Assembly: GCA_023920165.1 (NCBI GenBank)
Contig: CP089276.1
Location: 248,001-312,000, forward strand
Source: Curvularia clavata
Lineage: Eukaryota
DNA length: 64,000 bases
Reading direction: 5' to 3'
The position numbers and the translations under genes are program-made. Below, piece by piece: positions 1 through 64,000 of the stretch. Position 1 is the first letter of the stretch, and the number at the start of each line of letters is the position of its first letter. The notes beneath the pieces were generated by a model. It was not told the origin of the DNA and made no database searches. It was given only the letters and a program-made list of their open reading frames with translations.

Positions 1-1263
1 CCGATGGAGTTTTTGAGCTGGCCAATGGGGCATCTGTAACCGATTTGGCCCAGTCGATTGGTAGAAGCGAGCCCTGGCGAAGCCGACTGCAGCAATGCCG
101 TCCCGACGTGTGCGTGCTCGTCCCGACAACGTATAGCCGGGACAGAGTGGCCGAGGCCGCCTGTCCTTGTGTAGCTCAAAGGCGTGCAAACATGCCAGGT
201 GGAACAAAGAGGAACCTGTCAGCACACGATCAACGTTAGGGTTAGCGTGTGTTCACTTGACTCTTGCGGCGTGGCCCTAGCAACGCAACTATGTGTGCAG
301 TACAGTACAAGTGGACATGGGTTCGGCAGTGAGATAGCCGCAGCCCCATGGCAAGCGAGCACAGATGTGTGTCTCCCAAGTCCAAGGGACCCTTTGAGTG
401 CGCAGCTGTCTCGAGTAAAGGCGAGCAAGCGTTGCGAAGAGGCTATTGGTCGGGCTGCATGTCTACCCGACGTGCTAGGCAATGGACCCGGGCGCAGCAT
501 CTGGACCCTTTGATATTCCAGCCTGGCGGTCCAAGGTGACGAGCAAGCCCGCTCTAGCCATTGTGTTGAGAGATAGACAGAGCGAGAGAAGAGAGACGGA
601 CGGAGCAGGCCGGCCATGTCGTCCGTGGCGGGGAGGAGGAGGAGGCTGATACGGGTACTCAGGCCCAGCGGCTGCGAGCATGTGGCACGCGAGCTCCTGC
701 AGAGGCCGTGGCAGAGCAAAAGCAACCTCTGCCTGGCCTGTCTGTCGTTGCATTGCCGTGCACAGCCTCGAGGCGGCCCAGGGAGCGGCCCATGAACAGG
801 CCGAGCGCGTATGTGCAGGCAGAAACGACCAAATCAGTTGTGCCGGCTCGAGCTGGTGGGGAAACGGAACAGAGAATGCGCTCCCCGTCGTCATCGCATT
901 TGGCCTCGAACAAAACAGCCACAGCACTTAGCGTGCACGGCCTTGCTGGCGGCTGTCAGGTAGCGGAGGGAGCGTCACTTTCTTGCCTACAACACCAAGA
1001 GCCCGCCTGGCCAATTTCTCCTCCTCTGCCAGCCTAAGCACGCACGCAATTCTTTTTCCCATCCCGCTGCCTCAGGCCCCATCCGAGTTCCAAGCACGGG
1101 ACTAGTCGGCCTCCCGCTCGTCCCTGCGTCTACCTAACTCCCAAGCAGAACCCCCACACAACACCTATATACTGTCTGCAATTCTATGCCCCCAACGAGG
1201 CCCCCGACAACCCCCAGACTCTCTCTTCCCTCCTCCCACAAGTCCTCTTAGGTACAGGGCAAA

Positions 1264-3042
1264 ATGGGTCAGACGCTCTCCGAGCCCGTCGTTGACAAGG
1301 TAATTGCTCTCTCGCCCCCGCCCCCGCACCGTGTGCTTCTTTCACCCGTGGCGACGGTCGCCCGCCTTGAGACCAAAGGGCGCGCATCCCATGTTACATG
1401 AAACGGCAATGCTGAATTTTACCCTCTGCAGAAATCCGAGAATGGCGATGGCGAGTCACTCATCTACGGTGTCTCCTCCATGCAGGGCTGGCGCATCAGC
1501 ATGGAAGACGCACACGCCGCCGTACTAGACTTCAACGCCGAAGACACCAAGGGAACCCCTACCGACAAGCGACTGGCCTTCTTTGGCGTCTACGACGGAC
1601 ACGGCGGTGACAAGGTGGCTTTGTATGCTGGTGAGCAGTTGCACAAGATTGTTGCAAAGCAAGAGGCGTTCAAACAGGGAGACATCAAGAAAGCTCTGCA
1701 GGATGGCTTCCTGGCCACAGACCGCGAAATCCTGAGTGGTACGTTTACTCTCAGCACCGCTCTGATCATCGACAGCTCGCCTAATGATTACAAATAGACC
1801 CCAAGTATGAAGAAGAAGTCTCTGGCTGCACGGCATCAGTCGGTGTCGTAACAAAAGACAAAATCTACGTCGTACGTCCACTCCACATCCCATCACTTTA
1901 CGATGCTCACAAAAAAATTAGGCCAACGCAGGTGATTCGCGCACTGTCCTAGGAGTCAAGGGGAGGGCAAAGCCCCTCTCATTTGACCACAAGCCCCAGA
2001 ACGAGGGTAAGAATTCTACCAGCCGCATGCGATCGCCACTGACACCTTTGCAGCCGAAAAGGCACGTATCCAAGCCGCAGGTGGCTTTGTCGACTTTGGC
2101 CGTGTCAACGGTAACCTGGCCTTGTCGCGCGCAATAGGCGACTTCGAGTTCAAAAAGAGCGCCGACCTTCCTCCCGAGCAGCAAATAGTGACTGCTTATC
2201 CTGACGTCGAGATACACGACATCAACCAGGACGACGAGTTCCTGATTGTGGCTTGCGATGGTGAGAGGACACGTCTCTGGAACCCCATGGCCCTTTGCTG
2301 ACTGAATTTCAGGTATCTGGGACTGCCAGTCTTCTCAGGCCGTTGTCGAGTTTGTGAGGCGCGGTATTGTCGCAAAGCAGGACCTCGCATCCATTTGCGA
2401 GAACATGATGGACAACTGCCTGGCTTCTAACAGCGACACGGGAGGTGTTGGCTGTGACAACATGACCATGATCATTGTTGGTCTGCTGCAGGGAAGGACA
2501 AAGGAGCAGTGGTACGAGGATATCGCAAAGCGGGTTGCGAATGGAGAGGGTCCATGTGCGCCACCAGAGTATGGCAAGTCAGAAGATCCAGCCGAATCTC
2601 CCGAGACGGGCGAGTAGTTCAGTTCTAATACAATCGTGTAGCCGAGTTCCGCGGTCCCGGTGTTCACCATCGCATTGACGATTCTCCTGATGACATCGAC
2701 ATGGATCTCGACAGCCGCTTCCGGCCGAACAACACCAACGGCGGTCGCATCATCCTTCTCGGCGACGGCACTGAAGTATCAACCGGAGATAACGAGACTG
2801 AGATGTTTGAGAACGAGGATGAGGACAAGGATCTTGACTCACAAGTCAACAAGTACAACCACGAGGCCGACAACAAGTCCCGCCAGGACCGTGAAGGCAC
2901 ACCTGGCCCTCAGCATGACAGCAAAGTTCAAGTGACCGAGTCGCCATCCTCTGTCCAGACAGAGAAGTCTGATTCTTCTGCAACGCTATCACAGGGATCT
3001 CAAGCCAAGAAGCCATCCGAGGCTGGCATAAGCGAGAAATAG
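1264..3042 (+). CDS. PTC2: Type 2C protein phosphatase, Ptc2/Ptc3 family, 7 exons (1264-1299, 1432-1738, 1798-1871, 1922-2006, 2054-2260, 2313-2573, 2642-3042)
   Basis: [12 protein letters not shown] start (myristoylation-type Gly2/Ser6); motifs [56 protein letters not shown]; splice sites read by eye; last intron is GC-AG. Confidence 0.95.
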
Positions 3043-3900
3043 TTTATGCTTGCTTGACCTGGCTGCAGCGTTTGGGGTTTTGAAGATCAGCGTTGGTGCT
3101 TATCAACGTGCCGTGCCGTTTTGACGAATGTTTTTTTATTGCAAGCGATGACGGGTACTGGGTTTCCTGCAGGATCAAAGTAGCGGGTCATGGAAACAAG
3201 CCTCACGGGTCCTATGCGGGCAGTTTTACGAAATGATACCTGGCGGACTAGACCATCGCCATTCCCTATACCTAACTACCCTCTTTTTGTTTTTGCCGAC
3301 ACATTGGTATTTTTCAACCAGAGCTCACGACTTGTCTGTCCATATTGTCTCTCCGCGGGGGCTGCGGTCACCACGTGATGACGTCATATCTATGCGCATG
3401 TGCTATTACACGCATGAGCTCCAGAGCGATGCCGTCAGTGTATGCCGTTTTTCAGGATTTATTGATTGGACTGAAGTTCCTTGAATGACGTGCAGACAAG
3501 CTTTGAATATGGTTTCTAGCACTGCCGTCGCTTGCGCGCTTTGCATCCCATGCGTCATCTGGACGGCATCTAGCCCAAGATTTGACCTTTGCGAAGTAGA
3601 GAAACCATACTGACAATACACATATTTGGCAGCCTTGCGTCAAGTACGATGCCTTCGATGTGGATCAGTGGGTGGCAGACCGGAGATAACAGATGTCCAG
3701 GGTCCATATCCGTACTTCATCACCTTTGGTCATAGTTTGCAATGGTAGTCCAAGCGTCACAATTATGGTATGAACCTGACAGATCCGGAAATGACTAGCT
3801 GCCGTTATCAGTCAGAGCTGATTAGAGATACAAAAGAGTCTATCAATCATCAATCTCAGTACATTCTAACATCTATCGCGCCTACCTTGTCTTTCTCATA

Positions 3901-5327
3901 ATGGATCCCGTCAACCCAAACCAGAAAGTCCGGACGACTCCGCAGTATGCTTTGTACCAGCGCGAGAACTTTTGGAAATCAAACGAGGGAGAAACTCCAG
4001 TATTCAACACAGGTATAGCAACTTGCCTTGGCATCAGGTTTCTTGATTAACACTAAGATATCGTACAGATCCCGGAAAGCTCGAGGAATTAGCGAAAGAG
4101 AAACTTAGCCAAGGGGGCTGGTTCTATGCCTCCTCCAACGCCGGTCAATCGCGTACACATACTGCCAACCGACAGGCCTTCTACCGGCATCGAATCATTC
4201 CGCGCATGCTCGTCGATACAAATCAACGTGACACCGCGACCGAGATCTTCGGACACAAGGTTCCTGCACCAATTGGATTTGCGCCCGTCGGCATCAACAA
4301 GATATACAATCCACTTGGCGAGTTACCTGTAGCAAGAGCTGCTGGAGCATTGGGGTTGCCTTACTGCCTTTCGACAGCAGGGTCACAAAGCATTGAGGAC
4401 GTGGGCCATGCCAATGACCAAGGCGTCAAGAACGGGCGAGGTGATTGCGGGACTGCTGCTGGTGGCGGTGAAAAGGGCCTTAGGTTCTTCCAACTATACA
4501 TGCCCCATGACGACGAGCTTACACGCTCACTTCTGCAACGCGCTGTAGACAGTGGTTTCACAGCATGTATCTTGACAGTAGATACATGGCAACTCGGCTG
4601 GCGACACGATGACGTCGCAAACTCAAACTATGCCTTCTACCATGGCATAGGTGCAGATCTGGGCTTGACTGACCCGGTTTTCCAGAAGAGGTTGAAGGAG
4701 AAGGGCATTGATCCTACCACCCAGCCAAACGAGGCTGGCGCCCTCTGGATTGACAACGTATGGCATGGACGCGCGCATACATGGGAAAAGGCAGTGTGGG
4801 CAATGAACCTCTGGAAAGAGCTCAGTGGAGGAAAGCCCTTTTCTCTAAAGGGCATCCAGAGTGTAGAGGATGCAAAGAAGGCCGTTGAACTGGGCTTCGA
4901 CGGTATTGTCGTAAGCAACCACGCTGGACGACAGGTCGATGGTGCCGTGGCAAGCTTGGATGCTTTGGAAAAGATTGCCGACGGTAAGTTGTTCAGACAT
5001 CAGCCGTTTGTGAGTACTTTGCTAACAACGTGACCAGCTGTCGGCGACAAAATATACATCATGTTTGACTCTGGCGTACGCTCCGCCTCGGACGTTGTCA
5101 AGGCACTTGCCCTCGGTGCCAAATTCGTCTTTGTCGGTCGACTGTGGATCTGGGGTCTTTCCATCATGGGTGAGACGGGCGTCACTCATGTCATGAGAGG
5201 CTTGTTAGCAGACTTGGACATCCTGATGAATGTTGGAGGGTTCAAGAATATTGCGGAGATTACGAGAGATGCGCTGGACAGTGAGCCAAAGAGCTACCAA
5301 TTGTTGCCAACGGCTAGTAAACTGTGA
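3901..5327 (+). CDS. FMN-dependent alpha-hydroxy acid oxidase/dehydrogenase (lactate 2-monooxygenase-like) with C-terminal SKL; introns about 4013-4068 and 4984-5037
   Basis: Motifs IIPRML, PIGFAPVG, FFQLY, LTVDT, LKGIQ, VSNHAGRQVDG, FDSGVRS..DVVKALALGA, VGR; ends TASKL. Confidence 0.93.
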
Positions 5328-5777
5328 AGGGTGATGCATTAATGAATTATTCGTACTGTAAATGTATCACGGAATCAATGAACAACGCTTCTCTACTTGA
5401 TACAGAACTCTTTGTTACTCTTACAAACCAGTCTGCTAGCGTCCCATAAACATGCTGAGGTGACTGTCGCGTGGCACACAGTCCATGACGCTAGGCCAGG
5501 ATGGGCTGACCGCCGTAGGGCTGGGTAGATGGCCCAAGCACTCCCGAGCCACTTTAACTCAACTTCCTCCCCTCAATGCCCAGCTCCCCCTCTTGAGATT
5601 GCGACAAAACACGCACGCAATATGTTTCGTTTCCTTGCGCTTAATTGATTCTGTCATTGCGCCGAATTTCCCAACCAAAAAAGCACTGCAGCGCTGCCTC
5701 GGGTTACGTTCTTGCACTATTTGACATAAACCTACAGACTGGTCAGACCAGAATTACCTCCGCGTTGACTGGCCATC

Positions 5778-6936
5778 ATGTCAGTCATTCTGTGTACTGG
5801 TACGTGGATAAATGATCGTGCTTAGATTCAAACAACTAACTTCTGAAACAGCTGGTTACGACCACACTATTCGGTTCGCATAAGCCGGATGACGCGTTAG
5901 TCGCAATCTGTACTGACAGCTTGATGTCAGATTCTGGGAAGCGCTGTCCGGCATTTGCTCCCGCACGATTCCCCACCCGGACTCGCAGGTCAATCGCCTT
6001 TGCATCTCGCCCGATAAACGCTACCTTGCCGCCGCTGGCCACCACACCGTAAAGCTCTACGACATCAAGTCTACCAACCCGAATGCGATCCTCACTTTTG
6101 ACGGCCATACTTCGAACATTACAGGCGTCGCGTTCCACTGCGAGTCCAAGTGGCTGGTCACTTCATCGGAAGATGGCACGGTCAAGATCTGGGATACACG
6201 TTCAGGCAATGTCCAGCGCAACTACACCCATGGAGTTCCGGTCAATGATGTAGTCATTCACCCGAATCAGGGAGAATTGATCAGCTGTGATCGCGGCGGT
6301 AATGTGAGGATTTGGGACTTGGGCGAGAACAAGTGCTCCCACCAGCTCATTCCCGAAGATGATGTCAGCGTCGCCAGCGTGACAGTTGCGAGCGATGGCA
6401 GTATGGTATGCGCAGGAAACAATGCGGTAAGTCTACCCTTTTCCTAAAGAGCCCAGGCTTTCCACGATGGGTTCTAACTTGGACAACAGGGTAACGTCTA
6501 CGTTTGGCGTATGATCCAGCGTAGCGACACCACATCCATCCTGCCCATATGTAAGTTCTTGGCCCATACCACCTACATCACTCGCGTTCTCCTCTCCCCG
6601 GACGTCCGTCACCTAGCTACATGCTCCGCCGACCATACAGCTCGCATCTGGTCTGTCGATACATCTGCTCCTCACAACGTCACACCCAACGACAACCTCC
6701 CTCCAGCTAGCGAACGTGATCCCGCGGCTTTCCCGCTGGAGACTACACTACACGGCCACCAGAGGTGGGTATGGGACTGTGCGTTCTCAGCTGATAGCGC
6801 CTACCTGGTAACCGCCTGCTCCGACCACTATGCGCGGCTGTGGGAACTGGGTAGTCAGAGCATCATTCGACAGTACAACGGCCATCATCGTGGCGCCGTC
6901 TGTGTTGCTCTAAACGATACCGCTGTTGGCAACTGA
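5778..6936 (+). CDS. LST8: TOR complex subunit LST8 (WD40); exons 5778-5799, 5852-5873, 5931-6426, 6491-6936
   Basis: Spliced product [52 protein letters not shown] ... HQRWVWDCAFSADSAYLVTACSDHYARLW; two 22-nt first coding exons. Confidence 0.96.
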
Positions 6937-8580
6937 GGTTGATGACTTCGTTTCGTAATGAGGAGATATGTGCATGAACACGTGCATTTGCATCAGCGAC
7001 GGCGTTTGGGCGGGAATCAACATTCGGTAATGGAGAGGTGATTCAGTCAATATTATATGGGCGTTTGCGGCGAAAACTGTAACTTGTGATTATCGGGCTC
7101 GGGACTTGATTATCGGGTCACATCCACACGCGTGTATAGTCGGGTACATCGGTGTCAACACAGAAAACTGGAGGCACGAATCATGGTTGCATAGCTACGC
7201 ACATTGCAGCAGCAGCAGCCGCAGTAGAAAAAAGGAGGGAGATAGAAACTATCGTCTCCCATCGTATAGTTCCAGTCTTTTCAGTAATAATGATGCTTGA
7301 TTATTCTCTCCCTGTCTCCACATGAGACCTAGTGAATTTCAATGTCCACCCCAGCGCCATGATCGCTATGCATGATTTCCATCCTTCGTTCATTCGTTTC
7401 CTGGGCTCTTCTCTATCTAAAGACATGAAGCGGTACAATATGAGAGAAAAAAAAAAACAAGGTAGGACAGCAAAACACTTAACTACGACAACGACCTCTG
7501 AGTCGAGCAGAGAAAACAATAAGTAAGGAAAAAAAAAAGATGAAACGCCTGTGTAAATGCCCTGTTCAAGCATCCTTCCCATACGCGAACATACGTGCAT
7601 GCATGCAACAAAGTCAAATCAAGTCAAGTCACAGCCATACAGGAAGGCCCCTTATTCATCCCATGGTTTCGATTGTCTCATCATGCATACTTACTTTTGC
7701 AACCCTCGCTCTTCATTTCTTCTTCTTATCGATACACGTCGCCCTTCCCCAACTCATCTTACCCCGACCCCCCTGTTTTCTTACTTGCCCAACAAGGCCG
7801 AAAACCAAGACGATATATTCTTGCCTGGGGAATTGGATGCGGTGGAAACCATACTGTTGTCTCTCTCGGTGTTGTGGTGGTCCGATATATCTTCGCCGCT
7901 TTGACTGGTGGCGATGGTGAGAGACTGGTCCAAACTGCGTCGTTGCATCTTCTGTGGTGTCCAGGAGACTGGTTTTCTGGGGATGCTTAAGTGGGGAGGG
8001 GGAAGGGGCGCGTCGGTGTTATCGCACTGGAGAAAGCGGGTGCTGCGTGTATCGTGGAGGAGAGGTGCTGTAGCGCTGGTGTTATGCAGGTGAGAGATGA
8101 GGGAAGAACAGGAAGAAGTAGCAGTAATAGTAGAAGAAAATGGTGGTTTCGGAGATGGAGAGGACGTGGAGAGTAAAAGTGTAGTTGTTGGTGGTATAGT
8201 ATCTAGTTTGGCTCCGGACATGGAGATGGGTATTTCTCGCGAGGATGTGTTTCCTTGTTCCATCGACGGCACTGTGTCGTCAATTCGAGACTCGGGTTTT
8301 CCTACTAGGCTAGTCGTCGGGGCAGGTGGCGGATCCAGCCTCACCATAGCAGACGAGGGTGTACGCGTGGCTGATGATATTGCTGCTGTCACAGGAAGCT
8401 CCAAACTCGTGATTGCTGCGGACCTTATCTGCATACACAGCGGAATCTGGCCGGGCTTTACCCATGGCCGCGTTGTGAAGCGGCTCTGCGGCAGATCTAG
8501 AATCCAAGCAAGATTAGCTCTGTCTTCATGATTGTCCCAAGAAAGGGGGGCTAAGAGTAAAGATATAAGGAGGTAGTTGT

Positions 8581-11500
8581 TTAGGCAGGACCACCTTCAT
8601 CTCCCTTAGCCTCCTCTGGATTCTCGGGTGCAGCTTCGGCTTCTCCATTCTGCCTCTCAGCGCCATCGCCCTCGGGAGCGGCCGCTGCTGCCGCAGCCGC
8701 AGCCGCCGCGGCCTCAGCTTCTCTCGCCTGTTTCTCTGCCTTTGCTCGTTGCCGGGCAGCTTCACGTTCGAAATTTTCCTTGCGAGCTCGCTCATCCTTT
8801 GCTTTGCGCAGTCGTTCTGTTTCTTCAACACCGCCACTCTTCTTGAGCCTGCCCTCTTCGACAAAAGTACCCAGTTCACGCTTAAACTCGTCGTCGTTTC
8901 TCGTAGCGAGATCACGTTGTCGCGCCTTTTCAGCTCGCTCAATGGCCTCGAGTCTGCTCTCGTGGTTTGGTTGCAGAGCCTTGACCTCGCCCAGAACACC
9001 ATCACGAGCTTGCCGGGGATCCACGACCTTGTCCGCTGCGACTGCATTGAGCATATTGCGGCCACTAGCAGAGCGCATGCCCTTGCCATTCTCCTTCTCA
9101 CTCTCAAGGTTTTGCTGCTTTGTCGCCTGTTCAACCAGTTCCAGCGTCTGTGCTGCCTTCTCGAGATCGTCTTGCAAATCGGCAGCGAGTTCTTCTTGCA
9201 TAGTGAGCATGTCTCGTTCCTCGCATACAGTTTGCAGCTCCTGCTCCCAAATCTTGGTCCAGAGTGGCTTCTCCTTAGCCAGAACATCCTGCAATTTCTT
9301 GAGCTCGGCAGTAGCCATGGATAAATCTTTGGCGGTAGTCTCGAGTTGGCGAGGAAGGGGCCGGACGCCCCGCATTACAACGTCCTTTCTGAGATCCTCA
9401 ACCAGATCCTGTAGGTCATCCACCCTGTTCACAATCTTCTCGGAGTCGTCCTGTAAAGCCTTCTTTCCATTGTTGATGTAGGCACGGCCGCTATCGCCGT
9501 CGAGTGAAGGCAAAGCAACCTTAATAGCAGTTGATTTGACCGCGCCAGCTTTTGTACGAATCGTTGCCATGCTCGCCTGTATGTCCGAGACGAAGGATGA
9601 ATAGGTTTGTCGAACGACTGCTAAGTCTCGGCGTAGTGCCTGCACCTCACTAAGCTGAGTAGCGGATGTAACGTTGCCTTCGGAAGGCGGGCCAGTCGAA
9701 AAAGATCGTGAAGACATTAGAGCAGAGTTGCGGTTCGAAGCTAGCGGTGCTGCAGATATACCGGCGAGCTCCTTGGATGTTTGTTGCTGGCGTTCAGCAA
9801 CGCGCTGGATAGTAGCCTGTTGATCCTCGACAACGGTCTTGATACTCTCCACCAACTTGCTGAGCCCGCCAAACTTGTCATCAATGTGGTTCTTCACTTC
9901 GTCAAGCTGCTCCACATTCAGGACGAGGACTGACCGGTCCTTGATGTCTCGGATATCCTCCAATTCGTATCGCACACCGGAAACGGGATCTTGAATATGA
10001 ATCTCGGGTAAATCGCCATAACGGTGCGTATCCCAGGCGAATTTCTCGATAAAAGCCAATTGCAAGCGAGCCGAAGAGAGTTCGGAACCATCAGCAAAGA
10101 CGTATTTCTTAATCTTGCTCTTGTACTGAAGGAAAAGTGTGAGCTCTTTTCCTTGTTGGGGCGACTGCTCGGGAATGAATTGCGAGGGCTGTGGGGACGG
10201 TGTCTTTGTTCTGTAGGAACTGTTGCGGGTCGCTGATGGCCTTGGAGCTGCTTCCTTGACTGGTGACTCAGACCCCAGTTCGGCTGGTTCAGACAATGGC
10301 CCGTTGAGAGTAGCGCCGAGAGAAAGTTGGTCGCCTTCAGGGAATTTTGGTGCAGCAATCTTGTCTTGTGGTGTCTTCTGTGTAGGACTGTCGTCCGGTC
10401 CAAGTTCCTGAGGCGGCGGTATGCTCGGCGCTTTGCTATGGGAACTTTCTTCGGAGATGCGTCTGTCGTTGGGCTGATCATACGAGAATTTGGTGTCGAC
10501 TGCTGGTCGCTGGGCTCCCTGCTGGTTTGAGCGCTGCCGGTTGTGCATCACAGATGCTCTGGTTCGGACTGCATTCATGGATTCGCGTACATCCCGACCC
10601 CTATTCGGTATGGGCGAGTTCTGAACGGGTGGAAGGGGTATGTTGTTTGTACCGAGATGCTTCTGAATTTGGTACGCTGAGAATCTCCGCGAGGCTCTCC
10701 GCTCCAACTCTCCACCTCGTTGCAATGCAGCCAGTGCGTCCTCTTGTTGAGGTGGGGGTGGTGGCGGTGGGAAATCGACAGGATAGTTGGGTTGGGGTGG
10801 TTGCGCATGTTCTGGTGGCTTGGGCATGGGGTCATCGGAGGGATACGGTGTGGATGCGGACATTTGCTGAGTGGTAGAAGTTGATGTGGATGACGAGGCG
10901 GTGGACAACTGGCTGGCATTTGTCGAACGGTTCGATTTGGGGTTCGAGGGAAGCGAGTCGTACTTGCTTGGGGATGCTCGGCCGCCTCCCGCTACTGAGG
11001 ATGAGCGTGGGGGGAGACCAGGGCCTCCAAAAGACGGGCTTTCACCTCTGGAAGGCAGCCTCTGGCTAGCTGAGCGAGGTTGCTGTGTCTCCTCGACGTC
11101 GCCAGAGCTACCAACACTGGCCTGTCGGGGGCTGCCACCGCCGTTGAGCGAGCCATCTCTCCCTGTGCGCTGTCGTAACCGCTGTTGCTTCTTCTTGAGG
11201 CCGTGTAGGAGGTTGATTATAATATCTCGTATGCGAGGCAAGAAGTTGTCGAGACTGGCCTGCGATGCTTCCTGGCTGAGCGTCTCTTCCAGGATCCCGC
11301 GCAGCAGTTCTGGAACATTGCCCAGGTCGTTTGTGTCGACACCTATGGCATTGAAAGCTCGCGACGCAATGTTGAACTCGTAGCCCAGACGGACGTAGAC
11401 GTCGGAGACTTCGCTTTCGGTGGCGGTCCCGCGCGACCATAGTGTCAGTGTCTCTGGGCCGTGTTAGCGCATGTGATGGCCTCGGGCGTGGGGCTGGCTC

Positions 11501-11736
11501 TGGGTATGGCGTGGACTGACCAAGTAGTTGCTTTGTCGCGACGAGCAGATGTGTGACGGATTTCTCGATCTGAGAGAGTTGCTGCTGGGGCTGTAGTCGA
11601 GGTCATTGTCAGCGGCTGTAGTATGGCTCGGGCGCGGAGTGCGGAGAGGCCATGGACGTACATTCTTGGGCGCACGGCGTGATGACGATGAGGAGGACCC
11701 CTGGGACGAGCGCATAGAAGATGGCTCTTCGGCCAT
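8581..11736 (-). CDS. BUD6: Polarisome/actin-interacting protein Bud6/Aip3, two 5' introns
   Basis: IEKSVTHLLVATKQLLETLTLWSRG, VSDVYVRLGYEFN, LFLQYKSKIKK, IQDPVSGVRYELED, VDDLQDLVEDLRKDVVMRGVRP, EKPLWTKIWEQEL (AIP3 domain). Confidence 0.93.
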
Positions 11737-12807
11737 GATGGGGGACGACGTGGAGCGCGGGAGTGCGGCAGCGGCAGCAGAGTGAATGGCCGAGTGACGA
11801 AGCGTGAGGGCACGACACGCTCTCGCCGTGGTGTTGGCGTCGGTCGACGTTGGGTGCCCGCTACGGGCCAAGACATGAGTGGCTGGGCCGCACGTGGCGC
11901 CGTCTCACACCCGCCACGCCTCTTTTGCGCCGGGTGCCTATTTTGGGTCTGTCGCATGCTGATCGGATACGAGCATGCTGCAGCAAAGAGACCGTGTCTG
12001 GCATCTTTTCTTTCTTGTCTGAAGACTGGCCCAGCTGTCTGCACGGCCAATTTGCTGCACCAGCTACTCATGAGCACGCCACCGCACGTCGCCTCTTGAC
12101 ACAGTACTGAGGTTATACCGCAAGACACACACAAAAAATAAATGGGGCAAAACAATAGCAAAGAGGAGGCCGCAACACAAGGGGGGAATGGGCACCCTCT
12201 TCAAAAGCCAACAAGCGCGCATGACATGTGCGTCTGGTGGTGGTGGTGGGCGGGCAGCGTGCAGAGGGTCCATCCATTACAGCGCATGGCGGGTCTCGGA
12301 CAGTTGGGCAGCCACTGCACCCCACTGCACTGCACTCGGCGGAGCAGCTGGCATGCGTCTCTAGCAGGTGGACAGTGGTGAAGAGAGAACAGGTGTTTGG
12401 CCCATGACGAGCATTTGGCACGATGCTAGTATAGCTGAGGTGGGAGCATTCACGGCTACTGGCTCAGGCGGGCTTAGCTCCCGCAAGTGTTTCATCCAGG
12501 CGATCCTGCTTGGCGTTGCACCTCAGCGTCGACATCTGGCTTGCAATTCGAGCACAGCCTCCTATACCCATCGCGACTCTGCCGTACGGCTTCTCCTCAC
12601 CCTCGCCTTGCACTGCACTGCACTGCACTGCTCGCCCGCTGCCGTGCCTGCTCCGCCATTGACTTTGTCTGCCCCTGCGCAGCCCCCCGACCTGGAGCTG
12701 TCCACCTCTCCCCCGCGCCGCCCGTCGCTCCCTCTCCCACTGCACCCGCAACCACCGACACCGACACCGACCCAGACCCAGACCCGCGCTACCCAGCTCC
12801 CCCATCC

Positions 12808-15800
12808 ATGTCCACTGCCGCGGCCACAGCCAGCACTTCCTCCAATGCTCTGAACGCCGTCTCCAATCCCGGCAGGCAACTGAAAATGAGCACAGCTGGC
12901 AAAGCCGCTACCGACGCACAGCGAAAGCCAGCAAGCCCCAGCGAAGGTAGCCAGAGGTAACTATACCCTCTCGACAGCCCTCCTCTTGTCCTTTACCTCG
13001 CCAGCTGCCCGCCTGCCCACGCTTCCACCGTTGCCCTTCTGCGCCGTCTACTCGTGTGACTGGCTGGCGGTCACATGGAGCCACGGTGCGACTGCCCTGT
13101 CCACTAGGCGGCCCTCGCTTCGTGCCCTCTGTTCAATTGCATCGTCCTGCCCTGTCCCTGCCTCGATGAATTCGCTCCCGCCTGCGCCTGGACCAATGCT
13201 GACTTGGCAATCTCTAGGAAGCAGCCGGCCAAAACGGCATGGACTCAGGGTACCAATCCCCTCACCCAGCGACCGACGAATCCCCCTCCCTCCAACGGCC
13301 TCGTAAACGCCTCTAAACCCACCTCGACGCCCTCGTCAGGCGAAACCGCCTCCCCAATGCGGCACCTCAGCGACCGTATGATGTACCTGTTGGCCAACCT
13401 CACTGTAAGTGATAGGCGCTTCCCAACTGAAAGCCGGACAACACGGCTGACGCTTCTCGACAGGGTCTTCCAGGCACCATTACGCTCAAGAATGGCGAGA
13501 AGTACTCGGGTGTCCTCTCGGGCACTTCACTGGATCCCAGCGAACTGCGTTATGTTTTCAAGATGGTCAAGAGGTTGATGCCCGCTAGCAACGCTCAGAC
13601 CAACGGTACAGGCGACGTCTCCGATGACTACGTCGGTGCCGGCGACTACCATGTCATGTCCTTTGACATGAGCGACGTTGCCGATTTCCATGTCAACAAC
13701 GTGGTGCTCGACAAGTCCAATGCCAAGGGCCAGAACGGTATGTCCCTCTCTCTTTCTCTCTGCCTCTCCAACACCAAACTGACCATTGCAGGAACCTCGG
13801 GCTTCCGCACTGATACTGACATCTCCGGAAAGATGGCCATCCGCGAGCGTGATCTCCAAAAATGGGAGCCATCTGATGTCGACCCCAGCTTGACTCTCGA
13901 GTCTACGGGACGGAATGCCGAATGGGACCAGTTTTCTACCAACGAGCGTCTGTTTGGCGTAAAGAGCAACTACGACGAGACTTTCTACACTACCACGATT
14001 AATAAGAACGACCCACAGTACGCCGAGAGAGCCGCCCGCGCTGAGAAGATTGCTCGGGAAATCGAGGGCAGTGCTGCAACCAATGCGCACGTCCGTGAGG
14101 AACGAGGGGGCTATTCTGCGGCGGATGACAACGGTGACGAGGAAGACAAGTACAGTGGGGTGCGTCGAGATTTCCCTGCTCTGTCAACTGGCCAGCCCAA
14201 CCGATACACTCCGCCTGCGCGACGAGCCCCTTCCTCTCAGCCGACAGTACCGGGAGCTCCGGTGGATCCTGCCATCATTTCCTCGTCTGTCGCGCGGCCT
14301 GGCTCGCAAGCAGCACAGCGCGCTGCAAGCCCAGCTACGGCAGCAGCCCCTGCAACGGAGCCGACAAAGACCCAAGAAGCTCCAAAAGAGACTCCCAAAG
14401 AAAGCGCCAAGGAAGCCCCCAAAGAAGCTCCCAAGGAGGCCCCCAAGGAGGCCTCTAAGCCCACATCAAAGCCAACAGATGTCCACAAGGCTGTCACAGA
14501 GCAACTGCAGAAACCCAGTAGTACCATCAAGTCTGGAGTGGCTGCTATCCCCCCTCGCAAGACCGGACGACCGCACGATGCAACCACTAATGTGGAGCAC
14601 GATCTGCTTGACTCTTTCAAGCAATTCTCGGCTGCTGAAAAACTACGTATCTCTGATCGCCAGCGGGCTTTTGCCCGTGAGAACAAGGCAGTCAAGCTCA
14701 ATGACTTGAAGAAGTTTGCACTCAACTTCAAGCTCAGCACCCCAGTACCATCGGATTTGGTCCCCATCCTCGCCAAGGATGAGAACAAGCAGCAGGCCAT
14801 TGTCGAAAAAGCTAACCGACAAGCGCTCGAGCTCAAGGCTTCGCCGCCTGTGAAGCCGTCCGCCAGTACCTCGGACCCCAAAGCTGCTGCTGCTGCAGCA
14901 CGTTCTTCTGCTAAGCCTGAGCCCACTCAGGCTTCCTCTAGTGCAACCCTGGATCGCCAACAACCTCAGCGTCCCCGCCAAGGACAGCAGCCATATGCGT
15001 CTGCTAGCATGCGGGGTCCTCATCAAAACATGAATGTTCCTCCCCGGAATCCGAATATGCTCGGTACTCGTCTTCAGATGAATCATCAGCAACACAAACA
15101 ACAAGGCGCTCTCCCCTACAATGGCGTACCTCAGCCGATACCCGCACAAGATAATCGAGCACCCCCTACTGGTCCTTCACAGCCATCTAGCGGCGCCCAA
15201 ACACCTTCTAGCGCGTCAAGGTTCAATGTTCGTGCACACGAATTCAAGCCGAACCCAGCAGCGAACACTTTCCAGCCTGGAAATCCAAGCGCCAGCTCCA
15301 GCCCTCGACCCAATTCATCACGGCAGGAGGTTCGCAAACCACCCATCACCAACTTCTTCACCGGCCCAAAGCCAACTGTCAAATCCCTAGACGGCCCAAC
15401 AACATTCAATGTTGTAGGGCGTCTGGAGAAGGAGGCAAAAGAAAACGACAAGTCGCATTCTTCCGACATTGCGCCTCCTTACAAGACTTTCCCAACATGG
15501 GACTTCCCGTCGTCCAACTCAAACAAGGGCTTTGAGCAGTTGTTCGAGCTTGCTCCTCCCCAAGCTCCGTTATCAGGTCCTCAGCATGTCATGGCTAGCG
15601 GACCCATGCCGCACCAAATCCCGCCCCATCTCCAGGGCGCCCAGGGCATGCCACAGGGACCGACACCTCAACACACTCCCCGGGGCCCACCAGTACAGCC
15701 ACATATGGGCCAGAATCCACACCAGTTCGATGCTCCCCACATGCAATACTCGCATTCACAGTCGTCGGTTCAACCTTCCCCACGACCAATGGCGCCTTTC

Positions 15801-16480
15801 ATGTACGGAGCACAACCCCAACAAATGCCAGGCTATCCCCAGCCTGTACAAGTTCCCCAGTACGGCATGAGCCCGAATGTTCAGCATGTACCAATGCGTA
15901 ACGCGCAAGGCGGGCAGTTCATCCAACCCCCTGGCCCAGCTATGGGAGGGCAGATGATGACGAACCAGCCTTCAAATGGACCTTATATGGGAATGCCGGG
16001 CAACCCTCAAATGCAAATGTACTCTCCCGCTCCAGGTCCCGCATACCCACAATACCCTGGCCACATGCCGGGGCCTGGCGCTAATGGCTTCCCGAGCCCA
16101 AGGCCTGGTGCTCCGATGATGAGCCACCAGGGGTCGCAACAAGGTCACCACCAACAACCTCACATGATGTACATGCAGCCTGGAGCACCAGCGCCCCAGA
16201 TGTATCAAATGCAGCCAGGAACCAGTAAGTAGAGCTGTTCGACGAAAATGCTACAGTGGCTAACATTACTTGAGTGGCTCCAATGCGAGGTCCTTACCAA
16301 CAGCCATACCAGGGACACTATGGCTCGCCACAGCAGCACCCTCAGTTTCCCCAACAGCATCGCGGCACACCAAGTGCAAGCTACTCCCAGCCCATGATGC
16401 AGCAGCACTCGACGGGTCCTCAGGTTCCACCGTCTGGTCCTGCTAACCACGGCCCGGAAACTGTCAATGAAGCTAAATGA
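12808..16480 (+). CDS. PBP1: Ataxin-2/Pbp1 (Lsm + LsmAD + PAM2-like + Q/P/M-rich tail); introns about 12957-13218, 13405-13463, 13738-13790, 16225-16274; alternative start 12886
   Basis: FRTDTDISG, ERDLQKW, WDQFSTNERLFGVKSNYDETFYTT, HVREERG, DEEDKYSGV (LsmAD); FKLSTPVPSDLVPILAKD; RFNVRAHEFKPNP (PAM2-like). Confidence 0.93.
14375..14460 (+). repeat. Coding 12-nt tandem repeat (EAPK-type tetrapeptide, about 7 copies) in PBP1
   Basis: EAPKETPKESAKEAPKEAPKEAPKEASK. Confidence 0.8.
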
Positions 16481-17168
16481 ACGATGCCAAGATGACGCTT
16501 TGCATCTCAACTCTAGCGACATCTCTCAGGGATCGCTGCTTGAGCTCCGTGACATGCTCCCCACACTTGCTTTTACAGAATTTTGCTATGCGATTAGCGC
16601 GGGTGGGTCGATATTCTCTCTAGTGAATGGCTTGACGCATAGCGACCGGCGTTGACAGGGCATGGAAGGTGCACAAAAGGATTATGATGTCGGAAAGGCC
16701 TTGGGGGCTATGGGTGTGGCTGATGGGACGAGAAACTTGGGTGGCTAGTTCAGTTCGCTGTCGTGAACACGACCGCAGAGCACTGTGGGCGAGTCGATGG
16801 AGATGTTCCGACTTCTTCTTCTACGACAAGGGAGAGGTGGGAAAGTAAGGTGGAGGGAGCAGGGGAATGTGGACTGTGGATGTTCATAGCTAGCAAAGCA
16901 TGCACCATCCAACACATGCTTTTCGATTAGCACACCCATGCAAACAGATTCGATGAACCATCAGCTTTCCACCTATACAGTCAAAACTTGCCTTTCTAAT
17001 GTGACCCATCTGATATGCATGTGACAGGGATCATCAGCAGGTACACAGACCCACTTTCTAGCGTGCATTCAGGGTCCACACTCCCGTCCTCGTTCCGACA
17101 CTACCCCAGACGGCATCTTCCTGCCCGGACCTAGTGTTACTACACTCGCTCATGCTGCTCTGTGCTGT

Positions 17169-18980
17169 ATGCCAGTTCCTCATGAAGAAGTAGAACTCGA
17201 CACCATGGACGACGCTGCAGCTGAGCCACTTATTCCCGCCTCCCGCCAGACCGATGCGCCCGACCGGTACAGCAGCGACGACGACCATGACGACACGGAG
17301 ATCCGAGAAGACGAGGTAGACGAGAGTGCACTTGTGTCGCCAGGCCTATTCATCTGGACTCTGACCATATGCGCTGGCGTCAGCGGCCTCCTGTTCGGCT
17401 ATGAGTACGTTTTCCATTACAAGATATGCAGCAGCGCCTGAACTGACAGCAGTCACTCGCAGCACCGGCGTGATTTCCTCAACACTCGTTTCCATAGGCA
17501 GCGACCTTTCTTCCCGCCCGCTTACCACGCTCGACAAGAGCCTCATCACATCGTGTACCTCGTTCTTTGCGCTGCTTGCCTCGCCGCTCACGGGCGTCCT
17601 GGCGGATACCTACGGTCGCAAGACGGTGATACTAGTCGCAGACGTGCTTTTTATACTCGGTGCGCTATGGCAGGCTTGGACGAGCAGTGTTGGCGGCATG
17701 ATTGCAGGCCGGTCGATTGTCGGTGCCGCAGTTGGTAGCGCATCGTTTGTTGTGCCGCTGTATATTTCGGAACTTAGTCCGAGCCCTTTTCGCGGCAGGC
17801 TGGTGGTGGTGAGTAGTTTGTTTATTACTGGGGGACAGGTTGTGGCGTATGTGGTTGGATGGCTGTTTTCGCAGAGATTGCATGGGTGGCGGTGGATGGT
17901 TGGGCTGGGTGCGTTGCCTGCGGCGGTTCAGTTCGTTATGCTCTTCTTTTTGCCAGAGACACCGCGTTACCTAGTCAAAGCTGGGCGGGTTCAGAAGGCA
18001 AGGTTGGTGCTTAGTAGAGTATACAAGAGCGACGAGGGTGGAGTCAAGTTAGTGGACGCGGTTCTGAGGCGTGTAGAGAGGGAGATTGAAGAGGAAGAGG
18101 ACGCAGCGGGCCTACGAGGCATGCCTGAGACGGGGAAGGTTGGCTGGAGAGCAAAAGTAGACAGGGTGCAAGACAACTTGTCTCAGCTAATCATGATTGG
18201 AGGAAACCGAAGGGCATTGATAATTGCGTGTATGCTTCAAGGTTTCCAGCAGCTCTGCGGCTTTGTGAGTATCCATTCTGCCCTCCCTCCATTCATCGTG
18301 CTAATTACGTTTAACAGAACTCCCTCATGTACTTCTCCGCCACCATCTTCCGCCTCGTAGGCTTCCACTCGCCAACCCTCACCTCTCTCTCTATCGCTTT
18401 GACAAACTTCCTCTTCACCCTCGTTGCCTTCCACTCTATCGACCGCATCGGCCGCCGCCGCATCCTCCTCTACTCCATCCCCATCATGATCACAGGCCTC
18501 ATCACATGCGCCATTGCTTTCCTCTTTGTCGACCTGCCCGCCTCGGAAGAAGCGGTTTCTACATCCGACTCCGATTCAGGAAGCAAGATCTGGCCTCTTA
18601 CCATCCTCGTCTCCATGATCACATACGTAGCCGGCTACGCAATCGGCATGGGCAACGTTCCCTGGCAGCAATCCGAGCTCTTTCCTCTTTCTGTCCGTTC
18701 TCTGGGGTCCGCGCTCTCCACGGCTACAAATTGGGGCTCGAACACGCTTGTTGGTGTGAGTTTCTTACCTATGATGCATCTTTTTAGCCCCGCGGGAACT
18801 TTTGCGCTGTATGCGGTCGTGTGTGCGGTTGCGTGGGGCACGGTGTGGAGAATTTATCCTGAGACGGCGGGGTTGGGGCTTGAGGACGTGGGTGGGTTGT
18901 TGAGGGAGGGGTACGGGGTTAGAGAGAGCGTGAGGGGGTTTGAGGAGAGGAAGAGGAGGGAAGGGGGGGCATTGATGTAG
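17169..18980 (+). CDS. MFS sugar porter, myo-inositol transporter-like; 2 introns (about 17406-17462, 18265-18317); start 17169 or 17205
   Basis: GLLFGY(D)TGVIS, LADTYGRK, VPLYISELSPSPFRGRLV, PETPRYL, QGFQQLCGFNSLMYFSATIF, IDRIGRRRILL, WQQSELFPLSVRSLG, YPETAG. Confidence 0.92.
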
Positions 18981-19125
18981 ATGTGGTTGATCAAGAGGTT
19001 TGGCAATGAGGAACCATTTTCTAACACGTAAATACCGTTATTAAAATTCAAGACAGTATCCATCAGTTCGTTGTAGAAGCCACGAAATCTCCCACCAGCA
19101 TCCCCCTTTGCCTCACTCCTCTATC

Positions 19126-19968
19126 TTACCCAAGAAACAAATCCAACTGCTTCGCATACTTCTCCGGAAACTGATACAAATGCCCATGTCCCGAGTCTGG
19201 GTAGAGATGTAACTCCGCATTCTTCAACCTCTGCTGCATAAGCCAGCTATTCGGCGTCGGCGTCATAATATCCGCCTTTCCATTCGTAATCAACACCTCG
19301 AGAGTATCCAAGCGTTCCATTCGCGCGAAAAACTCCCCATCAGATACGAACTTCCCTATCGCAGCGGACTGTGCCTGACCACCGGCTTCATCTACAAACG
19401 TCGTGCGCTGCTCGCCATCTACGGCCCGCTCCTCGAGCCGGTTCCACCATGCTTTTCCCAAGGCTTTGCTCGTCTCAGAGGGATAGAAGAAGAGACCGAG
19501 CATGGTGTCGAGCGTTGGGGATGGACGCCCCGCAGTCGCCATGACATCTGGGTCTGGTGGTGTGAAACCAGTCGTGTATGCAGACTGCGTACCTGCCAGC
19601 ACTAGTTTCCGCACGAGATGCGGGTAGTCTAGAGCAAGCACTTGGGCTGTGAAGCCACCCATGGAGAAGCCAATGACATCGACTTTGGGGACGTTGATGG
19701 CAGAGAGGAAGGCGACGATGGTGGCGGCTGCGCCTTGGATGGTGGGCTGGATGCTCCCGGAGCTGTGACCGCAGCCGGCGTTGTCGAGGAGGATCAGGGA
19801 GCGTGTGGCGCCGATGCTGTTGAGAAGAAGGGGATCAATCAGATCCATGGTCCCGCGGAAGTGGGTTACCCATAGTAGAGGGATGGAAGAGGGCTTGCCG
19901 AAGCGGCGGTAGGCGATCCTGGTGCCGTTTACGTCTATGTATTGGGTTGGAGTTGTTTGCGCGGACAT
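19126..19968 (-). CDS. Intronless alpha/beta hydrolase
   Basis: IAYRRFG, HFRGTMD, DNAGCGHS, nucleophile elbow GFSMGG, GKAD acid, YPDSGHG histidine. Confidence 0.9.
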   Translation of the reverse strand: MSAQTTPTQYIDVNGTRIAYRRFGKPSSIPLLWVTHFRGTMDLIDPLLLNSIGATRSLILLDNAGCGHSSGSIQPTIQGAAATIVAFLSAINVPKVDVIGFSMGGFTAQVLALDYPHLVRKLVLAGTQSAYTTGFTPPDPDVMATAGRPSPTLDTMLGLFFYPSETSKALGKAWWNRLEERAVDGEQRTTFVDEAGGQAQSAAIGKFVSDGEFFARMERLDTLEVLITNGKADIMTPTPNSWLMQQRLKNAELHLYPDSGHGHLYQFPEKYAKQLDLFLG

Positions 19969-20119
19969 GGTCGGGAAACTTGGTTTGCTCTTCAATCACT
20001 ATATAGTTTACCGAGTCAGTAGATATGTGGAGATTGCGGGTTCCTAGTTATGATAGTCTTGAGATTTGTTGTGTTCAAGTCTTACATCTTTTTATGCATT
20101 GTATCCAGATGATGATTAC

Positions 20120-20159
20120 TTATCAACGCTGATGACTTATCAGGACCGATTATTTATCA
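20120..20159 (-). promoter_or_regulatory. Three GATA-factor sites (TGATAA) upstream of the alpha/beta hydrolase
   Basis: TTATCA at 20120, 20137, 20154 (17-bp period), about 150-190 bp upstream of ATG 19968. Confidence 0.5.
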
Positions 20160-21845
20160 GGGTCTACAGTTGTTAGTCTAGTGTGTACTAAAGCCAAGTT
20201 TGGCTCTGTTTCTTCCTGAGGCAATTTGTTTCGAGATGTTTGTTATGGATGTTGAGTAAACGTTATAGCACGATGCTCGACTGATTTCCTTTCTAGGTAA
20301 ATGATCCTGGCGCTGATGTGATCAATACCTATACATTCTTTCTTACTAATGTTCTATTACTTGCTTGTGGTATGCAGCCAAGAGACTAGAGCACGATTCT
20401 CCCCGCGTCAGAAACCTTCCACGTATTTGAGTTTTGCTATCCCTTATGCGGCTTCGTGAAATAGTATACTTTCCTTTGTCGGTCAGCTCGATAGATTCAC
20501 GATACATCTATAGTGCGTCGAGAATCCGTGGCTGAGGGCAGTCTAGTATGAGATCCAATGCCTCAAAGACTGTTGCTGAGTTGAAAAGGCTAGAGATTCC
20601 TTTTCAAACTTTTTGGTAGTAAACGTATTCTTCAAGTGCATACAAACTACTTGCATACCAAACGTTACCTAGTGTCTAGCCAGTTATGGACCTTGAAGGA
20701 AGGCATGCTGATACCGCCTTCACAGCTAGATTAGCCTGGTTAATACAAACAGCATCTATTCAGAGATTCTCGTATTAGCGGTGCTTCTGTGATGGTATAG
20801 TATGGAGCCGACTTTTGCGATCATGGGAATGATGCCCTGTGCTGATAAATTCTACTCTTGACACAAATATTGTAAATGAACCCGGTCCGATCCAGAAGCA
20901 TGATACGGCGTGATTTTCTTTTTGGAGGATTATATGTTAATCACAACATAATTCTTGTCTTTTGTAATCAAATGGATTGCGAGCAGTATCTAGAAGTCGG
21001 TTGCAGGTTATGATACCAGGGTGCGGATTATCGGGTACTTCGGAAGAGCTTCTTACACATGATTTGACTCGAAATCCTTCATTCCTCAGTTCGGTGCTTC
21101 CAGCGCGGCTTCGACGGCTGTCAAAGAGAGACTTTGAGAGATATGATTAGATGGTAGTAACTGCCGCTTACTTTGAAGACCGTGGTATCATGCATGAGTC
21201 GCAAACATGGCGAGACCCCGCCTAGATTGTTAGGCGCATTCACCGAATGGGAAAGCGATCTGATGAACATGCTCCATTTCGTCCGAGGTAGGGGTAAGGC
21301 GCAAAACGATCGTCACCTTCGCCCTTTTCATACTTCGTGCCCCAGTTGGATTGTATGTACGCTGCAAGATGCGTTGTTTAAGACTTAATAAAAGCCACGA
21401 GTCTAAGAAGTGCCGCGCGTATAGACTGTCGCCGGTATTGCGCCGAATGCAGTTCGCAGCCGGCTCGGCCAATTGCATCGCACACTGTTCGGCTCAGCCA
21501 CCGTTTTGCCCTGCCACCGTTGTAAGCTCCTATTATTAACGCTAGCTGAGCGGGTGACGCGATCACCCATGCACATGTTTTGCCGTACGCCGGCGATACT
21601 AACGCCCAACTGTCGAATCAAGCTCACCCGGGCGTTTCTACGCGAAGTTCCTGCAAGGGGCTCTGCGGCGTAGAGGTATGTACTGCTGGTCCAATGAGGC
21701 TCAGGCCTGCGTAATGATCTTGGTTCTGATGTGGCTCATGTTATCGTGGCTGGGTGTGTGATGGAATTCACGCCTGAATTATAAGTCGTGGGATCTGCTG
21801 ACAGAGACGACTGTATCATCACAATACTCTGCACCTTCCTTCATC

Positions 21846-22980
21846 ATGGCAACAATTCAGAAATCTGTAGCCTCAAGTATCAGTTGTGTTCTTCAACAGG
21901 GGCCAGAATGGTCGTGGACAATGCCAAATCACCAATCAGCAGCAGAGGATGTTGATGTTGTCCAAGGCAGGATATTCTGGCTGCCGGCGGAGGAGGACTT
22001 ACCGAAGCGAGCAGTTGAGAGAGTAAATGGCAGAGGTGTTGTGGAAAGCATCTATAGGCATCCAGTTGTTATAGTCTCGCGACCCGCAGAGGACAGCCAG
22101 ACAGCTCACTTCCAGATTGTGAGTTTTTTTATTCTTTCGGTGATTTAGAGATGTCGCTAACATGTCGAAGATCTCCTCGCTGCAGCGCAAAACAATAGGC
22201 GATCTACATAACATCTCGAACGAGCTCCATATTGGCCGGCGCGCTGGGCATATTCCAATAACACCACCACTGGGCCATTCGCATGCATGCTCTAAGACGA
22301 CGAAGAAGCATTTTCCGACTTTGCGTTTAGTGAATGGTGCTCGATTACGGTCAGACTCATACGTAAACATCTGGAACGTTTACAAGATCGACTGGTCGTT
22401 GTTGAAGGTGTATACGAATCCAGAGACCCCGGACGCGGAACAATTTCGATTCGGTCACAAGTCGACGAGGCGGTTACTGGCCAAGAGCGCGATTCTCACC
22501 AAGTACGAGCCCGGTACACAGCTCCGAACACATTCTAGGCAAACTATGGAACACACAGATTCTTGGTCTGATATTGCACATATGATGCCCATGATGCAGA
22601 AATCGATATCAGAGCCAGTCTCGGTATCAACAGATAATGCTCAACCAGCCCGTACTCGAAGGTTCTCGGATTCGGAAACTCGCTCTCTAAGGTCGTGCAG
22701 ATGCTCTGGGACTTGCGATTCTCGAAAGAGCTTTCGATTATCAGACGATGCGAAAAAGTCTAGATATATACCGTCCAAGGCGCCGTCAGATGCAGCAGAT
22801 GGAGCTGTGGCACACAGCCCAGTTACATGGGCCATAAGGCATCCTTTGGATTGTTTGTTCAGGCGTGACGCGGGTGATTGCAGGAGCAGTCTAGTGACAG
22901 GGATTCATCCCAGAAGAGAGAAGAGTCAGCTATGGATGAATGCGAAGGGAGTGATGGCGGTAATCATAGCTTCAATATAA
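21846..22980 (+). CDS. Hypothetical protein (about 360 aa) with N-terminal PemK/MazF-like motif pattern; intron 22119-22170
   Basis: Two ORFs joined in frame by GTGAGT..CTAAC..AAG intron; GRIFWLP..HPVVIVSR..FQIISS..LRSDSYVNIWNVYKIDWSLL; TATA-like TTATAAG near 21779. Confidence 0.75.
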
Positions 22981-23017
22981 CAATCCACCAATAATGGATA
23001 ATAATAACGCTTTGTGG

Positions 23018-24028
23018 TCATCCGGTATCCGTCCGATATGTTTCAACCCATTGGACAGCATGTAAGATAGACTCATATTCCGTCGACAATCTCTTGTCAG
23101 CCCTCAAAGTCTCTGCATGGACTTGAAGACGTTGGTAGGTTTCCAAGTGTCCTGTGCTGGAGAGGTCTTCAACGAGTGCTGTACGCATGAAAACCCAGAG
23201 TGACTCGTTCTTGATATCGAGCTTAACAGCGTAATTGAACACGTCTCTTAGCAGTTCTTGTTTCAAAGAAAGGGCTATTTGGGGCATCAAATATAGAAGA
23301 AAGGACCAGCCGGATATATCGCTTGGGTGTCTGCAGCACCAGGTCTTGACGTTTCGAGCAAAGTGTTCCTCGAAGTCGAAAGAACGGGCCTTTTGAACCA
23401 ATCGTCGGGCATATTGCCAGGCGTGGTAATTCCTAGGATGTTGTTCTCCAGATTTGCATACAGCATCCAGCTCTTTCTTCCAAAAGATCATCTTTTGCGA
23501 ATTAGCAGCTTCAGCAAGCTCGACGGATATGAGTGAGTCTACAACGTAAGCACGGTGATACCACAGAGTTGGTGACTTGGACTGGCGGTGGAGCGGTGAT
23601 GTGAGAATGCTGTTCAGAAAACGAAGCTCTCGTTGTAAAGAGGTGTGGCATATGTTTCCAGTATGGAGACCATGTTCAGCCTTCAGCCGAGCGAGCTCAC
23701 ATTTACGATAGTTTGCCGCAGTAATGTGCTCTGGGTCGAAAAGAAGCATGATCTCTGTTGCCCGCATTGTCTGGTCGATGGTCGATGGATCGTTACTGTG
23801 CTTATTCGTGAAGAATTGTTGGCGTGCTTCCATAAAAGCTAAAACCAGTGCCTTCTTTGAGACTCCAAGATGCAGTCCTTCATGCATAAGGACACCGTCT
23901 GGCGGTTGTACGCCAGGTGGGAGGATCTCGATTTCGACGACTTCGTTCTCATGGTCTTGGAAGTATCTGGTCAATGATGCATAGGCCAATTTTTGGAGTT
24001 CTGATCGTTGAGGCACATCCGGCTCCAT
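23018..24028 (-). CDS. Protein prenyltransferase alpha-subunit repeat protein (PTAR1/Ecm9-like)
   Basis: LLFDPEHITAANYRK, KSPTLWYHR, HPRNYHAWQYAR, HPSDISGWSFL, NESLWVF (PPTA repeats). Confidence 0.88.
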   Translation of the reverse strand: MEPDVPQRSELQKLAYASLTRYFQDHENEVVEIEILPPGVQPPDGVLMHEGLHLGVSKKALVLAFMEARQQFFTNKHSNDPSTIDQTMRATEIMLLFDPEHITAANYRKCELARLKAEHGLHTGNICHTSLQRELRFLNSILTSPLHRQSKSPTLWYHRAYVVDSLISVELAEAANSQKMIFWKKELDAVCKSGEQHPRNYHAWQYARRLVQKARSFDFEEHFARNVKTWCCRHPSDISGWSFLLYLMPQIALSLKQELLRDVFNYAVKLDIKNESLWVFMRTALVEDLSSTGHLETYQRLQVHAETLRADKRLSTEYESILHAVQWVETYRTDTG

Positions 24029-24258
24029 CGCACACAGCTTGAGGATAAAAGGGCATTCAGTACATTCAGGCGGGGCGTGAAGTCAGCGTGAAGGGTATAG
24101 TAAAGAGTAACAGCCAGCTGCAGCATGTCTGCGCACGGTCCACTGCTCCAAACTTGTCAACCAAATCCCACCATATGACATAGCGCCTTCTCGGTGATCT
24201 GGACACAACATGCGATGAGAGCACCCCGCATTGCGACTCTTCTCCACCACCTCCAACC

Positions 24259-25038
24259 ATGCCGTCGCTTCTCCTGGTAGTCTTCGTCCTCCAGCTGGTA
24301 CTTCACATCATCAACACGGTGGGCAAAAACACCGTCAATGAGCTGGTAAGCCTCGCACCGAATGGTAAACATGAGAAGACCTAGTGCTAATCTCGCTGCA
24401 GCTATGGATACTCTACAATAAGCTGCCGACGCCTACTTCTAGCTCTGCAAAGCGGTGTCAAGTGCTGAAGAAGGAGATTGTACAACTGAAGCGCGAGCTG
24501 GGCAACACGTCGCCTCAGGACAACTTTTCGAAATGGGCAAAGCTGGACAGGCAGCACAACAAGGCCATGGCTGAGTATCAGAAGCTGGGTATGTCGCAGC
24601 TCAATATAGAAGCTTATTCTGCGTTTAAATTGTGCATATTGACTGACGCACCTTGTTCTAGATGGCTCTTTGCGTTCGCACCAGTCGGCTTTCACATCGA
24701 CCGTCTCTACCCTTCGCTGGCTCGGAACGCAAGGCCTCCGCTTCGTCCTACAGTTTTGGTTCTCCAAGTCGCCGATGTTCTGGATACCCGCGGGTTGGGT
24801 TCCATACTACGTTGAATGGATACTCAGCTTTCCACGGGCGCCGTTGGGCAGTGTGAGCATAAATGTATGGGGCATTGCATGCGCGAGTATGATTGCCCTC
24901 GTTGCCGAGGCGATCGCTGCAGCATGGGTTCTTATCACACACAAGCCGACGCCTGTGGCGGCAGACAAGCAACGCAGGAAGCAAGAAGCCATGGCATTCG
25001 GTGCCAGCCAGAAACCGGCAGAGAAGAAGGAGCTGTAA
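24259..25038 (+). CDS. GET1: GET pathway ER insertase subunit Get1 (CHD5-like), 2 introns
   Basis: MPSLLLVVFVLQL; SPQDNFSKWAKLDRQHNK; PMFWIPAGWVPYYVEWILSFPRAPLGSVS; ends KKEL. Confidence 0.93.
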
Positions 25039-27104
25039 TAGTTTGGCCCTGGTAGCTATCGCATACGGTTGCAACATGGTGTACTGGAGCCGCCTCCATG
25101 GGTGCACATCACAATTTTATTTTTTTGGAATCAAGCATGTCTCCCATCAAAAGACGCAAAGTCGTCCTGGCTTTCGCTCTGACACTGCAACACGAGTGGG
25201 ATGATCTTGGCAGATCGTTTGGCTTCTTCTAGGCTACAAATTGAACCCGTGATCGTGGAGGAGTAGCGAATCACCGAGTCTTCGAAAGAGCCAACATCAG
25301 ATATCTAAGGTAGATATGCACAAAATGAATAACAATCAGCGGCACTATACGGGGCAGTTGGACATGAAACTGCGCGTTCGTACAGCAAGCTCGCATCTGT
25401 GTCGAGGTTTCTGGATGTGAAGGTTTTGTAATTGGTGGTGACGAGAGGTCAGAGGAAAGAAAAGTCAAGAAATGCGCGCTAAGGCCTCACGGGCCGACAA
25501 TGATCCGCGATCTGCATTCGGCTCCTGGCCTGCTCCGCTATGCCGACCTGATCTGATGGCATTCTGCATCTCGTTTGTTCTGGCGGCCACTTCAGCCACC
25601 GTATGCGGAGCTCTTTTCTTTTTATCCGCGATGTCAGGAACAAAGCCAACGCGCGTGTGGGCTTGCCTTTGATCTCCTGGATAAATGCAGGGGCAGACGG
25701 AGCGATCTGCATTGCTCACTGTGCTGACAAAACGGGCCTGCCTCGCACTCGAGAAGTATGGGGATGAGCGGGTGTTAGAGAAACCGCCAGCAACGGCCCT
25801 GTCGGTCTCTCCTGGACACATGTCACCCGTGAACTGCGACAGTGCGGCGTTTGGGCGTCGACTAGCTGGATACAGTAGTCGTAGGCAAAGTTGCCGGTGC
25901 GAAGGCCTTGATTGCCGTCTAAGCAAGCATCATCTTTCATATGTCCAGCCAATCGTCTACGCGTATAAGCGTAGAAAAGCCCTCACGGCTCGCATCGACG
26001 CACGGTCATACAAAGGGGGCAATATCGGTACCACTGTGCCGTGTTTTCTCCAGGCCAAGACACATAGCAAAGTCAGCCGATGTCAAGACCTGAGTCGCAT
26101 TCTTTGAAGGCGACCCAGACCCAGACAACCGAGACTATGGGGCAGCGGTACTCAGCAGCTGCACAAGACACATGACTTTGTACCCACTTGAGTGGTTTAG
26201 CTCTCTTTCCCCACAATCTGGGCGCAAAAAGCATTACGTGCAGTGATCGCACGCAGGCTGCCGCCCTGGCCCAGGCAATCACCAGAGCGCCGCGGTCGGA
26301 ATAGAGTTTGCGAGGCGTCTGGGGAGGTCCGCGGTGCAAGGCGGGGAACCAGACACAGCAAATTGCTGGACAGCCACGTACTCGCGTGTTACGAGAGATG
26401 GCAAGCCTGACGCTTGTGCCATGCAAATGATACCGTCTTCTCCATGATGGTTGGTGTGAGTGAAAATCCTACTGCCTCCACAGCTACACGTACTTCGTAC
26501 AACTGCCGTCAAGGCCTCGGAGCCCGCAAACGTTTGTGACCCGAGCCGCACCAGGCGTCGGGCAGCCTGACCACCAGCCCGCAGGTGTTCGATAGACCCT
26601 TTGTGGCCGGCCACCGGGTGCCCAATGCAAAAACCAGAAATTCGTTGCGACTCGACCGGGACAAGCGCCGTGACGAAGTGGCGTCACCTCTCCGCACGAT
26701 CCATACTTGCTTCTCCCAATGACGATCGGAGGATTTTGGCACCGGCGCAAGCCCCGTCTAATTCGTGGACAAGCCACGCATTTAGCAACGTAAAACTCCA
26801 CATCGCTCGCATTGACTGAACACTCCGCCTTTCCTGGGGTTGGAAGCCCCTTCACCGCATCGTCCCCCCCGGTCCTGCACGTCGTTTGTCTCCAACGCCC
26901 CTACGCACAACAACTCGCTGCTTCTCCATCACCAACGCCCACCACCAAAATTTCGCTCTCGGCAAACGGGCTGGCGCCAGATAATGCCGTGGCCTGAACG
27001 TTTGATTCCGAGACGTCCGCGACCGCGATAGGACACCGCTCTGCAGCTCGTTATTCTCGCCTCATCGATGGCATCAGCGAATACGTTATAGCCCAGCGCA
27101 CGAC

Positions 27105-29860
27105 ATGACTGTCACGAATTTCGATGGCGACTTTCCCACGCGAGGGCCCGTAGTTCTGGGAGTCTCAGCTGCAACGCTAGCATTGTGCTCTGTGTTCGTG
27201 GGCCTTCGTCTAATCTCTAGGTTTTTGGTGGTCAGGAAGCCAGGATGGGACGACTACACAATGTTCCTCGCATGGACAATTGCCTTTGGCGCCTCCTTCT
27301 CATTATGCTATGGCGCGACAAAGGGCTTGGGACGCAAGCAAGAAAACATACCCCCAGAGTGGCAGGGGGCCATGAAGAAGTCATCCTATGCCTTCTCCGT
27401 ACTATATGTACGTACTCAACTTTGCGCGTAGAGATGGACAGTACTAAGACGCAGCAGAATCCCGCACTTATGACGACCAAGACTTCGATCCTCTTATTCT
27501 ATCTGACGCTGTCCAAAACCCAGAAAGTGTTTCGAGGGGCCACAATCGCGACCCTCGTCGTAGTCAACGTCGGCGGACTGGCACTAACGATTCTCAACAT
27601 CCTCCAATGTCGTCCTATCGGTGCTGCTTTCGCATCCCCAGTTCCTAGTACAGCACACTGCACCAATATCGTCACAATCTACCTCTCATCCGCACCGCTT
27701 AACATCATCACTGATCTGGCCATCCTATTCCTTCCAATGCCTATACTCACAGGCATGCGGTTACCCAAGAAGCAGAAGATTATCTTGGTCATCACGTTCG
27801 GATTTGGCATATTCGTTGCGGTTGTCGACGTCATCCGTATCGCATACTTGCAACAGGCTCAACGAAATACCCTCGAGGCTGCCCAACAGCAGACTACCGA
27901 GTCGGGGAATGACCAGAGGAACACGGGTAATTTTGGATGGTTTTCATCGCTGTCTTTTATGTGGAGCGCTGTCGAAATCAACCTCGGCATAATGTGCGGT
28001 TGTGTCCCTGCCCTGAAGCCGCTCGTCAGGAGATTTCTCCCCAGCTGGGTCATTGACCACACGATTCGCGACACAACAACACAAACGAGCGACGAACCTG
28101 TTCTCCATCCCGACATCCTCGATTCCAGAAGGCGCTCAGACCCGCTGACACCCCCCATTTCCCCGTTCAACAAGCCCCCCACCGCTCGTGGAAGTGCCGG
28201 TGATGACCAGATTGGCATGATGGATTTCCTGACGACTCCCGATATGACTGAGCTACCTCAACTGAGACCGTCGAATACGAACGTAACTTTCCGCAATCAG
28301 CCACAACAAGTAACTTTCTTCGACTTTGTCAACACAGGACAGAAGAAGAATATCACCCTGCGAAGCAACCGAGAGTCTGTCTATCCCGTAATCATGGTGA
28401 CCATACTTTTTGCGGTTTGGGGATTCGCCTATGGATTCCTAGATGTTCTGAATTCGCGGTTCCAAGAAGTTGCTCATACGAGCGACTGGGAAACAGTCGG
28501 CCAACACTCGGCTTATTACGTTGGCTATCTGGTAGGGCCGTTGACGTTCGGACGTCTTGTCTTCAAGACCTGGGGATTCAAGGCTTGTTATATGGTTGGG
28601 CTATCAGTCTATGCTTGTGGTACTCTTGTCTTCTGGCCATCGGCTGTGTTGAATTCTTTCCCCGCATTCTTGATATCCAACTTCATCACAGGTGCAGGAC
28701 TTTCCACCTTGGAACTCAGCGCGAACCCCTTTATCGCCCTGTGTGGCCCACCAGAGTATGCAGAGGCGCGACTGAACTTCTCACAAGGTGTTCAAGCCGT
28801 GAGCAGTATAATCTCTCCTCTTTTGGCGAACAAGGTGCTGTTTCCTGCCAACGCCGCAAGCCTGATCGACGTACAGTGGACATATCTTGGCATCTCGTTT
28901 TTCAATATTGTCCTCGCTATCATCTACTTCTACGTACCGCTCCCAGAGGCCACGGATGACCAGCTCGAAGCTGCCAGCCAGCGTACCCTGCCGCACGCAC
29001 GGGAGGCTACGGTGAACGTTGGACCCAGACGCGTCAGAGTTCTATGGATTAGCTTGGGTATGGCAGTATTTTCACAATTCTGCTATGTTGGTGGCCAAGA
29101 GTCTACGTCAACTTCGTATGGGGATTATCTCGCTCGCGTCACACCTTCGCTCGACGTTGTGTCCCAACGAGCGTACGGCCATACCGCTTTCGCCCTGTCT
29201 CGGTTCCTGGCTGCCCTTATCGATATCTGGGTCAAGCCGCGCTACAGCTTGATGTTTTTCTACATGGGTGCAATCGCCTTTGCTGCTGCAGCAATGCATA
29301 CCTCTGGCTCCACAGGCGCGGCCATCATCGCGTTGGTCATGTTCTTCGAAGGCCCAATATTCCCTCAAATCTTCGCTCAAGGAATCCGCGGCATGGGCAG
29401 GCACACCAAGGACGCTTCCGCACTCTTGACCTCTGCCATTGGTGGCGGCGCCGTCTTCCCGCCCATCATGTTCGCTGTGCTCAAGACCTTCAGCCCGCAA
29501 TACGCTTTCTGCGTCACTATTGCCGCTTATTCAGCCGGAGCCTTGTTCCCGCTCTACCTCAATATCTTCCCTGCAGCCCGCAACCTATCGGACCCTGTGC
29601 GCGACGAGAAGACCAGGCGTGAGTCGGAAGCTGAGGAGAAGGAGCGTCGGGGCTCCAGCCATCTTGAGAAGCTAAAGAGGTGGAGCAAGGGTAAGAAGAG
29701 GGCGAGCATTACGAAAAAGGATCACGAGTTACCATCCATTGAGCACAGAGAGCGGCGGAGTTGGCCAGAGGGCTTGGCACCTAGGAGCAACAGTTTGGCT
29801 ATTGAGCCTGTCAGGACGCCTAGTGCTACCAGTGGTAGTAGTACCTGGAGTGCGACGTGA
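27105..29860 (+). CDS. Fusion protein (about 900 aa): N-terminal PTH11-like fungal rhodopsin (7TM) domain plus C-terminal FucP/glucose-galactose type MFS permease; intron 27408-27457 (NAGNAG acceptor 27454/27457)
   Basis: 7TM motifs VGLRLISR, GWDD, GLGR, KTSILLFY, LQCRPI, NIITDLAILFLPMP, LPKKQK, WSAVEINLGIMCGCVPALKP; FucP motifs LFAVWGFAYGFLDVLN, SAYYVGY, GLSTLELSANPFI, EARLNFSQGVQ, QFCYVGGQE, FEGPIFPQIF, AIGGGAVFPP. Confidence 0.9.
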
Positions 29861-30713
29861 GAGTTGCCCTCACCATTCCTTCTCTTTCCTTTTTTCCCTT
29901 CCATATCCCGCTTTTCCCTTTCCCATATTAGGCATGATACCACGGCTGGATTTTTTTTTCTTTTTTAGCTTGTGTAACTATAGCGATTTTTTGGTTTGTC
30001 ACGAATCTTTTTTTTTTCATTTCTCCCTTTGCAAAGATACCATGGGATGGGCGGCCGGGGTGGGTTTGTTCATAGTTTCCTACATGGGTAAGGTACGGGG
30101 TTCTACAAGCATCGGGGTTGGGTGGACTGTTTCAGTTTTCAAAGTCCTTATTGTAGTTTTCCCTACTGCTTTGTGTACGATATAAGCGAGATGCGTATGG
30201 CTTGGGAAATGGATCATGGGTCGGGAGGCTTCAATGACAAATATTCACGTAGTGTGATGATGTACACTGGTTCCATGTGACGTGTAGAAGGGAAACGAGG
30301 TTCGGAAGCGTGATGCTTGCATTACAGTAAGGCAACGGGATGACGAGGTTACAAGCAAATTGTGCCTCACGAAAGCAGAAAGGAGGGTACGTGAAGCCAA
30401 GAGCACACAAGCATTTATCTCGTTCATTCATTCGTTTATTTGCTGTTTGATTGTTCGTTCCAGGTATAGGAAGGAATAAAACGAGCATGTTGCAATTTCA
30501 AACGAAGACTTTCGTTCGCTGGCTATCATGATTTTGAAGAATTACACAAAAAACGTCAGAGATGCTAAAAGTTCCAGAGAAAGAGGAATAGAAGCAAAAA
30601 CGCCGAGTTCATGCCTGCTACTATAACGAGCATACTTTTCTCCTCGCCATATCTTCACTGGTTGGTCATGCTAAACGCTACAAACACACGCATTATGAAA
30701 TCTAGGACCACCC

Positions 30714-32117
30714 TTACAACGCCAAGACGGCGGCCAGTGCAGCAGCAACGAGGCTGAAGTACGCAGCAGCGCTAGGCTGGAAGCGAGCATGTGCCAGAGA
30801 CGTAGTTCCGCAGCACTCGCGGTTGTACGTAACATTGTTAGCGCGAGCCGCGACCTCGAAAACAGAACCATTAGTCGGGCTGCCCTCGTTATAAAAGTCG
30901 ACGAGGAGGAAGTTTGGCGGGCGGCCCCAGTCACCTGAGTACAGAAAAACCATCATGTTAGTTGGCTGGTTCACTTGACTTGTCTAAAGAATGGATTAGG
31001 AAGACTTACTGGTGCAAGTATTAGCCATCAAGCCCAAACTACCGAATCCCTCGACACCATTCGTCTGCTTGATCTCTGCTACGTTGGGTACCAAGAGGTT
31101 AAGACCAGCAAAGGAAATCTCGGCGTTCAAGTTATGATTTGCCATGTACAAGATTTCTCTCATTTTCTGCTCCGACATGCCTTCAGGTCTGCCGAGGTTG
31201 CAGGGGAAGTTCTGGTCTGTGGGGGAGAACGTGGTCTCCCACATGTTGTAGAACTCCCAGAGCAAGTAAGGTACAGCGTCGGTATCGTAGTTGTAGTCGA
31301 TAAAAGTGATGACGCGCTTGTTCTGCAGGATGAGCTCACCAAGCGTAGGCCAGTCGTTGAGTTCCATGGCAGTCTTGGGCGGCTGGTAGATGAACTTGCG
31401 CAGGCCTGAGGCTTCGATGGGTTTGGCGAAATTTGAGGCTGTGACGAGAGGCTTGCCATCGGACGTTGTCTTGTCCCAGTCTGAGTTTCCGAAGAGAATG
31501 GTGACGACGTCAAAGGGGTGCTCCTCTACCCATTCGGTGACTTGGCGGAGATAGTCCTCGACGGTACCGGCATTGAGTAGGTCACACGAGGTGTGGCAGT
31601 AGTACAAAGTGTCGTTGACATAGTGGGCCGAGCCCTGCAGCATGCGAACACCATCGTCAAGTTGTTGTTTTACCGAGTATTCTTGGTTGCGTGCGATGTT
31701 GTTCTTTCGCGTGTAAGGCGAGTTATGGGCGCAGACTTCGGTGATGTTGGAGTACTTTCGGTTGCAGAACTCGGGGTAGTTGTTACACGGCTGAGTGTTT
31801 GATGGCAAGGCGGGAGCTGTGCCGGTACCCGTTGGTGTCGTGGTCCTGTTTCCATGTCCGATGTTTGTGAGAGGATCTCCGCTGGTTGTCGTGCCATTGG
31901 ATGATAGAGTCCTGCTGGAGCCCGAGATAACAGGTGACGAGGTAATAGTCGCAAACGTGCTGCCGTCAAAGTCGGAGGGCACTGTTGGGTTGGGGGCGAT
32001 GTCGTCGCCTGTGAGACTCCGTTGGGAACCAGAAAGTGTGATGACGGATACGGATGAGCTACTTTGGCCTGCAGCTAGACCCGCAAGCCAGGCCAGCGAG
32101 AGAAGAGCCCCTTTCAT
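30714..32117 (-). CDS. Secreted, probably GPI-anchored PI-PLC X-domain (PLC-like phosphodiesterase) protein; intron about 30937-31009
   Basis: Signal peptide MKGALLSLAWLAGLAAG, S/T-rich stalk, CNNYPEFCNRKYSNIT..AHNS, QLDDGVRMLQ, CHTSCDLL, WPTLGELI, MANHNLN, WGRPPNFLLVDFY, hydrophobic C-terminus. Confidence 0.9.
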
Positions 32118-32909
32118 GATCGCCACAGGGGTAGACGCTGTCCAGGTCTACTTTTCAGTGATACCGTCGAAACCAGGTGAGATGTTATTTGGAGGCTCTG
32201 TTAGAGGCGATATCGATAGCGGTCCAGTTGTAGAGATAGAAGCACAAAGAAGACGGGTTGGCGCGAATGAGTTGTTGCTGCACAGGGCTGTTTCCACGAT
32301 TCCAAGGGCGTGGGCGCAGTCGTCTATATGGTACCAAGCAGCGCCAGGGAAGAAGGAGAAGTCAGGCCGAAGAGCAAACGGACATGCAAGGTGTGGCTAA
32401 CGCTGAGAGAAGAAAGCAAAACAATACGACCGAAGGGGCCCTGAACACAGATGAGGCGACGGATTGTTTTCCAAGCGCGCGAACGGGCCATCGGCAAGAA
32501 CCTGGGTGTGACGTCGTCCTGCAATTCTAGTCGCTTGGGCCCTTCTCTCCCGCCCAACGATCTGCAGGAGCCGCGCAAAGGGTCTACTTAAGACACGTCA
32601 TGTGTAGGCAGCGGCTGAAGCATTGGGGCGTTCTCAAGGCGTCTAGACAGTTCTAATTTGTACGAATATCAACTATTGATATTGAAGCTATTGAAATCGC
32701 CAAGTGCAACCTACCCTTTTCACTTGATACGGCCCCCCATGTCGAGTTATGTCATGCCATGTGGCTGTGCCGTACTCGGGGCAGTGTGGCTGTGGTCAAC
32801 ATCTCCACCTCCACCTCTCAATATGGTGCATACGCGTAATGCACATTATCACTCCACCCCATGCTCATAATATACTTTGAATTCCTCCTTTGGTCCCTCT
32901 CATCCCCTC

Positions 32910-33532
32910 TTAAGCACCAGACTGCCCACTGCTAAAAAACTCCTCAAACCGACTCTTTCCCCTCAGTGCCTCAATCTCCCTCTGCAGCACATCGATACGG
33001 TAGTTCTTGAATGCCTTCTCAATCCGCGCCCTGCTCTCAGGGTCCTTGGTAATCACTCTCGAGGCGCTCGCAGTTCCTGTCAACAGGCCCAACTCGCCAC
33101 CCAGGAACAAGCCACCGACCGAAAAGAAAAAGTACGCCGCCGCGTCCCCCCAGCGCGACGGTCCGCTGACTTGTGCCGTGATGTCGGGAATCGGCTCGGT
33201 GCGGCCGTCAGCAAATCGCACTTCGATGGGCTTTTCCATCGCCCGGAATGCCTTGAAGTAGGCTAATCGCATCGCCCGGAGGCGGAATGCTGTGTAGATG
33301 CCAAGCCCAAGGCCAACGGCTGACGCGAAGCCCGCGTGTTGCGAGACCTTTCCAGCAGCACGCTTGAGAATATCACGATCTTGTTGGTTAAGACTTTAGA
33401 TTTTTAGTCTCATATTCTTTCTCCAAGAGGATTGGTAGCTCTCTTGACTTACTCATGCTGCATGTGTTCTTCGGCAAGCCGTTTAAGGTCCTTGGACCGG
33501 CGGTCGCGGAATGCTGCTAGTGACTCGGACAT
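32910..33532 (-). CDS. Hypothetical two-helix membrane protein (about 187 aa); intron about 33394-33452
   Basis: Spliced MSESLAAFRDRRSKDLKRLAEEHMQHDLNQQDRDILKRAAGKVSQHAGFASAVGLGLGIYTAFRLR..; second hydrophobic segment YFFFSVGGLFLGGELGLLTG; GTAAGT donor. Confidence 0.8.
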
Positions 33533-33999
33533 AATGGTGGTGTGTGAAGCAACTTATGCGCTTGTTTTTTTGAGGAATTGATTGACAGACTGGTGAGTTT
33601 CGGATGGCAACTGTCAAGTCAATAGCTTTAATAGTCGATGATAGCTTCATGATGGTTCTAGTCCGCAACGATGATGTCATGCGGATTTCACGGAACCTGA
33701 ACATGCCATTGGAAATTTCGCGCATCCGAGAGACAAAAACATATGCACAACCGCTGTCATCCACTGTGAAGAGAGCGGGGTATGCAATCGTGAAAGAATT
33801 GATTGGTCTTAATAAACTATGCTACTGTGCTATAGTGCGATTCAGAATAATTCCACTCTAAGAATTGTACTAATCCTACCAAACGCCATGTCCCAACCAG
33901 AGTCCGTCAACGCCGCGATCCATGCTAAGCTACTAAGAGCTGAACCATGACAAAGCGCAATCCTATCCACAAAAGCCACAAGACCGAGACCGAGATGTC

Positions 34000-35818
34000 C
34001 TACAGCTTGGCATGAACATCAGGCTCTGCGGCACTGGCCTCTTGATTCCTAGTCACGTTGCCTGTGCCAGGACCTTCACCGAAGAAGATAACTTCCACAG
34101 TCAAGTCATCCCTGTATCGTCGAGAGAACGGGCTTGGAAGCGTGAGCAGAGCACTCAGCTGATCTTGATCTTTTCCTCCAAGTGCATTGCGCACCAGGTG
34201 GGTTGCTGCATTCTTATCTTCGACTACGAAGCGCTCGTTGAGACTGGTTTTGGTACCCCACTGCTGCTGGCGGATTGGGGCACGCTGACCGTCTCCCTTA
34301 TCGCCTGCCTTCTGTTCCACAGGCAGCTGTTTTTGTGTAGACCACCAACTCGTTAGCCATGATTGCGTTTGCGAACTTTGACCACCTGAGTTGCTCTGCG
34401 CGTCGAGCCACTGGCCAACAAGTCCAACAACTTCCTCGTTGGTAAGCATTTCCCACAGACCGTCAGTGGCCATGACTACAAAGTCACCCTTTTCGGGCTC
34501 GACCTTGGTTGTGGTGATGACGGGCTCAGCAGTGACGTACGGCGGAGTCTTGAGTAGTGCTGAAGGCGTGCGTGCAAAGTAGGACTTCTTCAACTCGGCG
34601 TTTGTCTCGAGCGACCATTTGTAATAGGCATCACCAAAGGCGCGAGACGGCTCAAGGCCACCCAAAATGCGGCCATTCCGGACTACGTTGGGTTCACCAG
34701 GGTGTTCTCTGCGCAACCGCTCTGCTTCGCTTGTTGTTCCACCAGTCTGATCCTCTGATAGAGGGGTTGCTGTCCATTTGCCATTCTCGCCTCGCCGGCC
34801 AAGAATAGCGCGAGAGTCTCCAGTACAAGCCACTCGGAGGAGCTTTGAGCGGCTGTCATAGAAGGAAAGAAGAGCACATGAGCCAGAGAGTGCAGGTGCA
34901 AGCAGCTCGGCGGCGGCGACCTTAGATTGGGCTTTGCGTACCTTCTTGACAGATTCGTGCACGATTTCGTTGTCCAACTTGGTGAAGCCAGTTTTGATTG
35001 CTTTGTCGATTGCTTCGGGGCTCGGAAAGTGTAACGAAGGGTCCTCAAGGGCGGATTTGTAGGTCGTGTTGAGCTCACGTGCCACATAGGAAATCAATGC
35101 CTGGCGGAGTTTGGCTGAAGTTACCCAACCACTGTACGCCATTAGTACTATACAACTGTCTTGTTTGCTTCCCAACATACCTGTGGCCGTCGAACACGCC
35201 CCAGAACATCCAGTCACTGGCGGATGCGCCATTGTCGGTGGCGGCCAGGTTGGACGGGACTTCGATAATCTTCTCGGCGTGGTCATCCTCAATAGGGTCA
35301 TTGCTGGGTATTTGTACAACGTCGTATCGCACTACGCCCTGACCCCGTCCTACTAGCCACGACTCCTCGTTCTTCCTCAACTTGGCTGTGGCCTGGTCCG
35401 GGTCCATCATCTCGAGGACTTTCCTGCCGTAGTCGTCCGTCTCTTTCGAGATGGGGCCAGTGATAGTACCCGTGTAGAGCTCCCCGGGACCCACGACTAG
35501 CGCCTTCCTTGTAGTCTCATTGTTCGCAGCACTGGTGAGGTTTCTGGCTTGATCGGCGGGGGACTGTGAATGGCCTGTCGACTGGTTGCCGTTGAGGGCA
35601 TAAAAGGCCCCGGAGGCAACGGCGGCAGCCACTAAGGCACCTGTCAGAGCGCGGAATTGCATGGACGAAGTGAGGAGCGGAGCAGAGGGACGCTGTCGGA
35701 AGGTGAAATGAGACCGGTGGGCTAGACCATTGCTTGGCAGGACGCCGACTCGGCTGCGAGCAAGCTTACGCAGGCACGGGCGGCGTGCAGAGCGAAGTGC
35801 TTGGAAGGCAGCCCGCAT
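34000..35818 (-). CDS. PTC5: Mitochondrial PP2C / pyruvate dehydrogenase phosphatase Ptc5; intron about 35133-35180
   Basis: Arg-rich presequence, TM ALTGALVAAAVASGAFYAL, SNDPIEDDH, WGVFDGHSGW, ACTGDSRAILGR, GGLEPSRAFGD, TPPYVTAEP, ATDGLWE, RRYRDDLTVEVIFF; ends AKL. Confidence 0.93.
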
Positions 35819-36035
35819 CTGTAGAGTGAGGGGGATGGTATTGGCAGTGTAAGTGGAGGTGGATAGCGAAAGCAAACCACGGGCAGTGAAATCATGGTGC
35901 AGCGCGGGACGAACGCTTAGTCCAAGCGCTTATCCCGCGTGGGTCCAATCACACCCTATAAAAGGCAATTGACTCTGAAACCACCGTGCCGACGTCATAC
36001 CCTTGCCAGTAACACACAATTTTCCAATCAAGAAA

Positions 36036-38157
36036 ATGTCCTCACGAGCACTACGGCGAGCCCAGCGAGAACTTGAAGAGAAGCAGATTCGGGAAAGGCT
36101 CGCGCAGGATAGCCAGGATGAGGAAGAGTCAGAGCCTGAGATGGTGCCCAAGACCAGCGCAAAGCCTAGCCTGTTTGCCATGCTAGGTGACGCTGGTGAC
36201 GACAATGACGACGACGAGGATAAGGAAGATGCAGAGCGTGATACCGAGCCTGATGTCGGCGGCTCCGATCACCAGTCAAGAACCGAGTCCGCGCCCGCTT
36301 CAAAGCCATCCAAGAAGAGCAAAAAGAAGAAAAAGAAGGCAAAAGCAAAAGGCAAGGCTGCCAGTACAGCACAGAGTGATGCAACAGTCAAGAGCAGGCC
36401 GGATCTGGACGAGATTGATCAGGCGTTGCTTGCGCTTAATCTGACTGCCAGTGGCCAGGCAGGCAACGAGTCGGACCAGCAAGGTGCGGCTGTCAGTGAA
36501 GAGAAAAAGCAGTTGTTTGCCGCGCTGAGCGTCGACACTCAGCATCTGCACTCAGCCAACGAGATGAAGAAACTCTTTGGTCGAGCTGCGTTGCAAAACA
36601 CTGAAGACGAAGCCCGCCATCGGCAGCGGGGTCATCAAGGTGGGATTGCAGCGGCAATTGCAGGACGCAATGCTCCGGGCAGCCGCAATCTTGCCTCTCT
36701 GAGTCTCCGTAGAAATATCTTTATCCAAGGCAAGGAAGAGTGGCCGCGTGCTACCTCTGGCGGTCTCGGGATGGAGATTGTTGAGAAGCGGGCAGACGGC
36801 ACTGTAGAGTACAAATTTGTGCACAACCGCATGTATCAAGACGTTCAACGGCAATTCTCAGTATGCGTTGCTAGCATGGACCCTGAACGCATGATTGCAC
36901 TGCTCCAGCACAACCGTAGGTCACAACCCATCATTCTGGGCACGTACGACGCTAACCATGTCTCTAGCATTTCACATCTCAACACTGCTCCAGGTTTCTG
37001 AGATTGCAAAGCAGCAACGCGAGAATGCTGCTGCGTCGGATATGCTGGAGCGTGCGCTCTTCTCATTTGGTCGCTCTGTGCACTCAACATTTGCGGCTAA
37101 TCTCGCGGCGGGCAAAGCACGGCTAGACTTTCGTCGTCCAGAGAATCGCGAGTTTTGGCTTGCGGTATGGCGATATCTTGGTGCACTGAGTACTCGCGCC
37201 ACCTGGCGGACGTCATTTGAGTGGGCTAAGCTGCTCCTCGCCATGGACCCCGAGCAAGACCCCTACTGCCTCCGACTCCTCATCGACCAGCTAGCTCTGA
37301 GGGGACGAGATGCCGAAGGGTTGATCAAAATTGCGGAATCAGACTATCTACAGCGGCAGTGGAAGATTCCACCCAACCTCGCGTACAGCGTTGCGCTTGC
37401 CCATGATCGCATGAAGGAACCGCAGAAGGCACGCTCGGCGCTTCGCAACGCCATCAAAGAGTACCCATGGTTAGCAGCGAGGCTGTGCAAGGAGCTCGAC
37501 ATCTCGCCAATACCTAAGCCAGTGTGGGGTAAGGAGCCCAACAACGACTACCAGGAGCTGCTTTGCCAGATGTATGTTCCAAAGGCAAAAGACTTGTGGA
37601 ACACGACAGAAGGCACCACGTTACTGGTAGAGATGTGTTATGCATTTGAAGAGGAGCTGGGGGCAGGCGAGGATCCGTACTGGCTTGCCCAAATACCAGA
37701 GAACGATCTCGCTAGGCACGTCATACTGTCAGACAACCAGGCGCTCATGTCACTACTCGACGTACGTGTCAAGTCGAGGTATACGTCAGTGTCGGATCCA
37801 CTTCCCCCAGATGACAATCTGGAGTCTTACGACGCTTCGATAGACAACGTGATGGGCGCACGTCCACGAGACCCAACGGCACGACAGCGCATGCTGGCAG
37901 ATCTGGAGCCTATTCGACAATACTTTGAGAGGATAGGGATTGACAGGCTGATGCAGCGGGGCCTGAATGAGCAGGATCTGATAGGAGCACTGGAGGAGGC
38001 AAACAGCAGCATCGACGAGTTCAGGGTCATGACGGAGGCTTTCCAGTTCTTGCGCATGAGGCTCGCACAGGAGGGGGTACAAGTAGTGTTTGACGAGCAG
38101 AATGCGGATCAGGGGGATAGGCCTGGATCGGAGACGGACGAGGACGACGAAGACTAA
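36036..38157 (+). CDS. RQC1: Ribosome quality control subunit Rqc1 (TCF25/Nulp1 family); intron about 36917-36968
   Basis: MSSRALRR start, poly-Lys, EMKKLFG, EWPRATSGGLGME, PFHISTLLQVSE, LERALFSFG, RLDFRRPENREFWLA, WRTSFEWAKLLL. Confidence 0.92.
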
Positions 38158-38849
38158 GCAGGCATGCTGCACATTGTATCCAAGGTGCTGAGCCTGAAGA
38201 CAAGGGGATATATGTGTGACGCCAGCACGGACGCGTCCATGAATGAGAGTCTCATGACGGGTGCGGTGAGAGACATGGCATGCGCTGTATATAGGTACGT
38301 ACATAGCATGTATGAAGGCACTTGTGCAGCCCCCCACGCGCTCCCTGTCCCCCGCTGTGGCGCTGTCAAGCCAAATCCACGTCCGTGCGAGGCCTGCCAG
38401 TAAATGCAAATACAGTCCAGAACCCCGTCGGCAGGGAAACAACACAATCCAAAGTTTATAGTGTTGCAACTCAACAACTGCGCTTTAGCTTTTGGATAGG
38501 ATACCTTCCCAGAGTACGTGGTAGCTGTACGGTCGTCCTTTAGTATACTTGCAGCTCTATTATATGCTGACCTAAAGAGGCAAGGTTGGGCGTTCTGTTT
38601 CTAAGAGAGACCCTGTTGTCCCTCGCGGATCTGACGTACCCAAGCCTGCTTGATAGCCGCTTTCCGCACAAGCCGCCGCCGCCGCATCATCGCCTAGGGG
38701 CCCGCCGTCTATCCGACTAGCCCATCCCATATCCTCAACTCGCTCGGCATCCCTGTCTCCAGAAACAACTCGCTATCGCTCAAGTCGCTGTCCACGTCGC
38801 TGAAACCGCTGCCGTCGTCCAGGTCTCTCCCAACCCTCCATCTGTCGCC

Positions 38850-41501
38850 ATGAGCGGCGTGCGTGCTCACCTCGCCAGCCGGCTCCGCAGCACCTCCCTG
38901 TCCGCCGTCCCCCCTCCACAGCACAGCTCCAACTATTCTCACGACCTGGCCAAGATTGCCTCTTCCATTCTCTACCGCTCGCCTCTTCCTTCAGACGAGG
39001 GAAGACCTGTTTTCATCCTCAACGCCGCCGCCCTCCCCGACTCTCACGACGCTGACTACGACCTGCTACTGCCCTATGTCCTCGCCCGTCTGCCTGAGGA
39101 AGACGAACTGCTCAAGGGATACGAATATGAAGTGGTCTTCTTTGCTGGTGACGGCGACGGTTCCGCGACCAGCAAGAAGCATAGACCAGGCTGGGGCTGG
39201 TTTCTACAGGCCTACCACGTGCTGTCCAGAGCCATGCGAAAGAGGCTCCAGCGACTGTATATTGTGCACGAAAAAGCATGGGTGAGGATACTGACGGAGA
39301 TTTTCTCCACTATTGTCAGCCCCAAGTTTCGAAGAAAGATATATCACTGTACGTTTGAAAATTCCCTTTGCTTGTGCTAGTACTGACTAGTGGCAGTGTC
39401 CAATTTGACTCAACTTGCTCGCGAAATCCACATTGAGAACCTCCTGATACCCCCTTCGACCTATCTCGCCGACCGTCGCATAGCCGAAAATATTGCCGCC
39501 TTCAACGGCACAGGGAGAAGAGCTTTCGGAACTCGCAACCCATTCCCTATTGGCAGCAATGGCAAGACCCGCTTCCCTCGTGTCCTTAGAGAGACGACAA
39601 GCTTTGTTCTCATGGATAAGAATATTACCTCAGAAGGCTTGTTCCGTGTGCCCCCGCACTCGAGACTGCGCGACTCATTGAAAGAGGCATACGATAGGGG
39701 CCAGAAGTATATCATCTGGAAAGACAATGATATCATGCTGCCAGTCCCCCCTTACCCTCATGCAGAACATCAGGATGAGATACTGGCCGAGCTGCCCCCT
39801 ACGGACGCATACTCAGTCTACATGGCTGCTGCGCTCATCAAGGCCTGGTATGCTGCTCTGCGGCAACCAATCTTCCCGACAGAATGCTACCGGGACTTGC
39901 GTCGCTTATACGGAAACAGCCAGGAGATCTTTGAACTTCAGAAGTTGGTTGATCTCTTCTCTCCAACTTCTGAATGGTCGTTGCTGCCTGGCTTATCTCG
40001 TGAAATTCTTTGCCGACACCTTCTGCCCCTAACAAGCGCGATAGCTGCACGACAAGAAGAGAACAAAATGACAGCTGAGAACTTGGCAGTTTGCTTCGCT
40101 CCAGGACTGCTCTGCGGCCCTGACCAGCTTGAAGATGCAAAGGTGTCGTCCATCATAAGGAGAGTCCTCACCCAAGCCATTGATATGTGGACCGATGGAC
40201 TGAGAGAAGCATGCGGTCAGACAGATGACGCCTTCTATGCCCAGCTGAAGCTTCCTAGTGACCAGAAAGATTGGGAGGATCCGGCGGACGCAAGAAGAGA
40301 CTCTTCAGACAGCGAAACGTCCTTGCCAGAGCAAATGAGTGGCATTACGTTACTTGACAACGAAAAGGCGCCCGTTTCGCAGAATCCACGTCAAGGTCAA
40401 CAGGATGAGGTGCCGCCTCCGCTTCCACCCCGAACTCAGGTATCATCCAACAAATCTTCTTTTGACTCAATTCAAAGGAAGCCTGCACCTCCACTTGCAG
40501 TGCCCCCGCGCTACTCGACGGTGATATCAGATGCCCCCGAAGATGTTGCCGAGTCACCCATTACCTATGCCGCAACTACGGACGGCTTTGCCCCCCCACG
40601 TAATGATAACAATAGTACCGAACAGCCCCCGAAGCTCCCACAAAGACGGGATGTCCAATCAGATGAGAAGAAGTCTGGTATGAGCAGTCCAGTTTCAGTC
40701 ATTCCCAACTCCGCTCCTACACGCGCGGAACAAGATGCGCGCTCACAAGTCTCTACTACTTCTCCAGTGCCTCAATTTAATATTCCTAAAAGGAAGACCC
40801 TGACCGCGACGCAGATTGACAATGTTGAGAAGGCCGTCGTCGCAAACAATGAAGCCCGCCGAGCTCTGCCCGTAGGCGGCATGGCGCTTCCTGGGCTCAC
40901 GGGTAACTACAATAGTAATAATAATAATAACAATACAGACACAAAGCGATGGCCGTCTTCTGCAACCACATCTCTAGGAGACAATACAGCCACTTCGCCC
41001 TTGCTGACTTCACCCCAAAGTGCCGTCTCAGCACCAGCATCAGAGTTCCGTCGCCCAAGCGTCCCTTTTTCTGTAGCAGCGACAGCACCACAATTCTCGT
41101 CCTCAACAAAAATTAATCGCAGTCCAAGCATCAACTCGCTCGCGCGTCCCGTTTTCCCCACTACGCCTCAAGTTCCTATCCTGGGCCACCCCGTGCCGCA
41201 CCACACCAACAACAAAGCGGCAACAAGCACGCTTCCTGTTCCGTCGACTACTACCCCGCGCCTCCGCGCCCCAAGCGCAAGCCTCATGCAACGCATGCCT
41301 AGTTTCGAGAAGTTTGCCAAGAACTCGCCAACCAAGGATGACGAGCTGTCTGATAGCAGTGTGTCCAGGGGCAGGACTACGCTCAAGCCGACAAAAATCA
41401 GTCTCAAGAAGCAGTCGGTGGAGGATTTGAGGAGGCTATATGAAGAGCGGGCGGGCACGGCGAGTGTGTTGGTGCAGGCGGGTAGGCAGAGAAATGGGTA
41501 G
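38850..41501 (+). CDS. ECM25: CRAL-TRIO/BCH + RhoGAP protein (Ecm25-like); intron about 39349-39396
   Basis: ILNAAALPD, RKRLQRLYIVHEKAWVR, VSPKFRRKIYH (BCH); EGLFRVPP arginine finger, NKMTAENLAVCFAPGL; C-terminal VEDLRRLYEER. Confidence 0.85.
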
Positions 41502-42443
41502 CTTTTTTTTTGTTGTGTTGTTGATGGCTTTTGGGTTTCTTCTTCTTCTTCGCTTCACTTCGCTTCGTTTTTAGCTGGGCAGGGTTTGTTCCTCGGAATA
41601 TATATAGAGGGGTATTGTTGTGTGTGTGTGTGGGAAATTCTCAGCATTTGGGTATACGTGTGTGTATCACAACTTTTGATAGTCGGACAGGATTCTTTTA
41701 CACATGCCAAGATTTTAGTATTCTTACCATTCTTCAAGATTGTTTTCTGGTTCCCGTGATTAGACAGATGAATATAGCACCTAATTTGCTCGGTATACAT
41801 ATCCGTCTTCTTACATACCCCTGTTCCATCTTTTGTCTTCATCTCGGTTCGAGTTGCCGGATATTGTTTGCTTTTTCTGGATATTTCTTGTTTTCCTTTC
41901 CTTCCGGTTGGGGATTTTTGCTTTTTTCTCGGGGAAGGATGCCGGTTCGTGCAAGGGTGATTGGGGAAAAAGCAATGGGAAACGTAGAAAACGAAATTAA
42001 AATGTAACTTGATTCTTACATGCATGTGTTGACGAAGAGGGACATATGCGATGGTGGTGGGGTGGAAGAAGCAAATTGAAGGGTTTGTAGATCCAGAGCT
42101 GGATATGCGTTATGTTACGCTAGGTTAGATTGGGCTGTCCTGATGGCTCGCTAGGAAGGGAGAGAGTTATGGGTGGGTGTGTGTATGTGGAGAGAGGAGT
42201 GGTATATAAGAGAAATACAGGCAGAGTATTACATCAGACAAGAGAGAGCCAGTGGAAGAAGGATTAAGCAATTACACACACATGCATTTCAAATATCCTC
42301 TCTTGTAAATAGAGAAGTCGGTGACTGGCATCACCCGTGAATACTTTGCCATGATTTATGTAGAACAGAAACGAAATGATGTATCCACCAAAGCGAGAAA
42401 AAGAGAGAGCATCTAGCTCACTCTCAATTTCACTCTCTGTCTC

Positions 42444-45400
42444 TTACCCATGATTTCTGAATACAGGATTCACCACATTACCCCCATCTCCGTCTTCAGT
42501 CTTTGTTCGCGCTGATGCCGCCCAGGCCATGTGTCCCTGTGCCGCATTCGCACCAGGCCACCATCCACTCCCGTCATACCCATCCTGTGTGTGGTGTCCA
42601 TCGTGTGCTGCCGGGGGATATCCCACGGCATCTGGAGTTGTGGAATAAGCTTGTCGGGGAGCATAAGGGTGCTCGTGCTGGTTGTTTGGCGCAGAATAGA
42701 CATTTGCTGCCACGCCCGTGTTGAAGCTGTTGACGTGCCTGGAGCGCCAATCCTCATTGATTCTGAATCCATCGCGTCTAAGACGGTCGCTATTGTGAAC
42801 GACGCTTTCGAGACCCATGGGGCTCATCTGTTGGTAATTGTGTTGGTGGATAGGGCCTGGTACACCTGGCATTGCTAGCATGTAAGCGTCAAAACGTGCT
42901 CAAAGTAAGAAATAAGGCGGCTCGCTTACGGTTCCAGAACATGGATTCTGCTGCATCTGTTGTAGGAGATGTTATCGTCATGGGCATGTTGGTTGTCGAT
43001 GGCATGGCCTGTGTGTACTGGTAAGGAAGAGACATGTTATTACTATAGCTCCCTTGAACGCTTTCATGTCGCACACCAGGCGATGTGTGACGTTGGCTGG
43101 AGACCACGCTGGCCGGTCTCGAGTGCGCGGGATGGGTAGCCAGATGCATCATGTTTTGGGGGTTAAACATGGACAAACTTTCTCGTCGTTGAGTATGAAC
43201 AGTCCCAGGTACTACGTGGTTACTGGTACCGGTGGAAGAATTTGGCATTCCCATCAGAGGCTCTGGTGGAGAGTTCATCTGGCCGTGAGGGTTGTTTGGA
43301 TCGTTCTTGGGCAATAATATCGAATTGCTGAGCTCCTCTGGAAACGGCAGACTCCAGGTCTTGGACAGAGAGTGTATGATTCGAAAGCTCCTTGCTGCAA
43401 AGTAATGACATTCGTGTATATCTTCAAGACCTTGGAGTCCCTCGATAAGATTTTGCCGAGACAGTTGATTTTCCTTTGAATAGAGTAGGTGTATTATGCA
43501 AACGGTAAGTAGAACATGTGGTATGACCAGGTGTGCTTGTCGGAAGTTGTAGAATTGCCGGTAGATTCTGACAATTCTTGATACCTGGTTGGCTGCGTCT
43601 ATGCAGATGTCGCGTGGATGTATGTCCGAGTGGATAAGATCGACCTTGAGGAGCGGGCGGAAGAGATGGATGACATTTGTGTAGTAGAACATGCTATAGA
43701 CTAGATCAGTTGCCTGGCAAGCAAAACAGATCAAAGCGAGAAATGAGAGGGAGCACAGAGAGGGGTTATTTGACATACTGTAGTGTAAGGACATGAGGCT
43801 GAGGTTCTTTCTTGGGGTCGATTCCCAACGAGGGTGGCAACTTTCTGTACCAGGCTTGGTATTTGCTGTAGCAGTCAAGTAACTTGCTGCTGGTAAGCCT
43901 TTCTTTTGGCGCAAAGAACATGTGGTTGTTGTCGTTGATAAGCTCTGAAAGGGTTGTGAACTCTTGTAGAAACATGCGAGTGGTTATGATTCCGTGTGGA
44001 GGTCCAGAAAACGTCTCTGGACTGGTGGTAGTTTCGTCAAGGATAGGCTTCTGAAGAGTAATTGCGGCTCGAGGTATCTGACTGATTCGCCCCATGGCGA
44101 TTGTCCAGACACTTTTTTAGTGTTAGCAAAGATTGTCATTGCGAGTATGCGTAGCCGGATACTTACTTTTCTACTGTAAAGCAGCCCCAGAAAGTGACTT
44201 TCCGGACCTCGACTTCGCTTGGTGTCAAACCAAGAGTAGCACTAGTACCGTAGTCCAAGTGCAGGCCCATTTCGACACACATACGCATGCATCGTCCAAT
44301 GTAGGCAAAACCGCTGCTGTCTCTGCCTGTGCTCGGCTCGCGAAGTGACATGACACAGAGAGCCTGGACGGTTGTAAGACACGGGGTTTCATCCTCGAAT
44401 AGCAACCGCCTGGCTTCAGCGAAGAAATGATCGCCTGCTGTGCGGAAGTCGGACGGGTCAGTACGACCTGCAGGATCGTCGGTCAAATGGCAAGCGTAGG
44501 CGCATATGGCGTTGACGAGCAGAGAGCAGCAGTATTTGTCGCGGCCAGCTCTGAAATCCTTGTAGAAACATTCTCGGCTGAAGAGAACGTAGAAAGGGTG
44601 GCTCCATGTAAAGTAGAGGTTGAGCAAGCTCTCGACAAAGGTGAGATCATCCGTCACGTTTGTCCACGTGGAACCCTGACGCTGCGGCTGCACACTGCTC
44701 ATACGCATGCGGGCACCGCCAAAATTTTCTTCTTCTGGGACAAGACTCAGGCTGGCCGAGTGTCCAAAGTGTCTGCTTTGACCGGTGAGGGTCACGGCTG
44801 GCTTACCGAGCAGCACACTTAGATCAGACTCGAGGCTTTGGCCGTCGATGGGCGTACTGGGCGTCAGAGTTACATTCTTGCGCCATGTTTCGGCCAAGGT
44901 GGCGGTATCGAAGTCAGGATTGCTTCGAATGTGCTGGATAAGCTCGCTGACGTGCTCGTCTGGTAGTCTTTTGAGTGAGTTGATGATGAAATCGGCATTG
45001 GGAGCTGGATCTGAGGTGAGGGTGGCGACTGATGAGGCATCGCGCTTTATGCCTGCGTTGTTTGTTGTTGCGTGTCCCTTGTTGCGTCGACTCTCGCTCT
45101 CAGCATCGTAATGGCACTCAGTCTTGTAGACGGCAGTGCAGGTTGCGCAGACGGGAGTACCGCCATCGCACTGTAGGCAAAGACATTAGCAAGGGAGGTG
45201 AATTCCATGGGGAGGGGTTTGGGAAAGGGCGGGCTCTGGCAGGTTGGCAGGCTGACAGACAGACAGGCAGACTGACAGATTGACAGACACACCACCAAGC
45301 AAAAATTGGGGAGTGGTACCAGGCGAGGAGCAGTCCGCGGAGGCGAATCTCACACACAATGGCATGCCCCCTGGTTGTTACAAAGGTCGTGCGCCTGTCG

Positions 45401-45542
45401 AGATACTTACTTTGGACTTGCGTTTACGGCATGGGACACAAGCTGATTGCACACAGCGGCGCTTAGTTACTTTTGCATCTTGGGCGTGAGAGGGGTCCTG
45501 AGTATCTCTGGTGGAAGAAGAGGCAGTGGCACCGCGAGCCAT
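42444..45542 (-). CDS. Zn(II)2Cys6 fungal transcription factor, NirA/NIT-4-like; at least 4 introns
   Basis: KRRCVQSACVPCRKRKSK/CDGGTPVCATCTAVYKTECHYD; WTNVTDD..LYFTWSHPFY, LLVNAICAYAC, EVRKVTFWGCF (fungal-specific TF domain), IHLFRPLL. Confidence 0.9.
45254..45290. repeat. Imperfect (GACA)n microsatellite in the first intron of the Zn2Cys6 gene
   Basis: gacagacagacaggcagactgacagattgacagacac. Confidence 0.6.
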
Positions 45543-46630
45543 GTTTGGTCAGCAGATAGAAGGAGGAACAACTCCACACGGGGCTCCGAGGGAGGATCTG
45601 GTTATGACATTGTCTGACTTGGAGTAGCAGAAGTATGTAGGACGGGAGATCAACCAGTTAGAAGGCGAAGACAAATTAGGTAGTTGTGACGTTAGGGCGC
45701 CCGTTGCAGCATCAAATGTGCCTGGCTTAAGTTTGCCTTTGGGGATTAGAGGTAAAATACTACATGGATATGGGTGGCAAGCAGGGATGGCAGCCAGAGA
45801 GAGAGGGTCGCTGAGGCTAGTGTTCACGGGCGAGCCGGGCGAGGGCAATGGCAGCATGTTGTGCAGTAGACTAAAGGCGGGTGGACGGCGAGCACGCACT
45901 GAGCAGAGCAGGGCCGGGCAGCAGCACCGCCAACATGGCAAAGTCAGGACACAGGGGGAAATTCGAATCGAGAGGCTGGAATCCCATCAGCCCCGTCAGC
46001 TGATCGGCCCAGAAGCGCGTCCACATGGCGCCGTCGCGGGCTTGAGCCCCGAGCCCTGGGCGGACCAGCCTTTCGCGGGAATGAGAGCGACGCGCCGCTG
46101 TAAATGCTCATATCCGGGAGCCAGCTGCGCTTGTCGTGGTGGGGACCTGGGGGGGGAACGGCAGCAGCCTCAGGGCTCTAGATGGAGCAGAGATTTTCTA
46201 AACGAAGTCCCGAGACGCGTAGTCGCTGCTCAGCTTCGGCATACCACGCCGAACGAGTGCCGTTGCGTCCTCTGGCGGTGCCGTGGCAAAAAATGAAACG
46301 TTGCTGGGTCGCGGCGCGTCGGGGGCCAGGCAAACACACAGCACAGGGCTGATGGCCGTCGCCCGCAGCCCCTCTGGTGCAGTGGTGCAGTGCCGTGTGG
46401 TGCGTCAGTGTGAATGTACATGTAGCGCAGCGCAGTGGATCGGGCGGAGCGAGGGGTGCCATGGATGGTTGGGTTGTATTACTCGACGCCGACAAGATGG
46501 GTAGACCAACGGCTGCAAGCGAGCCTCCTGTCTTCTCGTTGGTGGGTCGCGGTCCGGCGCTGCTGCTGCTGCTAGCCTTCAACCTTCAGCCCCTCCACCG
46601 CCCTAGCACTTCCCGCAACCACGTCGTCCC

Positions 46631-46692
46631 CATCGACATCGACATCGACATCGACATCGCACAAGCACAAGCACAAACACACGCACACACAT
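46631..46692. repeat. Hexamer microsatellites: (CATCGA) about 5 copies, then CACAAG-type units
   Basis: catcgacatcgacatcgacatcgacatcg followed by cacaagcacaagcacaaacac. Confidence 0.7.
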
Positions 46693-46854
46693 TCCCGGCC
46701 AGTCGATGCATTTTGATTCGTCCCTGGCTAAAAAGCATTCCGTGGCCGCATATCCCAAAACTCCCAAACTCCCTTCTCCATGCCGCCGCCCCCTCTCTGC
46801 TCGCTTGGCCCTCTCTGCCCACTCCACTCACTCTGTCCCCTCGTGCTCCCCCGT

Positions 46855-48205
46855 CTACTCAGCCTCTGCCCCAGTCCCCTGGACAGGCTGAACTCCCTTG
46901 ATTAGCGGCAATAGACTCCTCGCGCCTTGCCGGGCCTGCTGGGCTAGTACCGCGTCCATGATGACCAGCGCAGCCATGCTTTCGACAATGGGTACTGCAC
47001 GCGGCACCACGCATGGGTCGTGTCGGCCCTTGGCCTCGAGCACGCCATCCTCCTGGTCGTACGTGACCGTCGTCTGCGCCTGGCCAATTGTCGCAGCTGG
47101 CTTGAACGCAACATTAAAGTAGATGGGCGCGCCGTTGCTAATGCCGCCCTGAATGCCCCCCGAGTTGTTCGTCTTGGTCGTCAGTTTGGGCTTGGACCGG
47201 AACACTTTGGCAGACGGGTTCTCGCCCGCCGGCACAGCGGGAGCCTTGATGAAAGCGTCGTTGTGGATGGACCCAGGCACTTGTGTGCCTCCGAAACCAG
47301 ACCCAATCTCAAAGCCCTTGGTTGCTGGAATTGACAGCATGGCATGTCCCAGCTTGGCCTCGAGTTTGTCAAAGCATGGCTCTCCCAGACCCGTCGGGCA
47401 GTTTCGAATGACACATGTCACAGTGCCGCCTATGCTGTCCTGCGCGTCCCTGTACTTTGCAATCAAATCTTCCATGCGTCTCGTCACCCCATCGCTCGGA
47501 CACCGCACAGGCAGAAACTCGTCCACCTTCTCACGCGTAATGCTGTCAATGAGCTTGAGGTACTCGGGATTCGTCGACGCCGTCGGGTGCTCCGGAGTGG
47601 GGGGAAATAGGAATTCGTTTCCAATAGAGTTTGTAAATGCGACAATCTCGATGCCATAGGCCTCGCGAAGGTACTTTTCTGCAATCGCCCCAGCCGCCAC
47701 TCGTCCTGATTCATGTCAGCCGTAATGCGTCTTCCACACGTCCCTACAAGACGGCGTACCAATCGTCTCGCGAGCACTGCTGCGGCCTCCACCCGAACTA
47801 GCCTTGACTCCGTATTTCTCCAGGTATGTCCAGTCGGCATGACTCGGTCGCGGGTATTTGTCCATGGTCTGGTTGCCATAGTCTTGCTTGCGCTGGTTTT
47901 CGTTCATGACTCTGATGCCGATTGGTGTCCCCAGTGTAATCCCAAACTCTGTTCCCGACTGAATTTCTACGCGATCCTTCTCATTACGCGGCGTCGTAAT
48001 GGCCGACTGGCCCGGTCGGCGTCGTGTCATCTGGGGTTGGATGTCGGCCTCTGTCAGCGCCATGCCGGGCGGGCAACCGTCGATAATGGCCCCGACAGAG
48101 AGGCAGTGCGATTCACCATAGCTGCCACTAATCAGTTTGTGAGCCCTACGTCTAGGGAGCGACTGCGTACGTGGTGACCCTAAAGTGTGTTCCGAATGTA
48201 GACAT
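46855..48205 (-). CDS. ARO2: Chorismate synthase, 2 introns
   Basis: [92 protein letters not shown]. Confidence 0.97.
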
Positions 48206-48308
48206 GCTGGCAGTCGTGGCGGGGCTGAAGTTGATCTCTCCTATGCCAATGCAATTCGACAGGCCAAGGTAAAAAGATGCTCGTGCTTAAATCCTAAGAG
48301 CTGCTTGG

Positions 48309-48389
48309 TGACTCTGTTAGTTTTTCGAGTACAAGGTTTGTCACAGGTCGGGCCAGACGCGTGCGCTGGAATAATCAACGTCAGAGTCA
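48309..48389. promoter_or_regulatory. Two Gcn4/CpcA-like TGACTC elements upstream of ARO2
   Basis: TGACTCT at 48309-48315 and AGAGTCA at 48383-48389; one mismatch to TGACTCA. Confidence 0.4.
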
Positions 48390-49275
48390 CTCCAGCAGTT
48401 TTACTTATTAGTGGGGCGCGGACCAGGGCCGTTTGGATATCCGAAGTCGGCCGCCGATGGTAGAGCTGCCGTAGCTGGAGCTATGTCATACCCCGATCCA
48501 ATGCACCGTCTCCAAAACACAAGCAAAAGAGCAACAAAGTGCTCAGCTATGGCGACATTCTTGGGGAGGGGTATTGCTCTTGTTGGTTAGTGGCACCCTT
48601 CAACGCCAGATGGACAGACTCGTGATGGGTGCATCCAGCGTCATCAACGTCAAGCGCGCATGTTCGTATCAAGTCAACCAAACTTTGCAAGTTACTAGCG
48701 GTGCCCTCTCTCGCGCTGACTTGGGTAGTCTGGTGGATGAGTCTTGTCACGTGCGTCACGTGATTGCCGAGAACGTCAGCCTGCCATGGAACCAAATGCG
48801 CATGCGTTGTTCTTGCGTTATTCCATGCTTCTGCGCAGGAAAGTGGGGTCGAAACAGGTTGAAAGCAATGGCGCACAGCTGGAGCAGTCTGGTAGCAAGA
48901 CCGCAAAGAGCCAATGTCAAAGTTGAGGACAGCCAACAGCGTGGTAGGCCAGGCCAGTCAGATGCCTCCCGGCGTGTAATAGCAACGAGAGGCAGAATGC
49001 TTGCCCACAAGCTGGTGTAGAACCGTCGCAAGGTCGACTGAAATTGAAAGGGGGGGAAAAGAGATTCTTCGGGTAATGGGCCAAACGATGATGAGCCTCA
49101 GATGCGCGCACGTTGGCGACCAAGTGGCAGGCCGTGGCAGGCACGAAGATCACCCGGCTTTGCTAGCGCGGACCCTTGCCGTGACCTCTCAAGAAGTTTT
49201 GCGCCTGGCCAACAACACCAACCCCCCCAAACCACCCCTCCATTTTTCCAATTGCATCCCATACAATCCACCATC

Positions 49276-50554
49276 ATGGCTGAATACATCAAGGACAAGG
49301 TCGTCTCCAAGGTCCCGCCCCCGGCCTTCAGCGACATCTCCAAGGCCTCCAACGACGTATGTTTGGGCCCCCCCGCGACGAGCTTCGTGATAGCGCCATT
49401 GCTAACTCCAACATCCCCAGCTTATCAACAAGGACTTCTACCACACTGCCGCAGGTTAGATTCACGCATTGAGCCTAGCCACGCAACTACTGACGCTCCC
49501 CCAGCTGCGCTCGAGGTCAAGCTCAAGGCCCCCAACGGTGTCAACTTCACTGCCAAGGGTACCTCCGCTCACGATGGCCCCGTCACCTCATCCGTCAGTA
49601 CCCTACTCCTAACCGACAAGACATACAAGTTGCTGACGGATCAAATAGCTCGAGGGAAAGAAGTCGCTTTCCAATGGTACAGCAACATCTCGTTCATTCT
49701 CCCCCCACTCCATCAGCCTAGTGCTGCCTTTTTATCAATCGCCCGTCTTTAGTTCCTACATATTTCATACAGCGCATCCTCCAGGCATTGGAGGCTTTTC
49801 TGTCACAGGCTACGAACTCAAATGGCTGACAACGAACCACGCAGGCATCAGCATCACCCAGTCATGGAACACCGCCAACCTACTGGCTACCAAGGTTGAG
49901 CTTAACGATACCTTCGCCAGTGGCTTGAAGACCGAGGTCCTCTCCAACTTCAACCCCGCTGCCGGCAACAAGGGCCAGAAGGTCAACCTCCACTTCAAGC
50001 AGCCCGCCTTCCACGGCCGTGCTTTTGTCGACTACTCGGCTTCTGGTGCCATTGCCACCATTGCTGATGCTGTCGTGAGCCACGAGGGCATGGTTGTCGG
50101 TGGTGAGGTTGGCTACGACGTCCAGAAGGCTGCCATTACCAAGTACTCCGCCGCCGTCGGATACACCACCCCTCTCTACAACGCCGCCGTTACCGCTACT
50201 AACTCCCTGAGCGTCTTCACTGCTTCGTACTACCAGCGCGTCAACCCCGCTGTCGAGGCTGGTGCTCGCGCCGTCTGGGACTCCAAGTCTGGCAACAACG
50301 TCGGTCTTGAGCTTGCTGCCAAGTACAAGCTCGACCCTGCCTCTTTCGCTAAGGTACGTCTCAAGCCCTTGATATATGCCGGCTGCTTTGCTAAACTCTT
50401 CTAGGCCAAGATCAACAACCTCGGCATTGCTTCCCTCGCCTACAACACCAAGGTCAACAGCGGTCTGACCTTCGGCATTGGTGGCTCTTTCGATACCCAG
50501 AAGCTCAACGAGGCCGGCCACAAGCTCGGTACCAGCTTCACCTTCGAGGGTTAA
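49276..50554 (+). CDS. POR1: Mitochondrial outer membrane porin (VDAC); exons 49276-49356, 49421-49454, 49506-49593, 49649-49676, 49845-50353, 50405-50554
   Basis: PPAFSDISKASNDLINKDFYH, LEVKLKAPNGVNF, ITQSWNTAN, GGEVGYDVQKAAITKYSAAVGY, SYYQRVN, KAKINN, HKLGTSFTFEG; strongly biased codon usage. Confidence 0.97.
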
Positions 50555-51087
50555 GCGTCTGATAAAGAAGACATCTGTGGATAACGGAGTGCACAAAAAC
50601 GAACCAGGCTATAGATTCCTTTGGTTCTTGCGAGGCGGTATCAGCGCCCATGTAGCGTAGAAGAATATGAGTTGGTCTTTTACGTTTGGCATGTAGGAGT
50701 AATTTCTTCAATGCAAAACTTTCAAAGGCCATGTTTTGAGTGCTTAAGCAGCGTGCGTGTGATGTGGATCTACATGCTTCGATTAGTTTCCAGAAACTTG
50801 TCAGATCAGAAAGCCCCTCGTTTGCAGCTGCAAGGCGCAGCCACCACGTACTACGTACCCGGAAGATAACAAGCCTTTGCGGAGATGCAGGGCCGTATGC
50901 AGGGCATGACATGACATGATCTGAGCTATTCGTATGATCGACCAGGCGCAGGGTCTCAGCCTCCCGCAAGACGTCATCGGTAATCCAGGGGTTTGTTGCT
51001 ACTGATTCAAAAAAAAAGACGAGGAAGAATAGATAAACAGTGGTTTCATTCGTTATTGATCCAAGAGGCAAAGTAAATAGGAACCAC

Positions 51088-52008
51088 TCAAATCGTTTCT
51101 TTCTTCTTTTTCTCCTTGAGCTGCACTTCATGACGATTACCAAAAAAGTGCGCTGTCAACCCAATGAGCGCAATGATGCCCGAGACTAACATAAAGTTGA
51201 CGAGCATGTTGCCCTTTTCCCATTCCTCTTCCACTTTGACTGCTCTGCGTAGCCTCCTCCGTCGCGCCCATATGTGCTCATTTACATTCTCATGCATCTC
51301 TCTATGCCTTTGGTCATTAAAGTGCGGCACCTCATTGCCTTGGTTCTGCTGGCCGGGCCCAAAGCCGCCGTAGTTGCCGTAGCTTTCCTGACCGGCGTCC
51401 GCCCCTGCCTCTGCATGTGGGTTCGAATAGGCGTACTCTGCTCTCTTTGCGCCATGCTTCCCATAGCCCCCTGATTTATAGAAGGACGGCGGTGGGCCCC
51501 GGAATGTGCTGCGTTTCTTATTCAGCCCGCTCGCTGGACGGGACCCGAATGCGGCCGAACTGTAACTTCCCTGGGGAATATCGCTCCCACTCTTACCCCA
51601 GCGTGATTGCCGCTGTGCAGATTCCAGCTGCGCATCATATTGCGCGCGCTTCTCGGGGACAGAGAGGACGTGGTAGGCTTCGCTGATTGCGACGAAGCGC
51701 GTGGAGGCGTCGGGATCGTTGCGGTTGTGGTCTGGGTGGTTCTTCTTGGACAGCGTGTAGAACTGGCGCTTGATTTCAGAGGCAGAGGCGTTGGAGGTCA
51801 AGTGAAGTGTCTCATAGTGGTTGACTAAGGTATCGGCGCTTCGTGGGGGTGAGGCATGGAACTGAGAGACCTGTTGTATGCGCCGCGGAGGAGCAGGCGT
51901 CGTGCGACGGAGACATGAGTGGCAAACGTATGGCACACTGAAGTTTGCCAGACGAGGGGCCGAGGGCGAAGCGAATGGCCGTAGAAGAGTATATGGGCGG
52001 GGTGGCAT
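51088..52008 (-). CDS. DnaJ-domain protein with mitochondrial presequence and C-terminal TM helix
   Basis: NHYETL..EIKRQFYTLSKKNHPDHN..RFVAISEAYHVLS..KRAQYD; R/S-rich N-terminus; TM FMLVSGIIALIGLTAHFF. Confidence 0.9.
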   Translation of the reverse strand: MPPRPYTLLRPFASPSAPRLANFSVPYVCHSCLRRTTPAPPRRIQQVSQFHASPPRSADTLVNHYETLHLTSNASASEIKRQFYTLSKKNHPDHNRNDPDASTRFVAISEAYHVLSVPEKRAQYDAQLESAQRQSRWGKSGSDIPQGSYSSAAFGSRPASGLNKKRSTFRGPPPSFYKSGGYGKHGAKRAEYAYSNPHAEAGADAGQESYGNYGGFGPGQQNQGNEVPHFNDQRHREMHENVNEHIWARRRRLRRAVKVEEEWEKGNMLVNFMLVSGIIALIGLTAHFFGNRHEVQLKEKKKKETI

Positions 52009-52235
52009 TGCCCATGAACAGAAGCAAAAAGGGATTACATTCAAAAGTTGTTGGTCGAGTGAATGTTCACAGTGCATAGAGAACGTCATTGCCGTTACCC
52101 ACACTAGGACGGAAGCGTATTAGCGGGTAATTCCACTCCGAGCCCGCGGGCAACTTAGCGGGGGCGTTACAAGGCCCTCGTAAATTTCAAGGTCATCTGC
52201 AATACCTGGACCACTCACCTCACTGCACAGTTAGT

Positions 52236-53736
<1,501 letters not shown>

Positions 53737-54029
53737 ATGCATGTGCTTCTCATCAAAAACTATTTCGATAAAAAAAAACGAGGCTTTTGGCTTGATGAAA
53801 ATGATGACTTTATCCATGGGGAAGAGTATTACTAGACTTGGCGTGGCTTTGTTTGGTAGTCTTCAGCAAAGAAAGGGTTCTGTACATAGTGAATTATATA
53901 AAAGTATAAAACAGAGATAAAAGCGAGCTTCTGCGAGCATGGGAAGGAGAACCGCTACTTTTAAAAATAGAGTTGTAAGTACTAATAAGGTAGTATACCA
54001 TGAGTGACTACGACAACTACAGCTGTTTT

Positions 54030-55382
54030 TCAAAAGTGGTGGTCGACAAACTCCGGCGATGAGAGAAGCTCCCAAAACTCCTTATGGAGATATCTCGTCA
54101 TCTCCCACTGTTTCCTGTGCGTCGGGTCCTGTACTCCCTCCTCCCATACTAGGAGCCTCTGAAGCCGCGGCCTAACTTCATGCCAAAGATAAAACACCGA
54201 CGCCTTTGGCGTAAGACAATGAAACAATACCGGCTGACCACGCATATACAGCGTCCATTGCTGCTTCCAAGCACGTAATGCATACCCACTCTCCTGCTCA
54301 CTCGGCAACCTCAACTGGCCTAGATGATAAAGGGCGTGGAAATTGTTCCATAATCCTTTCCGCGACCACATGCTGATCCACCACTGCGGCACGGCAACGC
54401 ACGTTTGTGCAGCTGATGGATCTGTCTCACAGGTGCGCTCCCAATAAAACGTCGTGAACCAGCCTGGGCGATCCATAGTCCAGATGCTGCCGCCGAGGAC
54501 AAAGAGTTCCCACGAGTGACCGAGTTCGGCCAGGTTTTCGGTAGCCTGGTGCAGAGGCTCCTTAAAATCTATTCCTGGTGCCCTTTTTTTCATATCTGCT
54601 GTTAGATTCCTCGCTGAAATGATAGGAGAGGGAGAAAAGGAAATAGCGTACCAAGGCGCAACTTTCATGCTCACACGATACTTCCAGACTACATGTGCAA
54701 GCTCATGGCACAGTGTAATGGCCAACCTCAGATTCAGGTTTTCTACTTCTGCCTGGGAACCATATCTCGATAGATACTTGAGGCTGAACAAGAAATGGCT
54801 ATGTAGCACGATGCGCGGCGTGTCGAATAGCAGGGACGAGGGCACGAGTAGATTATCTTCATCTCGGCAAAACTCGAAGTACGCTGCTTTGCTGCCGAAA
54901 GCGCAGCCGTCGATGCGCGGGCCTTTTTTGTCTAGATTATGGAATCGCAGTTCGAGGATGGTAGGCAGGAGATTCATGAGGAGCATAAGCAGTTGTTCGT
55001 ATGCGTCGTGGGTGTCTTCGTAGGGAGTGCGGACCAAAAAGCGTCGGCCATATGCATCGAGCGATACTTGACCGAATAAAGTATGCTTCCACCATTGCAG
55101 AAGCGAAAGCTCGGTCATGAACTTTGTGGCTATTCTGAGACCAGGAACGAGCAGGGCGTAATGTTTTGGGTTGAGGCCTGGCCATCTGGTTCGTGAGAAG
55201 AGTGGATGGATATCATTGTCGAGAGGACCCGTTGAGAGGACGTTTAGTCTATGTAAGTCAGGTCGCCAGTTCGGCGAAGCGGTGGCAGAAGTGACATCAG
55301 GGCTCTGAATCACTCTTAGGTATGCTAGGTCACCTCCTGGATCCGCATTCAAAAATGGCGGCCATGTACGGTTCGAAGACAT
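54030..55382 (-). CDS. Hypothetical protein with HExxH zinc-metallopeptidase-like motif; probable in-frame intron 54583-54651
   Basis: About 450-codon ORF; LAITLCHELAHVVW ... EP ... AELGHSWELFVLGG. Confidence 0.7.
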   Translation of the reverse strand: MSSNRTWPPFLNADPGGDLAYLRVIQSPDVTSATASPNWRPDLHRLNVLSTGPLDNDIHPLFSRTRWPGLNPKHYALLVPGLRIATKFMTELSLLQWWKHTLFGQVSLDAYGRRFLVRTPYEDTHDAYEQLLMLLMNLLPTILELRFHNLDKKGPRIDGCAFGSKAAYFEFCRDEDNLLVPSSLLFDTPRIVLHSHFLFSLKYLSRYGSQAEVENLNLRLAITLCHELAHVVWKYRVSMKVAPWYAISFSPSPIISARNLTADMKKRAPGIDFKEPLHQATENLAELGHSWELFVLGGSIWTMDRPGWFTTFYWERTCETDPSAAQTCVAVPQWWISMWSRKGLWNNFHALYHLGQLRLPSEQESGYALRAWKQQWTLYMRGQPVLFHCLTPKASVFYLWHEVRPRLQRLLVWEEGVQDPTHRKQWEMTRYLHKEFWELLSSPEFVDHHF

Positions 55383-55691
55383 GTGGGAACGAGAGCGAAC
55401 TTTCCAAAGATAAAGATTGAAACTCACACTTTGCGATAGATTTGCGTTGAATGAGACTTAGGCAAGGCTTGAGAATTACCAGGAGGATCACTTCGCAAGT
55501 ACAGTCCAAATGATGAGAGAAAGGATAATGTGTTTTGCAGGTAGTGCTTTAGCATTTTGGTAGTCTGTAGATAGGAACATGATTCGGGTAGATTTTAAAA
55601 ACTCGTCTTTCTATTGATGGTAGTAGCCCAGTGCCATGGCTGACACTTTCTCGTCTCCATCCATTGGTCTGTGGCAGTGACCAACCATAGT

Positions 55692-56423
55692 TCATCGAGC
55701 CTTCTTCTTCATTATACGATACCTACTTGAATCAGCCTAGGCTCTGTCCCATTCTTCTTGCAAAACTTACAGAAATAGCTTCTCTCTCGAGTATACTTCC
55801 TTGTCAGGGTCGTCGTTGACCTCCTGTACGTCGAACATCTTACGTGCCGTCTTCATGAAGGTCAAGTCCGCCCGTCTTCTTCGCTTGAAGCAGAAGTAGC
55901 ATACGGTATTGTCGCCAATGAGATCCCTTAGCGTTTGCTGCAATAGTGGGAATGCCGGTTCAAAGTACACACAGTCGGCTGCGAGGATGATGTCTGGGTG
56001 GGTTGGTAATTGCGATGGCGTTGGTTCACCCCAGTCGTACACTGACGCCTTGACACGAGACTCCAAGCCATTCAGAGCGATGTTGCGCTCCATGAGATCA
56101 AACATGGGTATCTGGTCGGTGATATGTAGCGGTTTATCGACATTGCAACCTATTGCGACAGCCAGACCAACGAGCCCTCCTCCTGCGCCGAGTTCGACGA
56201 TTTCTTTCCCAGCAAGATCGTCGCGATGCTTCCGCAGCATGTACTTGCTCAGCACCATACCGGCTGGCCACAACTGCCCACCACACCCATTCTTCAGATC
56301 TTCATGCAGACTTAGTGGGGGCGACAGCAGACCGTCAAAGTCAACCTTGGAAATTCCAGCCGACTTGATCGGCGCCGGGGGTACCAGGTCCTGGCTCACG
56401 GCGAAGCCGTCGAGTTCAAGCAT
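55692..56423 (-). CDS. EFM6: Protein-lysine N-methyltransferase Efm6 (METTL21-like); 3' intron about 55723-55770
   Basis: GCGGQLWPAG, VELGAGGGLVGL, ITDQ, YDWG, ILAADCVYFEPAFPLL, KRRRRAD; last exon YRIMKKKAR. Confidence 0.9.
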
Positions 56424-57177
56424 ATTTTTTTTTGGAGAACGTAAGGGAGGGGTGCTTAGCACGGAAAAGGTGAAGTTACCCACTGGATCTTTGTGGAGGC
56501 TCAAAACAATTTAGTGCGCTGCCGCGACCCACGGTGGCGGGACCCCGCCGGCGGTCGAGGCCGCTGCGGCCCTATCTGTACCGGCATGTTGGACTGTACA
56601 TGGTTCGCAAAAGCAACTATGTGGCAAATCTCAGAGATCCAGATCCAGCCTTGCGTTGAGCATCGGCGATGCACTTGTTGTGAGATTTATGGCTCATCTT
56701 ATCGACGCGGCCAGGTCCAGCACCAACCGCCAGCTCAGCACGCCTAGACCGATTGTGATGCATCTCAAGATCTCGATGCAAATGCCCTCAGGCGGATGCA
56801 ACCACACACCCAAACTTTTCCCTGCAATCATATCTTCGACTTTTTCCGGCATTATTTACTCAATACAATGGTTTCTGATCTGGTACACACTAACGTAAGG
56901 TGAAAGGGGTACAATCTTTTGAGACTCCAAGTTTGCATTTCAAAGGAGGGCTTTTTTTGAAGCAGAACTTGTCGTGACTATTCCACGTTGCTCTAAAGAC
57001 CTTGAACATTCCAAACCATCTATACATATAGTTATACAGACCTCCAAATACCTTCCTAACACAGGTTCTCCCATATCCATTTACATGCAATTCGAAAATG
57101 CCAACAATACAATAAGCAGCTTCCCAAGCAAACCACACAGACACAACCACCCCCAAATCCCCTCCATCTCCAACCAC

Positions 57178-57606
57178 TCAGCCCTCCAGCGCCTTCAACC
57201 CCTCCACCAACACTCCAAAACTCTTGACCCTCTCCTCCCCCTTCCCCGCCTTCTCCCCACTCTTCTCCTCTCCGATCCCCTCCCTCCACCCCTCCTCCAA
57301 CTGCCTCTCCACCATCTCCCTATCCAACACCTTCCTCGCGTCCTCAAACCCGCCAATATCCCTCACATTCTCATACCCCAACTCTTTCAGCGTTTGCAGC
57401 GCAAGATTGGATCGCCGCCCGCTGCGACAGTACAGCGTGATGTGGTCGTCTTTTGCGACGGTGATGCCGCGGGAGGCGTAGACAGTAGGTAAAGAGGAGA
57501 TGTGCTGGTATTCTATGTTGATGGTGGGGGCGAGGTCGGAAGTTAGATACCCAGTTGAGAATTCAGAGGGGGTGCGGACGTCGATGAGGTGGTGGGTGGG
57601 CGCCAT
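57178..57606 (-). CDS. Single-domain rhodanese/sulfurtransferase (PspE-like), intronless
   Basis: LIDVRTPSEF, INI, LYCRSGRRS active-site loop, LKELGYENVRDIGG. Confidence 0.88.
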   Translation of the reverse strand: MAPTHHLIDVRTPSEFSTGYLTSDLAPTINIEYQHISSLPTVYASRGITVAKDDHITLYCRSGRRSNLALQTLKELGYENVRDIGGFEDARKVLDREMVERQLEEGWREGIGEEKSGEKAGKGEERVKSFGVLVEGLKALEG

Positions 57607-58639
57607 GGTTATTTGGACTTTTTTTTTCCTTATCTCTGTATTTTTTTGGTTCGTCTTTTGGTGGGATTTCTTCTAGAGGAATGATTTTCCTCTTTTGTGA
57701 GAAATGATTTGTTTGTGTTTAAATGTGTTTGTTGTGCCTGCCGGTTCAAGTGGGACAGAAATGTCGTGCTTTATGCTCGTGATCGGCGCGGGGAACAAGA
57801 CGGAGCTTCAAGCGAAACTTCGCCGTACTAGTGACCGCTAGTTTCGCGGACACTATACCGAAGGCTTTGTCTCATTATACCTTTACATACTCCTTTTCTG
57901 AATATACGCGCTAGGGAACTCGATTAATAGACCCCGTTGTTCGAGACCCTCGTGCACTCAGCAATGGAAGTCGTCGCAAGCGTCAGATCGCCGAAGGAAT
58001 GTAGTCGCCGATTATCTAGAGGCGTTGCAACGACACGCGACATCAGGTACACCAAGATTCCCTGAATATGATACTCGTATCATCATATATGAGCACCTGT
58101 CACATTTAGGATAAGACTCTCTTGGAACATTTTTCATTCGGAAAGTGTCATTCAGATCGGCTTCTGATGCCCGTACTACGACTATACGAAAACACTTTTC
58201 TTCTTCCTGCATCTCTTGTTGCAATGCTTTTCCCCTGTTACCACAGCAATAAACCGTTTGCCATAATAGCGGATCCTTTCCTCTTGTCAACGCCAAGAAC
58301 CTGACCTATTGCAGGCTTCCCCAATCCGAATATTTATACAAAAGATAAGAGATGTTGAGCAGATGACTTTGATCTGCCATAGAAAAAAACTGGATACCTC
58401 CCAAAAAGAAGAAAACTCGCTGAAGTGGTATAAAACGGACAAAAGAGACGGAGGCATTGGTATCGTAAATGTCCGAGACATGACGGACTGGAAGTGAAGC
58501 AGCAAAAGCACAGATTAAAGGTGGGTCAACCAAAAGTGCCAACCAGTATACACATGATGCCGAATCGATCTGGAAAGGGGGTCCAGAGGATACGACTGAC
58601 AAAGAGAAATGCGCAATGAAGCGAGAAAAAAAAAGAAGT

Positions 58640-61600
58640 CTATGAACCCTTGAGGTTCGATGTCGAGAAATTGAAGTTGAGAAACTCAAACTTGTCTTTC
58701 GAGGTATTTCGGCTTTCGGTCGATAAGACGCTCGGAGCACTGTTGTCGATGGAAGGCGAGCCTCTGATGGAATGCTGAGTGTCTCGTGGCTCGAGGAGCA
58801 GTGAGCGACGGTAGTAGTTTTGAACATTGGCTTGGTCGCTCGCATGCATCCGTTGTATCTGGCTTTCCATCCATTCCTGCATCTCCGGGACAGCGGCTAG
58901 CCGGTAGGGGACTTGGAAAGACTGCAATTGGCCAATGATCTTGGCAGTCTTCATGTGCTTATCAAAATTGATAACAGAGACACTATCAGATCCAGAGTCG
59001 CCAGGAAGCTGTCGTGTCGTACCGTTACCAACGTCAATGAATGTAAGATCTGTGAGATAGATGCCGACGAAAGGAATGCATGGCGCAATGTGGTCTTGAA
59101 GCCGCTGACGCAATACGGCGTAGTTGCGTCCAACATCAGTAATCGCCTTCAGTTCATCCAGGCGAGCCTTTGTCTTTGCCGAAACAAGGTCCCAAGTACG
59201 CTTGAGGCGCATGACCATGGAAGAGTTGAGAGAACAGATGATGGCCATCAACGAGTCGTAGTTGTGCAACTCTAGGCACTTAGCGGCAATCTTAATCCAT
59301 TGCTTGATAACAAGCGCTCGCTTCTTAGCATCTTCGAGCTGCAGAATGGTGTCAGCAACAAGGTTCGCTAGGTCAGTCGAAAGAGTCGACATGGCCTTGA
59401 CGTTGTGTGCCTTGGAATCTTTCTTCTTGGTCCACTCCAAAGCAAGGAGCTCTTCCGGTTGAATGGCACAGAAGAGCTTCGATTCAATAATGGTGAACTG
59501 TCTGGCAAGCTCCAAGGGATCAAAGTCCATGATGCTGCATTGAGTCTTGCCATCTTTGCAAGCCCGGAGAGCGTTGAGCTGACTTTTGCTGACGAGTGGC
59601 GATGGAACATTACTGTCGGCAGCTGTGTATGCGACGTTCGATGCACAAGTTCTGCCAATCGATGACACCAACCGAGGCACAAGGGCGCCAGCCCTCACTT
59701 CAGTCACCTTGGACGTCAACTCGGCCAATCGCTTGCCGGCAGCAGGCATAGCAGCTCGGAGCTTTCCAGTCGCAAACGCCAAGATCACACCGAGGGCGGC
59801 GCAATCTGTGTCGCCGGACCAGTGGGTTTCGAGCCAGCCCTTGAAAACGTTGTAGACCCGGAGACGGACTGGCACACCTACAGTCTGGCTACTGCCAATG
59901 TAGTCGAAACGGTCAATCAGGCATTGTGCAAGGTCGGTGGGTGTAGTGAAAAGACGGAAGGTGAGGTAGAAGGCATTGACGAAGAGAATATCCGGCGTAG
60001 ACTCGTGGGTCGTCAGCTGCTCCACAAGGGCCGGAAGTGAACCACCTAGAATCTGACCATCCTTGTTGTAAATCAGCTCGTGAACGTAGGTTGTCTCTAG
60101 TAAATGCTCCTCGCCAGCAACAATATCCTCATTAGCCAGCTGCTGGAGGTCAGACGAACTGCCAACACTGCTGACCAGAGTTTGACAGCTCTGCTTCTTC
60201 GTGGGCGAATGATCTGGAGTGGTGGCGCGAGTCGAGATGAGAGACTCGGCGCTTGTAGAGCCACCCCGGGCACTGGAGTGATAAGTGCTAACATTGTCGT
60301 TGACAGACGTAGTGGCGCTGTCAGTAGTCAGGGAGCTCGTGAAACTTCCGTGAGTCGTGCTTGCGAGACTCTCGGCAGATTCGGACGCAGTGGACGGGTT
60401 GAGGATTGGTGTAGGGACCGCGCTTAGGGGAGGCAGAGATGTACGGGACGACCTGAATGATGGAGCAGTCGAGCTCTCAACAACGACGGTCTGAGGAGTT
60501 GACTGCAGGCTAAGCCTCTGTTCTTCGGTGGGTGAAGTTGCTGGCACATCAGGCAGAGGCTTTGACTCGGGGTCGATTACAGGTACAGGTACAGGTGTTT
60601 CGAGGTCCTCGGTCGGCGGCGCGGGCAATGGCTTGTCAGTCTCCATGACGGTGTCAGTAGGCTTAGGCGAGCTGGAACTCTCACTCGTTGGTTCCTGCTC
60701 GATTGGCTCAGGTTCCTGGAATAGCGAGCTCGACAGCCCCAGACCAGTAGCCTCGGTTTCGAACTCGAAATCTCCTATTCTCTCGATGACAATTCGGGCT
60801 TTGGCGACACAGTCACCAGCGGCGCGAACACAACTTGTGGCAGCTTTGACAATCTGCTTGCCAGCATCTGGCGCTATCATTTCCTCACCTTCGGCCTCTG
60901 CCTGGATAAACATATCCTTGGTCGCTTGCACAAGATCGGTCAGACGGGCGTACATGGTGTCCCGTGCTTCCTCGAGTGGGTTAGACCTTCTTGAGTCACG
61001 TTCCCATACCTCCTCAACAACTGTGAGCAGCTGGCGACACGCGACCACTGAGTGTTTGGTGGTCTGAGCCAGCTCATCGGAAGAGCGTGATTGCAAGTGC
61101 AAGCCGATAAAGGATCCGATGAAGCCGAGAAAAGCGTCGTGAGCTGAGTTAAGCTTTTCCGAAGCAAGGTTCCCTCTACGCGCACTGGATGATTTACCGG
61201 TGTATGACAAGCGATGTGTCATGGACGTGCGCTTTGACGAGAAGGCGGAATGGGAGTGGATTATTGAGGAATGGACCGAGTCGGCCTCTGATGGGAGGGA
61301 AAAGGCGACAGACAGGCGGCTGAAGTTCCGTGATGATTGGGCAGTTCCGGTGCACCAGTCATCGTGTATCGACGCACTGCCTTGTGTGACAGGCGAATCA
61401 CAAGTGCTCGCGGAGGGGCCGTCGTCGGTCGATGTGGCTGATGTTGCCAATGGTTCCACGGCAGCATCGACAGCGTCAGAAGGCGGGGTGAGTGGCCGAT
61501 TACCTACATCGCCAAGCTCAAATAGCGACAAGGACACAGCGTCAGTGGCCCAAATGTCGAGAAAACGAACGGCTCTAGTGACAAGCTTGAATGACTTGAA

Positions 61601-62435
61601 CACCAGCTCGTCCATGTGCTCGAAGACTGGGATCGGCTCCTCTTTTGACAGCAAAGCTTCTTGGAAGGATTTGGCCGTCTTGACAAGCGTCGAAAGATCG
61701 CCGAGAAGAGCTTTCCGCATACGACGCAAACCCACATGGGCAACAACGAGCCGTGAGTCCTTTTGCAGACATTCGGTCCTTTCCTGTCGAGAGTGAGTAA
61801 GGGGTTGTGGAAAAAGAATCAGTTTGACTTACAAGGAAGAGCCGTACGCCAACAATCATGCCTTTGACGTAGTCCTGCCTGGAGAAGGCAACGAGATCGC
61901 CATTTTCGCCATCGCGGACAAGATCCCAAAGATGTGTGAGGGCAGTCAGCAGATTACGGATGATGGGATGGTCGTAAGGTTCGCAGTAGTTGGTAGGAAG
62001 CCATCCACGGGCGCCCGAGGCCAACAAAGTGCCATCTGCCCATCCATTTGGGTGGACAGAGTGGACAAGAATAACGTCGCCTTGTTTGATGGCTACGGTA
62101 ATGGAAGACTCATCTGCTGATGATGAGACAATCGAAGTGGGATTATAGTGATAAAAGGCGCGAAGGTAGTTGTGAAATACAGGTTGGGGTTCTGGTTGCT
62201 GCTGTAGTTGTTGCTGTTGAGCCATGGCCTCGGTCGAAGTCCTGGGCGTCAGTGGGGGCGATATGTGCGTCTGGGAGCGACTCGAAAGGGTGCCCATCGA
62301 GGACGATTGTCGAGTATGGCCACGGACAGCTGTGCGTGAGCGTGACCTTTTGGGCGACTTGTGGATGTTCAATGGTGCCACCAATGCACTGGATCGCCTA
62401 TCCATTTCTTCTTGCTCGTGAATGGGGGCCGCCAT
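58640..62435 (-). CDS. Ras guanine nucleotide exchange factor (SH3 + REM + CDC25 domain); intron about 61786-61831
   Basis: SH3 YLRAFYHY..GDVILVHSVHPNGWADGTLL..RGWLPTNYC; REM GGSLPALVEQLT..FYLTFRLF; RasGEF DPLELARQFT, NYDSLMAIICSLNS, PCIPFVGIYLTDLTFIDVGN, INFDK. Confidence 0.93.
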
Positions 62436-64000
62436 TTTGAAAGCTGTGGTGTGATGGTCCTAGGAAAAGTCGCTAACTAGGCGCTGTGCTTGCACACATG
62501 TGTAGCTAGCATTTGGCAGACCAAGCTGGTAGAAGGGTGAAAAAATTAGTAACTAAGAGACGAGATAGGTGAAGAAGACGGTTGCTGGTGTTGGCTCGAT
62601 GGAGCCGTGTCGCTGGGTTTGCGTGGAGTGGTGTCAATCTGGGGTTCTGTCAATATTGCATTGCTATGCTAGATAGAGCAATGGGGGGAGTGGGGGGAGG
62701 ACGATGGTACGAGGAGAGCCGAAGCAGACGAATGGAAGGGAAGACGGGGGGCAAAGGGTAGGTGACGTACCCGACGTGACAGCAACTAGGGCGCTGTATG
62801 CAATGTGGATGCGCGCAGACAATGCAGAGCGTGGGGAGAGAGGATGGCGTGAATGGAGCTGCGGTGGACGTGTTTCTTGTGGAACGGGAAAGCTGGATTG
62901 GGTGGGCGGGTGGAAAGCTGGGACGGGGGGCGTTTCTGGTACACAAAAGATGGGACAAGCCGACTGAGCGTGGGCAGAGCAGAGTGTAGAAGCTCAGACA
63001 CAGTCTGTCTCTCGTCGAGGTAGGCAGGCGTTTGAGAGGGGCGGACGTGGAGGGAGGGGTGGTGGCTGCCAGTGCGTGAATGGAGAGGGTGTAGGACTAT
63101 CTTGTAATGGCGATCGTAGCGCGGTGCTGGGAAGAAGAAGCAAAGGAAGGATTGCAAGGATAGGGCCTTGTCTGGTGCAGGGGGCGGCGGCTCCTTCCAA
63201 CGGTTCGTTTGTGAGGCAAGTGCAGTCCAAGCAAGGGAAGGAGCGACTAGAAAAGCAAACGGGCTGCGGGCAGGCGCAGGCGGGCAGGTAGTGAATGGAA
63301 GGCGCAGGAGAGGCAGTCACGGGATGTCGAGAGCGACGGCGACGGCGAGGGGCAGGCGCGGAGGAGGGCGACTCGAGCAACTGTCGACGACACAGCGGCC
63401 GGGCTTGTTATTATCACATCACGATGGAGCATCCTTCGGTCAGCGTGTGGACAAAAGATTCATGAATTAGAACAGGGGTGGTCTGTCAGTGAGTGCAGGG
63501 GTATCGAGCCAGGGTCGCGCAAGCGTTGGCGGGCGACGGCCGTGTCTCCCCAGGCCCGACCACTGCGCGGCCTCGTGCTAGCACTGCACGGTCGCGCCGC
63601 CGCCAATTAGCACGAGGGAGCAGCCAGTAGGCCCTCCCCGGCATTTCTCCCTCGCCCTGTTCTAGTAATGCCATGGCAAGCCCACCGACGTTGAACAAGC
63701 ATCCATTCACCCAGCCGACCCCCCCGCCGTCGCCCAGGGTAGCCTCGCATGCAACCATACGCCCACTACCACGACCACTGCCGTCGCCCACCATCACCAC
63801 CACCACCACATGCTATCCCCCTTCCCCCCTCCCCTTCGCCCAAGCCACCGCCGCCGCCGCCGCCAACAGCGATAGATAGCACCCACAGTGACATGCCAGG
63901 CACCGCCGGCTATAGCCCTCGCCGCCCAATATCCACCGCTGCCGCCCACTAGCATGCTTGGTGGCCGTCGATTGCTCCAAATCTCCGCCATCAACCAACG

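Follow-up and report, generated by a model that had tools for sequence, protein, structure and literature searches.

The Curvularia clavata gene analyzed here encodes one 901-aa membrane protein in which a PTH11-like 7TM domain is joined, through a linker, to a complete FHS-type (fucose:H+ symporter) MFS transporter domain. It lies within the window, by which we mean the whole 64,000-nucleotide stretch of DNA that was analyzed. The fusion had been proposed from a sequence-only reading, and as a whole it was confirmed by the gene model, the domain matches, the RNA contigs, and conservation. The interpretation given with it was supported in part, its hard-wired transceptor mechanism and the sugar carried being putative. 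Our preferred reading is of a sugar:H+ symporter that contains its own cis-acting 7TM regulatory or sensory module, together making one protein of about 19 TM, and we give this reading a probability of roughly 0.55.

Gene model and transcripts

Two exons (27105-27407 and 27458-29860, forward strand) make up the gene, with a 50-nt GT..AG intron between them (Table 1). Exon 1 starts at the first in-frame ATG downstream of a stop codon at 27003-27005. Its 101 residues, joined to the 800 residues of exon 2 (27458-29857), match database protein P0003 letter for letter, an entry of 901 aa named 'uncharacterized protein [Curvularia clavata]'. The sequence-only reading had assigned both domains to one polypeptide on the grounds that no stop codon separates them in ORF 27458-29860. 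This ORF is indeed uninterrupted, being included in a longer stop-free frame, 27221-29860. Exon-wise Pfam matches agree with the intron position, as Fung_rhodopsin profile positions 1 to 66 match residues 34-101, the part encoded by exon 1. In metagenomes, the codon boundary of this intron is likewise interrupted by a GT..AG intron, of 44 to 83 nt, at 30 of 55 loci, and 21 have none there; the whole gene is intronless in 21 of the 55.

In RNA data from two studies, the gene is spanned from 5' UTR to 3' UTR by a single spliced contig, one of 3,140 nt in run X1 (26836-30026) and one of 3,373 nt in run X5 (26805-30228). In both, the 50-nt intron is the sole segment removed. The 5' positions are contig ends rather than mapped transcript starts. 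The linker is crossed by a further contig in run X9 (27665-28439). Thus, transcripts that split within the linker, a concern attached to the original proposal, were not what we observed; the contigs bridge it. Besides the full-length contigs in X1 and X5, the sole extra piece was one of 171 nt in the 3' UTR of X1, and no loose ends or start pile-ups are listed at the gene in the contigs of these two runs. Metatranscriptome run X15 gave pieces of 151 to 316 nt, none of which bridged the linker.

The neighboring genes encode an ataxin-2-like protein, a sugar-porter transporter, an alpha/beta hydrolase, a prenyltransferase alpha subunit, PP2C, Tcf25, and a RhoGAP. These neighbors do not include a sugar-catabolic cluster and give no functional hint. 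CreA-type SYGGRG sites are not enriched, with 7 in the 1 kb upstream versus 4.5 per kb across the window.

Table 1. Features of the gene, with positions in the window
Feature	Position	Strand	Basis or remark
5' UTR, ~270-300 nt	26805..27104	+	Spliced RNA contigs unbroken into CDS
Upstream ORF 1 in 5' UTR, 15 codons	26984..27031	+	Main ORF in another frame
Upstream ORF 2 in 5' UTR, 7 codons	27068..27091	+	
Exon 1, Met1-Tyr101	27105..27407	+	Short outer N terminus, TM1, TM2, beginning of TM3
Fung_rhodopsin (PF20684, PTH11-like) 7TM domain, residues 34-293	27204..28033	+	Pfam; interrupted by the intron
Intron, 50 nt, GT..AG	27408..27457	+	Spliced out in RNA contigs, runs X1, X5, X9
Exon 2, Asn102-Thr901 + stop	27458..29860	+	Remaining 7TM, linker, MFS, tail, single frame
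Predicted cytosolic linker, residues 294-405, ~112 aa	28034..28369	+	T/P/D/S-rich
Linker motif 1, D357-F-L-T-T-P362	28223..28240	+	
Linker motif 2, F388-F-D-F-V392	28316..28330	+	~15 residues ahead of first MFS helix
MFS domain, FHS type, residues ~406-806	28370..29572	+	
Asp430 codon, counterpart of FucP Asp46	28442..28444	+	phmmer alignment, FLDVLN
Glu520 codon, counterpart of FucP Glu135	28712..28714	+	phmmer alignment, LELSANP
Predicted cytosolic C-terminal tail, residues 807-901	29573..29857	+	Basic, Ser-rich
3' UTR	29861..30228	+	RNA contig ends only, 30026 (X1) and 30228 (X5)

The two domains, the linker, and the tail

The 7TM part matches PF20684 over its full length (profile positions 1 to 237 of 237) with 202.8 bits (cut-off, 27). 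CFEM is absent from the 901-aa protein by Pfam search, and PF05730 (CFEM) is likewise absent from the precomputed Pfam lists of 360 relatives, among the matches listed. The domain is therefore PTH11-like and lacks CFEM, as had been proposed. Only about 15 residues lie ahead of TM1. Alignment-averaged hydropathy, a crude measure, gave seven hydrophobic blocks in this part and 12 in residues 407-806 of the MFS domain; it was used because single-sequence hydropathy missed helices. These predicted blocks agree with the expectation of about 19 TM and of a topology that suits the fusion. By the same crude profile, the short loops rich in K and R share a side with the segment after TM7, and the 7TM domain probably has its N terminus outside and its C terminus inside. 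C152 is invariant and C169 nearly so, and both fall in the loop that connects TM4 to TM5 and is predicted to lie outside, on the opposite side from the K/R-rich loops. Within the helices, polar or charged residues are conserved at K109, N138, D187, D225, R228, and E274.

A profile of the 7TM domain only had no matches among PDB sequences at E<=10, and residues 1-300 had no usable match in the ESM Atlas when PF20684 clusters were excluded. Comparison of TM1-3 with TM5-7 by hhalign gave a probability of 0.4% for an internal repeat. The positive control, the N half against the C half of the MFS domain, failed too (0.7%), so this comparison is uninformative for the 7TM domain. A retinal-binding 'modular rhodopsin' was also considered and rejected; the preprints so worded are about genuine microbial rhodopsins and say nothing of MFS.

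The transporter domain matches MFS_1 (PF07690) at residues 450-768 with 43.7 bits (cut-off, 33.4). Its only matches among PDB sequences by phmmer were to E. coli FucP (3o7q and 3o7p), at E=6.9e-31 for 3o7q (query 10-379, chain 21-403). Together with its 12 predicted segments, this agrees with the earlier claim of a complete FucP/FHS-type permease. The best NCBIfam matches were fucP, PRK10133, gluP, and NagP. However, TIGR00885 (fucP) scored 151.3 bits against an equivalog cut-off of 280.4, and PRK10133 scored 118.5 against 427. Because the domain falls below these cut-offs, the substrate of FucP cannot be transferred to it, and the name L-fucose permease would be unjustified.

Asp46 and Glu135 of FucP form an acidic pair with a role in that protein. 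D430 and E520 of the Curvularia protein align with them, which bears out the suggestion that LDVLN and LELSANP are the equivalent segments. The position of Asp430 is D in 114 of 118 pattern-matched proteins of the Pleosporales set, and 92 of the 97 fused proteins in the alignment have E at that of Glu520. Elsewhere in the fused family the Asp46 counterpart is replaced: Leotio- and Sordariomycetes have N, with 88 of 91 matched proteins in the Sordariomycete set carrying it, and Tremellomycetes have G (2 of 2). Microsporum has N at this position and Q at that of Glu135. Loss of the Asp46 counterpart is confined to the fused clade, including an unfused Orbiliomycete branch, and occurs in none of 10 matched paralogues outside it. 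Since the residue is replaced in some clades, the fused family is not uniformly composed of proton symporters.

Measured at about 112 aa, the linker is close to the 110 aa originally estimated. It is variable except for two motifs, with close relatives sharing 0.58 identity with the query and distant ones 0.22. Across 97 aligned fused proteins, motif 1 keeps its D in 76, F in 83, L in 82, T in 82, and P in 87; its pattern, [DE]F[LI][TS]xP, occurs in 213 of 317 long fused proteins versus 0 of 15 named unfused relatives. The residues of motif 2 are kept in 81 to 91 of the 97, and its pattern occurs in 259 of the 317 and again in none of the 15. Motif 2 is found in Tremellomycete, Sordariomycete, Eurotiomycete, and Lecanoromycete members. 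Both motifs are thus restricted to fused forms when sequences are compared with the 15 named unfused relatives.

In the tail, the sequence S-D-P-x-R-D-E comes after TM12. A further tail motif, L-P-S-x-E-H-R-E-R-x-S-W-P-E-G, is conserved only within Pleosporales. The 76 residues of stretch 826-901 include 13 S, 9 R, 8 K, and 9 E.

Spread, origin, and constraint

Among the matches listed, PF20684 and PF07690 were both present in 120 of 120 Pleosporales relatives. For Sordariomycetes, 120 of 120 proteins among the matches listed carried PF20684 and 101 carried PF07690 in addition. With an unfused Orbiliomycete protein as the query, 93 of 120 among the matches listed were fused. Both domains were also present in 88 of the best 150 cluster representatives (50% identity clusters). 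Named fused members come from Dothideo-, Eurotio-, Lecanoro-, Leotio-, Sordario-, and Pezizomycetes, plus two Tremellomycetes, and orthologues occur in Neurospora, Aspergillus, Fusarium, and Parastagonospora. For proteins of Alectoria, Aspergillus, Rhizina, Neurospora, and Kwoniella, one BLAST alignment extends over both domains. In metagenomes, 56 of 63 loci have both domains, and all 56 have them in one stop-free frame. The fusion might have been missing in relatives; instead, it is present in many, across six Pezizomycotina classes, and the homologues carry the generic transporter annotations that had been anticipated.

In a maximum likelihood (ML) tree of the MFS domain with 51 named rows, the fused label required one change. 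A clade of fused and Orbiliomycete forms had support of 100/99, and the unfused paralogues fell outside it. By this tree, fused forms need just one origin. It supersedes an earlier quick tree that included unnamed metagenome ORFs and gave 14 label changes; the rows without a 7TM domain in that tree were mostly truncated ORF calls on short contigs. A tree of the 7TM domain recovered the same groups as the MFS tree, and pairwise identities of the two domains were correlated (r=0.81; 0 of 999 permutations were higher).

The sequence-only reading had left room for a dispensable, unconserved 7TM part. We found conservation at least equal to that of the transporter, with identity to the query of 0.78 for the 7TM versus 0.74 for the MFS domain in close relatives and 0.47 versus 0.41 in distant ones. 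pN was 0.064 to 0.118 for the 7TM and 0.100 to 0.149 for the MFS domain, and the 7TM value was the lower one at all 9 loci. Saturation of synonymous sites (pS, 0.71 to 0.93) leaves pN as the only measure comparable between domains. By these sequence measures, the 7TM domain is conserved no less than the transporter. Within the 7TM domain, identity was 0.75 in the helices, 0.70 in the predicted cytosolic loops, and 0.47 in the predicted outer loops. The MFS domain is under purifying selection over its full length. Covariation between the domains was analyzed by APC-corrected mutual information in 308 sequences, with an effective number of only 88. Inter-domain pairs were among the top pairs in proportion to their number, and at this effective number the top score equaled that of a within-clade shuffle, with the tenth slightly above it.

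Proposed function and related systems

For the symporter with a built-in 7TM module, we infer the topology, the substrate class, the proton coupling, and the regulatory or signaling role. Because the counterparts of Asp46 and Glu135 are kept, the MFS domain would most likely import a hexose or 6-deoxyhexose (e.g., L-rhamnose, L-fucose, or galactose) along with protons. The linker, some 110 aa long and in the cytosol, would permanently tether the 7TM domain to the transporter. The two domains have been passed down as a unit since early Pezizomycotina, with the core and cytosolic loops of the 7TM domain constrained no less than the transporter. The 7TM domain may bind something inside its helix bundle or in the membrane and would work via its cytosolic face and the linker. 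Its output could be the tuning of transport or trafficking, the reporting of transporter state to cytosolic signaling partners, or both, as in a transceptor-like hybrid.

The protein could instead be a plain transporter whose 7TM domain, like the accessory subunits that some transporters have, is a chaperone, a membrane-targeting element, or an oligomerization scaffold with neither ligand sensing nor a signaling output. We regard this as possible but rather doubtful. The FucP acid pair is present, there is no extracellular domain (the N terminus is about 15 aa and CFEM is absent), and the helices are the best-conserved parts of the 7TM domain, as a packing surface would predict. In addition, unfused paralogues of 467 to 502 aa exist in the same fungi, indicating that the transporter fold is independent of the 7TM domain. 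However, the 7TM loops on the cytosolic side are strongly conserved too, unlike the outer loops, as are the polar and charged helix residues, and this exceeds what a passive scaffold usually needs. The two cytosolic motifs restricted to fused forms point to a specific interaction, and loss of the Asp46 counterpart in the fused clade only hints at a clade-linked change of function. This loss could also point to a sugar sensor that does not transport, an MFS protein turned receptor, as are yeast Snf3 and Rgt2, acting with the 7TM domain purely in signaling. Neutralization of the Asp46 counterpart in several fused clades, the N and Q at the acid-pair positions in Microsporum, and the long cytosolic tail with its conservation within the order are consistent with such a sensor. 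For the Curvularia protein we nevertheless consider it improbable: it keeps the Asp, as does nearly all of the Pleosporales set, Glu520 is widely retained, and purifying selection acts on the entire MFS domain. Moreover, the fungal relatives characterized in the accessible literature are true transporters.

The locus might also yield two proteins, through an internal promoter, initiation at Met355, Met356, or Met364, or proteolysis of the linker. These in-frame Met codons lie near the point where unfused relatives start, and as short-read contigs do not reveal transcript starts, a minor internal transcript or later cleavage would be compatible with them. Still, the whole gene is found in a single spliced contig in each of X1 and X5. 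Met is present at position 355 in 60 and at position 356 in 63 of 97 fused proteins and is otherwise I, V, L, or F; because it is so often replaced, the conserved feature is not a start codon. Separate products would not require an open linker frame, yet that frame is open in 56 of 56 loci, over hundreds of millions of years. Thus, two products seem very improbable. Merged gene models do occur among database relatives, some of which have, for example, a glutaredoxin or Rpp20 N terminus. An assembly error, read-through annotation, or chance open frame is nonetheless refuted as the source of the Curvularia fusion, with a negligible residual chance, as independent genomes, metagenome contigs, and RNA assemblies have the same architecture.

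The sequence-only reading knew of no functional description of this architecture, and none was found in the searchable literature. The MFS-fused form was not mentioned in the accessible main texts of a PTH11-class review and class surveys, which were searched by term. The 7TM-FHS pairing has apparently never been studied before. Among the predicted receptors of filamentous ascomycetes, PTH11-like proteins form the largest group, and several are important in infection. According to the accessible text of the review, their GPCR status is based on a few members, with ligands and mechanism unknown. The Curvularia protein shares with these proteins (fungal 'GPCR class XIV', PF20684) the full-length profile match, the seven hydrophobic segments, and the conserved, predicted outer-loop Cys pair. 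It differs in having a linker and a complete MFS transporter in place of their usual long cytosolic tail and, compared with PTH11 proper of the M. oryzae type, in having no N-terminal CFEM and almost no extracellular N terminus.

With the FHS family (TC 2.A.1.7) and E. coli FucP, the protein shares homology over about 380 residues and the counterparts of Asp46 and Glu135. It differs from FucP in falling below the fucP equivalog cut-offs and in carrying the N-terminal 7TM domain and linker. Identity to unfused fungal 'L-fucose-proton symporter' paralogues is 33 to 40%. In the accessible literature, the characterized fungal FHS-family members are L-rhamnose transporters only: A. niger RhtA transports L-rhamnose, and N. 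crassa sut-28 is required for its uptake. By their published descriptions, RhtA and SUT-28 belong to the same family as the Curvularia MFS domain. The yeast assay described for RhtA would be directly applicable, and orthologues in tractable genera make testing easy.

As an analogue, LYCHOS (GPR155), the human lysosomal cholesterol sensor, offers the clearest precedent of a 7TM domain that serves as a transporter module. As far as its published description was accessible, it likewise combines a transporter-like and a GPCR-like 7TM domain in one chain; the GPCR domain packs on the transporter domain, and both coordinate sensing. Neither domain is of a related family (LYCHOS has a PIN-like transporter and a class B2-like GPCR, the Curvularia protein MFS and Fung_rhodopsin); the likeness is one of analogy and not homology. 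The domain contact has been solved in LYCHOS; in the Curvularia protein such a contact is hypothetical. The Curvularia protein would be a second, independent case of a 7TM module in a transporter.

Covalent union with a sugar permease over six Pezizomycotina classes ties an orphan PTH11-like domain to a concrete partner and to sugars, and it yields a testable prediction for unfused PTH11-like members. More broadly, PTH11-like domains in general may be subunits of MFS sugar carriers, with a partner or regulatory role. Here, the 7TM domain would read or gate the FHS cycle and signal via its cytosolic loops and the linker motifs to G-protein/cAMP pathways, with the Asp46-replaced clades having moved toward pure sensing. 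We hold this extension to be unlikely. If true, the clades with N (Leotio- and Sordariomycetes, including Neurospora and Fusarium) or G (Tremellomycetes) would mark that shift, and the fusion would serve as a 'Rosetta stone' by which to read the largest class of orphan 7TM proteins in fungi.

Combined sensing and transport has also been proposed for the N. crassa MFS sugar carriers CDT-1/CDT-2, HGT-1/2, and RCO-3, according to the accessible literature. In contrast to the Curvularia protein, these fungal sugar transceptors, with which yeast Snf3/Rgt2 are grouped, belong to the sugar-porter family rather than FHS and have no 7TM domain. Any tie they have to 7TM receptors or G proteins would be one between separate proteins, and it is speculative. 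In its accessible text, a 2026 N. crassa paper speculates on G-alpha regulation of transceptors and describes PTH11-class mutants with cellulose phenotypes.

Gene structure and domain composition

We confirmed the gene model by translating the two exons, which together are identical throughout to P0003, a 901-aa database protein carrying the source name 'uncharacterized protein yc1106_03813 [Curvularia clavata]'. We then aligned contigs from public sequencing runs to window positions 26700-30400. One 3,140-nt contig of run X1 spans 26836-30026 and one 3,373-nt contig of run X5, from a separate study, spans 26805-30228, each minus exactly the 50-nt GT..AG intron. Because exactly the intron is absent, these contigs are RNA-derived. 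Both cross the linker as single contigs, from 5' UTR to 3' UTR, as expected from the sequence-only reading of one gene encoding one polypeptide. Run X9 has the same splice and one contig across 27665-28439. Two of its contigs overlap at 28783-29310, and one of them carries 52 differences across 528 nt; by our tally, most of these affect the third base of a codon. Run X9 seems to include a second, related strain or species whose copy of this gene is under purifying selection.

Features of the fusion gene and its surroundings in the window
Feature	Position	Strand	Details
Upstream ORF, 15 codons	26984-27031		5' UTR as defined by RNA contigs
Upstream ORF, 7 codons	27068-27091		5' UTR as defined by RNA contigs
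Exon 1	27105-27407	+	starts ATG 27105; translates to 101 aa
Intron, 50 nt	27408-27457	+	GTACGT donor at 27408; TACTAAG branch-like site; CAG acceptor ending 27457
Frame without stops (ORF scan)	27221-29860	+	
Exon 2, coding	27458-29857	+	translates to 800 aa
Asp430 codon	28442-28444		
Sugar-porter (PF00083) gene	17365-18977	+	two ORF pieces; ~8 kb upstream
Long ORF	22144-22977	+	no Pfam match at E<=0.001
Long ORF, 383 aa	30999-32147	-	adjoins fusion gene downstream, opposite strand; no Pfam match at E<=0.001
Long ORF	35078-35929	-	no Pfam match at E<=0.001
Long ORF	42892-43983	-	no Pfam match at E<=0.001

The N-terminal part matches Pfam Fung_rhodopsin (PF20684) over the entire profile (residues 34-293, 202.8 bits) and the C-terminal part matches MFS_1 (residues 450-768, 43.7 bits). 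CFEM had no Pfam match in the 901-aa protein, so the proposal of a PTH11-like 7TM domain without CFEM stands: the protein is a PTH11-like member by Pfam, whereas PTH11 itself has a CFEM domain. The top NCBIfam matches were fucP, PRK10133, gluP, and NagP, each under its own cut-off. The protein belongs to the FHS family yet is not a fucP equivalog, and since it scores below that cut-off, the name 'L-fucose permease' is unwarranted. A PDB sequence search returned E. coli FucP as the sole match (E=6.9e-31, chain residues 21-403), and the alignment places FucP D46 at D430 (FLDVLN) and E135 at E520 (LELSANP), the equivalence already suspected for these two motifs. Both acids have a functional role in FucP.

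Alignment-averaged hydropathy, a crude measure, gave 7 + 12 hydrophobic blocks, with short K/R-rich loops on the linker side of the 7TM domain. On the opposite side, one loop contains two conserved cysteines, C152 and C169. This fits a predicted topology in which the 7TM N terminus is outside and its C terminus inside, with the MFS N terminus cytosolic.

Distribution and descent of the fusion

All 120 matches listed for exon 2, which are Pleosporales going by their names, have both Pfam domains (61-100% identity). Among the best 150 50%-identity cluster representatives, 88 have both domains, 14 the 7TM only, and 48 the MFS only, many of the single-domain representatives being ORF fragments from short contigs. 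Homologues had been expected under generic annotations, and fused members are named in five further Pezizomycotina classes beyond Pleosporales: Leotiomycetes (Pseudogymnoascus, Tricladium, Cadophora, Hyphodiscus), Eurotiomycetes (Microsporum, Penicillium, Talaromyces, Aspergillus, Paecilomyces, Thermoascus), Lecanoromycetes (Psora, Alectoria, Thelocarpon), Sordariomycetes (Neurospora, Podospora, Fusarium, Colletotrichum, Diaporthe, Hypoxylon), and Pezizomycetes (Rhizina, Pyronema, Sphaerosporella), plus two Tremellomycetes (Kwoniella and Cryptotrichosporon). Records carry names such as 'MFS monosaccharide transporter-like', 'L-fucose permease', and 'Rhodopsin domain-containing protein', and ESM Atlas clusters have an automatic name combining both domains.

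Metagenome loci contained both domains in 56/63 cases, all 56 in a single stop-free frame. Where both exon equivalents were found (n=55), a GT..AG intron lies at the same codon boundary in 30, no intron whatsoever is present in 21, and 4 are irregular. Three database proteins (P0086, P0257, and P0233) have extra N-terminal domains, namely glutaredoxin, Rpp20/Alba, and a piece of an amino-acid transporter; merged gene models or read-through ORF calls seem a better account of them than further fusions.

We built a maximum-likelihood tree from the MFS domains of 51 named genome proteins, scoring a 'partial' Trichophaea record as fused because its start falls within the end of TM7. All fused forms and the unfused Orbiliomycete proteins form one clade (support 100/99); Mycena and unfused paralogues from the same classes (467-502 aa) lie outside it. 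The fused label requires one change on the best tree; the branch that sets the fused forms apart from those of Orbiliomycetes has weak support (45/5, in 43% of bootstrap trees). A tree of the 7TM domain recovered the same groups, including one Penicillium protein oddly placed with the Leotio-/Sordariomycete group, and pairwise identity in one domain is correlated with that in the other (r=0.81, a value exceeded in 0/999 permutations). Most simply read, an unfused FHS gene was duplicated, a single fusion followed early in Pezizomycotina, and the two domains were then inherited vertically together.

Six unfused Orbiliomycete gene models of 499-519 aa (P0216, P0417-P0421) lie within the fused clade and have an N-N-F-V-Q-L stretch at the F-F-D-F-V site of fused proteins. 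In these models, either the 7TM part was lost secondarily or the gene is split.

In the Tremellomycete proteins P0141 (Kwoniella sp., 1018 aa) and P0153 (Cryptotrichosporon argae, 1096 aa), the MFS domain is fused to a complete Fung_rhodopsin domain, which scores 183.5 and 168.9 bits, respectively. The consulted text of a 1357-genome survey describes Pth11-like proteins as exclusive to Pezizomycotina. In the MFS tree these two Basidiomycota proteins are nested within the Pezizomycotina fused clade, and a constraint placing them outside it lowers the fit by 25.6 lnL (p-AU 0.016), for a group named post hoc and with long branches present. They are candidates for horizontal transfer.

Constraint on the 7TM half and its probable role

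Identity to the window protein is higher in the 7TM domain (0.78 in close and 0.47 in distant relatives) than in the MFS domain (0.74 and 0.41), with the linker at 0.58 and 0.22 and the tail at 0.46 and 0.11. In metagenome orthologues pN is 0.064-0.118 for the 7TM versus 0.100-0.149 for the MFS domain and lower for the 7TM in 9/9, synonymous sites being saturated. By these measures the presumed receptor part is conserved and no decaying appendage. Within it, conservation is 0.75 in helices, 0.70 in predicted cytosolic loops, and 0.47 in predicted outer loops (Mann-Whitney p 2e-5, positions not being independent). The linker is T/P/D/S-rich and variable except for two motifs, D-F-L-T-x-P (357-362) in 213 and F-F-D-F-V (388-392) in 259 of 317 long fused proteins, each in 0/15 named unfused relatives.

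The position equivalent to Asp46 varies across the family. It is D in the window protein, in Pleosporales, in Rhizina, in 10/10 matched unfused paralogues that fall outside the fused clade, and, within the core group, in 6/6 Dothideomycetes and 6/7 Eurotiomycetes. It is N in fused proteins of Leotio- and Sordariomycetes, Neurospora and Fusarium included, with 9/9 matched members and 88/91 matched proteins of a larger Sordariomycete set. Both Tremellomycetes have G and 5/5 Orbiliomycetes have S; Microsporum combines N here with Q at the Glu135 position. This pattern fits a shift in function linked to the fused clade, and suggests that clades with a replaced Asp46 changed coupling or moved towards sensing.

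Judged by sequence, the transporter half is a carrier of the FHS type that keeps both residues of the acid pair. Characterised fungal FHS members in the literature consulted are L-rhamnose transporters only (A. niger RhtA and N. crassa SUT-28). Because of the intact acid pair and these L-rhamnose carriers, our best guess is a proton-coupled hexose or 6-deoxyhexose carrier. The 7TM half would have a sequence-specific role, acting via its bundle and the cytosolic face beside the linker. The evidence for such a role, with the fusion-specific linker motifs, leads us to favour an FHS-type carrier with the 7TM half as a cis-acting regulatory or sensory module, a statement that, taken whole, we put at about 55%.

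Ranked next, and rather unlikely, is a 7TM domain serving as a purely structural accessory. A non-transporting sensor appears improbable for the window protein. Still less probable are two products from one locus. No contig over 26700-30400 has loose ends or start pile-ups listed. Contigs are blind to transcript starts and so leave room for a minor internal transcript, but linker residues Met355 and Met356 are Met in only 60/97 and 63/97 fused relatives, the others having I, V, L, or F. By alignment, these sites conserve a hydrophobic residue rather than a start codon. The chance of an artefact is negligible; the 7TM-permease fusion is real, expressed, and anciently conserved.

Known systems and genomic neighbourhood

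Full-text literature searches on the architecture and family found no description of a 7TM-FHS permease. The architecture is not described in the main text searched of a 2026 GPCR review, the 1357-genome GPCR survey, and a Fusarium GPCR paper, and the terms MFS, fucose, and permease do not occur in the searched text of an N. crassa GPCR survey. The fusion is already catalogued by databases, yet without study as far as these searches reach. Its nearest functional analogue in the sources consulted is human LYCHOS/GPR155, in which a GPCR domain is fused to a PIN-like transporter and packs against it. A 2026 N. crassa paper, in the part consulted, speculates that G-alpha proteins regulate sugar transceptors and describes PTH11-class phenotypes on cellulose; a natural 7TM-permease fusion bears on the question of a G-alpha/PTH11-class link to sugar transceptors.

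Neighbouring genes and the promoter within the window gave no functional hint. The upstream PF00083 gene is an ordinary second sugar carrier nearby.
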